From assembly GCA_902593475.1 (NCBI GenBank), contig CACJIM010000006.1:1-63382 (forward strand): DNA of 63,382 bases, read 5' to 3'. Of this stretch, positions 1 through 63,382 are shown piece by piece (the first letter of the stretch is position 1; each line of letters opens with the position of its first letter). Origin of the DNA: an uncultured Candidatus Actinomarina sp. Lineage in GTDB: Bacteria; Actinomycetota; Acidimicrobiia; Actinomarinales; Actinomarinaceae. Below the pieces are notes generated by a model that was not told where the DNA came from, did not search any database, and worked only from the letters and a program-made list of their open reading frames with translations. A program made the translations under genes and the position numbers.

Positions 1-1069
1 TTTTCAGAGTATCTTCAAACAATTCAGGTTCTAATAAAAATGAATCGTGTCCTTTTATTGAGTTAATAGTTGTATATTTAGTGTTAATTTCGTGATTATT
101 TAAAACTGCTAAAAAATCTTTTTGTTCATCAGGATAAAAACAAACATCTGAATCTACCGATATCACTAATGTCTCAATATCTTTTAATTTATTTAAATCT
201 TCTTGTTCAATTTTAAAATTTTGCCAACCCTTAATAATCGAAAGGTATGATTCTGGTGTAAACCTTTCTATAAACTTTTCACCTTGATGCATCATGTATG
301 ACTCTTGAGGCGTAGAAAGAAATCCTTTTATTAAGTCATCATCATATAGGGTTTCACTTTTTGCTCTATTGGAAAGCAACTCTAGAGATATATATGTTTT
401 ATGAGCAACCATTCTTGCAAGTGATAAATATTCATTATTGCGATTATTTGATTCTCTTCCTAAATCTAAAATATATGCTTGTTCAAGATTGTGAAGAGTT
501 TGGAGTGTAGAAAGCTTATATCCACTTGAAATAGAAATAAGTTTATTTACATACTCTGGATATATTGTACAAAACTCAAGTGCCATTAACCCACCTATAG
601 AGGGACCAATAACAGCTTCTAAAGACTTAACATTTAAATAATCTAAAAGTAATTTTTGTGATATCTCAATATCTTTAAATGAAACTGATGGAAAATCATA
701 ACCATACTTTTCATTTGAGCTGTTATTAATAGAACTTGGACCGGTGGAACCGTAACAACCTCCTAAATAATTTGCACAAACAACAAAATATCTGTTTGTA
801 TCAATTATTTTATTAGGACCAACAAAGCCGTCCCACCACCCTGTTTCTAATTCTTCATTCCAGGGTATATCGGGATTATCTAGTTGTTGATAGCTGCCAG
901 CCAGCATGTGACTTCCAGTAAGTGCATGAAAGACAAGAATTGCGTTATCTCTGCTCTCTGAGAGTTTTCCCTCAGTTGTGTATGCAATCTCTACATTCTC
1001 TAATAATTCACCTGAATCAAGTTTGAATTGTGGAATGTAAAACTTGCTTGAATTACTTTGTGCTTTCAA
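1..1069 (-). CDS. metX: Homoserine O-acetyltransferase (3' end runs off window; absent from ORF track)
   Basis: Manual translation from TTG at 1069 (overlaps metY stop): MKAQSNSSKFYIPQFKLDSGELLENVEIAYTTEGKLSESRDNAILVFHALTGSH...GWWDGFVGP...NYLGGCYGSTGP...GPSIGG...IKGHDSFLLEPE. Confidence 0.9.
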   Translation of the reverse strand, partial: MKAQSNSSKFYIPQFKLDSGELLENVEIAYTTEGKLSESRDNAILVFHALTGSHMLAGSYQQLDNPDIPWNEELETGWWDGFVGPNKIIDTNRYFVVCANYLGGCYGSTGPSSINNSSNEKYGYDFPSVSFKDIEISQKLLLDYLNVKSLEAVIGPSIGGLMALEFCTIYPEYVNKLISISSGYKLSTLQTLHNLEQAYILDLGRESNNRNNEYLSLARMVAHKTYISLELLSNRAKSETLYDDDLIKGFLSTPQESYMMHQGEKFIERFTPESYLSIIKGWQNFKIEQEDLNKLKDIETLVISVDSDVCFYPDEQKDFLAVLNNHEINTKYTTINSIKGHDSFLLEPELFEDTLK

Positions 1070-2333
1070 GTGCTTGGGTTAAGTCTTCAATGATATCCTC
1101 AATATCTTCAATACCAATTGATAACCTAACAAGTTCAGGTGGTGCGCCTGCTGCAACAAGTTGCTCATCGTCAAGTTGTGAGTGTGTAGTAGAAGCAGGA
1201 TGTATAGCTAGAGATCTAGTATCTCCAACATTTGCAACGTGTCTGAACATTTTAAGGTTGTCTATAAACTTCTGACCAGCATCTTTTCCACCTTTAATAC
1301 CAAACACAACCATTGTTCCCCCTGTGCCTTTGAGATATTTTTCTGATAACTCATAAGCAGGATCATCTTTTAATCCGGGAAATCTTACCCATTCAACAAG
1401 TTCATGATTAGATAAATACTCTGCTGCTTTTATTGCATTTTCACAGTGTCGTTCCATTCTTAGACCTAATGTTTCAAGACCGCTCAAAACTTCAAAAGCA
1501 GTTTCAGGACCCATGTTTGCTCCAAGGTTTCTTAGAGGAACTGTTCTCAGCCTCAATGAATAAGCAACATTTCCTAAATCACCTAAGTCATGACCCCATC
1601 TCATGCCACCGTAACTGGTATCTGGCTTGTCATATAATGGAAAGTTTCCATTGCCCCAGTCAAAACCTCCCTTTTCAATTACTGCACCAGCAATAACCCT
1701 TCCGTGACCGGACATCCATTTTGTCAATGAGTAAACAACAATATCTGCTCCATATTCAAAGGGCTTTAATATAGCTGAAGTAGTAAATGTTGCATCAACA
1801 ATTAATGGTATTCCTTTCGAATGTGCGATCTCAGATAGGGCTGATATGTCAGCAACAACTAAACCTGGGTTTGTAATTGTTTCACAATATATCGCTCTAG
1901 TTTTGTCGTCTATCGCATTTTCAACTGCTGCTAAATCAGTAATATCAACTTTTTTTGAATCAATACCGTATTCAGGAAGAATATTGTCAAACATTGTGTA
2001 AGTTCCACCATAAAGTTGGTTAGCAGTAACAAAATTATCCCCTTGACTCATAATATTTATAAGTGAATACATTACTGCAGATGTTCCTGATGAAAGAGCA
2101 ACACACATAGCGCCGTCTTCTAGTGCGGTAAGCCTGGCTTCAAGTGCTCCAACTGTAGGATTGCCTAGTCTGGAATATATATTTCCAAACTCTTTTAAAC
2201 CAAATAAATTTGCAGCATGCTCTGTATTGTTAAATTGATATGCTGTTGTTTTATATATAGGAACAGTTATCGAACCTTCTGCATCTGCATCTGAATCCCA
2301 ACCTGCATGTATTAGCTTAGAATTAAATTTCAT
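1053..2333 (-). CDS. metY: O-acetylhomoserine aminocarboxypropyltransferase/sulfhydrylase
   Basis: PIYKTTAYQF, YSRLGNPT, PLP lysine in SLTKWMSGHG, HVANVGDTRSLAIHPASTTH; next to metX. Confidence 0.92.
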   Translation of the reverse strand: MKFNSKLIHAGWDSDADAEGSITVPIYKTTAYQFNNTEHAANLFGLKEFGNIYSRLGNPTVGALEARLTALEDGAMCVALSSGTSAVMYSLINIMSQGDNFVTANQLYGGTYTMFDNILPEYGIDSKKVDITDLAAVENAIDDKTRAIYCETITNPGLVVADISALSEIAHSKGIPLIVDATFTTSAILKPFEYGADIVVYSLTKWMSGHGRVIAGAVIEKGGFDWGNGNFPLYDKPDTSYGGMRWGHDLGDLGNVAYSLRLRTVPLRNLGANMGPETAFEVLSGLETLGLRMERHCENAIKAAEYLSNHELVEWVRFPGLKDDPAYELSEKYLKGTGGTMVVFGIKGGKDAGQKFIDNLKMFRHVANVGDTRSLAIHPASTTHSQLDDEQLVAAGAPPELVRLSIGIEDIEDIIEDLTQALESTK

Positions 2334-2336
2334 TTT

Positions 2337-2448
2337 TTCTCCTTAAATTTGGAGAAGATTTTGACTACTTAGTTGCATTGCTGCCACATCTTCAAGCACC
2401 TTGGATAGTCTTCCAGGTTGCCGAGGTCTTTACCTTCTCTTTATGTTC
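2337..2448 (-). promoter_or_regulatory. SAM-I/IV variant riboswitch upstream of metY, with translational expression platform
   Basis: Minus strand ACAUAAAGAG..GGCAACC..AGGUGC..GAUGUGG core; loop GACUA (2410-2406) complements downstream UAGUC (2367-2363); UUCUCC can sequester SD GGAGAA; TATAAT at 2459-2454. Confidence 0.85.
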
Positions 2449-2478
2449 CTTAAATTATATCAAATGATTTAAATATTT

Positions 2479-3567
2479 TTAAATATTTTCTATATTTTCC
2501 CAATTTCTATCTGAATGTCCAAAATGAGAAAATAAAGTATCTTTTCTGTAATCTACGTTGGTTAAATTTAGCCTTTCAATAATAGCTCCAGGTTTCATGT
2601 CAAACTTATCAACAAAATCATCTAATTTGCTTTGTTCAACTTTAAGTGTGTCAAAAGTCTCTATTGTAAGCTCATACGGATCAGCTTTGCCAATTGCATA
2701 CGACACTCTGACTAAACAATCGTCAGCTAATTTGTGTGCAACAATATTTTTTGCTAAATGTCTGGCAGCATAAGCAGCTGATCTATCAACTTTACTCGGG
2801 TCTTTTCCTGAAAATGCTCCTCCACCTACTGGTACAGATGGGCCATAAGCATCAACTACTATTTTTCTACCTGTAAGCCCAGTGTCGCCAGCTGGTCCTC
2901 CCTTGACGAATGATCCAGATGGGTTCAAATCTAGCTCAAATTCAGATTCAACGTTACTAGCAACAATTTCAGAGACCTCTTCAAATAATTTCTTCATATC
3001 AATATCTTTATTGTGCTGGGTTGATACTACAACTTTTGTTTTTTCTCCTCCACTAGTTACCTGAACTTTTGAATCAAGATCAAGCATCTCGTCTGAGTTC
3101 TGAAGATCCCATAAAGATTTTTGTATATTTCTGGACATATCAAACGTTGGAGGCATAAATGATTTTGTTTTGTTGGTTGCAAATCCTACCATTATTCCTT
3201 GATCACCAGCACCTTGATCTTCATCGTCTTCAACAGCAGCTCGAATTTCTTCAGATTGTGGTGTTAATTCGTTATATATTGATAGATTTTCTAAATCAAA
3301 ATCTTCAAAGCTAGTCTTGATAGTTATTTTCAGTGCTTCTTTGACAATTTCAATAACATCATCAGTAGATATTGCTGCGATTTCACTGATTTCTCCTCCA
3401 ACGAGTACTAAACCACCATTCTTAGTTCCGGTAAGAAAAGTCTCAACTGCTACTCTTGACGAACTATTGTTTTCTAGAGCCTTTGTTAACACATAATCAG
3501 ATATTAAGTCCGCAATTTTATCTGGGTGTCCTGGAGACACTGTTTCAGCGGTTACATATTTTGTCAA
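2479..3567 (-). CDS. metK: S-adenosylmethionine synthetase
   Basis: GHPDK, GAGDQG, GGGAFSGKDPSKVDRS; TTG start with GGAGG SD. Confidence 0.97.
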   Translation of the reverse strand: MTKYVTAETVSPGHPDKIADLISDYVLTKALENNSSSRVAVETFLTGTKNGGLVLVGGEISEIAAISTDDVIEIVKEALKITIKTSFEDFDLENLSIYNELTPQSEEIRAAVEDDEDQGAGDQGIMVGFATNKTKSFMPPTFDMSRNIQKSLWDLQNSDEMLDLDSKVQVTSGGEKTKVVVSTQHNKDIDMKKLFEEVSEIVASNVESEFELDLNPSGSFVKGGPAGDTGLTGRKIVVDAYGPSVPVGGGAFSGKDPSKVDRSAAYAARHLAKNIVAHKLADDCLVRVSYAIGKADPYELTIETFDTLKVEQSKLDDFVDKFDMKPGAIIERLNLTNVDYRKDTLFSHFGHSDRNWENIENI

Positions 3568-3599
3568 TTAAATCCTCCATAGTTATTTAAGCAAGTTTT

Positions 3600-3684
3600 A
3601 GAACGCCAATTTTTGTTGTCTAACCACATCAAAAAGCACCTTAGTTGGCAACTAGGTTGCTGAGGTATTCCTCTCTCTATGCAT
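3600..3684 (-). promoter_or_regulatory. SAM-I/IV variant riboswitch upstream of metK
   Basis: Minus strand GCAUAGAGAG-AGG-AAUA-CCU-CAGCAACC..AGGUGC..GAUGUGG; loop GCCAA (3649-3645) complements UUGGC (3609-3605). Confidence 0.85.
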
Positions 3685-3765
3685 TTAATATGGTAATTAA
3701 AATAAAATAATTTTCAATCAACAGACAAAGAAAACTTTAAATAATTCTTTAGCTAATCTTTAACT

Positions 3766-4944
3766 ATGGTTACTGATACTAAAAAAATATTAGGTCTTTT
3801 ATTATCAGTTGGATTTTCATCAATTGGGTTTATAGCTGCAATAACTGTTACAGTCTTAGCTGCAAGAGAGGTCTCAAGTAACCCTTTATTTCTTGGATTT
3901 CCAAATGCTGTGGGTGTTGGTGGTGCATTTCTTGGAACCCAAATGTTTTATAAAATTTCGAAAAAATATTCCAGACTTGCCGCATTATCCTTGACATTTT
4001 TTGTAGGAGCTGTTGGGAGTATTGTGCTATTTTACAGTCTTATTATTGACTCTTTCATTTTATTGATGATTGGCGCACTAATACTCGGATTTGGACAATC
4101 TGCAACACTTCAATCTAGGTATGCTGCTTCATTTGTAGCAAGCGAAAAGTTTAAAGCTACAGCATTATCCCTCGCGGTTTGGTTTTCTGTGTTTGGATCA
4201 GTTTTTGGACCAAGATTAGTTAGTTTGTACTCTGACTATTTTGAGAATTTATTTAACTCTGAGTTAATTGTTGGTTATATAGTCGCAATGGTTGGTATGC
4301 TTTTTGCTTCTGCATCAGTTTTGACGTTTACTTCTTCGAATAGTTCACTCCGAGAACCAGCAGAAGTTGAAGAAGTTGCAGAGAAAGCAATTGTATCAAA
4401 AAAAGATGGTAATATTTTAACACTGCTTTTAGTACTCAATCACTTCACAATGGTTGTAATTATGTCAGCAACCCCTCTCCACGTAAAAGATATTGGCGAA
4501 ACAGTTGAATTAGTGGGGGTAATTATCAGTTACCACACTCTAGGTATGTTTTTACTCTCACCTATATTAGGAAATTATGTTGACAAATATGGATACAAAA
4601 GTTTTACATATATTGGTACTGGGATTTTATTCATGAGCTGTTTAACAACATTTTTTGATTCCGGACCACTTGCACTAAAAATAGGTCTTTACTTGCTTGG
4701 ATTAGGTTGGAACTTCAATTATGTGGCAATCAGTGCAGCTATTTCAAAATTTTCGATAAAATTTAAAACACCTTTAAACATTCGAAGCGATTCTTATGTG
4801 TTCCTCGGAAGTTTTATAGCTCACACAACCTTAGGACTCTCTTATTTATTAATTGGATATAGAGGATTAGTAACAGTAGGAATGCTTGTGAGTATATATT
4901 TGTTCTTAAATTTAAAGAAGTTAAATAAACTAGATATTGACTGA
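3766..4944 (+). CDS. MFS transporter
   Basis: About 12 hydrophobic segments; DKYGYK loop motif; HTLGMF. Confidence 0.8.
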   Translation: MVTDTKKILGLLLSVGFSSIGFIAAITVTVLAAREVSSNPLFLGFPNAVGVGGAFLGTQMFYKISKKYSRLAALSLTFFVGAVGSIVLFYSLIIDSFILLMIGALILGFGQSATLQSRYAASFVASEKFKATALSLAVWFSVFGSVFGPRLVSLYSDYFENLFNSELIVGYIVAMVGMLFASASVLTFTSSNSSLREPAEVEEVAEKAIVSKKDGNILTLLLVLNHFTMVVIMSATPLHVKDIGETVELVGVIISYHTLGMFLLSPILGNYVDKYGYKSFTYIGTGILFMSCLTTFFDSGPLALKIGLYLLGLGWNFNYVAISAAISKFSIKFKTPLNIRSDSYVFLGSFIAHTTLGLSYLLIGYRGLVTVGMLVSIYLFLNLKKLNKLDID

Positions 4945-5547
4945 ATGAATGCTGATTTCACCTCAGAAGAGAAATTTTTAATTAAAAGAGATAAAGTTTT
5001 ATCAAAAGTAATTAAAACTAATGGACCCATAAAATTCGCAAAGAGTAAAAAAGATCCTTTTGATACTTTTGTAGACATAATTATTTCACAATTCATCTCT
5101 ACCCTTGCTGCCAAGAGCATTAAGGAAAAAATGTTGGAAAATTTTAACGAAAAAATGTTTAAAGTAGAAAACTTTGAAAAACTTAGCGTTATACAAATTA
5201 GAAATTTAGGATTAAGCCTCAACAAAGCCAAATCAATTAAAGCAGTGATCGGTTGGCTTGAAATGCAATCGATGAAAAATTTTTTTAATCTCACTCAGGT
5301 GGAAAGAGAAAAGTCATTATTAAAAATTTTTGGAATAGGTCCTTGGAGTGTTGATATGTTTGAAATGTTTTGCATTCGCAATAAGAATATTTTTTCTTAT
5401 GGAGATGCTGCTTTAAGACAAGCAATGATTCAGCTTAAAATGGTTGACAAAGATGCAACTCAAAAACAATTCGAAAACTATGCAGAAAAATGGGGTCCTT
5501 ACAAAACCCATGCTTGTTTACATTTGTGGGAGATGATTGAGTCTTAA
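4945..5547 (+). CDS. DNA-3-methyladenine glycosylase II (AlkA-family HhH-GPD)
   Basis: IISQFIS, HhH motif LKIFGIGPWS, catalytic Asp in YGDAAL, WGPYKT. Confidence 0.85.
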   Translation: MNADFTSEEKFLIKRDKVLSKVIKTNGPIKFAKSKKDPFDTFVDIIISQFISTLAAKSIKEKMLENFNEKMFKVENFEKLSVIQIRNLGLSLNKAKSIKAVIGWLEMQSMKNFFNLTQVEREKSLLKIFGIGPWSVDMFEMFCIRNKNIFSYGDAALRQAMIQLKMVDKDATQKQFENYAEKWGPYKTHACLHLWEMIES

Positions 5548-6812
5548 ATAGTAACTTTAACGTCCTCAATTGGGTGAGGAATAGGAGTAGGTCTAATATT
5601 TAAACTTTTGTCAATGGAAGGCTGCTCAACATTCTGAACGTACTTATAAATTACATTTTTAAACATATAGCTAGCAAAAAACTTTCCAATACAAGTGTGC
5701 GCTCCACCAGCAAAAGGGAAATAAGCCTTATTCGTATAAGTTGGATCTATAAACCTATACGGATCAAATACTGATGGATTATCCCAATACCTTTCATCAT
5801 GGTGAAGCAACAAAGGACTTATAGTTAAATAAGTACCGCCGTCTACGTTGTAGCCTCCAATTTTTGTATCTCTCATAACTCTTCTTATTGAAAATGGTAC
5901 TGGTGGATAATATCTGATCGCTTCTTGAAAAATTGATTCCGCAAAATTTCCATTTTTAAGTGATGAAATATCCAGTGGATCAACTTCAGAAGCTTCCTGT
6001 CGAAGATCATTTAAAAAATCTGGATTTTTTGAGAGATTATAAATTGAATTGGTAAGTGTTATGGTCGTTGTGTCATGAGCTGCAAGTAGTAAAAAAATCA
6101 TATGTTCTGCAATTTCATGATTACTTAGCCCTGCATCTCCCTTGTTTGTGTTAACTAATTCTGCAAATAGTGTTTTTTTACTTTCATCATCAATCATTTG
6201 TGACTTTGACTCAAAATAATCGAGTAAATATTCTCTTGCCTTGAGTCCCTTTTTCAACTGTGTGAATGGAAGAGGCCATCGAACAGCTGATGTAGCAGAT
6301 GCAATAGAATCCATAAAAAGATTGTTTAGCTTTTGAGATTCATCGTTTTTTACATCTAGAAAAAATAAACTCAAAGATATATCGAACATTAATTGTTTTA
6401 TGGATTCATACAAATTAAAGGTTGTTTTAGTTTTTATGCTTTCTACCCAGGTATCAATAATTGGTTGGATGATTGAAAGGTAATTATGAATTGCATCGTG
6501 CCTGAAAGAGTCTTGAAGAAGGGTTCGGTGATATTTATGATCATCAAAGTCTCGAAGCATAAGTCCGTTTTCAAATGTTGGACCAAGGGTGACTGCCCAT
6601 CCTTCTTTAGAAGAGAAATTGTCATCCTTATCTAGAAAGACTTCCTTTGTAATTTCTGGAGTCAAAAGAACTATAAAATTTTCGTTTAGCAGTGAAATCT
6701 GAAATATATCTCCATATTTTTTCTGCTTTTCAGCTGTAAAATTTAGCGCATTTCTTTGAAATGGTATAGAGTGGCCAATTATTGGTAAACCAGGAACTTT
6801 AGGTATTTCCAT
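5544..6812 (-). CDS. Cytochrome P450
   Basis: I-helix AAHDTT, ExxR (EAIR), FDPYRF, heme motif FAGGAHTCIG. Confidence 0.95.
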   Translation of the reverse strand: MEIPKVPGLPIIGHSIPFQRNALNFTAEKQKKYGDIFQISLLNENFIVLLTPEITKEVFLDKDDNFSSKEGWAVTLGPTFENGLMLRDFDDHKYHRTLLQDSFRHDAIHNYLSIIQPIIDTWVESIKTKTTFNLYESIKQLMFDISLSLFFLDVKNDESQKLNNLFMDSIASATSAVRWPLPFTQLKKGLKAREYLLDYFESKSQMIDDESKKTLFAELVNTNKGDAGLSNHEIAEHMIFLLLAAHDTTTITLTNSIYNLSKNPDFLNDLRQEASEVDPLDISSLKNGNFAESIFQEAIRYYPPVPFSIRRVMRDTKIGGYNVDGGTYLTISPLLLHHDERYWDNPSVFDPYRFIDPTYTNKAYFPFAGGAHTCIGKFFASYMFKNVIYKYVQNVEQPSIDKSLNIRPTPIPHPIEDVKVTI

Positions 6813-6861
6813 ATTTGTATTTTACAACTTATTAAAGTGGTTGAAAAGATTGTTCATCAAA

Positions 6862-7686
6862 TTATAAAATAAACTCATCTAAATCATTACCAACAATTAT
6901 TTCGCCGTCGTAATACTGAGATATTTCAGCTTTTAGACTTTCCTCATCAAATACTGGCGGAACGAAATGATTTAATATTAGCTTTTTTACATTGGCTGCT
7001 TGAGCTAAAGTTCCAACATCTTCTGGTGTGGAATGATACTCTTTTACATTTACTAATGTATCTTGTGTCATTCTTTTATCATCAAAATTAAGACTCACAA
7101 AAACCTCATGTATTAAATAATCTGCATCTTTTGAAGCCTCTTCCAAATTTATACTGTACCGTGTATCTCCTGAATAAGTTATTTTTTTATCATCTACAAA
7201 AACTTGATACCCATATGCTGGCTCAACAGGCTGATGTTGTACCTCAATGCTTGTTATTTTTATACCCATTGATTCGTAAACAAATTCTTTTTCAATTTCA
7301 GTAATCTCAATATCTAAACCTTCATGGTTAGGTCTTTTCTCCCAGTCAACTCTTAGATTTAGTTCATCTGAATATGCTTCAACAGTTTTATCAAAAAACT
7401 TTTTTATACCCTTTGGGCCAACAATTTTAAATGGCTTAGTTCTTCCAGTATGCCACCCTGAAATATAAAGTTGATATAAATCAACAATATGGTCTGAGTG
7501 AAGATGGGTAATTAAGATGACATCTATTTCCGATGGAGCTAACCCAAACTCACTTAATCTTTGTGTTACTCCAGAACCAGCATCTATCAATATTTTTTGT
7601 TTTTCTGTAGAGATTAAAGTGCTTGGTCCATAGCGAATGTGGCTTGGGCTAGGACAGCCTGTACCAAGTAAAACAATCCTATTCAT
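6862..7686 (-). CDS. RNase Z/AtsA-like metallo-beta-lactamase-fold hydrolase
   Basis: LLGTG, THLHSDH, YSGDT, HE, YHST, LNH. Confidence 0.85.
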   Translation of the reverse strand: MNRIVLLGTGCPSPSHIRYGPSTLISTEKQKILIDAGSGVTQRLSEFGLAPSEIDVILITHLHSDHIVDLYQLYISGWHTGRTKPFKIVGPKGIKKFFDKTVEAYSDELNLRVDWEKRPNHEGLDIEITEIEKEFVYESMGIKITSIEVQHQPVEPAYGYQVFVDDKKITYSGDTRYSINLEEASKDADYLIHEVFVSLNFDDKRMTQDTLVNVKEYHSTPEDVGTLAQAANVKKLILNHFVPPVFDEESLKAEISQYYDGEIIVGNDLDEFIL

Positions 7687-8548
7687 TTGAACCTGAATTT
7701 ATTGTTAGATTGCTTAATACTATTTGAGGTCTCATGCCCGAACTTATCTCTCGCATTGCGGTTTCAAGTTTCAAAATAAAATCATAATAATCTTGATCAA
7801 GGTTTTCTTGGATAATTAATGAACTTCCTAAATAAGTAAGACTTTCTATTAAAACAGAGTTTGGAGTTATATATCTGGTTTCATCAAAATTAGAAACGAA
7901 TTCATTTATTGTGTTGAGAAAAATTTGGTAGCGTTTTATTCTTTCTGATTCAGTTTCATTAATATCCTTTAGATCCTGTGTAGCTTCTTGTAGTTTTTCA
8001 ACTAAGTTTTTTTCTATATCCAAATTTAAATATGTACCATCTAAAAATTTTTCGAAATCTAAAGTTGAAAAATCAAATTTAATTTCATTCTCAGATTCAA
8101 GAAATATTGTCCTACATCTACTTTTTATCGTAGACAAAATTGTGTTTTGAGAATCATCTCGTGCATGTGACCAAAACTTACCAGAAGATAAAATAATAAA
8201 AATACTTCTACTTGAAGGCTCTTCGATAGTTTTAAGTAATGCATTTGATGCTTCTTCGGTTAATGACTTTACGGGAGGAAATATTACTACTTTATATCTA
8301 CCCTCAATAGGTGAGAGGCTATCTTTATTAATAACATCTCTAATATCTTCAACCCCTAAAGTGTTTAGATTTTCAGAATCTATAACCTTGATATCAGGGT
8401 GTTCAGCATAATCTTTTGAATCAAAAGCTAATAACATTGCAAACATTTTTGCTTGTTTAACTAACTCAGATGAAAAATTCGAAAATAACAAATAGGAATG
8501 AAATGGTGATTCTACTTCTTGTAATAATTTTTTATTTATTGTTGTCAA
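7679..8548 (-). CDS. holB: DNA polymerase III delta' subunit (reduced)
   Basis: HSYLL, HPD, ASNALLKTIEEP, TIKSRC; directly downstream of tmk. Confidence 0.8.
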   Translation of the reverse strand: MTTINKKLLQEVESPFHSYLLFSNFSSELVKQAKMFAMLLAFDSKDYAEHPDIKVIDSENLNTLGVEDIRDVINKDSLSPIEGRYKVVIFPPVKSLTEEASNALLKTIEEPSSRSIFIILSSGKFWSHARDDSQNTILSTIKSRCRTIFLESENEIKFDFSTLDFEKFLDGTYLNLDIEKNLVEKLQEATQDLKDINETESERIKRYQIFLNTINEFVSNFDETRYITPNSVLIESLTYLGSSLIIQENLDQDYYDFILKLETAMREISSGMRPQIVLSNLTINSGSNE

Positions 8549-9143
8549 TTTCTAACCAGTTACAAATGGCCTCAATGTTTACTTCGATATCATTTTCTGC
8601 ATTCAAAATTAAAAAGCTATCTTTAAACTCTTCTGCAAGTTTTAAATATCCTTTACGCACTTTTTGAAAGAATTCTTCTTTGTCGCTTCCAATCCTGTCT
8701 GCTACTTGTTGTCTTGAAAGTGAAACTTCTGGATCTATATCAAGAAGAACAACTCTTTCAGGCCAGTTGGATTGTATTGAGATATCGTTTAATTGATATA
8801 TTTTTTCATATCCAAGACCTCTCCCTTCTCCTTGATATGCAACCGAAGAATAAGCGCTTCTGTCTGACAAAACCACCACACCATTATTAAGAGATGGGAG
8901 AACTACTTCTTCGATCAACTGAGATCTTTGAGCACAGAACAATAGTGCTTCAGCGAGTGGGTTAACTTGATAGTCGTGACTTAATAATAACTCTCTAATG
9001 CCCTCTCCTACGGATGTTCCACCAGGTTCTCTCACAATTGTATGTTCTTTGTTTTGAGAGTTTAAGATATCTGAAAGATTTTCAATAATGCTGGTTTTAC
9101 CAGATCCATCAATTCCCTCAAAGGCTATGTAATTAGAATTCAT
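8532..9143 (-). CDS. tmk: Thymidylate kinase
   Basis: FEGIDGSGKT, REPGG, DRSAYSSVAYQG. Confidence 0.96.
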   Translation of the reverse strand: MNSNYIAFEGIDGSGKTSIIENLSDILNSQNKEHTIVREPGGTSVGEGIRELLLSHDYQVNPLAEALLFCAQRSQLIEEVVLPSLNNGVVVLSDRSAYSSVAYQGEGRGLGYEKIYQLNDISIQSNWPERVVLLDIDPEVSLSRQQVADRIGSDKEEFFQKVRKGYLKLAEEFKDSFLILNAENDIEVNIEAICNWLEIDNNK

Positions 9144-10471
9144 AATGGCTCATCCTCATTGCTCTCAAGATTTAATCTTAACTTGTTAAAATTTGAATTT
9201 TCAAACCCAAATTCTCTTATAATTTTTTTATATCCTCTTACAAAAGTCATGAGTCCAGAAAATAATATAAAGCAGGAACTTAATCTAAGTACTAATAAAA
9301 CTCCATCTACCTCAAAGTAGTTATTTGCAAAGCTTGCGACAAAACCAGAAATGAAAACTGAAACCAACAGAGATAATCTCCCAATTGTATAAAAATTACC
9401 AAAAACTCTACCTCGAAGATTTTCAGAAGTTGTGCTTTGTAAATAACTAATTGTTAGTAAATAAACAGAGCCTGAACCAATTCCAGAAATAAATATAAAA
9501 AATAAAATAGTAGAAAACTCATAAGAGTTAAAGGCAAACAGTAATGAAAGGCCTGTGATAATCATGCTGATGCCTATAAAAAAAGACACTCTATTAAAAG
9601 TAGTTACAAAATAACTCAAAATTACCATTGTGAACACAATCCCAAAACCAAATGAAGCAATCATGAAACCAAATGAGCTCTGAGTAAATTTGAGAGATTG
9701 TGTAAGGTATGAACTCCCCAGAACAAACAATGCCCCAGCTCCAATAAGACTGAGAGATATAGATGTTGTTACGGTTCTGAGTTCTTTATTTTTAAAAAAA
9801 TAATTTATTCCTTCTTTTAAGTCAGAAATCGCATTGTTTTGAGTTGTGGTTCCAACGCTTTGAGAACTAGTTTTTAAGGAAAATAATAAAATAGTTGATA
9901 TTAAAAATGTTAATGAATCTACAAGAAATACAACTGAACCACTCCAACCATTACCATATGAAACTATTGATTCTATAAACTTTGCATCAGAAAAAAATCC
10001 AAATAGTAAAGATGCCAAAGGAAGAGATGCATAGGTTCCAACAACAAATAATGAATTTGCTTTAACTAAGTAATCATTTTCTACTAACTCCGGAACAATT
10101 GCCTCTCTTGAAGGTTGTCTGATTAATGAAAAGATTTCAGCAATAAAGTTAATTAGAAATAGTTGAAAAAGAGTTGTGGTAAAAAATAATCCTAAAACAA
10201 CAACCATTCTTACTAAATCACTAATAATCATTACATTTTTTTTATTAAATCTATCCGCTAATAGACCAGCAAATGAAGACATGAATGCTGGAATTATTCT
10301 TGCTACAACAGGTACTACAGCAGTTAGTTCAGAATTTCCATCAGTTGCACCCAAATAACTAGCAAGCGCTACAGATGCAAAAAGCGTTGCCCAGTCACCA
10401 AAGCTAGAAAGAGTGCCTGACCACCACAAAATAGAAAAGGGTGATCTTGAAAATATTTTTACTGATTTCAT
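9140..10471 (-). CDS. MFS transporter (DHA3-like), ATGA-coupled to tmk
   Basis: SSFGDW, GLLADRFNKK motif A, LRGRVFG; 12 TM pattern. Confidence 0.85.
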   Translation of the reverse strand: MKSVKIFSRSPFSILWWSGTLSSFGDWATLFASVALASYLGATDGNSELTAVVPVVARIIPAFMSSFAGLLADRFNKKNVMIISDLVRMVVVLGLFFTTTLFQLFLINFIAEIFSLIRQPSREAIVPELVENDYLVKANSLFVVGTYASLPLASLLFGFFSDAKFIESIVSYGNGWSGSVVFLVDSLTFLISTILLFSLKTSSQSVGTTTQNNAISDLKEGINYFFKNKELRTVTTSISLSLIGAGALFVLGSSYLTQSLKFTQSSFGFMIASFGFGIVFTMVILSYFVTTFNRVSFFIGISMIITGLSLLFAFNSYEFSTILFFIFISGIGSGSVYLLTISYLQSTTSENLRGRVFGNFYTIGRLSLLVSVFISGFVASFANNYFEVDGVLLVLRLSSCFILFSGLMTFVRGYKKIIREFGFENSNFNKLRLNLESNEDEPL

Positions 10472-10558
10472 TTCTTTTATTTAATCCTAATAATATTTAA
10501 AAATACTTTTTTTCTTAAATACTGTACATATGAACAAAATAGTGTTATCAATAAGAAC

Positions 10559-13249
10559 ATGTCAAAGCCTTTAGTAATTGTTGAGTCACCAACAAAAGTT
10601 AAAACTATATCGAAAATTTTAGGCCCCGGCTATATTGTTAAGTCAAGCGTGGGCCATATAAGAGATCTTCCTAGAAATACAAAATCTATACCTTCTAAAT
10701 TTGATAGTAAGAAAATTTTATGGGGGGCAGTTAAACCTGGGAATTTTGAGAACATATATGTCATACCTGAAGATAGAAAAAAAATAGTGAGTGAACTAAA
10801 GGAAATAGCGAATACAGCTCCAGAAGTTTACTTAGCAACTGACGATGATAGAGAGGGTGAAGCAATTGCTTACCATTTAAAAGAAGCACTTGAAATTAAA
10901 GGTGAACCCAAAAGAATTAAATTTAATGAAATAACTGAATCAGCAGTGACAAAAGCTATGAGCAATCCTGACACAATTGATGTAGGTAAGTTTAAATCTT
11001 ATGAAGCTAGGAGAACCTTAGACAGAATGATTGGTTATGAAATTTCTCCAAAAGTTAGAGATTTAGGTGGTGCTTTTATATCAACAGGTAGAGTTCAAGG
11101 ACCAGCAATAAGGCTGATTGTTGAGAGAGAAGAGGAAAGATTAAAATTTGTTAAATCTTTATATTTTGAAATAAAAGCAAATTGTGGAAGCAATGAAGTT
11201 AATTTTGATGCTAATTTAAAAAAAGTTGGTGAAAAGAGAATTGCAACATCAGCTGACTTTAACGATAAAGGTGAAAAAACAAATAAAGATAAGAAGTATC
11301 TTGATAAAAACGATGCTGTGAAAATAGTAGAGATATTAACTAATTCGATTGCAAAAATTTCAAATATAAAAGAATCTTCAAGAAGCGGAAAGCCACCGAA
11401 ACCTTTTAAAACTACCAGTTTGCAAACTTCTGCGAGAAGCAACCTAGGCTTTCAGCCTAAAAAAACAATGGGCATTGCTCAAAGACTTTATCAAGAGGGA
11501 TTAATTACTTATATGAGGACAGACTCTATAAGGCTCTCTGATAATGCAATCAAAGCTTCCCGCGATTATATTTCTGAAAATTTTTCAAGCAAACATCTTC
11601 CACCTCAACCAAATTTATATGGTGATACAAAAAATGCCCAAGCAGCACATGAGGCAATAAGACCCTCTGGAGATAAATTTATCACACCTGAAGAATTGCT
11701 ATCAACTCATAAAGAAGATAGCGATGAATACAAGTTATATAAATTAATTTTTAATACCACCGTAGCCTCACAAATGACTGACGCTCAGGGAATAACTAAA
11801 ACAATTGAAATAGAAGTTACAGATCCTGAATATTCTTCTCTGACACTTAGCATCTCTGGAACCACATGGACATTTGGTGGTTATAGAGATTTAATAAAAG
11901 ATGCTACTGAAAAGTCTCAAGAGTTACCAGACTTAAAAGAAAATGATGAGGTATCTATTGTTTCTGCAGAAAAAGAAGAAAAATTTACAAATCCACCAAA
12001 TAGATATTCATCTACTTCACTAATTAACAAATTAGAAGAGCTTGGAATAGGAAGACCTTCAACCTACGTCTCCATTATTGAAAGTATTACATCTGTTTTC
12101 ATAAATGCTGAATCTAGTTTAAAACCTAGAATTTTAGCGATGGCTTTAATTAATAATTTTATGAAACCACACTTTAATCAATATATCGATTATGAATTTT
12201 CAAAATCTATGGAAGATGATCTTGATAAAATCTTAGAAAGTAGTGATCCAGAAAAATCTAAAATTGAATTTTTAGAAAACTCATTTAATACAATTAATAA
12301 TCATGTTGAACATTATGGTGTACAAGACCCTCTTTTACTCACAACTGTAAATCTTCCATTTGAATCTAGATATGTAGTTAAAACTGGAAGAATACAGGGT
12401 AAGATTCCATACCCTTATCTATTAAGAGACGACGATTTTAAGGTTGGTCTTCCACCAGAAATTACACTTGAGGAAATAGAAAATGAATACATCAAAGAAT
12501 TAGAAAGTCATCAAGAAGAAAGTCTAAAAAAAGAGCGGATTGTTTCCAAATGTAATCTTTGTCCTGCTTCGATATTCATAAAACTAGGACCTAATGGAGG
12601 TTTTTATATTCAGCATGGTGAAAAACAAAAAGGTGTTAGACAAGAAAAATGTGAATTCAAAAATCTTATCGGTCCAATATTTGAAGGAGAAGACCCTGAT
12701 ACTTTAACTGAGGAACAATGTATCGAAAGATTTTCATTATCTGCAAAAAACCCGAGAAAAGTAGTTGAAGTTGGTGATTGGACTTATTCTTCAGCTGTGG
12801 GGCCCTATGGTGGATATGCAATGAAACAAAAAAATAGAACCGTCTTCGATAATGACGATTTGCAAGCTTTATCGAAAGACGAAATTAGAGAATTGCTAGA
12901 TGATGAAAAAAATAAAGTTATTTCAAATTATTTAGGTGGAGAAATTCTTAAAATTCCAAAAAGTGCAACTAAAAATAAAATGATTGAAATGATAAACAAT
13001 CACTATTTATTAGATGAAAAGTATATCAAGAAACTATCTAAAGAACATTTGGTTGGTTTAGCTAAGTCTCTTGATATTGTTTTTTATAGAGGAAGATTTA
13101 GAATGAAGCCAGAAGATGCTACAAAAGATAATCTTGTCAATAAAATTCTCATCGAGAAAAAAAATAAACCCCTAGAAAATCCTCGGGATGCTTTAACTAT
13201 TGAAAAAGAGGCAATAATGTCACTGTTTGGAGATAGCGTAGAAGTCTAA
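10559..13249 (+). CDS. topA: DNA topoisomerase I with extended C-terminus
   Basis: IVESPTK, GHIRDL, ATDDDREGEAI, STGRVQ, ITYMRTDS (catalytic Tyr), AHEAIRP, GIGRPSTY. Confidence 0.96.
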   Translation: MSKPLVIVESPTKVKTISKILGPGYIVKSSVGHIRDLPRNTKSIPSKFDSKKILWGAVKPGNFENIYVIPEDRKKIVSELKEIANTAPEVYLATDDDREGEAIAYHLKEALEIKGEPKRIKFNEITESAVTKAMSNPDTIDVGKFKSYEARRTLDRMIGYEISPKVRDLGGAFISTGRVQGPAIRLIVEREEERLKFVKSLYFEIKANCGSNEVNFDANLKKVGEKRIATSADFNDKGEKTNKDKKYLDKNDAVKIVEILTNSIAKISNIKESSRSGKPPKPFKTTSLQTSARSNLGFQPKKTMGIAQRLYQEGLITYMRTDSIRLSDNAIKASRDYISENFSSKHLPPQPNLYGDTKNAQAAHEAIRPSGDKFITPEELLSTHKEDSDEYKLYKLIFNTTVASQMTDAQGITKTIEIEVTDPEYSSLTLSISGTTWTFGGYRDLIKDATEKSQELPDLKENDEVSIVSAEKEEKFTNPPNRYSSTSLINKLEELGIGRPSTYVSIIESITSVFINAESSLKPRILAMALINNFMKPHFNQYIDYEFSKSMEDDLDKILESSDPEKSKIEFLENSFNTINNHVEHYGVQDPLLLTTVNLPFESRYVVKTGRIQGKIPYPYLLRDDDFKVGLPPEITLEEIENEYIKELESHQEESLKKERIVSKCNLCPASIFIKLGPNGGFYIQHGEKQKGVRQEKCEFKNLIGPIFEGEDPDTLTEEQCIERFSLSAKNPRKVVEVGDWTYSSAVGPYGGYAMKQKNRTVFDNDDLQALSKDEIRELLDDEKNKVISNYLGGEILKIPKSATKNKMIEMINNHYLLDEKYIKKLSKEHLVGLAKSLDIVFYRGRFRMKPEDATKDNLVNKILIEKKNKPLENPRDALTIEKEAIMSLFGDSVEV

Positions 13250-14286
13250 ATTTCGGAAGTAAACTTATTTATAGTTTTTTCCCAGGAAAAATTTTCTTCA
13301 ACAAAAACTTTTGACTGCTTACCAAATTGTTCTATTTCTTTAGGGTTATCATTGAAATACTTTACGCCATCATATATATCTTGTCTAGAACCGACAATGA
13401 AACCGGTTTTTCCTGGAATAATAGTTTCAAAAGCTCCACCAGAACTGCCGACTAAAATAGGCAAACCAAAACTGCCTGCCTCTAAGTAAACAAGACCCAA
13501 GCCTTCAAATTCTTTTCCAAAAAATCTAGATTTGGCTGGCATTACGAATATATCAAGTTCCTTATAAAAGTTTGATAATGAATGTTCTTCTTCATCGCTA
13601 AAAAACTCAATATTAGGTGATGAAACTTGGCTCAATTTTTTTAAATATTTCTCTAGCTTTCCATACCCAAAGATCTTTAGGTCAACATTAACTCCGTCCA
13701 TCTTTAATTCATGCAAAGCATCTATTACCCAATCAATTTTTTTTCTGGATACAAACCTGCTGGCAACTCCAACTGTAAGGTTATCTTTAGTAGAGTAATC
13801 TTTTGTGTACTCGTTTGGCTCTACTCCAGCTCCTATTAAAACTATTTCCGTTTCGGAAATATCTTCTAGTTTTCTTGCAGTAAAGAAACTAACAGTAAAT
13901 ATTTTTTCTAGCGCATTAAAGCTTCTTCTCAATATTTTTTTTAGTACAGGAATTGAATTGATTATATTAAATTCAGCGCCGTGAACAATCATATATTGTT
14001 TTTTCCCTAGTTGTTCAAGTTGATTAACTAATAAAAATTGTGGGTTGCTTGAAGCATGTAAGATAAGTTCTATATTTTTTTGATTAACAATATCGTTTAT
14101 TTCACGTACGAATCTGTTTCCAGCGAAGATAAAACTATATTTAGATTTGATTACATTATCACCTTCAGCCCAATTAGGTGCATATATAAAGGTCTCAAAA
14201 TCTAAATTTTTAGTAAAAGATTCAATATATGTAGAAATACCACCTTTTTTTGGTGAGTAATCATTTGTTATAACTAATGTTTTCAT
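13246..14286 (-). CDS. GT4 glycosyltransferase, PimB'-like
   Basis: N-terminal TNDYSPKKGGI, HGAE, EGLGLVYLEA (EX7E). Confidence 0.8.
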   Translation of the reverse strand: MKTLVITNDYSPKKGGISTYIESFTKNLDFETFIYAPNWAEGDNVIKSKYSFIFAGNRFVREINDIVNQKNIELILHASSNPQFLLVNQLEQLGKKQYMIVHGAEFNIINSIPVLKKILRRSFNALEKIFTVSFFTARKLEDISETEIVLIGAGVEPNEYTKDYSTKDNLTVGVASRFVSRKKIDWVIDALHELKMDGVNVDLKIFGYGKLEKYLKKLSQVSSPNIEFFSDEEEHSLSNFYKELDIFVMPAKSRFFGKEFEGLGLVYLEAGSFGLPILVGSSGGAFETIIPGKTGFIVGSRQDIYDGVKYFNDNPKEIEQFGKQSKVFVEENFSWEKTINKFTSEI

Positions 14287-15487
14287 ATCCTATTTTTCCT
14301 ACATTATAAGACCAAAGAAAATATTTGTTATCTTTAGGTACCAAACAAGAAACTCCAAGATTATTTGGAATTGTGAATGCTGATGCTGCTTTTGAATCCG
14401 GAGATTTAATTAAATTTGTAATTGCTGATTTAATAGTTCCTCCATGGCTTGCCATTAATAACTTTTTCTTTTCAAGATCGCTTATGAGATTTTCAACTCT
14501 TTTTCCCGCTTCATGTATTGACTCTCCATCAATGCCATATTTAGTTTTATGATTTAAAAATAATGCTTCTATAAAGTTTTCTTGATACTTGTTAAGTATC
14601 TCAGAAGTCGTTAAGCCTTCCCACTGGCCCAGATTCATCTCGGTTAACTCGTCAGAAATTTCAATGTTGTTTTCGGTGATTAAGGAAAGGGTTTGGTTTG
14701 CTCTTTTGTATGGAGAGGAAATATAAAGATCATAATTTTTAAATAAACCTTTTAAACGACTCGCCTCTTTTATTCCCGTTTCATTCAAAGGGTTGTCTAT
14801 ATGACCTTGCCAAATGCCTTCTAAATTTGAATCAGTCTGCCCATGTCTGATAAATGTTATTGCATTATCTTTAGATTTAGCTGGAAAATCTATATTCTCT
14901 TTGCTCAAATGAATTGAATCATTAAATTTATTTACTTGTGTAACTGTTTCTCTTTTCACAATTGTTGAAATTGAAGTATTTGTAATATCTCCTATTGGAA
15001 AAGGATATGTGTTAAACCCTAATGTCAAACCTATGGCAGTGCCTATAAAAAATCCGTGTGTAACAACAACAGTTTCTGAATCTTCTTCAGTCTGATTAAA
15101 AATGTATTCTAACTCGTTCCTAACTCTGTCTTTAAATTCTTTTACAGACTCACCATTAGGAAATTGAAAAGAATCATTTTGGAGGGATTGAAAAATTTCA
15201 AGATTTGAAGTGTAGGTATCTTTCACAGACATTCCTGTAAAGTCGCCGACATTAATCTCTCTAAGATTATCTCTAAGAACTGGAGAACTAGACAAAAATG
15301 AGGCTGTTTGAGACGCTCTTTTTAAATCAGAAGAGTAAACTTTCGTGACTCTGTCGCTTATCCTTTCAGATAATAATTTAGCTTGTTCTAACCCTTTTTT
15401 ATTTAAAGGTGTGTCAGTGTGTCCTTGCCAAACTTTTTGTGCATTCTGCTCAGTTTCACCATGTCTTATGAAGTGAACTGTTTTCAA
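14261..15487 (-). CDS. Tandem two-domain histidine phosphatase
   Basis: Two full domains: RHGET..SSDLKRA..LREINVG..THG and RHGQT..SSPYKRA..LTEMNLG..SHGG. Confidence 0.9.
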   Translation of the reverse strand: MKTVHFIRHGETEQNAQKVWQGHTDTPLNKKGLEQAKLLSERISDRVTKVYSSDLKRASQTASFLSSSPVLRDNLREINVGDFTGMSVKDTYTSNLEIFQSLQNDSFQFPNGESVKEFKDRVRNELEYIFNQTEEDSETVVVTHGFFIGTAIGLTLGFNTYPFPIGDITNTSISTIVKRETVTQVNKFNDSIHLSKENIDFPAKSKDNAITFIRHGQTDSNLEGIWQGHIDNPLNETGIKEASRLKGLFKNYDLYISSPYKRANQTLSLITENNIEISDELTEMNLGQWEGLTTSEILNKYQENFIEALFLNHKTKYGIDGESIHEAGKRVENLISDLEKKKLLMASHGGTIKSAITNLIKSPDSKAASAFTIPNNLGVSCLVPKDNKYFLWSYNVGKIGYENISYNK

Positions 15488-15492
15488 TTAAT

Positions 15493-17535
15493 TTAAAAAG
15501 CAGATGCAAATATAAGGCTTACAATTGTCATAACTTTGATGACAATATTCATTGCTGGGCCAGATGTATCCTTAAATGGATCACCTATTGTATCCCCAAT
15601 TACAGCAGCCTTATGTTCTTCTGAACCTTTGCCTGCTCCTCCACCAGCTTCGATATACTTCTTAGCATTGTCCCAAGCTCCGCCTGAGTTAGCCATAAAA
15701 ATAGCTAATAAGAAGCCTGTAACCAGTGCTCCAGCTAAAAATCCGCCTAATGCCTCTTTGTTCCAAAATCCAATAGCAAGTGGTAGGACAATAGCTAAAC
15801 CACCAGGTAAAAGCATTTCCTTCAAAGCTGCAGTGGTGGCAATATCAACACATTTTTCATACTCTGGCGTTACACCTTCTTTACCTTCCCTTAATCCAGG
15901 AATTTCTCTAAATTGTCTTCTTACTTCTTCAATCATTTTGAAAGCTGCTCTACCAACAGCATTAATTGTCATGGCTGCAAATAGAAATGGAAACATTCCA
16001 CCTAAAAACAGTCCAGCGGTAACTTCAACTTGAGTAATATCTAGTTCCGTAAGTCCAGCGCTTTGAACAAATGCTGAGAACAACGCAAGAGCGGTTACTG
16101 CTGCTGAACCGATTGCAAAACCTTTGGCAATTGCTGCAGTAGTGTTTCCTAGCGAATCTAATTCATCTGTTGCTTTTCTAACTTCAGGATCTAGGTGAGC
16201 CATTTCAGCAATACCGCCAGCGTTATCTGCTATTGGGCCATATGCATCAACAGCAACTGTAATTCCCAATGTTGCTAAAACGCCAATTGCTGCAACTGCT
16301 ACACCATATATTCCTCCAGCTTCTCCCAAAGCCCATGCACCAGATGTATAAGCTCCCCCAACACCTGCTACGACTACAACGACAGAAAATGCTGCAGACC
16401 TCATTCCTTCAGAAATCCCTGACAAAACTACAGTTGCTGGCCCAGTTTTAGCTTGATCAGCAATATTTTTTACAATTGAATAATGATCTGATGTAAACCA
16501 CTCAGATATTTGTCCAACAGTTATTCCAACTAATAGTCCGATAATGACAGAAATAAATAAACCTATTGGGTTTTCTGAATAATCTGAAAACATCGCATTC
16601 GATAAAAAGTAAACGCCAATTGCAGTTAGACCTGCTGCAGAATATGTTCCTCTGTGTAATGCCTGAGCAAGCTTTCCTTCCTTGGGGACTACTAAAAATG
16701 AGGAAACAATTGATGCTAGCATGCCGATTGTGCCGACAGCTAGTGGAAAGAAAAGTAATGATGGTAGCACGTCTGTGCTGCTGAAAACTATTGCAGCATA
16801 TGCTAGTGGAGCTACTAAGGATCCAACATAGCTCTCAAAAAGGTCTGCTCCCATTCCTGCAACGTCGCCAACATTGTCACCAACATTATCTGCAATTGTT
16901 GCTGGGTTTCTTGGATCATCTTCTGGAATTCCAGCCTCAACTTTACCAACTAAGTCAGCACCCACGTCAGCAGCTTTTGTGTAAATTCCACCACCAACTC
17001 TAGCAAAAAGGGCTATTGAAGAGCCGCCAAGTCCAATCGCAGCAAGAATATCATAGCCATTTTCAAGATCCATAATGTCTATGAATACCCAGTAACCTAA
17101 AGCTACTCCTAATAAACCAAGTCCCGCAACTGAAAACCCCATAACAGCACCGCCTCTAAACGCTACTGGTAATGCTTTTAAGGTGCCGCCATCTCTTGCG
17201 GCTTCTGTAGTCCTGCCGTTTGCAGCAGTTGCAATCCTCATACCAATAAAACCGGCAAGAGAAGAAAATAAAGCTCCTCCAACAAATGCTAGAGATCCCC
17301 ACGGATATCCCCATTCAGTTAATGTGGAAATTAATACTGCTAAAACTATAACAAAAATACTTACCCATGAGTATTGACGTTTTAAAAATGCCATAGATCC
17401 TTTTCTAATTGCATCGGATAAACTTTGAACTTTATTATCTGTAACTTCTATTGATAAAATTCTATTTGCAAAATATGCAGCAAGCGCAAGTCCTAAAAGT
17501 GCTGCAATAACTGAGCCCTGGTAATTTAATAACAT
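15493..17535 (-). CDS. hppA: Membrane-bound pyrophosphatase, K+-dependent, probably Na+-translocating
   Basis: DVGADLVGKVE, DNVGDNVGD, ADLFESY, GNTTAA, GDTIGDPFKDTSGP. Confidence 0.95.
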   Translation of the reverse strand: MLLNYQGSVIAALLGLALAAYFANRILSIEVTDNKVQSLSDAIRKGSMAFLKRQYSWVSIFVIVLAVLISTLTEWGYPWGSLAFVGGALFSSLAGFIGMRIATAANGRTTEAARDGGTLKALPVAFRGGAVMGFSVAGLGLLGVALGYWVFIDIMDLENGYDILAAIGLGGSSIALFARVGGGIYTKAADVGADLVGKVEAGIPEDDPRNPATIADNVGDNVGDVAGMGADLFESYVGSLVAPLAYAAIVFSSTDVLPSLLFFPLAVGTIGMLASIVSSFLVVPKEGKLAQALHRGTYSAAGLTAIGVYFLSNAMFSDYSENPIGLFISVIIGLLVGITVGQISEWFTSDHYSIVKNIADQAKTGPATVVLSGISEGMRSAAFSVVVVVAGVGGAYTSGAWALGEAGGIYGVAVAAIGVLATLGITVAVDAYGPIADNAGGIAEMAHLDPEVRKATDELDSLGNTTAAIAKGFAIGSAAVTALALFSAFVQSAGLTELDITQVEVTAGLFLGGMFPFLFAAMTINAVGRAAFKMIEEVRRQFREIPGLREGKEGVTPEYEKCVDIATTAALKEMLLPGGLAIVLPLAIGFWNKEALGGFLAGALVTGFLLAIFMANSGGAWDNAKKYIEAGGGAGKGSEEHKAAVIGDTIGDPFKDTSGPAMNIVIKVMTIVSLIFASAF

Positions 17536-17596
17536 TTATTTTCCCCTTTTTTGAACAAATTAATAATAATAAAATTTAACAATTTTGTAGTAAAAA

Positions 17597-18823
17597 TTAT
17601 TCTACAACTGGAGTTTCAAACCTTTCATCATCATCTCTTTCTGATAATGGTACCTTTTGCAGAATTCTATTCAATAATATAGGCGCAATTACTGTTGTAA
17701 CTATTACCATCCAAATAATAATTGAAATAATATCACCTGTAATTATGTCTGATAGTGTGGTTGTAGCAACAGCAACAAATATCAGCCCAACCTCTCCTCT
17801 TGGAGACATTCCAATTCCAATTAAAGAGGTATTTAATCCTTTGCCCATAGCTCCTAGAGCTGAGACATATTTACCAACTAATGCTAATAGACTGACCAGC
17901 ATTCCATATAAAAATACATCAAGTGAAGCTAAAGTTTGAATGTTTACTTCCGAACCAATATATACAAAAAATATTGGAACGAGTAAAAAGTTTAGAGGCT
18001 TCATCTCATCTCTAATTCTATGAGTCATGCCTGATTCTCCAGCAACTACACCCCCTGCAAATGCTCCTACAATAGGATGAAGTCCTACAAAGTGGGCTGC
18101 TGCACCAAGCAACATTGCAAATATAAAACTACCAGTTACAAACGTTCCAGGTGATGGAATTTTTACAAAGAAGTTAAATATTGGTTTTGAAAGTTTTCTT
18201 CCAACAATTACTACTGCAACTAAAAAACCGATTGCCTTTGCGCTGATTATACCAAGATCAACTATTGAGAAATCTCCTGAACTTCCAAGAACTCCTGCAA
18301 CAACGGTAAGAATTAATAAACCTAAAATATCATCTACAACTGCTGCTCCAATAATTGTTTTTGCTTCTCTTGATTTTAAAGCACCCAAATCTCCAAACAC
18401 TCTAGCGGTGATACCTACTGAGGTTGCGGTCATTGCCGCACCTACGAATAAAGCTATTCCGAACTGATCTTCTCCTCCTAAATTGAGTGCATAGATTGAG
18501 CCAAAGCCCAAAGCAAACGGTGCTACAACACCTATCAATGCTACAAGAAGAGAAGTTGAGCCTAATTCAATAAACTCGTCCAAATTAGTTTCTAATCCTA
18601 CTTCAAACAGCAAAAGAACTACACCAATCTCAGCTAAAGTAGACACAACATCTCCAGATTCAAAATGTGGAAGAAGGCCTAGTCCGTAATAACCAATAAT
18701 GATTCCGATGACTAACTCTCCTATTACTGCAGGTTGGTTAATTCTTCTCATTAATTCTGCACCGAACTTAGCGGCTATTAATATAATTGCTATTTCTAAA
18801 AACTTTTCAATAATTGTTTCCAT
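17597..18823 (-). CDS. Cation:proton antiporter (CPA2/NapA-like)
   Basis: LLFEVGLE, TSVGIT, AAVVDD, GMSPRGEV. Confidence 0.9.
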   Translation of the reverse strand: METIIEKFLEIAIILIAAKFGAELMRRINQPAVIGELVIGIIIGYYGLGLLPHFESGDVVSTLAEIGVVLLLFEVGLETNLDEFIELGSTSLLVALIGVVAPFALGFGSIYALNLGGEDQFGIALFVGAAMTATSVGITARVFGDLGALKSREAKTIIGAAVVDDILGLLILTVVAGVLGSSGDFSIVDLGIISAKAIGFLVAVVIVGRKLSKPIFNFFVKIPSPGTFVTGSFIFAMLLGAAAHFVGLHPIVGAFAGGVVAGESGMTHRIRDEMKPLNFLLVPIFFVYIGSEVNIQTLASLDVFLYGMLVSLLALVGKYVSALGAMGKGLNTSLIGIGMSPRGEVGLIFVAVATTTLSDIITGDIISIIIWMVIVTTVIAPILLNRILQKVPLSERDDDERFETPVVE

Positions 18824-18872
18824 GATGCTTTATTCTAAATGAGCATAGATTAAATGATAAGAAAATCGAAAT

Positions 18873-20174
18873 ATGAAAAAAGAACCAAATAAAAACTTTA
18901 ATTTCCTCCTGACTGCTTCAGCATTTAGTAATTTAGCTGATGGAATAGCTGGTTTTGCATACCCTTGGCTTTTTTCACTAATAACTCGAGACCCGTTATT
19001 AATTTCTTTAACGGTACTTTTAGCAACACTTCCACAATTGATATTTGTTTTGTTTGCAGGTGTAATTGCAGATAAGTTCAATAGAAAAAATATCTTAATT
19101 TTTACAAGAATTCTTCAAGTACTACTTACTTTGTCATTTATATTGCTTATATATTTTAACTTAGATTCCATTCCAAAAACTGTGCCGATTGTTGAGCCCG
19201 AGTTCAACAGAAAATTCTTATTAATAACGGTTTTCTATATTGGTGCATTTATATTTGGAATGCTAGAGGTTACAAGAGATAATGCTGCTCAATCTTTTTT
19301 ACCTCAAGTTGTTTCAAAAGATGAGTTACCTAAATCAAATGGGAGACTGTTCGGTTTTGAGTTGGTTGCAAATAATTTTCTAGGAGCACCAATAGCTGGG
19401 TTTTTAATTGGCCTCAGTTTAGTTACCCCATTTATCCTCGGTACATTTCTCTTGCTTTTGTCTGTTTTTTTTATTACTGCAATAAAAGGTGACTTTGAAA
19501 GAGCCGAAAAGAGTGCTAGCAACCAAACAACAATTAATCTGATTAAGGAAGGGGTTAGCTGGTTAAGTCATCAAATTCTTCTTCGTCGTCTTGCAATTTA
19601 TACTGGAATTGCAAACTTTTTTGGTTCAATGCAGTTTCCAATAATGATTTTATTTGGTCAGGAGATATTGGGGTTAGATTCTGTTCAATTTGCTTTTTTG
19701 GCATATGGTGGAGCTGTTGGAGGTTTAGTAGGAAGTCTTGTTGCTGAAAAAATTAACAAAAGGATAGGGGAATCTAAAACGTTACTCATTTCAATCGCTT
19801 TGTTTGGAATAGGAGGCTTTGTTCCTTTCATTACCTCTAATCCTTTTGTTGTAGCTGCTGCTTTTGGAGTTACAAGCTTTGGAAGTGTTCTTTGGAATGT
19901 TCAAGCGGTATCAATAAGACAAGCACTGATTCCAGATAAATTAATGGGTAGAGTAAACAGTGTTTATAGATTGCTAGCCCTTGGATTAACCCCCTTAGGT
20001 GCCTTATTTGGAGGTTTTATAGTAAAAATAACGGAAAATTCTTTTTCCAGAGAATTTGCAATAAGATTTCCTTTTCTAATTTGTGGAATATTCATGTTTA
20101 TTCTCTTTTTGACTGCACCGAAACTTTTATCCCAAAAATTAATCGATAAAACAAAAAATATCACTATAGATTAA
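18873..20174 (+). CDS. MFS transporter
   Basis: SNLADG, GVIADKFNRK, LMGRVNSVYR. Confidence 0.85.
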   Translation: MKKEPNKNFNFLLTASAFSNLADGIAGFAYPWLFSLITRDPLLISLTVLLATLPQLIFVLFAGVIADKFNRKNILIFTRILQVLLTLSFILLIYFNLDSIPKTVPIVEPEFNRKFLLITVFYIGAFIFGMLEVTRDNAAQSFLPQVVSKDELPKSNGRLFGFELVANNFLGAPIAGFLIGLSLVTPFILGTFLLLLSVFFITAIKGDFERAEKSASNQTTINLIKEGVSWLSHQILLRRLAIYTGIANFFGSMQFPIMILFGQEILGLDSVQFAFLAYGGAVGGLVGSLVAEKINKRIGESKTLLISIALFGIGGFVPFITSNPFVVAAAFGVTSFGSVLWNVQAVSIRQALIPDKLMGRVNSVYRLLALGLTPLGALFGGFIVKITENSFSREFAIRFPFLICGIFMFILFLTAPKLLSQKLIDKTKNITID

Positions 20175-20206
20175 ATAGAGAAAAAAATATATAATTTATA
20201 TCTGAA

Positions 20207-21604
20207 ATGGGAAAAACATTATTTGAAAAAATCTGGGATAGACACTTAGTTGCGTCTATAGATGAGAGTACAAATTTAGTATTTATAGATTTACATCTTG
20301 TACATGAAGTAACATCCCCTCAAGCGTTTGATAGCTTGAGGCTTGCTGGTAGAAAAGTTAAGCATCCTGAAATGACCCTTGCAACTGTCGACCATGGTGT
20401 CCCAACTTCAAATAGGCTACTGGGAATAAAAGACCCTTTATCTAAAATCCAGATTGAAGCTTTAGAAAATAATTGTGAGGAATTTGGAGTTACATTATTT
20501 GGTATTAATGATCCGCGTCAAGGAATCGTACATGTTATAGGACCAGAACAAGGAATAACCCAACCAGGAATGACAATTGTTTGTGGTGATAGCCATACAG
20601 CAACTCATGGAGCATTCGGTGCACTAGCTTTTGGCATAGGAACTTCAGAAGTAGAACATGTTTTAGCTACACAAACATTGGCAATGGAAAAACCCAAAAC
20701 AATGAAAGTTGAAGTAATTGGAGATGTATCTGAAGGCGTTGGACCAAAAGATATAATTCTAGGAATAATCAGAAAAATTGGAACTGGTGGTGGAGCCGGT
20801 CATGTTATTGAATATGTAGGTGATGTTATTCAAAATATGAGTATGGAAAACAGAATGACTATCTGCAATATGTCAATTGAAGGAGGAGCTAGAGCAGGAA
20901 TGATTGCTCCAGATGAGGTAACTTTCAATTATCTGAAAGAGAAAAATTATGCTCCTAAGGGTTCTGACTGGGATGATGCAATTGCTGAATGGGGAAATTT
21001 ATACTCTGATGAAGATGCTGAGTTTGATAAAGTTGTAACAATAAACGCTGATGAACTTGAACCATCTATATCATGGGGAACAAATCCTTCACAAGTAATT
21101 TTTATAAATGATACCATTCCTCATCCAGATGATTTCAATGAAGAATCTGAAAAAGAAGCGGCTTCAAGAGCTTTGGAATATATGGATTTAAAGCCTGGAG
21201 AAAAAATTAATGAAATCCAATTGGATAGAGTTTTTATTGGTAGCTGCACCAATGGAAGAATCGAAGATTTAAGAGAAGCTGCAGAAGTAGTCAAAGGGAA
21301 AAAAGTTTCGGAAACAATTGGCGCAATGATTGTTCCTGGGTCAACACTCGTTAAAAAACAAGCGGAAGAGGAAGGATTAGACAAAATATTCATTCAAGCT
21401 GGTTTTGACTGGAGAGAAGCAGGTTGCTCAATGTGTTTAGGAATGAATCCAGACATTTTAAGTCCCGGTGAAAGATGTGCCTCAACATCAAATAGAAACT
21501 ATGAAGGTAGACAGGGTGCTGGAGGTAGAACTCACTTAGTAAGTCCAAAAATGGCAGCTGCAGCAGCTCTATATGGAAAATTTGTTGATATTAGGAATCT
21601 GTAA
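20207..21604 (+). CDS. leuC: 3-isopropylmalate dehydratase large subunit
   Basis: [43 protein letters not shown]. Confidence 0.97.
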
Positions 21605-22192
21605 ATGAAGAAATTACGCACCATTGATTCCACGATGCTTCCACTTAATATGTCTAATGTTGACACCGATCAAATAATGCCCAAACAATTTCTTAAGCGT
21701 GTTGAGCGCTCAGGTTATGGTGAGTTCTTATTTTATGATTGGAAGAAAGAACCTGATTTTCCTCTAAACAATGAAGCATATCAAGGGTCAAAAGTTTTAG
21801 TTGCTGGAAATAATTTTGGAACTGGTTCTTCTAGAGAGCATGCACCTTGGGGCCTACAAGATTGGGGATTCGATGCGATAATTTCAACTAAATTTGCTGA
21901 TATCTTTAGATTAAATTCAATCAATATTGGTCTTGTACCTATAGAGACAAATCAAAAAAATATAGATGCACTATTTGCAAAAATTGAAGTTAATCCAAAA
22001 ACTAAAATCGAAATCTCTATAGAAAATAAAACAGTTCAATGTGAGGAAATAACATTTTCATTTGATTTAGATGATTTTTCTCAAAAACGAATTCTTGAAG
22101 GTTTAGACAAAATTGATATTACATTGGGCTACACAGATCAAATAGATAGCTTTAGTAAATCTAGAAAAAAATGGATGCCTAAACTAGTTTAG
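21605..22192 (+). CDS. leuD: 3-isopropylmalate dehydratase small subunit
   Basis: NVDTDQIMPKQFL, NFGTGSSREHAPW; abuts leuC. Confidence 0.97.
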   Translation: MKKLRTIDSTMLPLNMSNVDTDQIMPKQFLKRVERSGYGEFLFYDWKKEPDFPLNNEAYQGSKVLVAGNNFGTGSSREHAPWGLQDWGFDAIISTKFADIFRLNSINIGLVPIETNQKNIDALFAKIEVNPKTKIEISIENKTVQCEEITFSFDLDDFSQKRILEGLDKIDITLGYTDQIDSFSKSRKKWMPKLV

Positions 22193-23282
22193 ACAAAGTT
22201 AAACTTAAGCTGTCCGCGACCTCTTCTGATAACAAAAGTCCATTGTGTATTTGTAGTGATGGTCTTAAGCTTTCGTTATTTTTGTACTCATCAAACCAAT
22301 TTTCAACTAAAAGATAATCAACATATTTTTGTAAATTTGTAGATAACTCAATAGAAGAGGTTTTAGGAACTGCGCCTGGTAAGTTTGCAATTGCAGAAAC
22401 GATCACACCACTTCTTATTTCAAAAGGTTCACTATGAGTATTAGGCTTAACGCCTTCAACACAACCACCTTGATCAATAGCGACATCTACTATGACTGAA
22501 CCTTTTTCCATCGAACTTATATCATCTTCTGTAATTACAATTGGAGGCTTTCTTCCAGGTAACAAAACTGCACCAACAACTAAATCAGCAGACCTAATTG
22601 CGTTTGTAGCTGACGCACTTCCGCTGACTAAAGTGGTGATATTTTCTCCATACTGATTCTTTAACTCATTCAAAATATCTTCATTTATATCAATCGCAGT
22701 AACAGATGCACCAATCTGAATAGACTTATGAATTGAACTTCTACCAACTTCACCGCAACCAATAACAGTGACTTTTGAATTTTTTTCACCAGATAATGAT
22801 GAAAGAAGCAGTCCTTTTCCTTTTGAAGAGTATTCTAAAAATTGCATACCTTTCTGAATTGCTAAATTGCCAGCAATTTTTGACATAGGAATTAGCAGTG
22901 GATACTCTTTCCCGCTCATAATCATTTCAGTAGCAATCCCTGTTAATTTTTTTTCTAATAGTATTTTGGTAAGTGAAAGATTTGATGCAAGATGAAGATA
23001 ACCAAATAATACATGGTCAGAATTTAAGAGTTCAAACTCTTCAGATTGAGGTTCTTTGACTTTACAAATTATTTGTGCGGTTCCATAAAGTTCTTCTGCT
23101 GAAGACACAATTTTTGCTCCAGCTTGTTTATAATCTTCATCAGTAAAACCAGAGCCAACTCCGGCCTGGGTTTCAACAAAAATATCTGCTAAACCCGTAA
23201 ATTGAGTTATGTGTTCAGGAATTAAAGCAACTCTGCCTTCGTCCTGTTTAACTTCTTTTGGTATACCTAGCTTTTTAATCAT
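22179..23282 (-). CDS. ald: Alanine dehydrogenase (start revised to ATG 23282)
   Basis: MIKKLGIPKEVK..EGRVAL, KVKEP, YLHLA, DVAIDQGGC, NLPGAVP. Confidence 0.92.
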   Translation of the reverse strand: MIKKLGIPKEVKQDEGRVALIPEHITQFTGLADIFVETQAGVGSGFTDEDYKQAGAKIVSSAEELYGTAQIICKVKEPQSEEFELLNSDHVLFGYLHLASNLSLTKILLEKKLTGIATEMIMSGKEYPLLIPMSKIAGNLAIQKGMQFLEYSSKGKGLLLSSLSGEKNSKVTVIGCGEVGRSSIHKSIQIGASVTAIDINEDILNELKNQYGENITTLVSGSASATNAIRSADLVVGAVLLPGRKPPIVITEDDISSMEKGSVIVDVAIDQGGCVEGVKPNTHSEPFEIRSGVIVSAIANLPGAVPKTSSIELSTNLQKYVDYLLVENWFDEYKNNESLRPSLQIHNGLLLSEEVADSLSLTLSKLV

Positions 23283-24390
23283 TTGATGGAACTGTTTCTT
23301 GCAGGTGCTTATCAAGATACTTCATAAAAGGTGTACCACCCGTTCCAACAATGTTTGAGTTTGAATTATTTGTTAGAGACTGTTCAAAAATATATACTCT
23401 CGCATATTCCAAATGCTTATCTCTAAAAGTATGGACTTCATTTATTATTTCATTAATGATCATCCTGGATTTTTCATCTATGCTTAGATTTTTTCTTTTA
23501 TTTTCTGACCATTCATCTAGACCATTAAGTAATTCTCTATGTTCTTTAGGCATATACAATCTCATCTCATCCAAGTACTCTCTTAGTGGATCATTGGAAT
23601 GCGTGACGCCAAGAAGAGCATCAAGTGCTGGAACAATTGAACTTTGTGCTCCTGTTTCACCTCTGAAAAGTTGAGGTTCTTCATTGTAATCTTCAACACC
23701 CTCATAAATTACACCCTCTGGTGTAGCAGGGTTATTTTTCCAACCAAAGATGTATGGTCTCACCCGATTGTAATAAATAAATGGGTCACATTTTTCAGGC
23801 ATTCGATTCATAATTGAGTTGATTTTTTTAATACTCTCTAAAGATTTTTCTAATAATGATTTGTCCAAGTTTTCATCAAGAAAATATGATTTTAAATTTG
23901 AAAGTATAGCTTTTGCTTCATACTCAATAGCAACATGAATCATAATAAACCAATCTTCATCTACTCCTCCCAAGAAATTTTGCATGATTACTATATTCTC
24001 TAGATCAAAAGGCTTTGTATCATCAAGCATTTTCCAATTATTTAAGGCGTATGATGCATAGGAAAGAATTGGTGGTCTTTCTAATTTTTCAGATATAGCA
24101 AACCATGTTGTAGCAAGCTCTTTAGGGATTATATTTTCAACATGTTTTTTTCCCCACATATATGCGTGACCTACATAGGAATACAGTAGCATCGCTCTTT
24201 CCAATTCACTGTTACTTAGATTGCTGATATCTTTTTCTTGCGCTAATTGTTGTACTCTTTCGACAATTTGTTCATTCGCAAGTACTTTTGGAAGTTCGCT
24301 TGCAAGGTTTTCAATATCATCAAAGCTTGCTGGTAGCTTTTCACATATTTGGTTTGGTATAAAACCACTATCTAATATTTCTTGATGCAT
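23275..24390 (-). CDS. Indoleamine 2,3-dioxygenase-family heme dioxygenase
   Basis: RPPILSYASYALNNW, DEDWFIMIH, FRGETGAQSS, FRDKHL (proximal His), GTGGTPF. Confidence 0.88.
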   Translation of the reverse strand: MHQEILDSGFIPNQICEKLPASFDDIENLASELPKVLANEQIVERVQQLAQEKDISNLSNSELERAMLLYSYVGHAYMWGKKHVENIIPKELATTWFAISEKLERPPILSYASYALNNWKMLDDTKPFDLENIVIMQNFLGGVDEDWFIMIHVAIEYEAKAILSNLKSYFLDENLDKSLLEKSLESIKKINSIMNRMPEKCDPFIYYNRVRPYIFGWKNNPATPEGVIYEGVEDYNEEPQLFRGETGAQSSIVPALDALLGVTHSNDPLREYLDEMRLYMPKEHRELLNGLDEWSENKRKNLSIDEKSRMIINEIINEVHTFRDKHLEYARVYIFEQSLTNNSNSNIVGTGGTPFMKYLDKHLQETVPSND

Positions 24391-24456
24391 TTTCCCCCTT
24401 CAAGATCCGCAGAATTATAGCTTCTACATTACAATGGTAAACTATTCTTGGTTAAG

Positions 24457-25950
24457 ATGGGAAGTAAATTTTTTGTAATACTTGGAAGTCAGCTATTTAA
24501 TCCAAAAATTCTAAAAAAAAATGGCTGTAGTGAAGTGTTTATGGCTGAAGACTTTGGTCTTTGTACATATTTTAAACATCATAAACTAAAGCTCTATTTG
24601 TTTCTTGCTGGTATGCGTGAATATAGAGATGAACTGGAAAATGAATCTATATCTGTAAATTACTTTGAACTTTCAAGTCGTAAAAAAGAAGAAAGTTATG
24701 TCGACTCTCTTATTAAATTCCTAAAAAAGAAAAATTTATCTGAAATCAATATATTTGAAATAGAAGATAAAGCTTTTGAAGAAGAGTTTCTTAAAGCATT
24801 AAAAGCTGCCAATGTAACAGTAAATATTTTCCAATCACCAATGTTTATATTTGAAAGAAATGAATTTGTTTCTATGGCAAAAGGAAAGAAAGTTTATAGA
24901 ATGTCTTCCTTTTATCAAAAAGCTAGGAAAAATTTAGATATTTTAATGGATGAAAATGGAAAGCCAGTCGGTGGAAAGTGGTCATTTGACGAAGATAATA
25001 GAAAAAAAATACCAAAAAATGTAGAACCACCTGAAATGATTGTTTTTAAAAAATCAAAATATGATGAAGAAATTAAAAAACTTATTATTAACAATTTTGA
25101 TGATCATCCAGGTGATTTAGAAAATACTTGGTTTCCTGTAAACAGGGCTGGAGCCGAAAAACAGCTTGATAATTTTCTTAAAGTTCGTTTTGAAAACTTT
25201 GGAATTTACGAAGACGCAATGCTGGAAGAGAAGAATTTTCTTTTTCACAGCTGCATAAGCCCTTTTTTAAATATAGGTCTTTTAACGCCTGATATGGTTA
25301 TAAAAAAAACCTTACAGTATGCTGAAAAAAATAATGTGCCTATGAACTCAGTAGAGGGGTTTGTTAGGCAAATAATTGGTTGGAGAGAATTTATTAGGGG
25401 AATCTATCATGAAGAAGGTGCTTTACAATCAAAAAGTAATTACTGGAAGCATTCAAAAAAACTAACTTCATCATGGTACGACGGAACAACTGGCATTGAT
25501 CCGCTTGATGACTGTATAAAAACTACCCTCAAAGATGGTTACATACACCACATTCCACGGTTAATGGTTATAAGTAATATTATGAATTTATGTGGAGTAG
25601 ATCCTAAAGAAATCTATAAATGGTTTATGGAAATGTATATAGACTCTTCAGATTGGGTTATGGTTCCGAATGTTTTCGGGATGGCTACATATGCTGATGG
25701 AGGAATGATGTCTACAAAACCATATACATGTGGTTCAAACTATATTCTGAAAATGAGTAACTACAAAAAAGGTGATTGGTGTGACACTCTTGATGGTTTG
25801 TATTGGAAATTTACAGAAAAGAATAGAAAGTTTTATGAAAATAATCCAAGACTTGCGCTGCTAACAAGATCGCTTGATCGTCTTAATCCAGAAAGAAAAA
25901 ATCACATTTTTAAAAAAGCTGAAGATTTTATAAAGCAAAATACTATCTAA
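24457..25950 (+). CDS. Prokaryotic (6-4) photolyase (PhrB/CryB family), Fe-S cluster-less type
   Basis: ILGSQLF, HHKLK, GGKWSFDEDNR, EGFVRQIIGWREF, HHIPRLMV, WVMVPNV, TKPY. Confidence 0.9.
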   Translation: MGSKFFVILGSQLFNPKILKKNGCSEVFMAEDFGLCTYFKHHKLKLYLFLAGMREYRDELENESISVNYFELSSRKKEESYVDSLIKFLKKKNLSEINIFEIEDKAFEEEFLKALKAANVTVNIFQSPMFIFERNEFVSMAKGKKVYRMSSFYQKARKNLDILMDENGKPVGGKWSFDEDNRKKIPKNVEPPEMIVFKKSKYDEEIKKLIINNFDDHPGDLENTWFPVNRAGAEKQLDNFLKVRFENFGIYEDAMLEEKNFLFHSCISPFLNIGLLTPDMVIKKTLQYAEKNNVPMNSVEGFVRQIIGWREFIRGIYHEEGALQSKSNYWKHSKKLTSSWYDGTTGIDPLDDCIKTTLKDGYIHHIPRLMVISNIMNLCGVDPKEIYKWFMEMYIDSSDWVMVPNVFGMATYADGGMMSTKPYTCGSNYILKMSNYKKGDWCDTLDGLYWKFTEKNRKFYENNPRLALLTRSLDRLNPERKNHIFKKAEDFIKQNTI

Positions 25951-25958
25951 ATATTTTT

Positions 25959-26735
25959 TTATTTATTTAAATAATTACGAAATAAAATTGGTTCATCGGT
26001 AATGACACCATCGCATCCAATTTCTAAACAAGTCTTAAAATTTTCTATTGAATTTACAGTCCATACATGTAGTTGAAGATTATTTAATTTACAAAAATCC
26101 ACTAGTTTTTTTGAATAAACTTGTATCCCCCTCCACTTAAATGGGGCTTGGAGAGCTTGAACCTTAAAATTTCTTTTTTGTAAAGGTAAAAATCGTGCAA
26201 TAGCATTTTCTCGAAAAGTCCCAGAGGTTATTATTTCTCCCTTACTTACATTTAAAAACTCGTCTAATCTTTTCGGGCTAAATGAAGAAACTAATACTCT
26301 TTCTTTTGCATTTAGTGAGTTTATTATTTCTACAACCTTTTTTGCCATTCCCGTTTGCTTTAGATCAAGATTAAATTTTAACTTTTCACTCATTTTTAAG
26401 GCATCAACTAACCTAACAAAATTAGTTGTTTTATCTTTTTGTTGACTTTTTTCATAAAACTTATAACCAGCATTAATTTTAGAAATTTCACTCCAATTAA
26501 AGTCTTGTACTTTTCCAGATACATTTGTCGTTCTGTCAAAAGTTTCATCATGATGAAGAAATATTTCACCATCTTTAGACATACGTAAGTCAGTTTCAAA
26601 ATGCGAAAATCCTTCTTTAATTGCTAGCTCAAGACCATGAAGTGTATTCTCAGGTACTATATTTGACCCTCCGCGATGAGGAATAATCAGTGGTTTATCA
26701 CCATCAAAATATGATTTATTATCCAGAAACTCCAC
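25959..26735 (-). CDS. Glycerophosphodiester phosphodiesterase
   Basis: HRGG..PENT, ETD, HD, VWTVN, GVITD. Confidence 0.9.
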   Translation of the reverse strand: MEFLDNKSYFDGDKPLIIPHRGGSNIVPENTLHGLELAIKEGFSHFETDLRMSKDGEIFLHHDETFDRTTNVSGKVQDFNWSEISKINAGYKFYEKSQQKDKTTNFVRLVDALKMSEKLKFNLDLKQTGMAKKVVEIINSLNAKERVLVSSFSPKRLDEFLNVSKGEIITSGTFRENAIARFLPLQKRNFKVQALQAPFKWRGIQVYSKKLVDFCKLNNLQLHVWTVNSIENFKTCLEIGCDGVITDEPILFRNYLNK

Positions 26736-28044
26736 CTGTAAAATTAAAGTTTTTTAAATGTATGGCTGGTACTTTTAACATGCCTTCTCCAAATTCTGAA
26801 TCTGCATATCTAGACCTATCCCCAATAGATAAAACATTTCCAGGTGCAAGTGAAGCCATAAAGCTTTGTGTAAATCTTAATCTACCAATAGGTTTAACTA
26901 TCTTTCCATTTTCAATCAAAAAAGATCCATTTCTATTTAACCCAGTTACAACTTGGGTGATTGGATCTAAAACCCTGCAGTACCAAAACTCATTTATGTA
27001 AATACCCTTTTTAACACTTTTTATCATTTCTTCTTGTGAAACATTACCCTCCGAAAGTTTAATATTTGTACCTATTCCGCCAAAATTTTCTCCCCAACCA
27101 AACAATTCATGAAAAGTATTTTCAGCACTTAATTCCTTGGCAGTTCGCCTAGTATGAAAATAAGATTTTGAAACTCCATCTTTAACAACTTCTAAGTTTT
27201 TTTTCTTTGATCCGGACGCATCAATCTTAAACCCAATTGATTCATTATCTTCAGGAGTGTCAAAAATGTTTATTTGGCTATCAAACTGGTTTTCATCAAT
27301 GTTTATTGGACTCATACCATCAATTTTGCTTTTTGCATTAAAACCATAAACTCCAAGAAAAACCAATATAGTGCTAACTGCTTCGTGACCAAGAATTACT
27401 TCATAGTTTCCCGGCTCTATGTCTTCTGGGTTCTCACTGTCTTTTGCTAGTTTTGCTGCTTCACTACCAGCACGTTCAGCTTCTATGTCTGACAATGTTA
27501 TTCCTCCCCTGTGAGAAGACCCTGCTGATGATTCTGTTCTAAATATTCCATCAATGAATGCGCTGCTAGATGAATCAGAAGAATTTAACCCATTAGTGTT
27601 CCATACAAAGTAATTATTTATATAGCTAGAACAGTATCCTGCTGCGTTCATTTGTTTTCCCGCAGAAACAAATTCTAGAACCTTACTAGCCCTCTCCTCA
27701 GGTGATGATTCAACCAGCTTGGATAGACCATTATAGGATTGGGAGGCTTCAGGAAGGCCAGCCCAACCTTTGTCTATTGGACTTTTATTTAAAGAGTCCA
27801 TAGCTTTAGAAACAAATTCTTTTGGATTTTTTAATGCTGTTAAGTTAGTTGACATAGTTACAGTTTTAGAATCATTGTGTAATGTCAAAAATACGTCGGC
27901 AGATTCTTCATCCACATTTTGATGAATTTGAGAATTAGCAAACCTTGTTAATGCACTTTTTGAGTGCATCATTTTTAATTCACATTCTGTATCAGAAGGA
28001 ATATTTTTTTCAATATCTTGAAGTAGGTCTTCCCAAATTTTCAT
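26719..28044 (-). CDS. TldE/PmbA family protein
   Basis: TRFANSQIHQN, PGNYEVIL, terminal NFNFTG; ATGA-coupled to tldD. Confidence 0.85.
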   Translation of the reverse strand: MKIWEDLLQDIEKNIPSDTECELKMMHSKSALTRFANSQIHQNVDEESADVFLTLHNDSKTVTMSTNLTALKNPKEFVSKAMDSLNKSPIDKGWAGLPEASQSYNGLSKLVESSPEERASKVLEFVSAGKQMNAAGYCSSYINNYFVWNTNGLNSSDSSSSAFIDGIFRTESSAGSSHRGGITLSDIEAERAGSEAAKLAKDSENPEDIEPGNYEVILGHEAVSTILVFLGVYGFNAKSKIDGMSPINIDENQFDSQINIFDTPEDNESIGFKIDASGSKKKNLEVVKDGVSKSYFHTRRTAKELSAENTFHELFGWGENFGGIGTNIKLSEGNVSQEEMIKSVKKGIYINEFWYCRVLDPITQVVTGLNRNGSFLIENGKIVKPIGRLRFTQSFMASLAPGNVLSIGDRSRYADSEFGEGMLKVPAIHLKNFNFTGGVSG

Positions 28045-29477
28045 CCACGAACTCCAATACGCGTATTTTTAAATCTTGCTGGAGAAGCTGGGTGTCCAGT
28101 GTGTCCAATTTGGCTTGGTTGCCCTTTGCCACAGTTTGGAGTTCCCCAAAATACCCACTCTTCCTCACCTGACAACATATCCATATTTCCCCAAAACTCA
28201 GGTGTAATTCCCGTATAGGTCGGGTTCTTTACCATATCAATTATTTTTCCATTTTTAACTAACCAACCAACTTCACATCCAAATTGAAAATTTAGTCTTA
28301 AGTCATCTATGGACCAAGAACGGTTAGTTTCCATATAGATTCCCTCATCTGTAGCTTCTATAATTTCATCTAACGATGAGTCACCTGGAAGCAAGCCAAC
28401 ATTAGTCATCCTTACCATGGGCAATCTTCCAAAACCATCTGCACGAACCATACCGCCCGGTGGTACTCCTGCAACAGCAGCACTATCTCTACCTGACAAA
28501 ACTCCGGTCCAAATTCCTTCTTTTACAATATCAACTCTTTGGGCAGGAGTTCCTTCGTCATCGTATTTAAATGTTGCAAGTGCTCCAGGTAGTGTGGCGT
28601 CAGCAACTATATTCATTAATTCTGAACCATATTTGTGCTTATTTAATTTTTTTAGATCTAAATGAGAGGTTCCAGCATAAGCTGCTTCCCAACCTAAAAT
28701 TCTGTCAAGCTCAATAGCATGCCCTACAGATTCATGAATTTGTAAAGCAAGCTGGCTACCCTCAAGGATTAAGTCCATCGTTCCTTGGGGACATTGAGGA
28801 GCTACCAAAAGCCTTTGGGATTCCTCAGCTAATCTATCTAAATGACTTTCGAATTCAAAACTTTTTATTACTTCCCAGCCACCAGTTCTATATTCACCAA
28901 AAGATTGCGGGTATGACCTTATTTGGGTTTCTCCATCGCCTACTGATAATGAAGATATTCCTCCTCCGGATTCAATAATATTTTGATATATTTTGTGCCC
29001 CTGACTTGAAGCAAACCACTTTTCTGTATCCCAAAAATCTAATCTTCCAAAAGCTCTTGAACTACCGAGTTTTTTCATCTTTTCAGTAGATGAGATTAAA
29101 AGATCGATTTGTTCAGAACTCGAGACTGAAAAAGGATTTTCTTCGTGTGGAGTCGTATAAGTATCTTCAACTACAGGTACATCAGCAAATGGTAATTCTT
29201 CTCCAGGTACCATTGCAGATGCTTTAGCTATTTCAAAAGATTTTTTTCCTGCTTGTTTTAAAGACTCGCTAGATAAATCATATGTGGAATAAAAACCCCA
29301 AGAAGAACCTACTAATGCTCTAATTCCAATCCCAATTTTTTCATTCTCATTAAAATTTTCGATTTCTCCATTTTTTGCTGCAATACTTCTTGATTTAGAA
29401 ATTAAAACTCTTGCATCAGAATATTTTGCTCCGCTATCTATTGCTGAGTCAATGGCAATTTCCAAATGTTCGAACAT
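28041..29477 (-). CDS. tldD: TldD family metalloprotease
   Basis: HESVGH (HExxxH), YDDEG, RMTN, CGKGQP. Confidence 0.9.
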   Translation of the reverse strand: MFEHLEIAIDSAIDSGAKYSDARVLISKSRSIAAKNGEIENFNENEKIGIGIRALVGSSWGFYSTYDLSSESLKQAGKKSFEIAKASAMVPGEELPFADVPVVEDTYTTPHEENPFSVSSSEQIDLLISSTEKMKKLGSSRAFGRLDFWDTEKWFASSQGHKIYQNIIESGGGISSLSVGDGETQIRSYPQSFGEYRTGGWEVIKSFEFESHLDRLAEESQRLLVAPQCPQGTMDLILEGSQLALQIHESVGHAIELDRILGWEAAYAGTSHLDLKKLNKHKYGSELMNIVADATLPGALATFKYDDEGTPAQRVDIVKEGIWTGVLSGRDSAAVAGVPPGGMVRADGFGRLPMVRMTNVGLLPGDSSLDEIIEATDEGIYMETNRSWSIDDLRLNFQFGCEVGWLVKNGKIIDMVKNPTYTGITPEFWGNMDMLSGEEEWVFWGTPNCGKGQPSQIGHTGHPASPARFKNTRIGVRG

Positions 29478-29522
29478 GTAATATAGATTACCAATTTAAA
29501 GAGTAAAGATAAAATTAAAAAA

Positions 29523-30578
29523 TTAGACTAGGTCTTGTTCTCTAATCCCAAAAGATGGATGACGAAGTCTGCAGAGAGCGAGTTTTTCTAATTGTCTGAT
29601 TCTTTCTCGGGTCAAGTCAAACTCTTCACCAATTTCTTCAAGTGTTCTCGGGACGCCATCGTAAAAACCATATCTTAAAGCTAAGATTCTTCCTTCTCTT
29701 TCAGGAAGTCTGCTAATACTATCCCTGAGGCTCTCAGCTACATCTAAATCTTGAACAATTAATGAAGGATCGCTTGCATCTTCATCTTGGATAAAATCAC
29801 CAAGTTGTGCTCCATCTTCACCGACAGGTTGTTCTAGAGAAACTGTATCAGCAACACTTAAAGCTAGTTCTACCTTATCAACCCCTACACCTGCTTCTTT
29901 AGCAATCTCTTGTGGTTTTGGATCTCTACCTAGTTCAGCTTTAAGTTGAGCTTGTGCTGCACGGACTGCAGCCATAGTATCGTGTAAGTGTACAGGAATT
30001 CTTACTGTTCTTGACTTGTCAGCAATAGCTCTTGTAATAGCTTGTCTAATCCACCAAGTTGCATAAGTTGAAAATTTGAATCCCTTACGCCAATCGAACT
30101 TTTCAACGGCACGTATTAAACCAAGGTTTCCTTCTTGGATTAAATCTAGAAAATCTATACCTGAGGTGTTTGCATATCTTCTTGCATTAGCAACAACTAA
30201 TCTTAGGTTTGCAGTAAGGAAAGCGTCTTTGGCCTCGGCGCCTTTTTTTCTATCTCTTTTTAAACGGATTTCACCTTTTTTATCTTTAAACTGTTTCTTT
30301 TGTAACTTAACTGCAGCCTTTTCACCAGATTCAATTTTCTGGGCTAATTCAACTTCCTGTTCTGCAGTTAGCAGGTCGAAGTTTCCAATTGCAGTCAAAT
30401 ACTGGCTAACTAGGTCTGTAGTAAGTTTTCCTTTATCGTCAGCTAATTTTTTTGTTAAAGATTTTGCTTTTTCACGAGCAGCTTTCTCCTGTTCAGGAGT
30501 TAAAGTAGTATCTTCATTAGAAAAATCAGCTTCTTTGGCCTCTGGTTTTGGCTTTGAAGGTATTGTTTTAGTCACCAT
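29523..30578 (-). CDS. RNA polymerase sigma70 factor, RpoD/SigA-like, no region 1.1
   Basis: [54 protein letters not shown]. Confidence 0.93.
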
Positions 30579-30641
30579 TAGTATTTTGACCTTTATGCTT
30601 GCTATTCAGTTACAAAGGTGAATAATATACCGGCAATTAAT

Positions 30642-31532
30642 TTAAAGCGAATTGATAAATAAATTATTTTTTGAAAGATCAATGCTTACATATATATAGG
30701 AAATCCACAAAAAATCGGCAATTGCTAGGTGCAATATGCTTAAAGGCAGAACTATATTGGATAAAACATTTATGATTCCCAGAAATACAGCAATAAGTAT
30801 TAATATTTGTAATGGTTTAACGCTTACATTATATTTTTTTCTAATCCCAGTTGCGTAAACATATAGAACTATTGATAGTATTGAGGAAATAATTGGGTGT
30901 AAAATTCTTAATCTAGTCAACACTTCGGATGTTCTGTCAAAATCTGCTAAAAACCCTTCAACAAATGAAGCGCTTGGAAACAAGACGTCAGCTAAAGCAG
31001 TGATTGAGCCGGTTGCTCCACTTAGAAGAAACAAAGAAGAAATTAATAAAAAGTTTTTGTTGAACATATTTTTTATGTTCTGAAGATCGTCTTGAAGTAT
31101 TTTATATAATATTGCGTAACTCCCTAGCAAACCAAAAGTGTTTACTAAATGAATTGGAACTGCAATGATTCTTGGAAGTGAACTATTAAGACCTACCCAT
31201 TCAAAAATGACAATTACTGCTCCGATTAGCGCCTCAAAAATTACGAAAAAGGTAAGGTAATTAGTTACCATTCTTACTAAAGAGTCTTTTTGTAATTTCC
31301 TAGTCTTTGCAAAAATTATCAAAGTAACAACTAATAAAACTCCACTTACAGAACGATGGGAAAATTCAATTAATTCTGAAGTATCTGATAATGCAGGAAT
31401 TATCTTTCCTTTACATGTAGGCCATGTAGCTCCACATCCATCTCCAGACCCGGTAGCCCTAACAAATGCACCAGCCAAAATTGAGGCTATTGATAATAAA
31501 AGACCTGCTTTTGCGTAAGACTCGACTTTCAC
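30642..31532 (-). CDS. ctaA: Heme A synthase (CtaA/COX15)
   Basis: GAFVRATGSGDGCGATWPTC, EFSHR, further TM histidines. Confidence 0.85.
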   Translation of the reverse strand: MKVESYAKAGLLLSIASILAGAFVRATGSGDGCGATWPTCKGKIIPALSDTSELIEFSHRSVSGVLLVVTLIIFAKTRKLQKDSLVRMVTNYLTFFVIFEALIGAVIVIFEWVGLNSSLPRIIAVPIHLVNTFGLLGSYAILYKILQDDLQNIKNMFNKNFLLISSLFLLSGATGSITALADVLFPSASFVEGFLADFDRTSEVLTRLRILHPIISSILSIVLYVYATGIRKKYNVSVKPLQILILIAVFLGIINVLSNIVLPLSILHLAIADFLWISYIYVSIDLSKNNLFINSL

Positions 31533-32131
31533 AATAAATTATCTAAAAATGTTCTAAGTGAATCCCAAAATAAGGAGAATGAATTATAAATAACAATACA
31601 AAGCACCAGAAGCAAAGCAGATGTTTTGAGATTTCGAGTGAAATAAAAACCAATTTGTTTTTGATCATATATGTATGGCTCTTCGTCGGAAAATTCAAGA
31701 AGATTAGTAGTTTGTACTGGTTTTGTAAGATATTCTTCTAAAGTTTCTTCTTTTACCTCAGATACCTCAACTGATTCATAATCAAAATCATTAAGTGTTG
31801 ATTCTTTTCTTTGGAAGGTATTTCGAAGTTTATCAATTCTAGTTTGTTTAATTTGCACATCATCATTTTTTATTGAGAAGAGACTTTCTTCAGTTAATAA
31901 TGAACCTACTTCTTTTAATTGTTCTGTTGAGAACCCATCAAGTGTCTGTGTTATTTCAGTACCTAACAATCCTTCAAGAGCATTAATAATTTTTTTATCC
32001 GTAGGAAAACTTGTTCCAGCTTCCCATTGCTTAACATCTTTTACTTTTACCCCTGTAAAAGAAGCGATCTGTTTATTACTTAAGCCTCTATCAGCTTTAA
32101 GTCTTTTAAATTCTATTTGAAAATTATTCAT
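31529..32131 (-). CDS. XRE-type HTH protein with C-terminal TM helix (start revised to 32131)
   Basis: RGLSNKQIA..VKQWEAGTSFP HTH; C-terminal hydrophobic ALLLVLCIVIY; the ORF-track start lies inside the tRNA; TAGAAT 7 nt before ATG. Confidence 0.65.
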   Translation of the reverse strand: MNNFQIEFKRLKADRGLSNKQIASFTGVKVKDVKQWEAGTSFPTDKKIINALEGLLGTEITQTLDGFSTEQLKEVGSLLTEESLFSIKNDDVQIKQTRIDKLRNTFQRKESTLNDFDYESVEVSEVKEETLEEYLTKPVQTTNLLEFSDEEPYIYDQKQIGFYFTRNLKTSALLLVLCIVIYNSFSLFWDSLRTFLDNLL

Positions 32132-32182
32132 TACTTTAATTCTATTCAATATAATTTTTTTTATATAACTAGTCTTAAGTAC

Positions 32183-32274
32183 GGAGGTGAATGAGCGCCT
32201 GGTGGGCTCCACAGTCTTCAAAACTGTTGAAAGGTGTAAAAGTCTTTGGCAGGTTCGATTCCTGTCCACCTCCG
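32183..32274 (+). tRNA. selC: tRNA-Sec (anticodon UCA)
   Basis: Acceptor GGAGGTG/CACCTCC, G discriminator, long D-arm, ACAGT-CTTCAAA-ACTGT, long variable arm, GCAGG-TTCGATT-CCTGT; CCA not encoded. Confidence 0.93.
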
Positions 32275-32309
32275 CTACTTTATAAGATATACATGTTTAA
32301 TATAGAAAA

Positions 32310-32639
32310 ATGGCAGAAGAAAAAAGCTTATTAGATGAGGTGCAAGAAGCACCTGCTGGATTTAAGGTTTCTCCAGGTTGGAGAGTTGGTCACTTAAAAG
32401 AAGAGACCATTACTAAGTCAGGACTTCTTGTACCAGCTGGCAGTGAAAAAACTTCAGAAGCACTTCCTCTTATTGATGTTGATACAGGACAGCAGTTCTG
32501 GGCTGTAGCTAGTGGTGCATGGAAATTTATCTGGCCTCCAACTGGAAAAGTAGTTTTAGCAGTTAGAGAATCTCAAATTATTGCTGAAGAAGAGCTTTCT
32601 AAATCTTCTGAAAATGGCCAATTACCTATAATGAAATAA
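32310..32639 (+). CDS. Divergent GroES/Cpn10-like protein (putative)
   Basis: EETITKSGLLVP resembles the mobile loop, PLIDVDTGQ resembles PLDVKVGD, VLAVRESQIIA resembles VLIMSESDILA; by-eye alignment only. Confidence 0.55.
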   Translation: MAEEKSLLDEVQEAPAGFKVSPGWRVGHLKEETITKSGLLVPAGSEKTSEALPLIDVDTGQQFWAVASGAWKFIWPPTGKVVLAVRESQIIAEEELSKSSENGQLPIMK

Positions 32640-33959
32640 TTGAATCAGAGAAATAATCCAAACCAATCAGACAGAAGGCTTCTAACAGTATCTGATAGAG
32701 ATATCTTTGTCACTACTCAAAAAGCATTATTAATTGGAATAGTCTTAAAAAATGAAATAAGAGCTGACAAGGAAGAGTCTCTTAAAGAGCTTGTTAATTT
32801 AGTAAAAACTGCTGGATCAAGTCCAACAATAATCCAGACTAAAAGAGTAGAAAAAATTGATCCTAAAACTTTTATTGGTAAAGGTTCTATAAAAGAATTG
32901 GTAGATATCTCAGATGCAAATGATATTGATGTGGTTTTATTTGATTGCGAATTAACTCCAAATCAACAAAAAGAATTGAGAGCTTTATTCAAGTGTGATG
33001 TGGTAGACAGGACTGGTCTTATCCTTGACATATTTGCACTTCATGCTCAGTCAAAGGAAGCCAGCTTACAAGTTGAATTAGCTTTATCAATTTACTTAAA
33101 ACCACGTTTAGCTGGCTTAGGTAAAACTTTGAATCAGCAGGGCGGTGGTATAGGAACAAGAGGACCTGGTGAAACAAAACTTGAAACAGACAATAGATTA
33201 ATTGACAACAGAATTAATAAATTAAAAAGGGAAATTAAAAAAGTTAGTAAACAAAGAGAAGTGCAATCTAGCTTTAGAAAGAAAAATAATACACCCCTTG
33301 TTTCAATTGTTGGTTATACGAATGCAGGAAAATCTACCATGCTAGAAAAAATTACGTCTTCGAAAACATATGTAGCTAATGAGTTATTTGCAACTGTTGA
33401 TTCTTTACAAAGAGAGTTAAAAATTGATGGAATAAATGAGCACATCATACTCTCGGATACAGTTGGGTTTATTCAAAATCTTCCAACAACATTGATCGAA
33501 TCTTTTAAATCAACACTTACAGTTGTTAAAGAAGCAAATTTATTAATTCATGTTGTTGACGCAGCATCTGCAATACCCGAAATGCACATAAATACAGTGC
33601 ATGAAATACTAGACCAGATTGAAGCAGATGTGCCTGAAATATTGGTTTTTAATAAAATAGATAGAATTGACAAGGCATCTTTAAATTATTTAACGGAAAA
33701 ATATCCAGATGCAATATTTGTATCATCAACAAAAGGGACAAATATTGAAAAATTAATTTCTGAGATTACAACAAATGTCTTTGGTGATCTAAACGAAGTT
33801 TCGCTTATAATATCGCCTAAGGACTTGGATCAACTACACAAGTATTCTTCCATCGTAAGTGTTAAAAATATTGAAGAGGGGTTAGAAGTAACTGTAGAAA
33901 TTAGAAATTATTACCTAGAAAATCTGCTTCAAAAAGATGTTGTTAAACTTTTATCATGA
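32640..33959 (+). CDS. hflX: Ribosome-associated GTPase HflX
   Basis: VDRTGLILDIFA, GIGTRGPGETKLE, GYTNAGKST, DTVG, NKID. Confidence 0.96.
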   Translation: MNQRNNPNQSDRRLLTVSDRDIFVTTQKALLIGIVLKNEIRADKEESLKELVNLVKTAGSSPTIIQTKRVEKIDPKTFIGKGSIKELVDISDANDIDVVLFDCELTPNQQKELRALFKCDVVDRTGLILDIFALHAQSKEASLQVELALSIYLKPRLAGLGKTLNQQGGGIGTRGPGETKLETDNRLIDNRINKLKREIKKVSKQREVQSSFRKKNNTPLVSIVGYTNAGKSTMLEKITSSKTYVANELFATVDSLQRELKIDGINEHIILSDTVGFIQNLPTTLIESFKSTLTVVKEANLLIHVVDAASAIPEMHINTVHEILDQIEADVPEILVFNKIDRIDKASLNYLTEKYPDAIFVSSTKGTNIEKLISEITTNVFGDLNEVSLIISPKDLDQLHKYSSIVSVKNIEEGLEVTVEIRNYYLENLLQKDVVKLLS

Positions 33960-35308
33960 CTAAATCTATTGGTTTAATTGGTATTGGGGTAATGGGTAGC
34001 AATATTGCTTTTAATTTTGCTGAAAAGGGCACGTCTGTTCACGTATTTAATCAATCTGAAGATAAGATTAATTCTCTTATAGAGAAAGACTCTCACGGTA
34101 ACATTTCTGGATCTACTGACCTCGAGAATTTTATAGAATCTTTACCAAAACCGAGAAGAATTCTTATGCTAATTCCATCTGGTAAACCAACATTCGATAT
34201 GGCAAAAAAAGTAATTAAATATCTCGAACCAAATGACATATTGATTGACGGGGGTAATGCGTACTATCTTGACAGCAACAGACTGGGTGCTCTGTGTGCT
34301 GAGAAAGAGATAGATTTTATAGGAATGGGTGTTTCGGGAGGAGAAGAGGGTGCAAGAAATGGACCGGCCTTAATGATTGGTTCAGAGAAATCAATTAATA
34401 ATGAATTAAAAGAGTCTTTATCTTCAATAGCTGCAAGTTATGAAAACTCACTAAGTATTGGATTTTATAAAGGTTATGGAACTGGCCATTTTATTAAAAT
34501 GCTTCATAACGGTATTGAGTATGCTGAAATGCAAATTATTACTGAGGCTTACCATATTTTAAAAAGGGCAAACTATACCAATATTGAGATAAGTGAGTTT
34601 TTCAAGGAATTTGCCACACAAAACAGATCTTCATATTTAATTGAAATAACTTCAGAAATTTTATTAAAGAAAAACGATTCAGGGTATTTACTTGATCAAA
34701 TACAATCTAATGCAAATCATAAAGGCACAGGCAAACTAACAGTTGAGACATCACTTAACTATGGTTTTCCATTACCTAGTATCTTTGAAGCATTCAATGC
34801 GAGGGTAGAGAGTAACTATGAAAACTTATGGTCAAAAAATATTGATGAAAAGTTAATAGATATTTCTTCAGAATCTTTAAACAACGCAATATATTTTGCA
34901 AGACTAGCAACAATGATTCAAGGTTTGCTCTTTATCCAGCATGTGAGTAAAAAAGAGCAATTAGATATAGATTTGAAAGAAGTCTTGCAGAATTGGTCAG
35001 CTGGTTGCATTATTAGATCTGACCTTCTAAATGAATTGGGTAATGCAAAGCTGCTGAACCCTATTACTACAACCTCTTCTATTCAAGATTTATTACAGAA
35101 TAATCTCAGTGATGCAAAAGAAGTAATTAAATCGTGCATTGATAGCGGTATCTCAATTCCTGTTATAAATTCTTCATACAACTGGTTTGTAGGAACATCA
35201 AGTACATTTAATCCCTCTGCTTTAATTCAAGCTCAAAGAGATTATTTCGGTGCGCATCAAGTGCAATTTAAAAATTCTGACGAATTTATCCACCTGGACT
35301 GGGATTGA
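33956..35308 (+). CDS. gnd: 6-phosphogluconate dehydrogenase (decarboxylating)
   Basis: GIGVMG, DGGN, MGVSGGEEGARNGP, KMLHNGIEY, QAQRDYFGAH. Confidence 0.95.
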   Translation: MTKSIGLIGIGVMGSNIAFNFAEKGTSVHVFNQSEDKINSLIEKDSHGNISGSTDLENFIESLPKPRRILMLIPSGKPTFDMAKKVIKYLEPNDILIDGGNAYYLDSNRLGALCAEKEIDFIGMGVSGGEEGARNGPALMIGSEKSINNELKESLSSIAASYENSLSIGFYKGYGTGHFIKMLHNGIEYAEMQIITEAYHILKRANYTNIEISEFFKEFATQNRSSYLIEITSEILLKKNDSGYLLDQIQSNANHKGTGKLTVETSLNYGFPLPSIFEAFNARVESNYENLWSKNIDEKLIDISSESLNNAIYFARLATMIQGLLFIQHVSKKEQLDIDLKEVLQNWSAGCIIRSDLLNELGNAKLLNPITTTSSIQDLLQNNLSDAKEVIKSCIDSGISIPVINSSYNWFVGTSSTFNPSALIQAQRDYFGAHQVQFKNSDEFIHLDWD

Positions 35309-35333
35309 TTTAAATTCTTACTAATATTTTTAA

Positions 35334-37847
35334 ATGAATGAAAACATTAGACTACCAAAAATAGCAATACCTCACAGATACGAAATCAATCTAGATATTA
35401 ACTTGGATGAATTTAGCTATACGGGCAAAGAAGTTGTTTTCTTGGAAATAGTTGATGAAACAAAAGAATTACAACTTCACTCACTAGGAATTGATATAGA
35501 AAATGCTTTTATAGAAAATGACACAGGTGAACATATTGAGGCTTCAATTAATTATTTACCTGAAGAAGAGAGAGTTTCACTAATTTTCGAAGATAAAGTT
35601 ACTCAAGGAGATTGGCAACTTTATCTTGATTTCAAAGCCACAATAGTTGATGAATTAAGAGGGTTTTATAGGAGTAGCTTTAAAGATTCAGAAAATAAAG
35701 ATGTTTGGATTGCGACTACTCAATTCGAACCAACAGCAGCGAGAATGGCATTTCCTTGTTGGGATGAGCCAGAATTCAAAGCTATATTTTCCATAGCTTT
35801 AACCACAGACAGTGATTTGATAAGAATTAGTAATGAAAAAGTATTGAATGAATCAACTGAAAACAATAGAACTACAACTAAGTTTGTTGACTCTATGAGA
35901 ATGTCAACATACCTAGTAGCTTTTGTTGTTGGTAAATTAGAAGTTTCTAAGATAGGATCTTCAAAAACAACTGATGTAGGAATAGTGCATAGGCCAGGTT
36001 TTTCTGACCAAACTAATTTTGCTGGTACAGCTGCAATAAAAATTCTGGATTTCTTTGAGGATTATTATGGGATAAATTATCCAGGATCAAAATTAGATCT
36101 TATAGCAATACCTGATTTTGCTATGGGTGCAATGGAAAATGTTGGGGCCGTTACTTTTCGAGAAACGCTACTGCTTATTGATGTAGAAAAAGCAACAAGA
36201 GCAGAATTATCAAGGTCTGTTGAAGTAATTGCTCACGAATTGGCTCATATGTGGTTCGGAGACTTGGTAACCATGAACTGGTGGGATGGTATTTGGCTAA
36301 ATGAAGCATTTGCAAGTTTAATGGAAGTTATAGCTTCTGAAGCAACTTACCCTGAGTTTAAATTGTGGAATCAGATGAACCTAGATAGGTCAAGAGGGTT
36401 TGGAGTTGACTCATTGAAGTCTTCAAGGCCAGTTGAGTTTGAAGTAAAAACTCCAGAAGAAGCAGAAGAAATGTTTGATGTATTAACCTATCAAAAAGGT
36501 TCTACCGTACTCAGGATGTTTGAAACATTTATAGGTGAAGAAACTTTTAAGGATGGTGTGAGAAAATATCTTAAAAAATATGAGTATAAAAATACACACT
36601 CTTCTGACCTTTGGAACGAACTTACAAGTGCAAGTTCTTATAACCTTAGTGAAATTCTTCCTACATGGATACAACAAGAAGGGTATCCAATTGTAAATAT
36701 CGAAAAAGAAGGTTCCAGTTTTAAAATATCTCAAAAGAAATATTTGATTGATGGAAGCACCGACAGCTCTCTTTGGAGTGTGCCGTTGAATATTAGATAC
36801 TTGGATAACGATAAAGTTAATAAATTAGTTATGGATTCTGATTCAATCACGATTGAAAATGATGGTGCAATTCCTTTTATAAATAATGGTGGTTGGTCAT
36901 TTTTTCACTCATCATATAGTGAAGATATCTTTGAAGAAATATTATTAAATTTTGAAAAACTTGACTTAAACGAAAAATATAGAATTTTAGAAGATTCTTG
37001 GATGGCATTGCGAATAGGTGAGTTGAAGCTATCACTTTTTATCAAACTTTTAAACTTATATACAGGCGAAAAAGATGTAAATATTTGGTCATTAACTAGT
37101 AGTATCTTTTCTACCTTTGCAAAAATTGGAGAAAATGATAGTTTTAAAAATTATGTTAAAGATTTTAGCTATCCGTTAATAGAAACTTTAGGAAAAGAGT
37201 ATCGAGATAAATTTAATCAAGAAGAATCCCAGTTAAGATCCTTGCTATGTGGAACTTATGCAAAGATAACTGAAGATTCAAAATTTATTGAATTTTTTGC
37301 AAATCAATTTATTTCAAATGAATATGAAGAATACTCCGATGGTAATTATTTTAATTTAGTGTTATCAATTGCTGGAATGAAACAAGAGTGTTCCTCAGAA
37401 ATATATATTGAAAAGTTTAAAAATTCATCATCACCCCAAATAGAAGCAAGATATAGAGGGGTCATCGGTACATTAAGTGATCCTGATACTCCAAAAAATG
37501 TAATTGGAGCAATTTTGGATCAAACAATAAGAGGGGCGGATGCCCCTTATATAATCGCTACTTTACTTTCAAATAGTAAGAATGCTTCTAATGGGTTTAT
37601 AGAAATAAAAAATAATTGGAGTGCCTTGCTCGAATTAATGCCTGGTTGGACAGCATCACGAATACTTGATTCACTGCCATCAATATATGACGAGTTACTG
37701 AGTGAAGAAATTAAATCTTTTGTTAATGAAAATCCACTTCCATCAGCCGAAAAAATAACAAGGCAAAATATTGAGCGAATGGACGCGAATATAAAATTTA
37801 AAAACACAATAAAGGATGAGTTTATTAATACTAAATTTGAACTGTAA
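35334..37847 (+). CDS. pepN: M1 family aminopeptidase N
   Basis: TQFEPTAAR, GAMEN, HELAH-x18-E, YQKG. Confidence 0.93.
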   Translation: MNENIRLPKIAIPHRYEINLDINLDEFSYTGKEVVFLEIVDETKELQLHSLGIDIENAFIENDTGEHIEASINYLPEEERVSLIFEDKVTQGDWQLYLDFKATIVDELRGFYRSSFKDSENKDVWIATTQFEPTAARMAFPCWDEPEFKAIFSIALTTDSDLIRISNEKVLNESTENNRTTTKFVDSMRMSTYLVAFVVGKLEVSKIGSSKTTDVGIVHRPGFSDQTNFAGTAAIKILDFFEDYYGINYPGSKLDLIAIPDFAMGAMENVGAVTFRETLLLIDVEKATRAELSRSVEVIAHELAHMWFGDLVTMNWWDGIWLNEAFASLMEVIASEATYPEFKLWNQMNLDRSRGFGVDSLKSSRPVEFEVKTPEEAEEMFDVLTYQKGSTVLRMFETFIGEETFKDGVRKYLKKYEYKNTHSSDLWNELTSASSYNLSEILPTWIQQEGYPIVNIEKEGSSFKISQKKYLIDGSTDSSLWSVPLNIRYLDNDKVNKLVMDSDSITIENDGAIPFINNGGWSFFHSSYSEDIFEEILLNFEKLDLNEKYRILEDSWMALRIGELKLSLFIKLLNLYTGEKDVNIWSLTSSIFSTFAKIGENDSFKNYVKDFSYPLIETLGKEYRDKFNQEESQLRSLLCGTYAKITEDSKFIEFFANQFISNEYEEYSDGNYFNLVLSIAGMKQECSSEIYIEKFKNSSSPQIEARYRGVIGTLSDPDTPKNVIGAILDQTIRGADAPYIIATLLSNSKNASNGFIEIKNNWSALLELMPGWTASRILDSLPSIYDELLSEEIKSFVNENPLPSAEKITRQNIERMDANIKFKNTIKDEFINTKFEL

Positions 37848-37858
37848 GGAGAATAAAT

Positions 37859-38674
37859 ATGAAACCAAGAATAGCTGTATTTTTACAACCACAACATGCT
37901 GAGTACGACCAGATAAGGGCTGCTGCAATCGAGTCTGAAAAAATAGGTGCAGATGTAATTTATAATTGGGATCATTTTTACCCCTTATACAAAGAAGATG
38001 GAACCCAGTGGGCTGAAGGAGAAAGGCGTGAAGGTAAACATTTTGAATGTTGGACAATGCTTTCAAGTTGGGCAGAGGTAACTAATTCTGTCGAGATAGG
38101 TCCTTTAGTAACATGTAACTCGTATAGAAATCCAGAACTACTTGCTGATATGGCCAGAACTGTTGACCATATATCAGATGGTAGATTAATTTTTGGAATA
38201 GGTTCAGGCTGGTTTGAACAAGACTATGAAGAGTATGGTTATGAATTTGGCACTGCAATATGGAGGTTAAAAGAATTAGAAAAATCACTCGAAAGAATTG
38301 TAAACAGAATGGGGAAACTTGATCCTCAACCTAAACGAAAAATCCCTATTCTTATCGGTGGTGGTGGAGAAAAAGTTACTTTAAGATTAGTGGCTCAGTA
38401 TGCAGATATATGGCATGGATTTGCTACAAAAACTGAAGAAAGAAGCGGGATTGAAACAGTCGCACACAAAAATAATGTACTTAATAACTGGTGTGACAAA
38501 GTTGGAAGAGATCCAAATGAAATCAAAAGATCAATTGGAATTGATATAAAAAGAATAGATTTGGCAGATGATTTGCTAGAAGCTGGTGCAACTGAAATTA
38601 CGCTTGCTGTGAATGGGCCAGGATATGACCTCACACAAGTAAAAGAGTGGATTGCATGGAGAGACTCTAAATAG
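37859..38674 (+). CDS. LLM-class F420-dependent oxidoreductase
   Basis: LQPQHA, NWDHFYPL, NSYRNPELLADMARTVDHIS, GGGGEKVTL. Confidence 0.85.
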   Translation: MKPRIAVFLQPQHAEYDQIRAAAIESEKIGADVIYNWDHFYPLYKEDGTQWAEGERREGKHFECWTMLSSWAEVTNSVEIGPLVTCNSYRNPELLADMARTVDHISDGRLIFGIGSGWFEQDYEEYGYEFGTAIWRLKELEKSLERIVNRMGKLDPQPKRKIPILIGGGGEKVTLRLVAQYADIWHGFATKTEERSGIETVAHKNNVLNNWCDKVGRDPNEIKRSIGIDIKRIDLADDLLEAGATEITLAVNGPGYDLTQVKEWIAWRDSK

Positions 38675-38686
38675 AAAATTGAAATC

Positions 38687-39610
38687 ATGGAAATAGTAAT
38701 TCTTCTTGTTGGATTTTCGATTGGATTAGTCTTACTGGTAAAGGGAGCTGATGAAATGGTTAGCTCTGCAGTACAAATAGCTTTAAAATTCAAACTTCCG
38801 AGTTCAATTATTGGTGCAACATTTATTGGGTTTGGCACTTCTGCTCCCGAACTATTTGCAAGTACTGGGGCTGCGCTGAAGGGTGATCTGGATCTTGGTA
38901 TTGGTAATATAGTAGGTTCCAATATTGCTAATTCTTTACTTGTAGTAGCTGTGTTATATTTAGCATTACCTAAAGATTTTTCGCACAAAATAAAATTAAA
39001 TCAAATCAGTCCAGTGTGGATGGCAATACTCACAACAGTTTTTGTTTCTACTTATGTGCTAACCAATGAGTTTCCTTTTTTACTTGGAGCAGTTTTACTT
39101 ATTCTTGTGATCTATGTCATTTATAAAATGATCAGCACTGAGAGTGTCGATGAAGGAGAGCTCCTTGGGGAAGAAAAAAATTATATATGGTTAAGAGGCG
39201 GATTATCACTTCTCGCTACTCTCTATGGCAGCCAATTAGTTGTAGACAATGCTGTTGCAATTGCTGAACTATTTGGAGTGTCTTCACTAATTATTGGATC
39301 AACAATTATTGCTATTGGCACTAGCCTACCAGAGGTTGCTGGAACAATTTCAGCAGCAAAGATGCGTAAACCTGATATAGTTTTTGGAAATATTTTTGGT
39401 TCAAACTTATTTAATATCGGACTTGTCGGAGCAACAGCAATAATGATAAGTCCCGGTGAAATTAGCTCTGTAATTGATTATCAGCTTTTTATTATGTATT
39501 TTGTTTCTTTTATTGTGATTTTTCTTTCAAGAAATGTAATAAAAAGAAACTCCCTACTCGGATATTTATTTATTATTGCTTATATTCTTTTTCTTATTAG
39601 CTTGTTTTAA
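38687..39610 (+). CDS. Ca2+/Na+ antiporter (YrbG-like)
   Basis: Alpha repeats GTSAPE..GNIVGSN and GTSLPE..GNIFGSN. Confidence 0.93.
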   Translation: MEIVILLVGFSIGLVLLVKGADEMVSSAVQIALKFKLPSSIIGATFIGFGTSAPELFASTGAALKGDLDLGIGNIVGSNIANSLLVVAVLYLALPKDFSHKIKLNQISPVWMAILTTVFVSTYVLTNEFPFLLGAVLLILVIYVIYKMISTESVDEGELLGEEKNYIWLRGGLSLLATLYGSQLVVDNAVAIAELFGVSSLIIGSTIIAIGTSLPEVAGTISAAKMRKPDIVFGNIFGSNLFNIGLVGATAIMISPGEISSVIDYQLFIMYFVSFIVIFLSRNVIKRNSLLGYLFIIAYILFLISLF

Positions 39611-40430
39611 AATCTTTATTTCTTAAAAATATAAGTAGTCCAATTATTGCCAACATCAATCCGCCAATTTGATTCCAAGTAAAACTTCCAATTGTTGAAT
39701 CACCCATTCCGAATCTTAACGTATCAAGAACAGCTCTTTGTGACCCATACCATACAGCCCAAAGCCCAATCCATGAACCCCTACCAAAAGTAAAACGAGA
39801 CTGAAGATTTCTAAAAATATAAAAAATCACCATTGCAAGTAGTAAATCGTACATAGCTACGTGGTGATAAGTTCCACATGTTGTTAAAGGTTCAAAGCAT
39901 TCAAGAGAATTGTGTTGAGGAGCAACATCGTAACCTGGTTTAATTTCATAACCAAGGAAGAAATCTGTTGCTCTTCCCAAATGCTCTACAATTGCTAAAT
40001 CGCCGATTCTTCCAATTACTGTACCGAGTATTAATCCAGTGGCAGCATAATCTCCATACTGTTTGAAATCTTGTTTATTGAGAATTGAAATTTTCAAATA
40101 GGCAGCAATTATTCCGCCAGCCATACCACCCATAATTGAATAGCTCCCTGCAAGAGTAAAGATATCATCAAAGCCGTAATTTGGATTGGCATACCATTGA
40201 GCCGGAATTGTAAAAAACCTAGCACCTAGGATCGCACCAAAGATAGCCCAAGTAAGTGCTTCAGAAAATAACTCACTATCGGCACCATCTTCTTCTGACA
40301 ATTTTAAGGCATGATTTGCACCAAAATAAAAACCTACAGCAGCAAAAACTCCATGCAAAGAAAGTGAAATTGGACCAACTTGTGTTATTGGTATTGGCGG
40401 ATAAGTAATCGAAAATAAAAGTTCTTGCAT
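39597..40430 (-). CDS. lgt: Prolipoprotein diacylglyceryl transferase
   Basis: GAILGAR, GGMAGG, GRIGD..EHLG, R..LDTLR, NQ. Confidence 0.8.
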   Translation of the reverse strand: MQELLFSITYPPIPITQVGPISLSLHGVFAAVGFYFGANHALKLSEEDGADSELFSEALTWAIFGAILGARFFTIPAQWYANPNYGFDDIFTLAGSYSIMGGMAGGIIAAYLKISILNKQDFKQYGDYAATGLILGTVIGRIGDLAIVEHLGRATDFFLGYEIKPGYDVAPQHNSLECFEPLTTCGTYHHVAMYDLLLAMVIFYIFRNLQSRFTFGRGSWIGLWAVWYGSQRAVLDTLRFGMGDSTIGSFTWNQIGGLMLAIIGLLIFLRNKDFKTS

Positions 40431-40432
40431 AT

Positions 40433-41314
40433 TTAGATACTACTCAAAGTAATGAATATATCTGCGACCATAGATAGAAAAATTACTGCAAGATATGTAT
40501 TTGAAAATACAAAATATGAAATTGCTTTAATTTGCTTTCTATAAAGCTGGTATGACTTATACATCAAATACAATCCAAAAATAAGTGACAGCATGAGATA
40601 TACCATTCCTAGTTGAAGAATTGGGGCAAGCAATACTGAAGTCAATACGGTTGCGCATGAATATATTCCAATAAATATTGATGTTCTTTTGTATGATTCT
40701 TGAGTTGGCAACATGGGAAAGTTTGCATCTTTATAATCATTTAACTTATCGATTGATAAAGCCCAAAAATGAGCTGGAGTCCAAAGAAAAACTAATAAGA
40801 ACAAAAGCCACGAACCAGTATCTAAATTTGTACCAGTAGCAGCCCACCCTATTAGAACTGGGGCTGCACCCGCAGCTCCTCCTATGACTATATTTTGATT
40901 TGTTCTTGGCTTTAAAACAAGGGTGTAAATAAATGAGTAAAAAATGTTCGCAGAAAGAGCAATGAATGCAGCAAGTTCTGTTGTTTGGGTGTACAAAACT
41001 AGAAAACCTACTAACCCTAGGGAAATCGAATAAACATAGGCACTTTTTTTATTAATCTCTCCAGTTACGAGCGGTCTGTTTGCTGTTCTCTCCATAAGTC
41101 TGTCCGTCTCGATTTCAAATATTTGGTTTAGAACATTTGCACTGACAGCTAGTAAGGTACCGCCTAGTAGTGTGAATAATATTAATTCGAGGGGTGGAAA
41201 ACCATATATTGATACAATCATTGACGGAACCGTTGTAATTAATAAAAGCTCAACAATTCTTAATTTTGAAAGCCTTATATATTTTGATATGTTTTTTTTG
41301 GTAACAGTTTCCAT
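40433..41314 (-). CDS. ctaB: Protoheme IX farnesyltransferase
   Basis: DRLMERTANRPL, NIVIGGAAG, WTPAHFWAL. Confidence 0.95.
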   Translation of the reverse strand: METVTKKNISKYIRLSKLRIVELLLITTVPSMIVSIYGFPPLELILFTLLGGTLLAVSANVLNQIFEIETDRLMERTANRPLVTGEINKKSAYVYSISLGLVGFLVLYTQTTELAAFIALSANIFYSFIYTLVLKPRTNQNIVIGGAAGAAPVLIGWAATGTNLDTGSWLLFLLVFLWTPAHFWALSIDKLNDYKDANFPMLPTQESYKRTSIFIGIYSCATVLTSVLLAPILQLGMVYLMLSLIFGLYLMYKSYQLYRKQIKAISYFVFSNTYLAVIFLSMVADIFITLSSI

Positions 41315-41386
41315 AACGACATAGTACTTATGATTACACTATATATAGTTTCAACGCTATTCTTAATAATTGTTGATAATATAAAT

Positions 41387-42400
41387 ATGCTTGTGAAAAA
41401 CATTTTTAAGTTAAAAAATTTAAAATTTTCGGCCTTGATACTCTTATCTGCTTGTATCGAAAATGCCCCTTTAGACTCTTTAAGTCCTGAGGGCCCTTAT
41501 GCGAGATCAATAGATGAATTATTTTGGTTAACTTTTTGGATAGCTGTAGTCATATTTGTAATTGTACAAGGCGCTTTACTTCTCTCTGTTTTTGTTTTTA
41601 AAGAAAAACCAGACAGTCCTGAACCGAAACAGATACATGGAAATACTAAATTAGAAATTTTATGGACAGTCATTCCAGTAATAATTTTGGCAGTTATCGC
41701 AGTACCCACTGTTAGAACAATTTTTGATCTAGCAAACGAACCAGAAGACGCTCTAAAAATTGAGGTAATTGGTCACCAATGGTGGTTCGAATACAAATAC
41801 CCGGATTATGATATAACTACTGCAAACGTGTTAGTCATTCCAGCTGACAAACCAATAAGGCTTGAAATGTGGTCTAATGATGTACTCCACAATTACTGGG
41901 TTCCTAAATTAAATGGAAAAAGATATCTTGTTCCAGGACAAACTACATATTTAAATTTACACGCTGATTCACCAAATGAGTTCTGGGCACAGTGTGGTGA
42001 ATACTGTGGTTTAAGCCACTCTAAAATGCGTGGTCGTGTGCTTGCGCTTTCAGAATCTGATTTTGATACATGGGTAAAAAATCAACAGCAAAATGCTAAT
42101 AAACTCGAAGGAAATTCATTAGCTGCTGAAGGTCAACAGGTTTACCTAAATGCTGGATGTACACAGTGTCATGTTATTGATGGTGTTTGGGATGTACAGG
42201 GTGACAGAATAGCTCCGAATTTAACTCACTTTGCTAATAGAAATGTTTTTGCTGGAGCAGCACTTTACAACAATGAAGAAAATCTTAGCAAATGGCTTGC
42301 AAATCCTGCTGAAATAAAACCGGGTACATTTATGCCTAACCTAGAATTGACTGAAGAAGAAATAAATGCTTTAATTGCGTATTTAGGAACACTTAAATGA
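41387..42400 (+). CDS. coxB: Cytochrome c oxidase subunit II with fused cytochrome c (caa3 type), lipoprotein; start revised
   Basis: Lipobox LLSAC, GHQWWF, DVLH, CuA CGEYCGLSHSKM, heme c CTQCH..MP. Confidence 0.93.
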   Translation: MLVKNIFKLKNLKFSALILLSACIENAPLDSLSPEGPYARSIDELFWLTFWIAVVIFVIVQGALLLSVFVFKEKPDSPEPKQIHGNTKLEILWTVIPVIILAVIAVPTVRTIFDLANEPEDALKIEVIGHQWWFEYKYPDYDITTANVLVIPADKPIRLEMWSNDVLHNYWVPKLNGKRYLVPGQTTYLNLHADSPNEFWAQCGEYCGLSHSKMRGRVLALSESDFDTWVKNQQQNANKLEGNSLAAEGQQVYLNAGCTQCHVIDGVWDVQGDRIAPNLTHFANRNVFAGAALYNNEENLSKWLANPAEIKPGTFMPNLELTEEEINALIAYLGTLK

Positions 42401-44355
42401 CAAAAATAATAGAACCGAGTAAACAAAGTAGTATTTTCAGAAGGCCTTCTTCTGAAACTGGTATATGGAGTTGGATAACTACTGTAGATCATAAAAGAAT
42501 TGGAATAATGTATGGTTATGCAGCGTTTTTCTTTCTTTTGATTGGTGGACTTGAAGCACTCATTCTTAGGATTCAGCTTTCACAACCAGATAACAATTTC
42601 TTAACAGCGGCAGAGTACAATGCAATGTTTACAATGCACGGAACCACGATGATTTTCTTGGCCATTATGCCAATTAGTGCTGCCTTCTTTAATTATCTTC
42701 TTCCGCTACAAATTGGAGCGCGTGATGTTGCTTTTCCAAGGCTAAATGCTCTCTCTTTCTGGATATTTATTTTCGGAGGAGCATTTTTATATTCTACATT
42801 TATATTTGGTACTGCAGGAGCACCAGAGGGCGGATACTTAGCTGAGGAAGTTGGTTGGTTAGGCTCAGCGCCCAACGGGGGTTGGTTTGGGTATCAACCA
42901 AATGCAGGTATGAAATACTCCCCAGGGACTGCCATGGATTATTGGGCTATAGGACTACAGATACTTGGAATAGCTTCTTTAATTTCTGCATTCAATTTTA
43001 TTACAACCATTATCAACATGAGAACTGAAGGCATGCGGTTCATGAGAATGCCAGTATTTACTTGGATGACTTTTGCTGTCTCTTTTTTGCTTGCATTTTC
43101 TTTACCAATAATTGCAATAGCACTCTTTTATGTAACATTTGATAGAAAATTTGGAACTACGTTTTTCTTAACAGAAGGCGGAGGTGATCCAATTTTATGG
43201 CAGCATCTTTTCTGGCTATTTGGACATCCAGAAGTTTATATTTTAATCCTGCCAGCATTTGGAATTGTCTCGGAAGTTCTTCCAACTTTTTCAAGAAAGC
43301 CACTTTTTGGTTATGCTGCGATAGTTTTTGCAGGATTTGGAATTGCGTTTATAGGCTTTGGAGTGTGGGCTCACCACATGTTTGCTTCTGCAATTAGCCC
43401 AGTTGCTCAAGCTGGTTTTGGTTTATCAACAATGGTTATTGCTGTCCCAACAGGTGTAAAAATATTTAATTGGCTTGGCACAATATGGGGAGGAAAGCTA
43501 AAGCTGAATACCCCAATGCTGTTTTCTTTAGGTTTTATAGGTATGTTTGTAATTGGTGGATTGAGTGGTGTAACTCACTCAATAGTTCCAGCTGATACAC
43601 AGCAAACAGATACCTACTATGTTGTAGCTCACTTTCACTACGTTTTATTTGGTGGGGCTTTGTTTGGAATTTTTTCTGGACTTTATTATTGGTTTCCAAA
43701 AGTTTGGGGCAAAATGTATAACGAGTCGCTTGGAAAGATACACTTTTGGCTAATGATGATTGGTTTTAATCTTACTTTTGGACCAATGCATTGGCTGGGG
43801 CTTCAAGGTCAGGTAAGACGTACCTGGGTATATGCAGAAGAAACAAACTTACAATTCTGGAATATTGTTGTAACAGTTGGGGCTTTTATTATCGCTTTGT
43901 CAATTATTGTTTTCATGATCAATTGGATTTTCTCAAAGAGAAATGGAGAAAAAGCTCCATTTGATCCTTGGGATGCAAGGACGCTAGAGTGGGCCATTCC
44001 ATCACCTACACCTGTTTGGAATTTTTCAACAGCACCTATTGTTAAATCACTTGATGACTTTTGGCACACTAAATATTCTGAAGATGAAGAAGGGAGAGCA
44101 GTTAGACGTGAAGAAGCTGATCAGATACTTCTTGAATTAGAAGAAGATGGCCTAAACCCTAGTGAACATATCGCTTTACCTAATCCTTCATATTTCCCAA
44201 TTGTCCTGGCATCTGGTCTGCCATTTTTAGGGTATGCAGTTATTTATAAATCTATTCCATTAGCTTTAATTGGCACCGTGTTGTTGCTCATAGGAGGATT
44301 TGGTTGGGGAACAGAACCTCTTGAAGAAGAAATCCATATAGACTCAGATGAGTAG
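42397..44355 (+). CDS. coxA: Cytochrome c oxidase subunit I (A1 type)
   Basis: TMHGT, WLFGHPEVY, WAHHM, VAHFHY. Confidence 0.97.
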   Translation: MTKIIEPSKQSSIFRRPSSETGIWSWITTVDHKRIGIMYGYAAFFFLLIGGLEALILRIQLSQPDNNFLTAAEYNAMFTMHGTTMIFLAIMPISAAFFNYLLPLQIGARDVAFPRLNALSFWIFIFGGAFLYSTFIFGTAGAPEGGYLAEEVGWLGSAPNGGWFGYQPNAGMKYSPGTAMDYWAIGLQILGIASLISAFNFITTIINMRTEGMRFMRMPVFTWMTFAVSFLLAFSLPIIAIALFYVTFDRKFGTTFFLTEGGGDPILWQHLFWLFGHPEVYILILPAFGIVSEVLPTFSRKPLFGYAAIVFAGFGIAFIGFGVWAHHMFASAISPVAQAGFGLSTMVIAVPTGVKIFNWLGTIWGGKLKLNTPMLFSLGFIGMFVIGGLSGVTHSIVPADTQQTDTYYVVAHFHYVLFGGALFGIFSGLYYWFPKVWGKMYNESLGKIHFWLMMIGFNLTFGPMHWLGLQGQVRRTWVYAEETNLQFWNIVVTVGAFIIALSIIVFMINWIFSKRNGEKAPFDPWDARTLEWAIPSPTPVWNFSTAPIVKSLDDFWHTKYSEDEEGRAVRREEADQILLELEEDGLNPSEHIALPNPSYFPIVLASGLPFLGYAVIYKSIPLALIGTVLLLIGGFGWGTEPLEEEIHIDSDE

Positions 44356-44932
44356 CTCTCACTCCTATCCACATGAACCCACAGGTGTAGAAACCAGAAA
44401 ACTTGGTATGTGGGTATTTTTATCTACTGAAATATTATTTTTTGGCACATTGATTACCACCTTTATGATATTTAAAGGAAGTGACTTTCCTGGAATGAAA
44501 TTAACAGATGTTTATGATATTCCATTTACATCCATTAGCTCTTTTATTTTGTTAATGAGTTCATTAACTATGGTGTTGGCCCACAATGCATTAGAAGCAA
44601 ATGATCAAGAAAAAACAAGAGTATGGCTTTTAGCAACAGCAATGTTAGGCGCAGTATTTTTAGCAGGACAAATATACGAATTTACAGAGTTTTATCATAA
44701 AGGTTTTGAGCTTACAACAAATATCTTTAGTTCATCCTTTTACGTATTAACTGGCTTTCATGGATTGCATGTTTTTATCGGTGTAGTCTTACTTTTAGCA
44801 TTGTGGGGAATCGGTCAAAGACAAAAAGGGTTAACACTTGAAGGTGGAATGAATCTTGAATTCGTTGCGCTTTATTGGCACTTTGTTGACATTGTCTGGA
44901 TAGTATTGTTTACAGTAGTTTATTTAATTTGA
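44348..44932 (+). CDS. coxC: Cytochrome c oxidase subunit III
   Basis: GMWVFLSTE, TGFHGLHV, YWHFVDIVW. Confidence 0.95.
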   Translation: MSSSHSYPHEPTGVETRKLGMWVFLSTEILFFGTLITTFMIFKGSDFPGMKLTDVYDIPFTSISSFILLMSSLTMVLAHNALEANDQEKTRVWLLATAMLGAVFLAGQIYEFTEFYHKGFELTTNIFSSSFYVLTGFHGLHVFIGVVLLLALWGIGQRQKGLTLEGGMNLEFVALYWHFVDIVWIVLFTVVYLI

Positions 44933-44933
44933 T

Positions 44934-45233
44934 ATGTCCGATAATCACATAGAACACCCAACTCCAAAAAAATATGTTCAAATAGCAATCGTACTTGGTA
45001 TTTTAACTGCAATTGAAATAGCTCTTTATTACACAGAAGACATTGTTGGTGTTTTCACTGATCCACTTTTGATATTTTTAGCAGTAGGAAAATTCATAAT
45101 TGTAGTTGGTTGGTTTATGCATCTGCGTTATGAAAATAAGACAATTAACAGGTTCTTTGTTGGTGGTATGATCTTAGCTTTGATACTTTTTACTATCGTC
45201 ATGGTCGAAAGAGCTTCAGCGAATTATTTTTAG
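44934..45233 (+). CDS. Cytochrome c oxidase subunit IV (caa3 type)
   Basis: 3 TM, LTAIE, K..FMHLRYE. Confidence 0.85.
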   Translation: MSDNHIEHPTPKKYVQIAIVLGILTAIEIALYYTEDIVGVFTDPLLIFLAVGKFIIVVGWFMHLRYENKTINRFFVGGMILALILFTIVMVERASANYF

Positions 45234-45240
45234 GATTTAA

Positions 45241-46020
45241 ATGCAGAACTTACCTTGGCATCCTCACTATGACGTATGGGCTTTGATTGTGACTCTTGTA
45301 GTATTTTTTGAATTTACTACTAAAAAAGAGTATCTAAAAAAACCTAAAAGAAAAACATGGTATTCGGGCCTGATAGCACTCTGGATATTCACTGATTATC
45401 CAATACATGATATTGGTGAAAAATACTTATTTTCTGTTCATTCTGTAGAACATCTTGTTTTGGCTTTAGTTTCCCCTCCTCTTTTATTGATGGGTATGCA
45501 TAGGGATATGAAAGAACTTATTTCAGTTAAACCATTTATTAAAACTTTAAAAATAACGTCTAAACCTGTAGTTGCTTTTTTTATGTTTAATTTTGTAATG
45601 GTAGGGATGCATTGGTCCTCTGTTGTTAATCTAATGGTAACAAACACTATTGCACATTTTTTTATACACTCGATAATGCTTTTGGTCTCCTTAAACATGT
45701 GGGTACCGGTAATAGGATTCAATGATGAAATTAGGCCAATAAATTCTGCTGCAAAAATAGGGTATTTATTTTTACAATCATTACTGCCAACAATACCAGC
45801 AAGTTTTCTAGCTTTTGGTACAGAGCCACTTTATTCAGCATACGTCATGAGTGATAACATATTTAGCATTTCAGTAATTAATGACCAAACATTGGCAGGT
45901 TTGATATTAAAACTTGGTGGAGGAATTATTTTGTGGATTTCAATCCTTGTTATTTGGATGAGATGGTACCAAGATGAAAAAACGTTTGATGATGTAGTTA
46001 GAAACAACTCAAATGACTAG
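45241..46020 (+). CDS. ctaG: caa3-type oxidase assembly factor CtaG
   Basis: YLFSVHSVEHL, PPLLLMG, WH-like MHW, DQTLAGLIL; end of cox operon. Confidence 0.8.
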   Translation: MQNLPWHPHYDVWALIVTLVVFFEFTTKKEYLKKPKRKTWYSGLIALWIFTDYPIHDIGEKYLFSVHSVEHLVLALVSPPLLLMGMHRDMKELISVKPFIKTLKITSKPVVAFFMFNFVMVGMHWSSVVNLMVTNTIAHFFIHSIMLLVSLNMWVPVIGFNDEIRPINSAAKIGYLFLQSLLPTIPASFLAFGTEPLYSAYVMSDNIFSISVINDQTLAGLILKLGGGIILWISILVIWMRWYQDEKTFDDVVRNNSND

Positions 46021-46038
46021 AATTATATAGATTTTATT

Positions 46039-47154
46039 ATGGATGAAAAACTCGTAGAACAAGTTAGCTCAAGCAGTGGTATTCCTCAAATGTTGGTATC
46101 ACGGTCTGCACAAGCAAGGGCTGAAGCATCAGGAGTTTCTGTAAATGATGTTCTAAACAGTTGGACTGGTGGTGAAGCGATCCAAGCAGCGCCCGCTAAT
46201 GAAACTGTATCAGAATCACAGGTAGTATTAGAAGACACTCCTGCTCCAGTAGAAGAACCCGTAGATGAACCCGTTGAAATAGAAGAACCTGAAAATCTTG
46301 TTGAACAAATTCAAACAGCAGTTTTGATAAAAGAAGACTTACCTCCTCCTGTAAGTATTAGTCAGAAATTATTAAGATCTTTAAAATTTGGATTAGGCTT
46401 TGGAGTTATAGCTGGATTTGTACAGGGGCTTCTTTCAAGCTCTTATCTCTACGATGGACTAATACTCGAAGCTGAAACACAGAAGTTAATAGCAGAATAC
46501 GATGCTGTGTCTTTTGTTATAATCATCTCACTATCTACTAGCTTTCTTGGAATACTTAATTCATTGAATGTTAAAAAGTTTTTGGATTCAAATTTTGATG
46601 GTTTTGGCATACTTACTTCTGATAGAGAATCTGTATTTACTGGTGGGGGGCTAGGTTTAGTCTTAGGTTCCACAACAGCATTTTTTATAATTAATAGCGT
46701 TGGGCAGACAATAGAACCTGTACTTCCTGATGATCCGGTAATAAATTTAATTAGAGTTGGTAGCGCTTTTTGGAGGGTTGTAATCTTATCAACTTTTGTA
46801 CAAGCTGCGATCTCTACCTTGACAATGCTACTTGGTGTTCCTAAAGGGCTTGAAGATTTTGAGGATTCTGAAGCTCAAAAAATACGCCAGAGAATTGTTG
46901 GCTCAATTGTAATTCCATTGGGATCAATAGTTGTTGGTGGTCTAATTGCGGTTGCTATTGCGCAAGTATTTTTAAACTTTCATGAATATGCTCCACTATT
47001 TGCATTAATTATTTCTGCAGCGATTTTACTTTTTGCAAGTGTAATGAGTGCGGCTCCAAAGATAAAAATTACAAGAAGTGAAGTTCTAATTGCGTCTGCT
47101 GGAGTGTTGACTCTTATTGTTATAATTGCTAGTGTGGCTGCAAGCCAACACTAA
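46039..47154 (+). CDS. Uncharacterised polytopic membrane protein with acidic Pro/Glu linker
   Basis: Helical N-terminus, PAPVEEPVDEPVEIEEPE linker, about 7-8 TM segments. Confidence 0.6.
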   Translation: MDEKLVEQVSSSSGIPQMLVSRSAQARAEASGVSVNDVLNSWTGGEAIQAAPANETVSESQVVLEDTPAPVEEPVDEPVEIEEPENLVEQIQTAVLIKEDLPPPVSISQKLLRSLKFGLGFGVIAGFVQGLLSSSYLYDGLILEAETQKLIAEYDAVSFVIIISLSTSFLGILNSLNVKKFLDSNFDGFGILTSDRESVFTGGGLGLVLGSTTAFFIINSVGQTIEPVLPDDPVINLIRVGSAFWRVVILSTFVQAAISTLTMLLGVPKGLEDFEDSEAQKIRQRIVGSIVIPLGSIVVGGLIAVAIAQVFLNFHEYAPLFALIISAAILLFASVMSAAPKIKITRSEVLIASAGVLTLIVIIASVAASQH

Positions 47155-47158
47155 ATTT

Positions 47159-48418
47159 ATGAATCAAACTTTTAACCAAACTGAAACCGTAGAAAAGTAC
47201 TTATCATCTAAGAGATGGTCTGATATAAAAAGAGATTACTCTGTGGATGATATTTGTTCTTTGAGACCTTCTTTTAAAGTAGAGCACTCTTTATCTGAAA
47301 TTGGGTCTGAACTACTTTTGGATCTTCTTTCTAGAAAAGACTCCTGGGTTTCTGGATTGGGAGCAGCAACAGCACAACAAGCTCTTCAAATGTTTCATCT
47401 TGATTATGAAATAATTTACGTAAGTGGTTGGCAAGTAGCAGCAGAGAGCAACATTGGAGTTAATACTTACCCAGACCTATCACTTTATCCATCAAACAGT
47501 ACTCCAAATTTTGTGAAAAAAATTAATAACACTCTTCTGAGAAGGATGGCAGAACTGGATAAGAAAAAGTTACCTCCAATTATTGCTGATGGGGAGTCTG
47601 GTTTTGGTGGAATTTATAATGTATACGAACTTACAAATCAATTTATAGATTCTGGAGTATCTGGAATTCATTTTGAAGACCAACTTGCTTCTGAAAAAAA
47701 ATGTGGACATGTTGGTGGGAAAGTTGTAATCCCTACACATGAATATATTAAAAAACTTAATTCTGCAAGGTTATCATCTGATGTTTCAGGAGTTCCAATA
47801 ATCATTATTGCTAGAACAGATGCAATGAACGCAAAGCTAATGACATCAGATTTTGATGATAGAGACAGTAAATATCTCAGTAAAAATAGAACTTCTGATG
47901 GGTACTTCTTAATTGAAAACAACCATGAGATGGCGATAACAAAATCACTTAACTACGCTGATTACGCAGATGTAGTATGGTGCGAAACTAACACTCCAGA
48001 TTTAGGCTTTGCAAAAGAATTCGCTGATGAAATAAGAAAATCTCATCCAAATAAAATTCTTGCATATAATTGCTCTCCATCATTTAATTGGTTAGATAAA
48101 TTTACTAAAAAAGAAATTGAAAACTTCCAAAGTGAACTTAGTTCATATGGATATAAATTACAATTTGTCTCTCTTGCCGGTTTTCATTCATTAGCAAGTT
48201 CAATGTATGACTTAGCATCAAAATACAAAGGTGGAAATATGAGTGCAATCTTAGAACTTCAACAGTTTGAAAAAGATTTGTCAAAAGATGGTTACACAGG
48301 AATCAAGCATCAACAAGAAGTTGGTGGGAATTACTATGAAAAAATTGGTGAAGCCTTACTTGGAGATGAATCAGAACTACTTTCAAAAAAAGACTCTACA
48401 GAGAATACACAATTTTAA
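47159..48418 (+). CDS. aceA: Isocitrate lyase (start revised to ATG 47159)
   Basis: YVSGWQVAA, YPDLSLYP, DGESGFGG, EDQLASEKKCGH, AYNCSPSFNW, KHQQEVG. Confidence 0.95.
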   Translation: MNQTFNQTETVEKYLSSKRWSDIKRDYSVDDICSLRPSFKVEHSLSEIGSELLLDLLSRKDSWVSGLGAATAQQALQMFHLDYEIIYVSGWQVAAESNIGVNTYPDLSLYPSNSTPNFVKKINNTLLRRMAELDKKKLPPIIADGESGFGGIYNVYELTNQFIDSGVSGIHFEDQLASEKKCGHVGGKVVIPTHEYIKKLNSARLSSDVSGVPIIIIARTDAMNAKLMTSDFDDRDSKYLSKNRTSDGYFLIENNHEMAITKSLNYADYADVVWCETNTPDLGFAKEFADEIRKSHPNKILAYNCSPSFNWLDKFTKKEIENFQSELSSYGYKLQFVSLAGFHSLASSMYDLASKYKGGNMSAILELQQFEKDLSKDGYTGIKHQQEVGGNYYEKIGEALLGDESELLSKKDSTENTQF

Positions 48419-48430
48419 TAGAATATAAAA

Positions 48431-49279
48431 ATGACATATTTTAAAAACAAAACAGTAATTATGAGCGGAGGCTCACGTGGAGTAGGTCTTGAAATAGCAA
48501 AGGCACTTGGAAAAGATGGGGCAAATATTGCAATTTTAGCAAAAACAACAGAACCTCATCCGACTCTTCCAGGAACAATTTTCACCGCAGCAGAAGAGAT
48601 TGAGCAAGTTGGAGGTAATGCGCTGCCAATAGTTTGTGATATTAGGTTCGAAGAGCAAGTAGAGGCTGCTGTAGAAGAAACTGCAAGCAAGTTTGGTGGC
48701 ATTGATATTTGTATCAATAATGCAAGTGCTATACACCTGACTGACACTGTCAATACCCCAATGAAAAGATACGACTTGATGCACAATATTAATGTACGCG
48801 GAACTTTTATGTTAAGTCAAAAATGCATACCCCATCTTAAAAATGGAGATAATCCACATATTTTGACACTATCTCCGCCTTTAGATATAGATCGTAAGTG
48901 GTTTGGTATGACTCTTGCTTACACTACCGCAAAATATGGAATGTCTTTAGTGGCACATGGTCTAGCTGAAGAACTTGGAAAACATAATGTTGCATCCAAT
49001 TGCCTTTGGCCAAGAACCTCACTTGACACAGCAGCTGTAAGAAACGTTATCGGTGCTGAGTTAATAAAGGGGTCAAGAAAACCTTCTATTTATGCAGATG
49101 CTGCTTATGCAGTATTGAAAAGAGACTCCTCTACTTGTACAGGTAATTTCTTTTTAGATCAAGATGTTCTTGAAGAAGAAGGTGTTTCTGATTTTGATCA
49201 ATATGCAATCGATCCAGAGGCAACTTTGGTATCTGATTTTTTTGTTGATGATAATCCTGAAGGTTGGATACAAGCTTAA
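48431..49279 (+). CDS. SDR oxidoreductase (HSDL2-like)
   Basis: GGSRGVG, KTTEPHPTLPGTI, NNASAI, YTTAK. Confidence 0.9.
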   Translation: MTYFKNKTVIMSGGSRGVGLEIAKALGKDGANIAILAKTTEPHPTLPGTIFTAAEEIEQVGGNALPIVCDIRFEEQVEAAVEETASKFGGIDICINNASAIHLTDTVNTPMKRYDLMHNINVRGTFMLSQKCIPHLKNGDNPHILTLSPPLDIDRKWFGMTLAYTTAKYGMSLVAHGLAEELGKHNVASNCLWPRTSLDTAAVRNVIGAELIKGSRKPSIYADAAYAVLKRDSSTCTGNFFLDQDVLEEEGVSDFDQYAIDPEATLVSDFFVDDNPEGWIQA

Positions 49280-49506
49280 TTTCCTAAGAAATCAATAACA
49301 CTTTCCCAACCCTTAGACACGCCTTTATAAAATTCTGTATATTGACAATTTGTACAGGTAATCGCTAGAAATTTACGATTTTGGATATTCATAAAACGTG
49401 ACCAAGTTTTTCCAGTCATAGTAACGGTGTCTTCTGTAAAGCTAGTAGATTCACATTTAGGACACGTCCATACTTTTTTTTGTGCTGGATATCTTTCTTG
49501 TTCCAT
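49276..49506 (-). CDS. Small zinc-ribbon protein
   Basis: CPKC...CTNC, YTEFY. Confidence 0.8.
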   Translation of the reverse strand: MEQERYPAQKKVWTCPKCESTSFTEDTVTMTGKTWSRFMNIQNRKFLAITCTNCQYTEFYKGVSKGWESVIDFLGN

Positions 49507-49580
49507 ATTTCTAATAATAATGAATGAATCTTATATTTCTTTTAAATGGACTGGTAAATATTACAAGGGTAAAATTTAGT

Positions 49581-51548
49581 ATGTCTAAATTTCTTAGAAT
49601 CTTGTTCCTCTCTACGTTGTTATTCTTGTTTGCTTGTGGCTCAGAAGAAGCTGCTAATGTTGATCCTCAAATTGTAAAAGTTGTTGATGATGAGTTTTCG
49701 CCAAGAGTTTTACGTGTTGACCCGGGCACAACAGTAATTTGGGAATCTGGAGGGGCTAACAATCACAATGTAATTGCTAGTGATGGCAGTTGGCAAGCTA
49801 TATCTTCAGACTATTTTGAGTATGGAATTATAACTAAAGGCGACCAATATGAACACACCTTTAATGAACCTGGTGTTTATGAATATTACTGTCCATATCA
49901 TGGAACAAATAATAAAGGAATGGTTGGAACAATAGTTGTTGGCGACGTAGATTATACAGAAACTGTTGAGGCCGTCTCTGTTACTTTGACTGACAATGTT
50001 CTTAAAGTTGGAAAAAACGAACAGTACACAACAATTCAAGACGCTGTAGATAGCGCAAACACTGGTGATTTAGTTCTGATAAGTCCAGGGGTGTATAACG
50101 AAAGCGTCACAGTTACTACCTCATATTTAACCCTAAGAGGAACCGATAGAAATAAAGTCATAATTGATGGAGAGTTTATGAGGGAGAATGGAATTCAAAT
50201 CTATGAAACAGATGGCGTAACAGTTGAAAATCTCTCTGTCAGAAATTTTTCTCTGAACGGTGTTTACTGGAATACTTCAAAAGGTTTTAAAGGTTCATAC
50301 CTCACTGTTTATAACAATGGTGATTATGGAGTCTATGCATTTAATTCAACAGATGGTGTGTTTGATAATGTATATGCATCTGGACATCCTGATAGTGGAA
50401 TTTATATTGGGCAGTGTTATCCATGTAACTCATTAATTTTTGATAATGTTGTCGAAGGAAATGCTTTAGGTTACTCAGGAACTAATGCAGGAGGTCACTT
50501 GTATCTTTATAACAATATATGGAGAGACAATATGTCAGGTATAGTACCAAATACTCTCGACTCAGAGCTAAATCCACCTGGGCGAGAAACAACAATTGTA
50601 GGAAATTTAGTAATAGATAATAACAACTATGAAGCACCAACAAATCGATTTGGTGTTGTTGCAAAAGGAATGGGAATAGTTGTGCCTGGAAGAGTAGGTG
50701 ACATAATAGAAAAAAATTTGGTTGTTAACCATGACAGGTATGGCATTGTCGCAAGTCCAATGTTGGATGCTAATTTATATTTTTCACAACATGTGAGTGT
50801 AAAAGACAACGTTGTTTTGGATTCTGGATACACTGACTTGGCTCTTGCTGGACCATGGGGTCCAGGAAATTGTTTTGAGGATAATGTTTATCAAACAAGT
50901 ACCCCACCACTTTTAGAGCAACTTCATAACTGTTCATCAATAGACTCTTCAAACTTGATTGCAAGGTTTCCTTTACAGGGGGATCCTTCGGGTTTAATGA
51001 TGCTTGCTGGGTTTTTTGCTGATGCCCAAACAACAGAACTTGATAAAAACAGATATAAAGAGTACCCATGGCCAAAGGAACAAGAAAACATGAAATTTGT
51101 AGATATCAATAAGCCTTCCCCTGCAATAAATTTATTTTATGTACCTGATTTAGACTCTATTCAGGTGCCAACAAACTTACTAAATGAAGACTTAGAAAAT
51201 TACTACAATTCTGAAAAGGAGATAATTATGAGCGGAGTGCCTATTTCTAGCCCTACAATATGGCAGTTATTGTTTCAACTTTACGGTTACTTGATGCCGT
51301 TTGTGTTGTATGCTGCTTGGGCTGCTTTAGCAATAAAAGATATTGACTCTAACGAAAGGGTTAATGGGAGTATGAAGTATGTTTGGTTGGGTGTTGTTTA
51401 CCTAGTTCCATTCTTTGGAGTTTTGGTTTATCACCTTGCCGGACCTAGTGCAATTTCTCGTAGTATGAAACTTGCTGCCATAGTCGGTGGTTTGTTTAGC
51501 TACATCGCGATCCTGGTTGCAGGAGCAGTAATTAGCGGACTTGTATAA
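49581..51548 (+). CDS. Lipoprotein: cupredoxin + right-handed beta-helix + C-terminal membrane domain (start revised)
   Basis: Lipobox FLFAC; HNVIA..YYCPYH..GM; TIQDAVD..PGVYNE then beta-helix repeats; 3 C-terminal TMs including a PLDc_N-like W..VVYLVPFFG..Y. Confidence 0.75.
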   Translation: MSKFLRILFLSTLLFLFACGSEEAANVDPQIVKVVDDEFSPRVLRVDPGTTVIWESGGANNHNVIASDGSWQAISSDYFEYGIITKGDQYEHTFNEPGVYEYYCPYHGTNNKGMVGTIVVGDVDYTETVEAVSVTLTDNVLKVGKNEQYTTIQDAVDSANTGDLVLISPGVYNESVTVTTSYLTLRGTDRNKVIIDGEFMRENGIQIYETDGVTVENLSVRNFSLNGVYWNTSKGFKGSYLTVYNNGDYGVYAFNSTDGVFDNVYASGHPDSGIYIGQCYPCNSLIFDNVVEGNALGYSGTNAGGHLYLYNNIWRDNMSGIVPNTLDSELNPPGRETTIVGNLVIDNNNYEAPTNRFGVVAKGMGIVVPGRVGDIIEKNLVVNHDRYGIVASPMLDANLYFSQHVSVKDNVVLDSGYTDLALAGPWGPGNCFEDNVYQTSTPPLLEQLHNCSSIDSSNLIARFPLQGDPSGLMMLAGFFADAQTTELDKNRYKEYPWPKEQENMKFVDINKPSPAINLFYVPDLDSIQVPTNLLNEDLENYYNSEKEIIMSGVPISSPTIWQLLFQLYGYLMPFVLYAAWAALAIKDIDSNERVNGSMKYVWLGVVYLVPFFGVLVYHLAGPSAISRSMKLAAIVGGLFSYIAILVAGAVISGLV

Positions 51549-51565
51549 TTAAAGATTCTTAATTC

Positions 51566-52417
51566 ATGTCGTTTAAGAATATTCTTTGCTTTGGAACTTT
51601 AAATCCTGATTTAATTTACTTTGTTGATGAGTTGCCTAATAAAGGTGACGACATTCGCAGTTTAAAATCTTCTATTAGACCAGGAGGGACTGCTATAAAT
51701 TGTTCGGAATTAATTTCTCTTTGGGACAAATCCGTTAATGTTAGAGGAAATAGTATTGGTAGTGACCCTATGGGTAAATACTTAGTTGACTATCTAAAAG
51801 AAAATAACATAAATTTTGATGGTTTAATAATCAATCAGTCATTAACTCCAACATGTTCTATTTTTGTAGATTCTTCTGGTGAAAGAACAATAGTCTCATC
51901 AGGATATGAAGGTCTTGAGTGGAGTAATTTTGAAAATTTAAACAACTTTGATTCATTGATTATAGATAGGTACTCTATTAAGTTCATTAAAGATAAACTA
52001 AAAGATCTCAAAAAACAAAATAATTTGTTTGTTTGCCAAGCAGGTTATGAATATGAAATTAATTACAAATTAGACTTTCTAATAGTCAGCAAAGATGAAA
52101 TAAGTGTTGATGAAGCTAATAATCTTATAGATTCAAAAACTGTAAAGTATATACTTTTAACATCCTCAAACTTGCCAGCAAGACTATTGAGTGCAGAAGG
52201 GGCTATAGAAATAGTTCCTCCAGACTTTAAAACTATAAATTCAAATGGTGCTGGCGATGCAACTGCAGCATATATTGCAGCTTTTGGTGTAAACGACTTA
52301 ATTCCAAATATAAAAAAAGCCTGTGCAGCAGGTGCTATCGTAGCTGGAACAAATGATAAACCTACGGTTGAAAAAATTGAGGAAATATCACAGCTTGTAG
52401 ACGTAAACCCTCGTTAG
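51566..52417 (+). CDS. PfkB-family carbohydrate kinase
   Basis: PGGTAIN, GSDPMG, GERTIV, NGAGDA. Confidence 0.85.
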   Translation: MSFKNILCFGTLNPDLIYFVDELPNKGDDIRSLKSSIRPGGTAINCSELISLWDKSVNVRGNSIGSDPMGKYLVDYLKENNINFDGLIINQSLTPTCSIFVDSSGERTIVSSGYEGLEWSNFENLNNFDSLIIDRYSIKFIKDKLKDLKKQNNLFVCQAGYEYEINYKLDFLIVSKDEISVDEANNLIDSKTVKYILLTSSNLPARLLSAEGAIEIVPPDFKTINSNGAGDATAAYIAAFGVNDLIPNIKKACAAGAIVAGTNDKPTVEKIEEISQLVDVNPR

Positions 52418-52458
52418 CAATTTATACTTTTTAGAAATATCTACTAAAATAATTACTT

Positions 52459-54249
52459 ATGGCAGTTCCCTATAAAGCTCCAGTTAAAGATATAGTTTTT
52501 GGCTATGAAGTTATAGATTCTTATAATGTTCTAAATAAAATTTCAGCATTTAGTGATTTTTCAGAAGATATTGTTATTCCAACAATGGAAGAGTGTGCTA
52601 AATTCTCTGAAGAAGTCCTTGCACCAATAAATGCCATTGGAGATCAACAAGGAGCAACGATTAAGGATGGGGTTGTAACCATGCCTGAAGAGTTTGTTGA
52701 TGCTTATCAAAAATTTGCAGAAGCCGGATGGGCCTCAATATCTCTGCCATCTGATATTGGTGGTGGTGGAATGCCTATAACTTTGTCTGGTGGAACTTTA
52801 GAAATTCTTAGTACAGCCAATTTAGCTTTTGGTTTAGCACCGGGTTTAAGTGCTGGTGCAATTTCTGCTATAAATTTTCACGGCAGCCAAGAGCAAAAAG
52901 ATAAATTTTTACCAAAACTTGTTTCAGGTGAATGGACAGGAACAATGAATTTAAGTGAGCCTCAATCAGGGTCAGATCTTGGAACAATTACTACAAAGGC
53001 TGAGCCTCAAGAGGATGGTTCGTATAAAATAACAGGCACAAAAGTTTGGATTACATTTGGTGAACATAATATGACAGAAAATATAATTCACCTTGTTTTG
53101 GCTAAAGTTCCTGGATCTCCTGAAGGAACCAAAGGTATCTCTATGTTTATAGTGCCAAAATATACAGTTAATGATGATGGATCTGTAGGTGATTCAAATA
53201 ATGTAAGCTGTATATCTATTGAAGAAAAGCTGGGAATTCATGCAAGTCCGACTTGTGTTATGGAATATGATGGTTCTGTTGGTTATTTAGTTGGAGAAGA
53301 GAACCGAGGTCTTAACTATATGTTTACGATGATGAACGAAGCTCGTGTATGGGTAGGTGGACAAGGATTAGCATGTGCTTCAGGTTCATTGCAGGGTGCT
53401 GCTCAATATGCTAGAGACCGAGTACAAGGAAGACCTGTAGGTATGTCTAAGGAAGACGCTAAAAATTCAACAATTATTGATCATGCAGATGTTAGAAGAA
53501 TGCTTATGACAATTAAAGCATATGTCGATGCAATGAGATACCTCATGTATGATAACCAGTTAATGCTTGATGTTGAGTACTTTGGAGAAGATGAAGAAAT
53601 GAAAGCATTTGGTGAAGAAAGGTGTGGAATATTGACACCTATAACTAAAGCTTGGATATCTGATCTTGGAGTTGAATTGTCTAATATTGCAATTCAAGTC
53701 TATGGAGGCATGGGCTATGTTGAAGAAACAGGAGTAGCTCAGTACTTACGTGACGCAAGAATAGCTCCAATTTATGAAGGAACGAATGGAATTCAAGCAT
53801 TAGATTTAATGTTTAGAAAGCTACCTCTTGATAATGGTCAAGCAATGCAAAGGCTTCTATCAGATGTCAATAAAGTTATCGATGAAATGAAACAAGACGA
53901 TGAAGAGCTTGTATCAATGGCTGAAAAGCTTGAAAAGGAAGTAAATACATTATCTGAAATAACTTTATGGCTTGGTTCTAAAATGCTTGAGGGAGAGTTG
54001 GTTGATGCAAGTGCTGGTGCCACACCATATTTGAAAATGTTTGGTCAAGTTTTAGGTGGATACTATATGGGTAAAGCTGCAATTCTTGCAAACAAAAAGT
54101 TTAAAGAAACTGGTGATGAATTTTACAAAGACAAACTAACATTATCAAAATTTTATATAGAACAACTATTACCTTTAGCATCAGGATACGCATCATCTAT
54201 AACAGCAGGTAAAGATGATTTGTATGCAATGAAGGCTGAAAACTTCTAA
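52459..54249 (+). CDS. Acyl-CoA dehydrogenase (long form, DmdC-like clade)
   Basis: GTMNLSEPQSGSDL, KLGIHASPT, MNEAR, GGMGY, IYEGTNGIQALDL. Confidence 0.92.
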   Translation: MAVPYKAPVKDIVFGYEVIDSYNVLNKISAFSDFSEDIVIPTMEECAKFSEEVLAPINAIGDQQGATIKDGVVTMPEEFVDAYQKFAEAGWASISLPSDIGGGGMPITLSGGTLEILSTANLAFGLAPGLSAGAISAINFHGSQEQKDKFLPKLVSGEWTGTMNLSEPQSGSDLGTITTKAEPQEDGSYKITGTKVWITFGEHNMTENIIHLVLAKVPGSPEGTKGISMFIVPKYTVNDDGSVGDSNNVSCISIEEKLGIHASPTCVMEYDGSVGYLVGEENRGLNYMFTMMNEARVWVGGQGLACASGSLQGAAQYARDRVQGRPVGMSKEDAKNSTIIDHADVRRMLMTIKAYVDAMRYLMYDNQLMLDVEYFGEDEEMKAFGEERCGILTPITKAWISDLGVELSNIAIQVYGGMGYVEETGVAQYLRDARIAPIYEGTNGIQALDLMFRKLPLDNGQAMQRLLSDVNKVIDEMKQDDEELVSMAEKLEKEVNTLSEITLWLGSKMLEGELVDASAGATPYLKMFGQVLGGYYMGKAAILANKKFKETGDEFYKDKLTLSKFYIEQLLPLASGYASSITAGKDDLYAMKAENF

Positions 54250-54642
54250 TTGATTGATTCATTAAAAAACAAAAATAACCTAATTGCTCTCATAGGAGCA
54301 AGTAATGATAAAAATAAATACGGAAATAAGATTTTATTAGACTTAGTATCAAAAGGTCATAATGTTGTTCCTGTAAACCCTAAAGAAACATTCATCGCTG
54401 GTTTAAAGTCATACAACAATGTTTCTGAACTGAGTGAAAACCCATCAATAATTAATTTTGTAGTGCCACCCAGTATTGGTTTTGAATTAACTAAAGACCT
54501 AGTTGAATCAGGTTATGATAATTTCTGGTATCAGCCTGGTGCAGAGAGTTCAGAAATTTCTTCGTATTTAGAATCTAATAACAAAAATTATATAGATGAC
54601 AAATGCATAATGGTTGTCACAAGACTAGCCGATAATTACTAA
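54250..54642 (+). CDS. CoA-binding protein (YccU-like)
   Basis: IALIGAS, PVNP, WYQPGAE, CIMV. Confidence 0.88.
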   Translation: MIDSLKNKNNLIALIGASNDKNKYGNKILLDLVSKGHNVVPVNPKETFIAGLKSYNNVSELSENPSIINFVVPPSIGFELTKDLVESGYDNFWYQPGAESSEISSYLESNNKNYIDDKCIMVVTRLADNY

Positions 54643-55664
54643 TCCTCTAGCTCCTTATTTACGCTATCTAATTCTTCAAATGATTTCTCAAGTTTATTTA
54701 CTCTAGTAGTTTTTAATGCCTCAAAAGATTTTACAGTTTGATCTAGCCTCTTAGTTACATCGTCAAAAGATTCAATAAACTTTCTAATTTCCACTTTAAT
54801 TTTTTCATGAGTGGCCAAAATATTTTTTGTATCAGTTTGTAAACTGAATAGTTTCATTGAGTGCCTTATGGTCTCGAGGTAAGCCATTAGTGTCTGAGGA
54901 CTTACTAGTATAACTTTTTTAGAGAAAGCATACTGAATAACAGGTGTTCTGTTTGCACCGATTTCTGAAGTTAATAAAAAGTGATACAAATTTTCAAGTG
55001 GTATGTACATTAAGACAAAATCAACAGTACCTTCTTCAGCTGATATGTACCCTTCCCTTGAAGATGTATCATCAATTTTGGTTTTAATTGCTTTATCTAA
55101 AAACTCTTTATTTTTACTTCTAATAGATTCAGTTATTTCTTTTCGTGCTAACTCGTCAAGAGTTTCATCTTCAAGATCTCTGTTTAATTTGGCTATCTCC
55201 ATATAGTTCGTTAATGGAAATTTTGAATCCATATTTATTGTTTTATTTTCAGGAAGATAAAATGTGAAATCAGGAATTGTACCACTAGACATTCTTTTTT
55301 GGGTTTGGTAATGGAGGCCCTCTTTATACTCCATAATTTCTAGCAAGTCTTCGACCTGAAACTCTGCCCACTGTCCTCTACTTTGGTTATTATTTAATAC
55401 AGATATTAAATTTCTAGTTTGCTGATCCACTCCAGTTATAGAGGACTTAATTTCACCAGTCTTCTCTAGAAAATCTTTTACTGTCTGATCAGACCTATTG
55501 AGTAATTTGTATATTTGGGATTCTTCATTTTCAATTATTTCACTTACAATTCCTTTAATTAAATACTCGTCATCTTTATTGTCTTCTTCAGTTTCTTTTC
55601 TTGTTACAAAATAAAGATTGGCAAGTAAGAGGATAACTATTAAACCATAAAATATATTTTCCAT
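54639..55664 (-). CDS. rmuC: RmuC family protein
   Basis: N-terminal TM, RGQWAE, PD..MDSKFPL, FVLMYIPLE, SPQTL. Confidence 0.85.
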   Translation of the reverse strand: MENIFYGLIVILLLANLYFVTRKETEEDNKDDEYLIKGIVSEIIENEESQIYKLLNRSDQTVKDFLEKTGEIKSSITGVDQQTRNLISVLNNNQSRGQWAEFQVEDLLEIMEYKEGLHYQTQKRMSSGTIPDFTFYLPENKTINMDSKFPLTNYMEIAKLNRDLEDETLDELARKEITESIRSKNKEFLDKAIKTKIDDTSSREGYISAEEGTVDFVLMYIPLENLYHFLLTSEIGANRTPVIQYAFSKKVILVSPQTLMAYLETIRHSMKLFSLQTDTKNILATHEKIKVEIRKFIESFDDVTKRLDQTVKSFEALKTTRVNKLEKSFEELDSVNKELED

Positions 55665-55716
55665 AATTTAAGAATAGCAATATAGCAAGACAGTTTATGT
55701 TGTAAGTATTATTTAG

Positions 55717-56850
55717 TTAAACAGTATCGAATATTTTTTGAAAACTAAATTTAAAATTATCTGAGGAATAATTAGATAAAATGAATTCTTTTGCATTTAT
55801 CCCAACAGAAGTTGCTTCATTATAATTTTGAATCACATGATTTATTTTTTTTATCATGGAATCTAAATTATTACTCTCAAATACATAACCTGTTTGTCCG
55901 TCTATGACTATGTCTTGCATTCCAGGGGCGTCTGTAACAAGCACTGGGCATGCTGTTACTTGGGACTCAAATATTACTCTTGCTAGGCCCTCTGATACCG
56001 AAGGAAGAATCATTAAGTTATTTTCAGAGTAAAACTTTTTCACTTCATCTCTATTTTTATTTCCATGAATAAAAACTCTATCTTCAACATTTTTAGATTT
56101 TATTTTTTCTTTTAGACTTTCTAGATATTTTTGATTTGGTGTTGGGCCTACTATGTTCAGCTCAACCTGGTCACTAATTAACTCGGGCAAGGCATCGATA
56201 ATCATATGAGGTTTTTTTCTATCAGTCACACTTCCAATAAAGAGTATTTTAAATTTTCCACTACCATCTCTCATAGGGTCGATGTTGCTAAATATTTCAA
56301 AATCTATCCATGCTGGAAATCTTACAACACGTTTTGATGGATTAAAAGACAGTGCTTGCTCCTCTGTAGAAGAAGAAACTGCTCTCAACATATCAGCGCA
56401 ATTTATTGTGTAAGATGCAATCCTGGAAAATAAATTTTTATATAAATTTGGAAATGTTAGATTTTTTTCTAACTCCAAAGTATTTATAAAATCTCCATGT
56501 GATTCGATGACTATTTTTACATCTTTATACTTTTTTTTGATTTTATAAACACCCAGAAAACTTGTTACCGGATCTTGAAATGTAACTATTTCAATTTCAT
56601 ATTGGGATATTAATTTAGGTATTTGAAAATAAGATACAAAAAATATTTTCAAATAGTTAAAAATTCTTGATTTGTTTTTTTTATTTAAATAAAAAGTTGT
56701 CTTTGATTCAGAATGTATTTTTTTTTGGCTCGAAAATGCAAGAACTGTAACATTTGCGACTTCACTTAAATTATCGTACTTTTTTTTTATATTTTCATTT
56801 AAAGGTAAGTCATAAAAAGTTGGTGAGAAAAATAGTACATTTTTTTTCAT
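55717..56850 (-). CDS. GT4 glycosyltransferase
   Basis: ESHGD, FIG..RK, LPSVSEGLARVIFES, DGQTG. Confidence 0.88.
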   Translation of the reverse strand: MKKNVLFFSPTFYDLPLNENIKKKYDNLSEVANVTVLAFSSQKKIHSESKTTFYLNKKNKSRIFNYLKIFFVSYFQIPKLISQYEIEIVTFQDPVTSFLGVYKIKKKYKDVKIVIESHGDFINTLELEKNLTFPNLYKNLFSRIASYTINCADMLRAVSSSTEEQALSFNPSKRVVRFPAWIDFEIFSNIDPMRDGSGKFKILFIGSVTDRKKPHMIIDALPELISDQVELNIVGPTPNQKYLESLKEKIKSKNVEDRVFIHGNKNRDEVKKFYSENNLMILPSVSEGLARVIFESQVTACPVLVTDAPGMQDIVIDGQTGYVFESNNLDSMIKKINHVIQNYNEATSVGINAKEFILSNYSSDNFKFSFQKIFDTV

Positions 56851-57767
56851 AAACTAAAAAATTCTCTAAGTTCTGTTAATAGATCTACTTCATGTGTCCA
56901 TGGAACTGAGTGGCCAGCATCAGGAAAAGTTTTCACTTTTACTTCGTTTAATCTCTTAACAACATCATTTGAAGTTTCTTCTGGTACAAGTTTATCTCTA
57001 CCCCCAGTAATTACTAGGGTCTCAGCTTCAATTTCTTGTATCCAAGACCTTGCATCATAAGGAACAACAAATCTTCCCCCATCTGCGTAAATGAAGTCAT
57101 CTTTTGATTTATGCAGATTGTTCCATGCCCACTCTGTATATTCATCGTTAATAGAGTTTGATTTTTTTAAAAATGAAAACTTAGATTTTGGATTGAAATT
57201 AGGGAATAATCTTTCTCTTATTCTTACAAAACTAACAAATATTTTAAATGCTACTTTATCGCTATACACAGCACCACCAAGCCAGCTGAAAGGTGTAATT
57301 AAAACTAATTTATTTACTAATGGCTTATTTTTTTTAGCAATTGACATTGCAACTGCACTTCCCATTGACCAACCAACAATATTGCAACTTGAAATGCCAA
57401 GCTCTTTTAGAATGCTAATAACAACATCGGCATTTTCATCTACGTCCCACCTGTCCCAACTAGCATCAGACTTTCCATGATTACGCATATCTATAGCAAC
57501 AAAAGAGGTTTCATTTTTAATTTTAGGCAATATTTTAAACCAGCTTCCTAGGGAGTCTGACCCCCAGCTGTGGAGAAATATTATAGGAGTTGTGCCGTCT
57601 ATAATATTTTCTCTAATAAAGTATTCTTTTTCTCTTATGAATACAGTCCTGCCTGGAATTTTACTTGGGTGAATTTGTGTAGTTCCTGCAGATTGGCTTT
57701 TTTTGGTCTCGAGTAGGCTTTTTGTTACTGCCGTAAAAGCAAAAATTTTAGTTAGTGTTTTAATCAT
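56847..57767 (-). CDS. Alpha/beta hydrolase
   Basis: FLHSWG, DMRNHGKS, GWSMG nucleophile, GGRD, AGH; ATG overlaps selD stop (TGATG). Confidence 0.88.
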   Translation of the reverse strand: MIKTLTKIFAFTAVTKSLLETKKSQSAGTTQIHPSKIPGRTVFIREKEYFIRENIIDGTTPIIFLHSWGSDSLGSWFKILPKIKNETSFVAIDMRNHGKSDASWDRWDVDENADVVISILKELGISSCNIVGWSMGSAVAMSIAKKNKPLVNKLVLITPFSWLGGAVYSDKVAFKIFVSFVRIRERLFPNFNPKSKFSFLKKSNSINDEYTEWAWNNLHKSKDDFIYADGGRFVVPYDARSWIQEIEAETLVITGGRDKLVPEETSNDVVKRLNEVKVKTFPDAGHSVPWTHEVDLLTELREFFSL

Positions 57768-58795
57768 CAACTACTAATAATATTTATTTTTTGATTATAT
57801 CTAACAGTTATATTTCCAATTTCTTTTAGAAAAACTCCATATATTTTTTCAATTTCTATCAAATCTATATCTGTTTCAGCAGGTGCAGAAATTAATAATC
57901 CTCCACTGGTTTGAGCATCTGCTAATAAAAGTGCCTCGTCTTGATCCTCGAATGAGATAATGTCTTTTACTGAGTCAAAATTTCTTTGGCTTCCTGATGG
58001 ATAAATGCCACTATGAAAATAATTTTTTGCAAACTCAATGATTGGAACTTTATCGAATATCAAATTTGCTGATAATTTTTCATCAATCAACATCTCACTG
58101 AGGTGGCCAAGAAGTCCAAAACCAGTAACGTCTGTAATTGCATTTGCATTGAGGTGCTTTGCGACTTCAAGGCCTGCATCATTTAGGGTTGTCATTACAT
58201 TTGTTACCTGATTTATTGCTTCTTCATCGGCAACGCCTTTTTTTATTGCGGTTGCAATAATTCCAGAACCGAGAGGCTTGGTTAGAAAAAGTTTATCTCC
58301 ATTTTTAATATTCGTTTTTGTATAGATTTTTTCATTAACGATACCTGTTACAGCAAAACCATATTTTGGTTCTTTGTCATCAATACTGTGCCCTCCAACA
58401 ATATTGCAATTGGCAGACTTCATTACATCTGAGCCTCCCCTAATAACTTCTGATAAGACATCAAAACCTATATCTTCTCTTGGCCAACTTACTAACTGTA
58501 AAGATGAAATAGGTGTACCACCCATGGCATATATATCAGATAAGGCATTTGTTGCAGCAACTCTTCCCCAATCGTAAGGGTTATCTAATATAGGCGTAAA
58601 AAAATCAACTGTTTGTACAATTTTAGTTTTATTGCCTAGATCAATAACCGCGCCATCATCTGGATTTTCTAACCCCACTAAAACTTCAGAATTGTTTAAA
58701 TTATTTTGTTTTGATTGCTTCAGAACCTGAGCAAGCTCTCCTTGGGAGAGTTTACATGCTCAACCTGAGCCATGAGAATACTCTGTGAGTCTCAC
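57767..58795 (-). CDS. selD: Selenophosphate synthetase, Sec-containing (in-frame UGA at 58762-58760)
   Basis: GTG start after AAGGAGG: MRLTEYSHGSG-U-ACKL, continuing in frame into DDGAV, TVDFFTP, NALSDIYAMG, GGHS, TDVTGFGLLGH, DAQTSGGLL. Confidence 0.95.
58717..58762 (-). promoter_or_regulatory. Candidate bacterial SECIS of selD
   Basis: UGAGCA..CUCUCC-CAA-GGAGAG..UGCUCA stem-loop, with an alternative UCAG-GUU-CUGA hairpin downstream. Confidence 0.55.
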
Positions 58796-58805
58796 TTTAC
58801 CCTCC

Positions 58806-59630
58806 TTAACTTTCTTGCTTTTCCTTAAGAACTTCTTTCGCAAATAAATCTTGTATCGTAACTAATAAAGGTGACTGCTCAAACACTTGATTATCAATCT
58901 TTGAAACAAATACTCCATGTTTAGCTGTAGACATTACAAAAACTGTATCAACTTTATAGAGTTCATCTATTGTCACTCTAGAAACAGATACTTGAATCTT
59001 GTCTTCCTCACCAAACTTCAATAAATACTGTCGAGTTATTGAATCTAAAATTCCCAAATCAAGATCTGGAACATAAACAACTTCATCCTTAATCCAGCCA
59101 ACACAAAAAGTTGGGCCTTCTAAAACTATGCCCTTATTATTGATAAGCAAGGCGTCTGTAAAACCGTCTCTAACTGCTTCTCTGGTTTGCTTTATGTTAT
59201 AAGCATAGGAAGTTGATTTTGAACCAACTATATTTTTACTATCAACTTCATAATCTCCACCGGCATGCCATGGAGCGGGTTGAGATTGCAATGTAAATTC
59301 TTCGGGTAAGTTTAATAATGGTTGATAAAAAGAATAAATTGTAAAATCGTCATCTGATTCATTTCTCAAGATTAAAACTCTCACATAGCCACTTTTATGG
59401 TTTGATGCTATTTTTAAGATATTGTTTTTTACCAAATTAAAATCTACATTGTCAAATAGTTGTTTTTTGCAAGACTGTTTTAACCTGTCTATATGTTTTT
59501 CTAACCCAAAGGGATAGTGGTCATGAATCTTCAAAGCTTCAAAGACCCCATCTCCTCTCCATACCGCTAAAGTTTCAACAGGTAAAGTAAATTCATCTTT
59601 TGTAACTTCCAAATCATTGATCAAATACAA
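58806..59630 (-). CDS. Class IV PLP aminotransferase-like protein (IlvE/PabC/Dat family)
   Basis: RGDGVFE, HIDRL, KSTSY, EGPT, GILDSITR. Confidence 0.88.
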   Translation of the reverse strand: MYLINDLEVTKDEFTLPVETLAVWRGDGVFEALKIHDHYPFGLEKHIDRLKQSCKKQLFDNVDFNLVKNNILKIASNHKSGYVRVLILRNESDDDFTIYSFYQPLLNLPEEFTLQSQPAPWHAGGDYEVDSKNIVGSKSTSYAYNIKQTREAVRDGFTDALLINNKGIVLEGPTFCVGWIKDEVVYVPDLDLGILDSITRQYLLKFGEEDKIQVSVSRVTIDELYKVDTVFVMSTAKHGVFVSKIDNQVFEQSPLLVTIQDLFAKEVLKEKQES

Positions 59631-59635
59631 AACGA

Positions 59636-61342
59636 TTATCCTCTTTCTCGAATATAGGTATTTGTAATTGGCATTCTTCTGTCTTTGCCAAATGCCTTTT
59701 CTGTTAATTTTACTCCTGGTGCAACTTGTTTTCTCTTATATTCGTTTCTATCGACTTTGGACAAAACATCATATACTATATTCTCATCGATCCCCGTAGA
59801 AATAATCTTCTCTGAAGAACTATCTTCTTCAATATACATACGTAAAATTTCATCAAGAAGTTCGTATTCGGGTAAAGAATCCTTATCAAATTGATCTGGT
59901 CTTAATTCTGCACTTGGTTCTTTATCGATTGTATTTTGAGGAATTACGCTTGAAATTGAATTTCTGAAATTTGCCAAGTTATAAACTTCAGTTTTATATA
60001 AATCTTTCAATAATGCAAAACCTCCTGCTAAATCACCATAAAGAGTTGAATAACCTACAGCCATTTCAGACTTATTACCTGTAGAAACAACCATAGCTCC
60101 AGTTTGGTTGGATAAAGCCATCAAAATATTACCCCTTACGCGGGATTGTATGTTTTCATCTGTTGTTTGTCCAAGTTCATCATTAACACTTTCCTTTAAT
60201 GTATTTCTAAAAATATTTACTATTTCTTCAATTTCTATAACTTTAAATTCTATATCAAGATTTTCTGCAAGTAACCTGGCGTCGACAAGAGACTCCTCTG
60301 TGTTGTATTTAGAGGGCAACGCTACACCTATAACATTATCGGATCCAAGAGAATCAACGGCAATAGTTGCAGTCAAAGCGGAGTCTATTCCTCCAGAGAG
60401 TCCTACTAGAACTTTTTCAAAGTTATTTTTACTAACGTAATCGAACAACCCTAATTTTAAAGCTGAGTACAGAGATTCATTTTTGGATAGAAGTTGAGCA
60501 GACTGTGGAAGATCTAGCTCAGATACTTTTTGCCTAATCTCCAGTATCGACCCTTTGGGCTGTTCCTTCACTTCCAAATCTAGATCGATATAGAATAACT
60601 CCTCTTCAAACTGTTGGGCTTGATAGATTATTTCCCCTTTACCATCTATAACAAATGAACCTCCATCAAAAACTAATTCGTCTTGACCACCAACCATGTT
60701 TAAGTAAATAATTGGCACGCCTAATTTTTTAGCCTGTTTGACAACGAGCTCTTTCCTCAAGTCAGTTTTATTTTGATCATAAGGAGAAGCGTTTATGTTA
60801 ATTATTAAAGATGCACCATTCTCTACTTGTTGTGATGAAGGGCCATCTTCAATCCATATATCTTCGCAAATACTGATTCCAATCCCAATATCTTCATACC
60901 AAAATACATTTCCTGGATTATTGCCTTTGGCAAAATACCTAGCTTCATCAAATACTGAGTAGTTTGGAAGGAAACACTTATGATAGATTCCTTTTACATC
61001 CCCGTTTTGAATTATTGCTGCCGCATTAGCAATATCTCTTTTTTGTTTGTCTGTATGGTTATCGTCCAGGTTTCTGTCAACAAAACCAACAACACCACTT
61101 GTTGAGCTAGAAAATTCAGCTAATTCTTCCAAAACAGCAAAGTTTTTACCAACAAAACTCTCTCTTAAAAGTAAATCTTCAGGTGGATATCCTGTAAGTG
61201 CTAATTCAGGAAAAATCAGGATATCTGCTTCTTTTTCTTCGGCTGCCTCAAAACAATCTAAAATAGTTTGCTTGTTTTTCTGTATAGCTCCTACTGGAAA
61301 TGACTTTTGGGCACCAGCTATTCGAATTGTTTTTTTATTCAC
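59636..61342 (-). CDS. nadE: Glutamine-dependent NAD+ synthetase
   Basis: FPELALTGYPPEDL, ICEDIW, GLSGGIDS, ENIQSR, TGNKSE, PSAEL. Confidence 0.96.
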   Translation of the reverse strand: MNKKTIRIAGAQKSFPVGAIQKNKQTILDCFEAAEEKEADILIFPELALTGYPPEDLLLRESFVGKNFAVLEELAEFSSSTSGVVGFVDRNLDDNHTDKQKRDIANAAAIIQNGDVKGIYHKCFLPNYSVFDEARYFAKGNNPGNVFWYEDIGIGISICEDIWIEDGPSSQQVENGASLIININASPYDQNKTDLRKELVVKQAKKLGVPIIYLNMVGGQDELVFDGGSFVIDGKGEIIYQAQQFEEELFYIDLDLEVKEQPKGSILEIRQKVSELDLPQSAQLLSKNESLYSALKLGLFDYVSKNNFEKVLVGLSGGIDSALTATIAVDSLGSDNVIGVALPSKYNTEESLVDARLLAENLDIEFKVIEIEEIVNIFRNTLKESVNDELGQTTDENIQSRVRGNILMALSNQTGAMVVSTGNKSEMAVGYSTLYGDLAGGFALLKDLYKTEVYNLANFRNSISSVIPQNTIDKEPSAELRPDQFDKDSLPEYELLDEILRMYIEEDSSSEKIISTGIDENIVYDVLSKVDRNEYKRKQVAPGVKLTEKAFGKDRRMPITNTYIRERG

Positions 61343-61368
61343 AATTTAATGATAGATGGGAAACTTGG

Positions 61369-61773
61369 TTATGAAGAAACCTTAATTTCTATATCTTTAG
61401 AGTCTTCGATCCAATTAGTAACTCTCTTTAGAGAGGGCATTCTGTCTACTATATTTCTCTTTAAATTAATTTTTGCCATTACTTCATGAAGTGATTCTGG
61501 ATTTCTTCTCTTTAATTCAGACACACTTTCTACTCCTGCGGCTTCAAGTAAGTCTGCATAGTCTCTTCCTAGGTTTTTAATTTTCATTAGTTCAGCACGT
61601 CTAGCCCAGTGCAGTAATTTAGGTGAACTTATTCCTGTTTCTTTTGTTAAGAGAGCCCTGCCTGACCTGGAAGAAGCGATTTGTAAAAAAGTTGTTGTTG
61701 TTCTGACTCTAGCTCTTCTTAATTTTGTAGCTTCGGTATGTGTCATACCATTTATAGAGTCAATTGAATTCAT
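61369..61773 (-). CDS. DUF4332-like HhH protein
   Basis: ELMKIKNLGRDYADLLEAAGVESV..LKRRNP..PS. Confidence 0.75.
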   Translation of the reverse strand: MNSIDSINGMTHTEATKLRRARVRTTTTFLQIASSRSGRALLTKETGISSPKLLHWARRAELMKIKNLGRDYADLLEAAGVESVSELKRRNPESLHEVMAKINLKRNIVDRMPSLKRVTNWIEDSKDIEIKVSS

Positions 61774-61836
61774 GTTTTAAATTTTACAAAATAAATTACA
61801 TAAAGAAACGATTTTTTTTAAGAGTTTTTCCCACTC

Positions 61837-62433
61837 TCAAAAATCTTTTTCCTCGTCATAATCAATAGGTTCTAAAAAATTAAAATTTAGTTTTTTGATT
61901 TCAATTTCTGACGAGATAAGAAAATCAACTAAATCAAAATCTTGAAATACTGATTTTTCTTCATCAATTTCATCGTCTTCCGTTATCAGTTCTAATTTCG
62001 TCCAAAATATTCTCGGAATTAAAATTGGAAATCCTAGTTTGTATCTATATTGAGGAACCAAAACCTTACTACCATCATGGTCATCGTTGTTGAGACCATC
62101 TATTACTTCAACTTCGACTTCTGGTTGGTCCCCAAGGAAAAAAATTATATTATTAATCTCTTTTTGATTTTGATAGAAAAATAAAGCTGTCCTAATTGAT
62201 GATGTGATACCCTCTGGCCAATTTTCATTAATAAGGATATTTGAGTTTTTAAAATCTATTTTTTCTGAAATTATTTCATTTTCAGACCCCAGCACTACAG
62301 AAGAGTTATCAAAATTAATGTTAACTTTATCAATTATTGCTTGGAGTAATGGTTTATCCCTAACTTCAGCTAACTGTTTAGGAAATCCCATTCTACTTGA
62401 GCTACCTGCGGCTAAAATTACTGCAGCATTCAA
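61837..62433 (-). CDS. MobA/MocA-like nucleotidyltransferase
   Basis: ILAAGSSSRMGFPKQL, NWPEG..SS, LGDQP, DYD. Confidence 0.85.
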   Translation of the reverse strand: MNAAVILAAGSSSRMGFPKQLAEVRDKPLLQAIIDKVNINFDNSSVVLGSENEIISEKIDFKNSNILINENWPEGITSSIRTALFFYQNQKEINNIIFFLGDQPEVEVEVIDGLNNDDHDGSKVLVPQYRYKLGFPILIPRIFWTKLELITEDDEIDEEKSVFQDFDLVDFLISSEIEIKKLNFNFLEPIDYDEEKDF

Positions 62434-62435
62434 AA

Positions 62436-63054
62436 CTATACTGATCCTAAAATTGAACCACCGAATGTTAGTGCAATGACAACAAGGACAACTTCAATAT
62501 TTCTTAATAAGTAAACCTGCTTTATGCCAGAGCCAAATGCAATTAGTGCGTAGATAGAAGTTATAAAAACTAATAATGCTTGTAGAAGTGGGTCTTGTAT
62601 AAACAACACAGGAAACACAAGTAGTCCTGGAACACTTGAAAAGAATGAAATTATAAGAAGATCAATTGGTTTTGGATCTTTTCTAAACAGAAATTTTAGA
62701 ATCAAAAAAACATATTACCAGTCCAACTACTGTTGTAACACTGGTTGATACGATTGATGAAATCAATACTGATGTAGTTGAATCTTGCTGAACAAAAATA
62801 ACAGATAATTCATCGATCAAAGACCTAAACATCTGAAACTCTTCTTCTGACATTTCACCTTGAAAAAGAACAATGTTGCTCTCAAGAAACTCGATCATTC
62901 CATTAAAAAATCTAAAAGCGCTTAAAGTAGTTAAGGTTGCAACTGCTAAATAAATTGCAATTCCCTTTTGCAACGCCCCGTTCAGGTTAAGGAGGTCATT
63001 ATATATATATTTATCAAGACGTAAAATTTTTGAGAATATTTGTCTTTCACTCAT
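62436..63054 (-). pseudogene. Yip1-like membrane protein gene split into two ORFs by a frameshift (real or assembly error)
   Basis: ORFs 62683-63054 and 62436-62705 overlap at a T7 tract (62704-62710); removing one T gives VVGLVICFLILKFLFRK, a continuous TM helix. Confidence 0.6.
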
Positions 63055-63085
63055 TTTTAATTTTTCCTTATTTAAAATCTATCTT

Positions 63086-63382
63086 ATGACTATAACAAAA
63101 ATTATTTCCTACTTTATAACTCTTTCTATGGCTGGAGTGATATTTTGGGCACAAGGAGAGGTCACAATTTTTGACTCGCCAATTCCTGATTTACCTTGGG
63201 GTATTGTTTCATTAGTTGATCTTTACTCTGGATTTGTTTTGTTTAGTCTTTGGATTTTCTACAAAGAGAATGTTTTGCCGGCTATAGTATGGACATTTTT
63301 TGTTATGACTTTAGGAAGCTTTACAATTGCTTTATATGTTATTTACAGTATTAATAAGTCTGATGGAAATATTCAGAAATTT
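63086..63382 (+). CDS. DUF1475-like small membrane protein (runs off window; absent from ORF track)
   Basis: Manual translation MTITKIISYFITLSMAGVIFWA..PWGIVSLVDLYSGFVLFSLWIFYKE..LGSFTIALY. Confidence 0.7.
   Translation, partial: MTITKIISYFITLSMAGVIFWAQGEVTIFDSPIPDLPWGIVSLVDLYSGFVLFSLWIFYKENVLPAIVWTFFVMTLGSFTIALYVIYSINKSDGNIQKF

Follow-up and report, generated by a model that had tools for sequence, protein, structure and literature searches.

The gene at 58795-57767 on the (-) strand of the window (the whole 63,382-nucleotide stretch of Actinomarina DNA analyzed) very probably encodes a full-length SelD (selenophosphate synthetase; selenide, water dikinase), which supplies the selenium donor for selenocysteine (Sec), with Sec as its own catalytic N-terminal residue, inserted at a UGA at codon 12. 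Judged from sequence comparison, we give this reading a probability of about 0.93.

The selD reading frame and its catalytic position

The ORF listing (translation table 11) placed the selD frame from a GTG at 58678, giving a 303-aa product (57767..58678). Read with TGA as U, the same frame extends 39 codons further upstream to a GTG start codon (58793..58795, (-)) and its translation begins V/M-RLTEYSHGSG-U-ACKLSQGELAQVL, with the TGA at 58762-58760. The start codon was read directly, as was a Shine-Dalgarno sequence, AAGGAGG (58801..58807, (-)), which overlaps the TAA of the upstream gene and leaves a 5-nt spacer to the GTG. The resulting CDS (57767..58795, (-)) comprises 342 codons, with Sec at codon 12, plus a TGA stop. 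Its GTG lies just 10 nt beyond the TAA of the upstream neighbor, a class IV aminotransferase (58806..59630, (-); PF01063, 127.1 bits). The downstream neighbor, an alpha/beta hydrolase (56847..57767, (-); PF00561, 88.9 bits), has a start that overlaps the selD stop (57767..57769, (-)), the A of this TGA being the first base of the downstream ATG. An earlier note on this DNA had described the AAGGAGG, the GTG 39 codons upstream and the reading RLTEYSHGSG-TGA-ACKL, and every one of these features was found where it had placed them. It had also said that the gene ends in TGA-TGA, which is true, the second in-frame TGA (57764..57766, (-)) simply falling within the ATG-ATT that opens the downstream gene.

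The extended protein matched two SelD equivalog HMMs above their curated cut-offs (TIGR00476, 381.2 bits with a cut-off of 125, residues 2-307; NF002098, 358.3 bits with a cut-off of 299, residues 1-336) and contains the AIR-synthase-like N- and C-terminal domains of the PurM fold (AIRS, PF00586, 88.1 bits; AIRS_C, PF02769, 58.8 bits). A phmmer search against PDB matched it to Escherichia coli SelD (3u0o; E 2.7e-81), and because query residues 1-330 align to 6-335 of 3u0o, the TGA falls at the equivalent of Cys17. In this alignment U12 corresponds to Cys17 and K15 to Lys20, and the Gly-rich loop reads HGSG-U-ACK here versus HGAG-C-GCK in 3u0o. The alignment therefore agrees with the claim of the note that the TGA occupies the catalytic Cys/Sec position. 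Assignment of 58760..58762 (-) as the putative Sec codon for residue 12 draws on this alignment together with conservation among relatives and contigs from other sequencing runs.

Conservation of the TGA and the selenocysteine machinery

Same-genus selD loci checked codon by codon carried TGA at this position in 24 of 24 cases, down to 57-58% protein identity. A selD match was found in 62 of 64 genomes of the genus, and all 62 matches that started at residue 1 contained one internal TGA; no Cys-type selD was found among these 62 full-start matches from the 64 genomes searched. This comparison of relatives for TGA versus TGT/TGC is as expected from the Sec codon originally proposed. With one full match per genus genome, selD is apparently single-copy. 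In other families of the class Acidimicrobiia, two of six selD genes had TGA and four of six had TGC/TGT. Within the genus the 11 codons preceding the TGA were conserved at the protein level as RLT[EQ]YSHG[SA]G in all 24 loci, every one of which also had a start codon at the equivalent position, preceded in most by a purine-rich stretch. Orthologues used ATG, GTG or TTG at the equivalent start, several with stop codons 1-6 codons upstream.

These data bear on whether the TGA could be a real stop, with selD either N-terminally truncated from the GTG at 58678 or a pseudogene and the 39 upstream codons untranslated. The standard ORF call does yield exactly this 303-aa frame, but the truncated product would be without the Gly-rich loop bearing the equivalents of Cys17 and Lys20. 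Such a stop is also at odds with the conserved peptide and start position ahead of the TGA, with the retention of the TGA in 62/62 genus matches with no decay, with a start only 10 nt past the previous gene and with the covarying hairpin that follows the TGA (see below). We consider a real stop very improbable.

Contigs from two DNA and two metatranscriptome runs (four studies) cover 58382-58830 and showed no variant at 58760-58762, a comparison that concerns contigs only and in which contigs from RNA libraries are not proof of transcription or of expression level. Neither TGT nor TGC, nor any other letter, was present at this codon in the contigs of these four independent runs. We found no point in support of an assembly or sequencing error that changed TGT/TGC to TGA. 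Besides the four runs, the best 80 independent public selD loci (from Actinomarina, other Acidimicrobiia, Marinimicrobia and others) had TGA in 80/80 cases, and an error, already refuted by these data, has a negligible probability. Together the loci and contigs indicate that the selD TGA is neither an error nor a stop.

The tRNA-Sec (selC; anticodon UCA) that the note had placed at 32183 was borne out by ARAGORN and by Rfam RF01852 (32183..32275, (+); 75.4 bits, gathering score 47). It is the sole UCA-anticodon tRNA among the 32 in the assembly, and the tRNA-Trp has the anticodon CCA. SelA was identified on another contig of the same assembly (PF03841, 328.8 bits), where it is adjoined by a SelB candidate whose start overlaps the selA stop. 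This candidate scored 184.2 bits against TIGR00475, below the cut-off of 242.25, though profile positions 2-566 of 581 were matched, and it contains a GTP_EFTU domain (PF00009, 105.6 bits) and a C-terminal winged-helix domain (SelB-wing_3, PF09107, 38.6-42.9 bits; cut-off 23.2). The available text of the preprint "Actinomarina, resolved" (bioRxiv 10.64898/2026.04.03.716425) likewise describes the divergent Actinomarina selB as sub-threshold with KofamScan. These matches place the rest of the Sec system (selA, selB, selC) in the same genome, within an assembly of 60.5% completeness, and with selA and selB adjacent and selD present they agree with the proposal that this streamlined genome keeps the Sec system.

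UGA had been said to carry two meanings, and it does also serve as an ordinary stop, terminating 130 of the 604 open frames that reach 200 codons or more, selD among them. The UGA at codon 12 might nevertheless be read as something other than Sec, by near-cognate decoding as Cys or Trp or by a table 4/25 reassignment, or as Sec only when selenium is available. The identity of residue 12 is deduced from sequence, and a Cys enzyme would be active too, as E. coli SelD has Cys. However, the 130 frames that UGA ends include both selD and a gene for an Rdx protein described below, and tryptophan is served by a CCA anticodon while the sole UCA tRNA is tRNA-Sec. Moreover, a full selA/selB/selC set is retained in a genome of ~1 Mb, and three in-frame TGAs lie at redox Cys positions with conserved hairpins after each. 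Such non-Sec or conditional decoding is thus unlikely, with a small probability, and Sec at codon 12 is the reading we follow here.

Candidate SECIS hairpins in the selD coding sequence

Stem-loops had been reported after the TGA and were recovered here by folding, with covariation in the second of them. The 61-nt fold here had an energy of -17.2 kcal/mol (z -1.86), which was equalled by 8 of 200 dinucleotide shuffles. For the 51-nt stretch from the TGA, only 1.0% of 2000 synonymous-codon reshuffles folded as well. Hairpin 1 (CUCUCC-CAA-GGAGAG; 58736..58750, (-)) appears in the MFE fold 9 nt past the UGA and has the lowest single-sequence energy, yet 71.2% of its cells pair across 57 distinct Sec-type sequences. 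Support for hairpin 1 is thus weaker, and its register shifts between lineages.

Hairpin 2 (58715..58734, (-)), the proposed SECIS core, has an 8-bp stem with a bulged A58719 and an apical GUU (58726-58724). Counted from the UGA, the hairpin occupies nt 30-47 and its loop begins at 34 nt, a distance at the upper extreme of the spacings in bacterial SECIS models. In the 57 Sec-type sequences 96.5% of the cells of its inner 4 bp were paired; pair 36:46 occurred with five pair types, and pair 39:43 as GC in 33, AU in 19 and GU in 3. The covariation score was 0.311 versus a shuffled mean of 0.138 and was reached by 0 of 500 shuffles, with slid controls at or below 0.120; these shuffles ignore the relatedness of the sequences, and the region also codes for the conserved amino acids AQVL. 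In the bulged register, the outermost of the eight pairs forms in 22 of 29 Actinomarina-type rows and each of the other seven in 27-29. Hairpin 2 was absent in all four Cys-type selD genes and complete in both Sec-type genes of other families. A gathering-score Rfam scan of the window matched no SECIS family, a result of little weight given the preprint's argument that Rfam covers bacterial SECIS elements poorly. On this evidence hairpin 2, with its GUU loop, is likely a SECIS, and as the functional element it is favored over hairpin 1 as the one that SelB most likely binds.

In the mechanism we propose, SelB carrying Sec-tRNA(Sec) would bind a hairpin in the coding sequence downstream of the selD UGA, most likely hairpin 2 (58734-58715) with its bulged 8-bp stem and GUU loop, and would hand Sec to the ribosome at codon 12, giving an active SelD enzyme. 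The terminal UGA of selD, without such a hairpin, would lead to termination. In a more tentative reading, the RNA requirement in selD seems to fix an A-Q-V-L protein motif (CAG GUU CUG), and this motif was not present in any of the four Cys-type SelDs checked. Actinomarina would in this way run selA/selB/selC/selD to serve, besides SelD, at least two more proteins, one SelW-like (Rdx) and one AhpD-like.

Further predicted selenoproteins and relation to known systems

The earlier note had expected other selenoproteins of this genome to be truncated by gene callers, and two further genes were found that callers miss. The Rdx (SelW-like) gene (C4:7812-8045 (-) of the assembly) encodes 78 aa with an N-terminal CVVU, matches PF10262 with 59.2 bits (cut-off 22.6) over profile positions 2-73 of 74, and itself ends in UGA; its genus matches had one TGA in 40/40 cases. 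The AhpD-like gene (C10:9861-10430 (-) of the assembly; 190 aa) contains ECEYUIRAH, an E-C-x-x-U-x-x-x-H motif, and its match to the CMD domain (PF02627, 43.7 bits; cut-off 23) spans this motif. One TGA was present in 36 of its 37 genus matches, the exception covering only residues 1-37. In selD, Rdx and the AhpD-like gene alike, the TGA takes the place of a redox Cys and has a conserved hairpin after it, with apical loops of GUU, AGUU(A/G) and GGUC, respectively. In the single-sequence synonymous reshuffle the Rdx and AhpD-like hairpins were not significant (~10% of reshuffles fold as well).

Our genome-wide scan combined codon-usage scores on either side of each in-frame TGA, a six-frame comparison, the energy of downstream hairpins and filters for Cys motifs. 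It was lossy, dropping selD itself, whose short N-terminal flank scored badly, and noisy, returning 59-205 candidates of which two passed the Pfam and conservation tests; its list cannot be taken as the complete selenoproteome. Candidates were rejected at C3:25862 (an upstream stop ahead of PNPase), C2:26725 (an upstream stop ahead of an AhpC/TSA-like gene), C5:3225 and C29:1758 (membrane proteins starting after the TGA) and C2:60554 (an ordinary stop). No Pfam support was found for C10:30344, C19:530, C2:61827 or C10:11614; strong hairpins follow the TGA in C10:30344 and C19:530, yet both resemble antisense frames of repetitive genes. The third selenoprotein group of the preprint, K07090, we take to be TauE (PF01925), for which the assembly held two matches, neither with an internal stop. 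Three AhpC-TSA matches in the assembly likewise included none with an internal stop. No match was found to TIGR03167 (tRNA 2-selenouridine synthase), which at an assembly completeness of 60.5% is not evidence of absence.

The SECIS of E. coli fdhF is a stem-loop right after the UGA with a bulged U and an apical GGUC loop containing an essential G-U. Like it, the selD candidate is a coding-region hairpin with an apical G-U and a one-nucleotide bulge in the stem. It differs in bearing the bulge on the 3' arm of the stem, in having a further hairpin that separates the UGA from the proposed SECIS, and in its spacing, the distance from UGA to loop being 34 nt in selD as compared with 18 nt in Rdx and 25 nt in the AhpD-like gene. 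On a more tentative reading, a minimal hairpin 18-34 nt downstream of the UGA, with G-U in its apical loop, appears to be what Actinomarina SelB recognizes.

Sec-containing SelD has been known for decades and is textbook knowledge in the selenium field, the classical Sec-SelD/SPS2 cases reportedly being Haemophilus influenzae and Methanocaldococcus jannaschii. The preprint credits the precedent to Guimaraes et al. (1996), and SPS "is often a selenoprotein itself" (Mariotti et al., 2015, PMC4561486). As in the Sec-SelD/SPS2 of other prokaryotes, the UGA here lies at the Cys17 equivalent in a G-x-G-(C/U)-x-C-K loop, with the putative recoding hairpin inside the CDS just downstream; nothing categorical distinguishes the present gene, which stands in a ~1 Mb genome as apparently its sole selD copy. 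According to the available text of the preprint, selC, selA, selD and a divergent selB are universal in the genus, selD is itself a selenoprotein, and each genome has ~5 selenoproteins, some missed by gene callers. Sec-SelD in Actinomarina, together with the whole Sec machinery, is therefore already known from this 2026 report.

Three points differ from the available text of the preprint. It gives Sec-SelD in "approximately half of genomes", the rest presumed to have Cys, whereas here TGA was present in 62/62 matches; it leaves the 78-aa family uncharacterized, whereas here this protein matches Pfam Rdx and is SelW-like; and it describes no SECIS with Rfam models, whereas here a covarying hairpin was found. 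What is new is modest: that no Cys variant was found, the Rdx name for the 78-aa protein and a candidate SECIS consensus, which could seed a lineage-specific search model. In a review summarizing GOS analyses of marine metagenomes (PMC9312934), the list of prominent marine selenoprotein families opens with SelW-like, AhpD-like and SelD, the same three as in this genome, although those surveys are read-based and ours is genome-based. Since these are the families listed first, the abundant Actinomarina may be a major and so far unassigned source of the ocean selenoprotein signal.

A broader, tentative reading, to which we give slightly under even odds, joins three elements: the Sec form as the sole selD in all species of the genus examined, SECIS elements with G-U loops, and the genus as a major marine source. 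With the Sec form as sole selD, the pathway would have to bootstrap itself each generation. Standard gene callers shorten SelD to 303 aa, with its catalytic loop missing, and across all Actinomarina genomes they break up or omit the genes for the SelW-like and AhpD-like proteins; consequently, pangenome and pathway tables of this abundant marine lineage are slightly wrong. Current understanding is unchanged by Sec-SelD in Actinomarina; what it illustrates is a free-living cell with a ~1 Mb genome that would pay for a four-gene Sec system for the sake of a few redox proteins and the system's own enzyme.

Reading frame and product of selD

The table-11 ORF list contains selD on the minus strand as a 303-aa frame that runs from a GTG at 58678 to a stop at 57767. 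The earlier note had claimed that this call omits the catalytic N-terminus, and reading the same frame directly over the 39 codons upstream of 58678 recovered each element it described: an SD sequence AAGGAGG (58807-58801), a GTG start (58795-58793, minus strand) 5 nt beyond it and the peptide RLTEYSHGSG, followed by TGA (58762-58760) and then ACKLSQGELAQVL. This GTG lies 10 nt past the TAA of an upstream class IV aminotransferase gene, and the gap to that gene would be 127 nt if selD began at the called start. The gene ends in TGA (57769-57767, minus strand) with a second in-frame TGA directly after it, which agrees with the TGA-TGA terminus described previously. This second TGA is part of the ATG-ATT start of a downstream alpha/beta hydrolase gene, whose ATG begins on the final base of selD.

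With the TGA read through, the protein has 342 residues, carries AIRS and AIRS_C domains and exceeded both curated SelD thresholds, with 381.2 bits for TIGR00476 (cut-off 125) and 358.3 bits for NF002098 (cut-off 299). Residues 1-330 aligned end to end with residues 6-335 of E. coli SelD (3u0o; E 2.7e-81), which puts the UGA residue opposite Cys17 and the Lys after it opposite Lys20, so that the TGA occupies the catalytic Cys/Sec site as had been claimed; the loop with the Cys17 equivalent is absent from the truncated call. Overall this is a Sec-type selD that looks functional, within a complete Sec system, and the earlier note was right in both observation and interpretation.

Conservation of the UGA codon and the Sec machinery

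The first set of relatives consisted of 41 genomes (the window's own, 24 of the same genus and 16 of the same class), 34 of which had a selD match, and each of the 24 genus matches, the window's own counted in, contained one TGA. The Sec/Cys codon was located individually in the best 30 loci. It was TGA in 24/24 genus loci, the most distant of them at 57-58% identity, and among other families of the class it was TGA in two loci and TGC or TGT in four of the six. A scan of species-representative genomes gave TGA at the SelD codon in all of the best 80 loci, recorded under Candidatus Actinomarina/Actinomarinales, other Acidimicrobiia, Marinimicrobia and a small number of further phyla; among these 80, the two with 99% identity are recorded as Candidatus Actinomarina. 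Across 64 genus genomes searched, a selD match was present in 62, the two without one being 77% and 80% complete. Each of the 62 matches that started at residue 1 held one TGA, a figure that is a stop count only outside the located loci. An alternative letter was also looked for in contigs spanning 58382-58830 from two DNA and two metatranscriptome runs of four studies, which are evidence of presence and not of expression, and none was detected at 58760-58762.

For 31 of the genus's 62 full-start matches, the aligned region crosses a TAA or TAG as well, at around residue 341, a sign that these orthologues end in a stop codon other than UGA. UGA may therefore not serve as Sec codon and stop on the same selD mRNA throughout the genus.

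The tRNA-Sec previously placed at 32183 was identified at 32183-32275 by both ARAGORN and Rfam (75.4 bits vs 47). A search for selA and selB in the window's assembly (836,891 bases, 30 contigs, 60.5% complete) located selA on contig 2 (PF03841, 328.8 bits), its stop overlapped by the gene of a 559-aa GTPase with GTP_EFTU and SelB winged-helix domains that matches the SelB profile from position 2 to position 566 of 581. Because its score (184.2 bits) is under the SelB equivalog cut-off of 242.25, we call this GTPase a putative divergent SelB and do not regard it as certified. Sec codons aside, UGA behaves as a normal stop in this genome, terminating 130 of the 604 open frames that are 200 codons or longer, and within the set of 32 tRNAs the only UCA anticodon belongs to tRNA-Sec, with tRNA-Trp carrying CCA. 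No 2-selenouridine synthase was found in the 60.5%-complete assembly.

ORFs in the selA/selB stretch (contig 2, 15297-19373) occupy positions 203-1330, 1330-2625 and 2622 onward within that stretch, with a selA/selB overlap of 4 nt. The end of the upstream 375-aa ORF is also overlapped by selA; this ORF contains a GKGGVGKST P-loop and, judged by sequence, resembles Fe-S carrier ATPases of the Mrp/ApbC type. The overlapping layout suggests that the 375-aa ORF, selA and selB form one operon. Elsewhere in the window, two SAM-I/IV riboswitch aptamers (RF01725; gathering score 41.1) were detected on the minus strand at 2359-2451 (70.7 bits) and 3599-3687 (59.2 bits), with approximately 1.2 kb between them.

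Hairpins downstream of the selD UGA

The stem-loops noted after the TGA were recovered, one in the single-sequence fold and a second by comparison. Hairpin 1 (58750-58736, minus strand) is a 6-bp stem, CUCUCC-CAA-GGAGAG, 9 nt past the UGA. The 61-nt fold had z = -1.86, with 8 of 200 shuffles as stable, and only 1.0% of 2000 reshuffles, with protein and genomic codon usage held constant, folded as well as the 51 nt from the TGA. Covariation was assessed on 57 distinct Sec-type selD sequences aligned without gaps, in which hairpin 1 in one fixed register was paired in just 71.2% of cells and the helix at columns 36-39/43-46, within hairpin 2 (58734-58715), in 96.5%. Pair 36:46 was represented by UA (29), GC (13), CG (6), AU (5) and UG (2), and pair 39:43 by GC (33), AU (19) and GU (3). 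The joint covariation score of both helices was 0.311 (mean of shuffles 0.138), reached by 0 of 500 shuffles and with a maximum of 0.120 in slid controls, all statistics that are inflated by coding constraint and sequence relatedness.

The stem of hairpin 2 in the 29 Actinomarina-type rows has 8 bp and a single-nucleotide bulge, with seven pairs forming in 27-29 of these rows and the outermost in 22; the other 28 rows have a bulge-free extension, with 7 bp paired in 24-27 of them. In 55/57 rows the loop reads G-U-(U/A/C), and the hairpin is encoded by residues A-Q-V-L. Cys-type genes of the class (a small sample, n = 4) are without A-Q-V-L and the hairpin, with 1-3 of 4 inner and 1 of 3 outer pairs forming, and all seven pairs form in Sec-type genes of other families (again few, n = 2). 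From the comparative pairing, the covariation, the extended stem and the absence in Cys-type genes, we propose 58734-58715 as a candidate SECIS core. Within columns 36-46 (58730-58720), the Gln and Leu codons covary synonymously (CAG...CUG vs CAA...UUG), so that the loop's closing pair is kept. The A-Q-V-L motif occurs in nearly all Sec-type SelDs and in 0/4 of the Cys-type examined.

Further selenoproteins and published work

An in-frame TGA scan of the genome, crude enough that selD itself was lost, yielded two further TGA-containing genes that are convincing, and the expectation that gene callers truncate other selenoproteins was therefore correct. The first, with a CVVU motif, encodes a 78-aa SelW-like Rdx protein (MEIKLEFCVVU...; contig 4, 7812-8045, minus strand) that matches Pfam Rdx at 59.2 bits (cut-off 22.6) over profile positions 2-73 of 74; the gene is present in 39/41 genus genomes, with one TGA in 40/40 matches. 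The second encodes a 190-aa AhpD-like protein (contig 10, 9861-10430, minus strand) whose CMD/AhpD domain (43.7 bits, cut-off 23) extends across ECEYUIRAH. It is present in 35/41 genus genomes with one TGA in 36/37 matches, the remaining match spanning residues 1-37 only. Conserved hairpins with a G-U loop follow both TGAs. That of Rdx has a 6-bp stem paired in 21/21 distinct sequences (base pair types UA 15, CG 5, GC 1) and the loop AGUU(A/G). The AhpD-like hairpin is a 5-bp stem capped by GGUC in every sequence; it is composed of CGG and UCG, codons that are rare locally and that stay fixed while neighbouring third positions vary. In single-sequence synonymous reshuffles neither was significant, about 10% folding as well.

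A TauE/SafE-family membrane protein gene (contig 4, 7102-7767, minus strand; PF01925, 77.8 bits) with no internal stop lies directly downstream of the Rdx gene, on the same strand in another frame. TauE is presumably the family behind K07090, the third 'selenoprotein' group of the 'Actinomarina, resolved' preprint, and some K07090 selenoprotein calls there might therefore be neighbour mapping. Two other frames, on contig 10 (30225-30533, minus strand) and contig 19 (228-698, minus strand), have an in-frame TGA followed by hairpins of unusual stability, -15.0 and -16.1 kcal/mol (48 nt), and the TGA flanks are each the best-scoring of six frames. Pfam gave no match for either frame; the two have motifs in common (YLQVI, for example) and may lie antisense to repetitive genes.

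Sec-SelD has long been known in Sec-utilising bacteria, as the earlier note held, and two sources agree: SPS 'is often a selenoprotein itself' (Mariotti et al., 2015; PMC4561486), and a 2022 review (PMC9312934) ranks SelD as one of the most widespread selenoprotein families in bacteria and lists SelW-like, AhpD-like and SelD first among prominent marine families. The only literature found on Actinomarinales and selenocysteine was 'Actinomarina, resolved' (April 2026; bioRxiv 10.64898/2026.04.03.716425), which reports selC, selA and selD together with a divergent selB in 84/84 complete genomes, approximately five predicted selenoproteins per genome and a selenoprotein form of selD. Sec-type selD in Candidatus Actinomarina is already known. 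In the preprint Sec-selD is assigned to about half of the genomes with Cys presumed elsewhere, whereas no Cys form occurred among our 62 species representatives; the 78-aa family is uncharacterized, whereas here it matches Rdx (PF10262); and Rfam models gave no SECIS, whereas here a selD hairpin covaries. The remaining novelty is small and lies in the Sec form being genus-universal, in placing the 78-aa protein in Rdx and in a candidate SECIS shape specific to this lineage.
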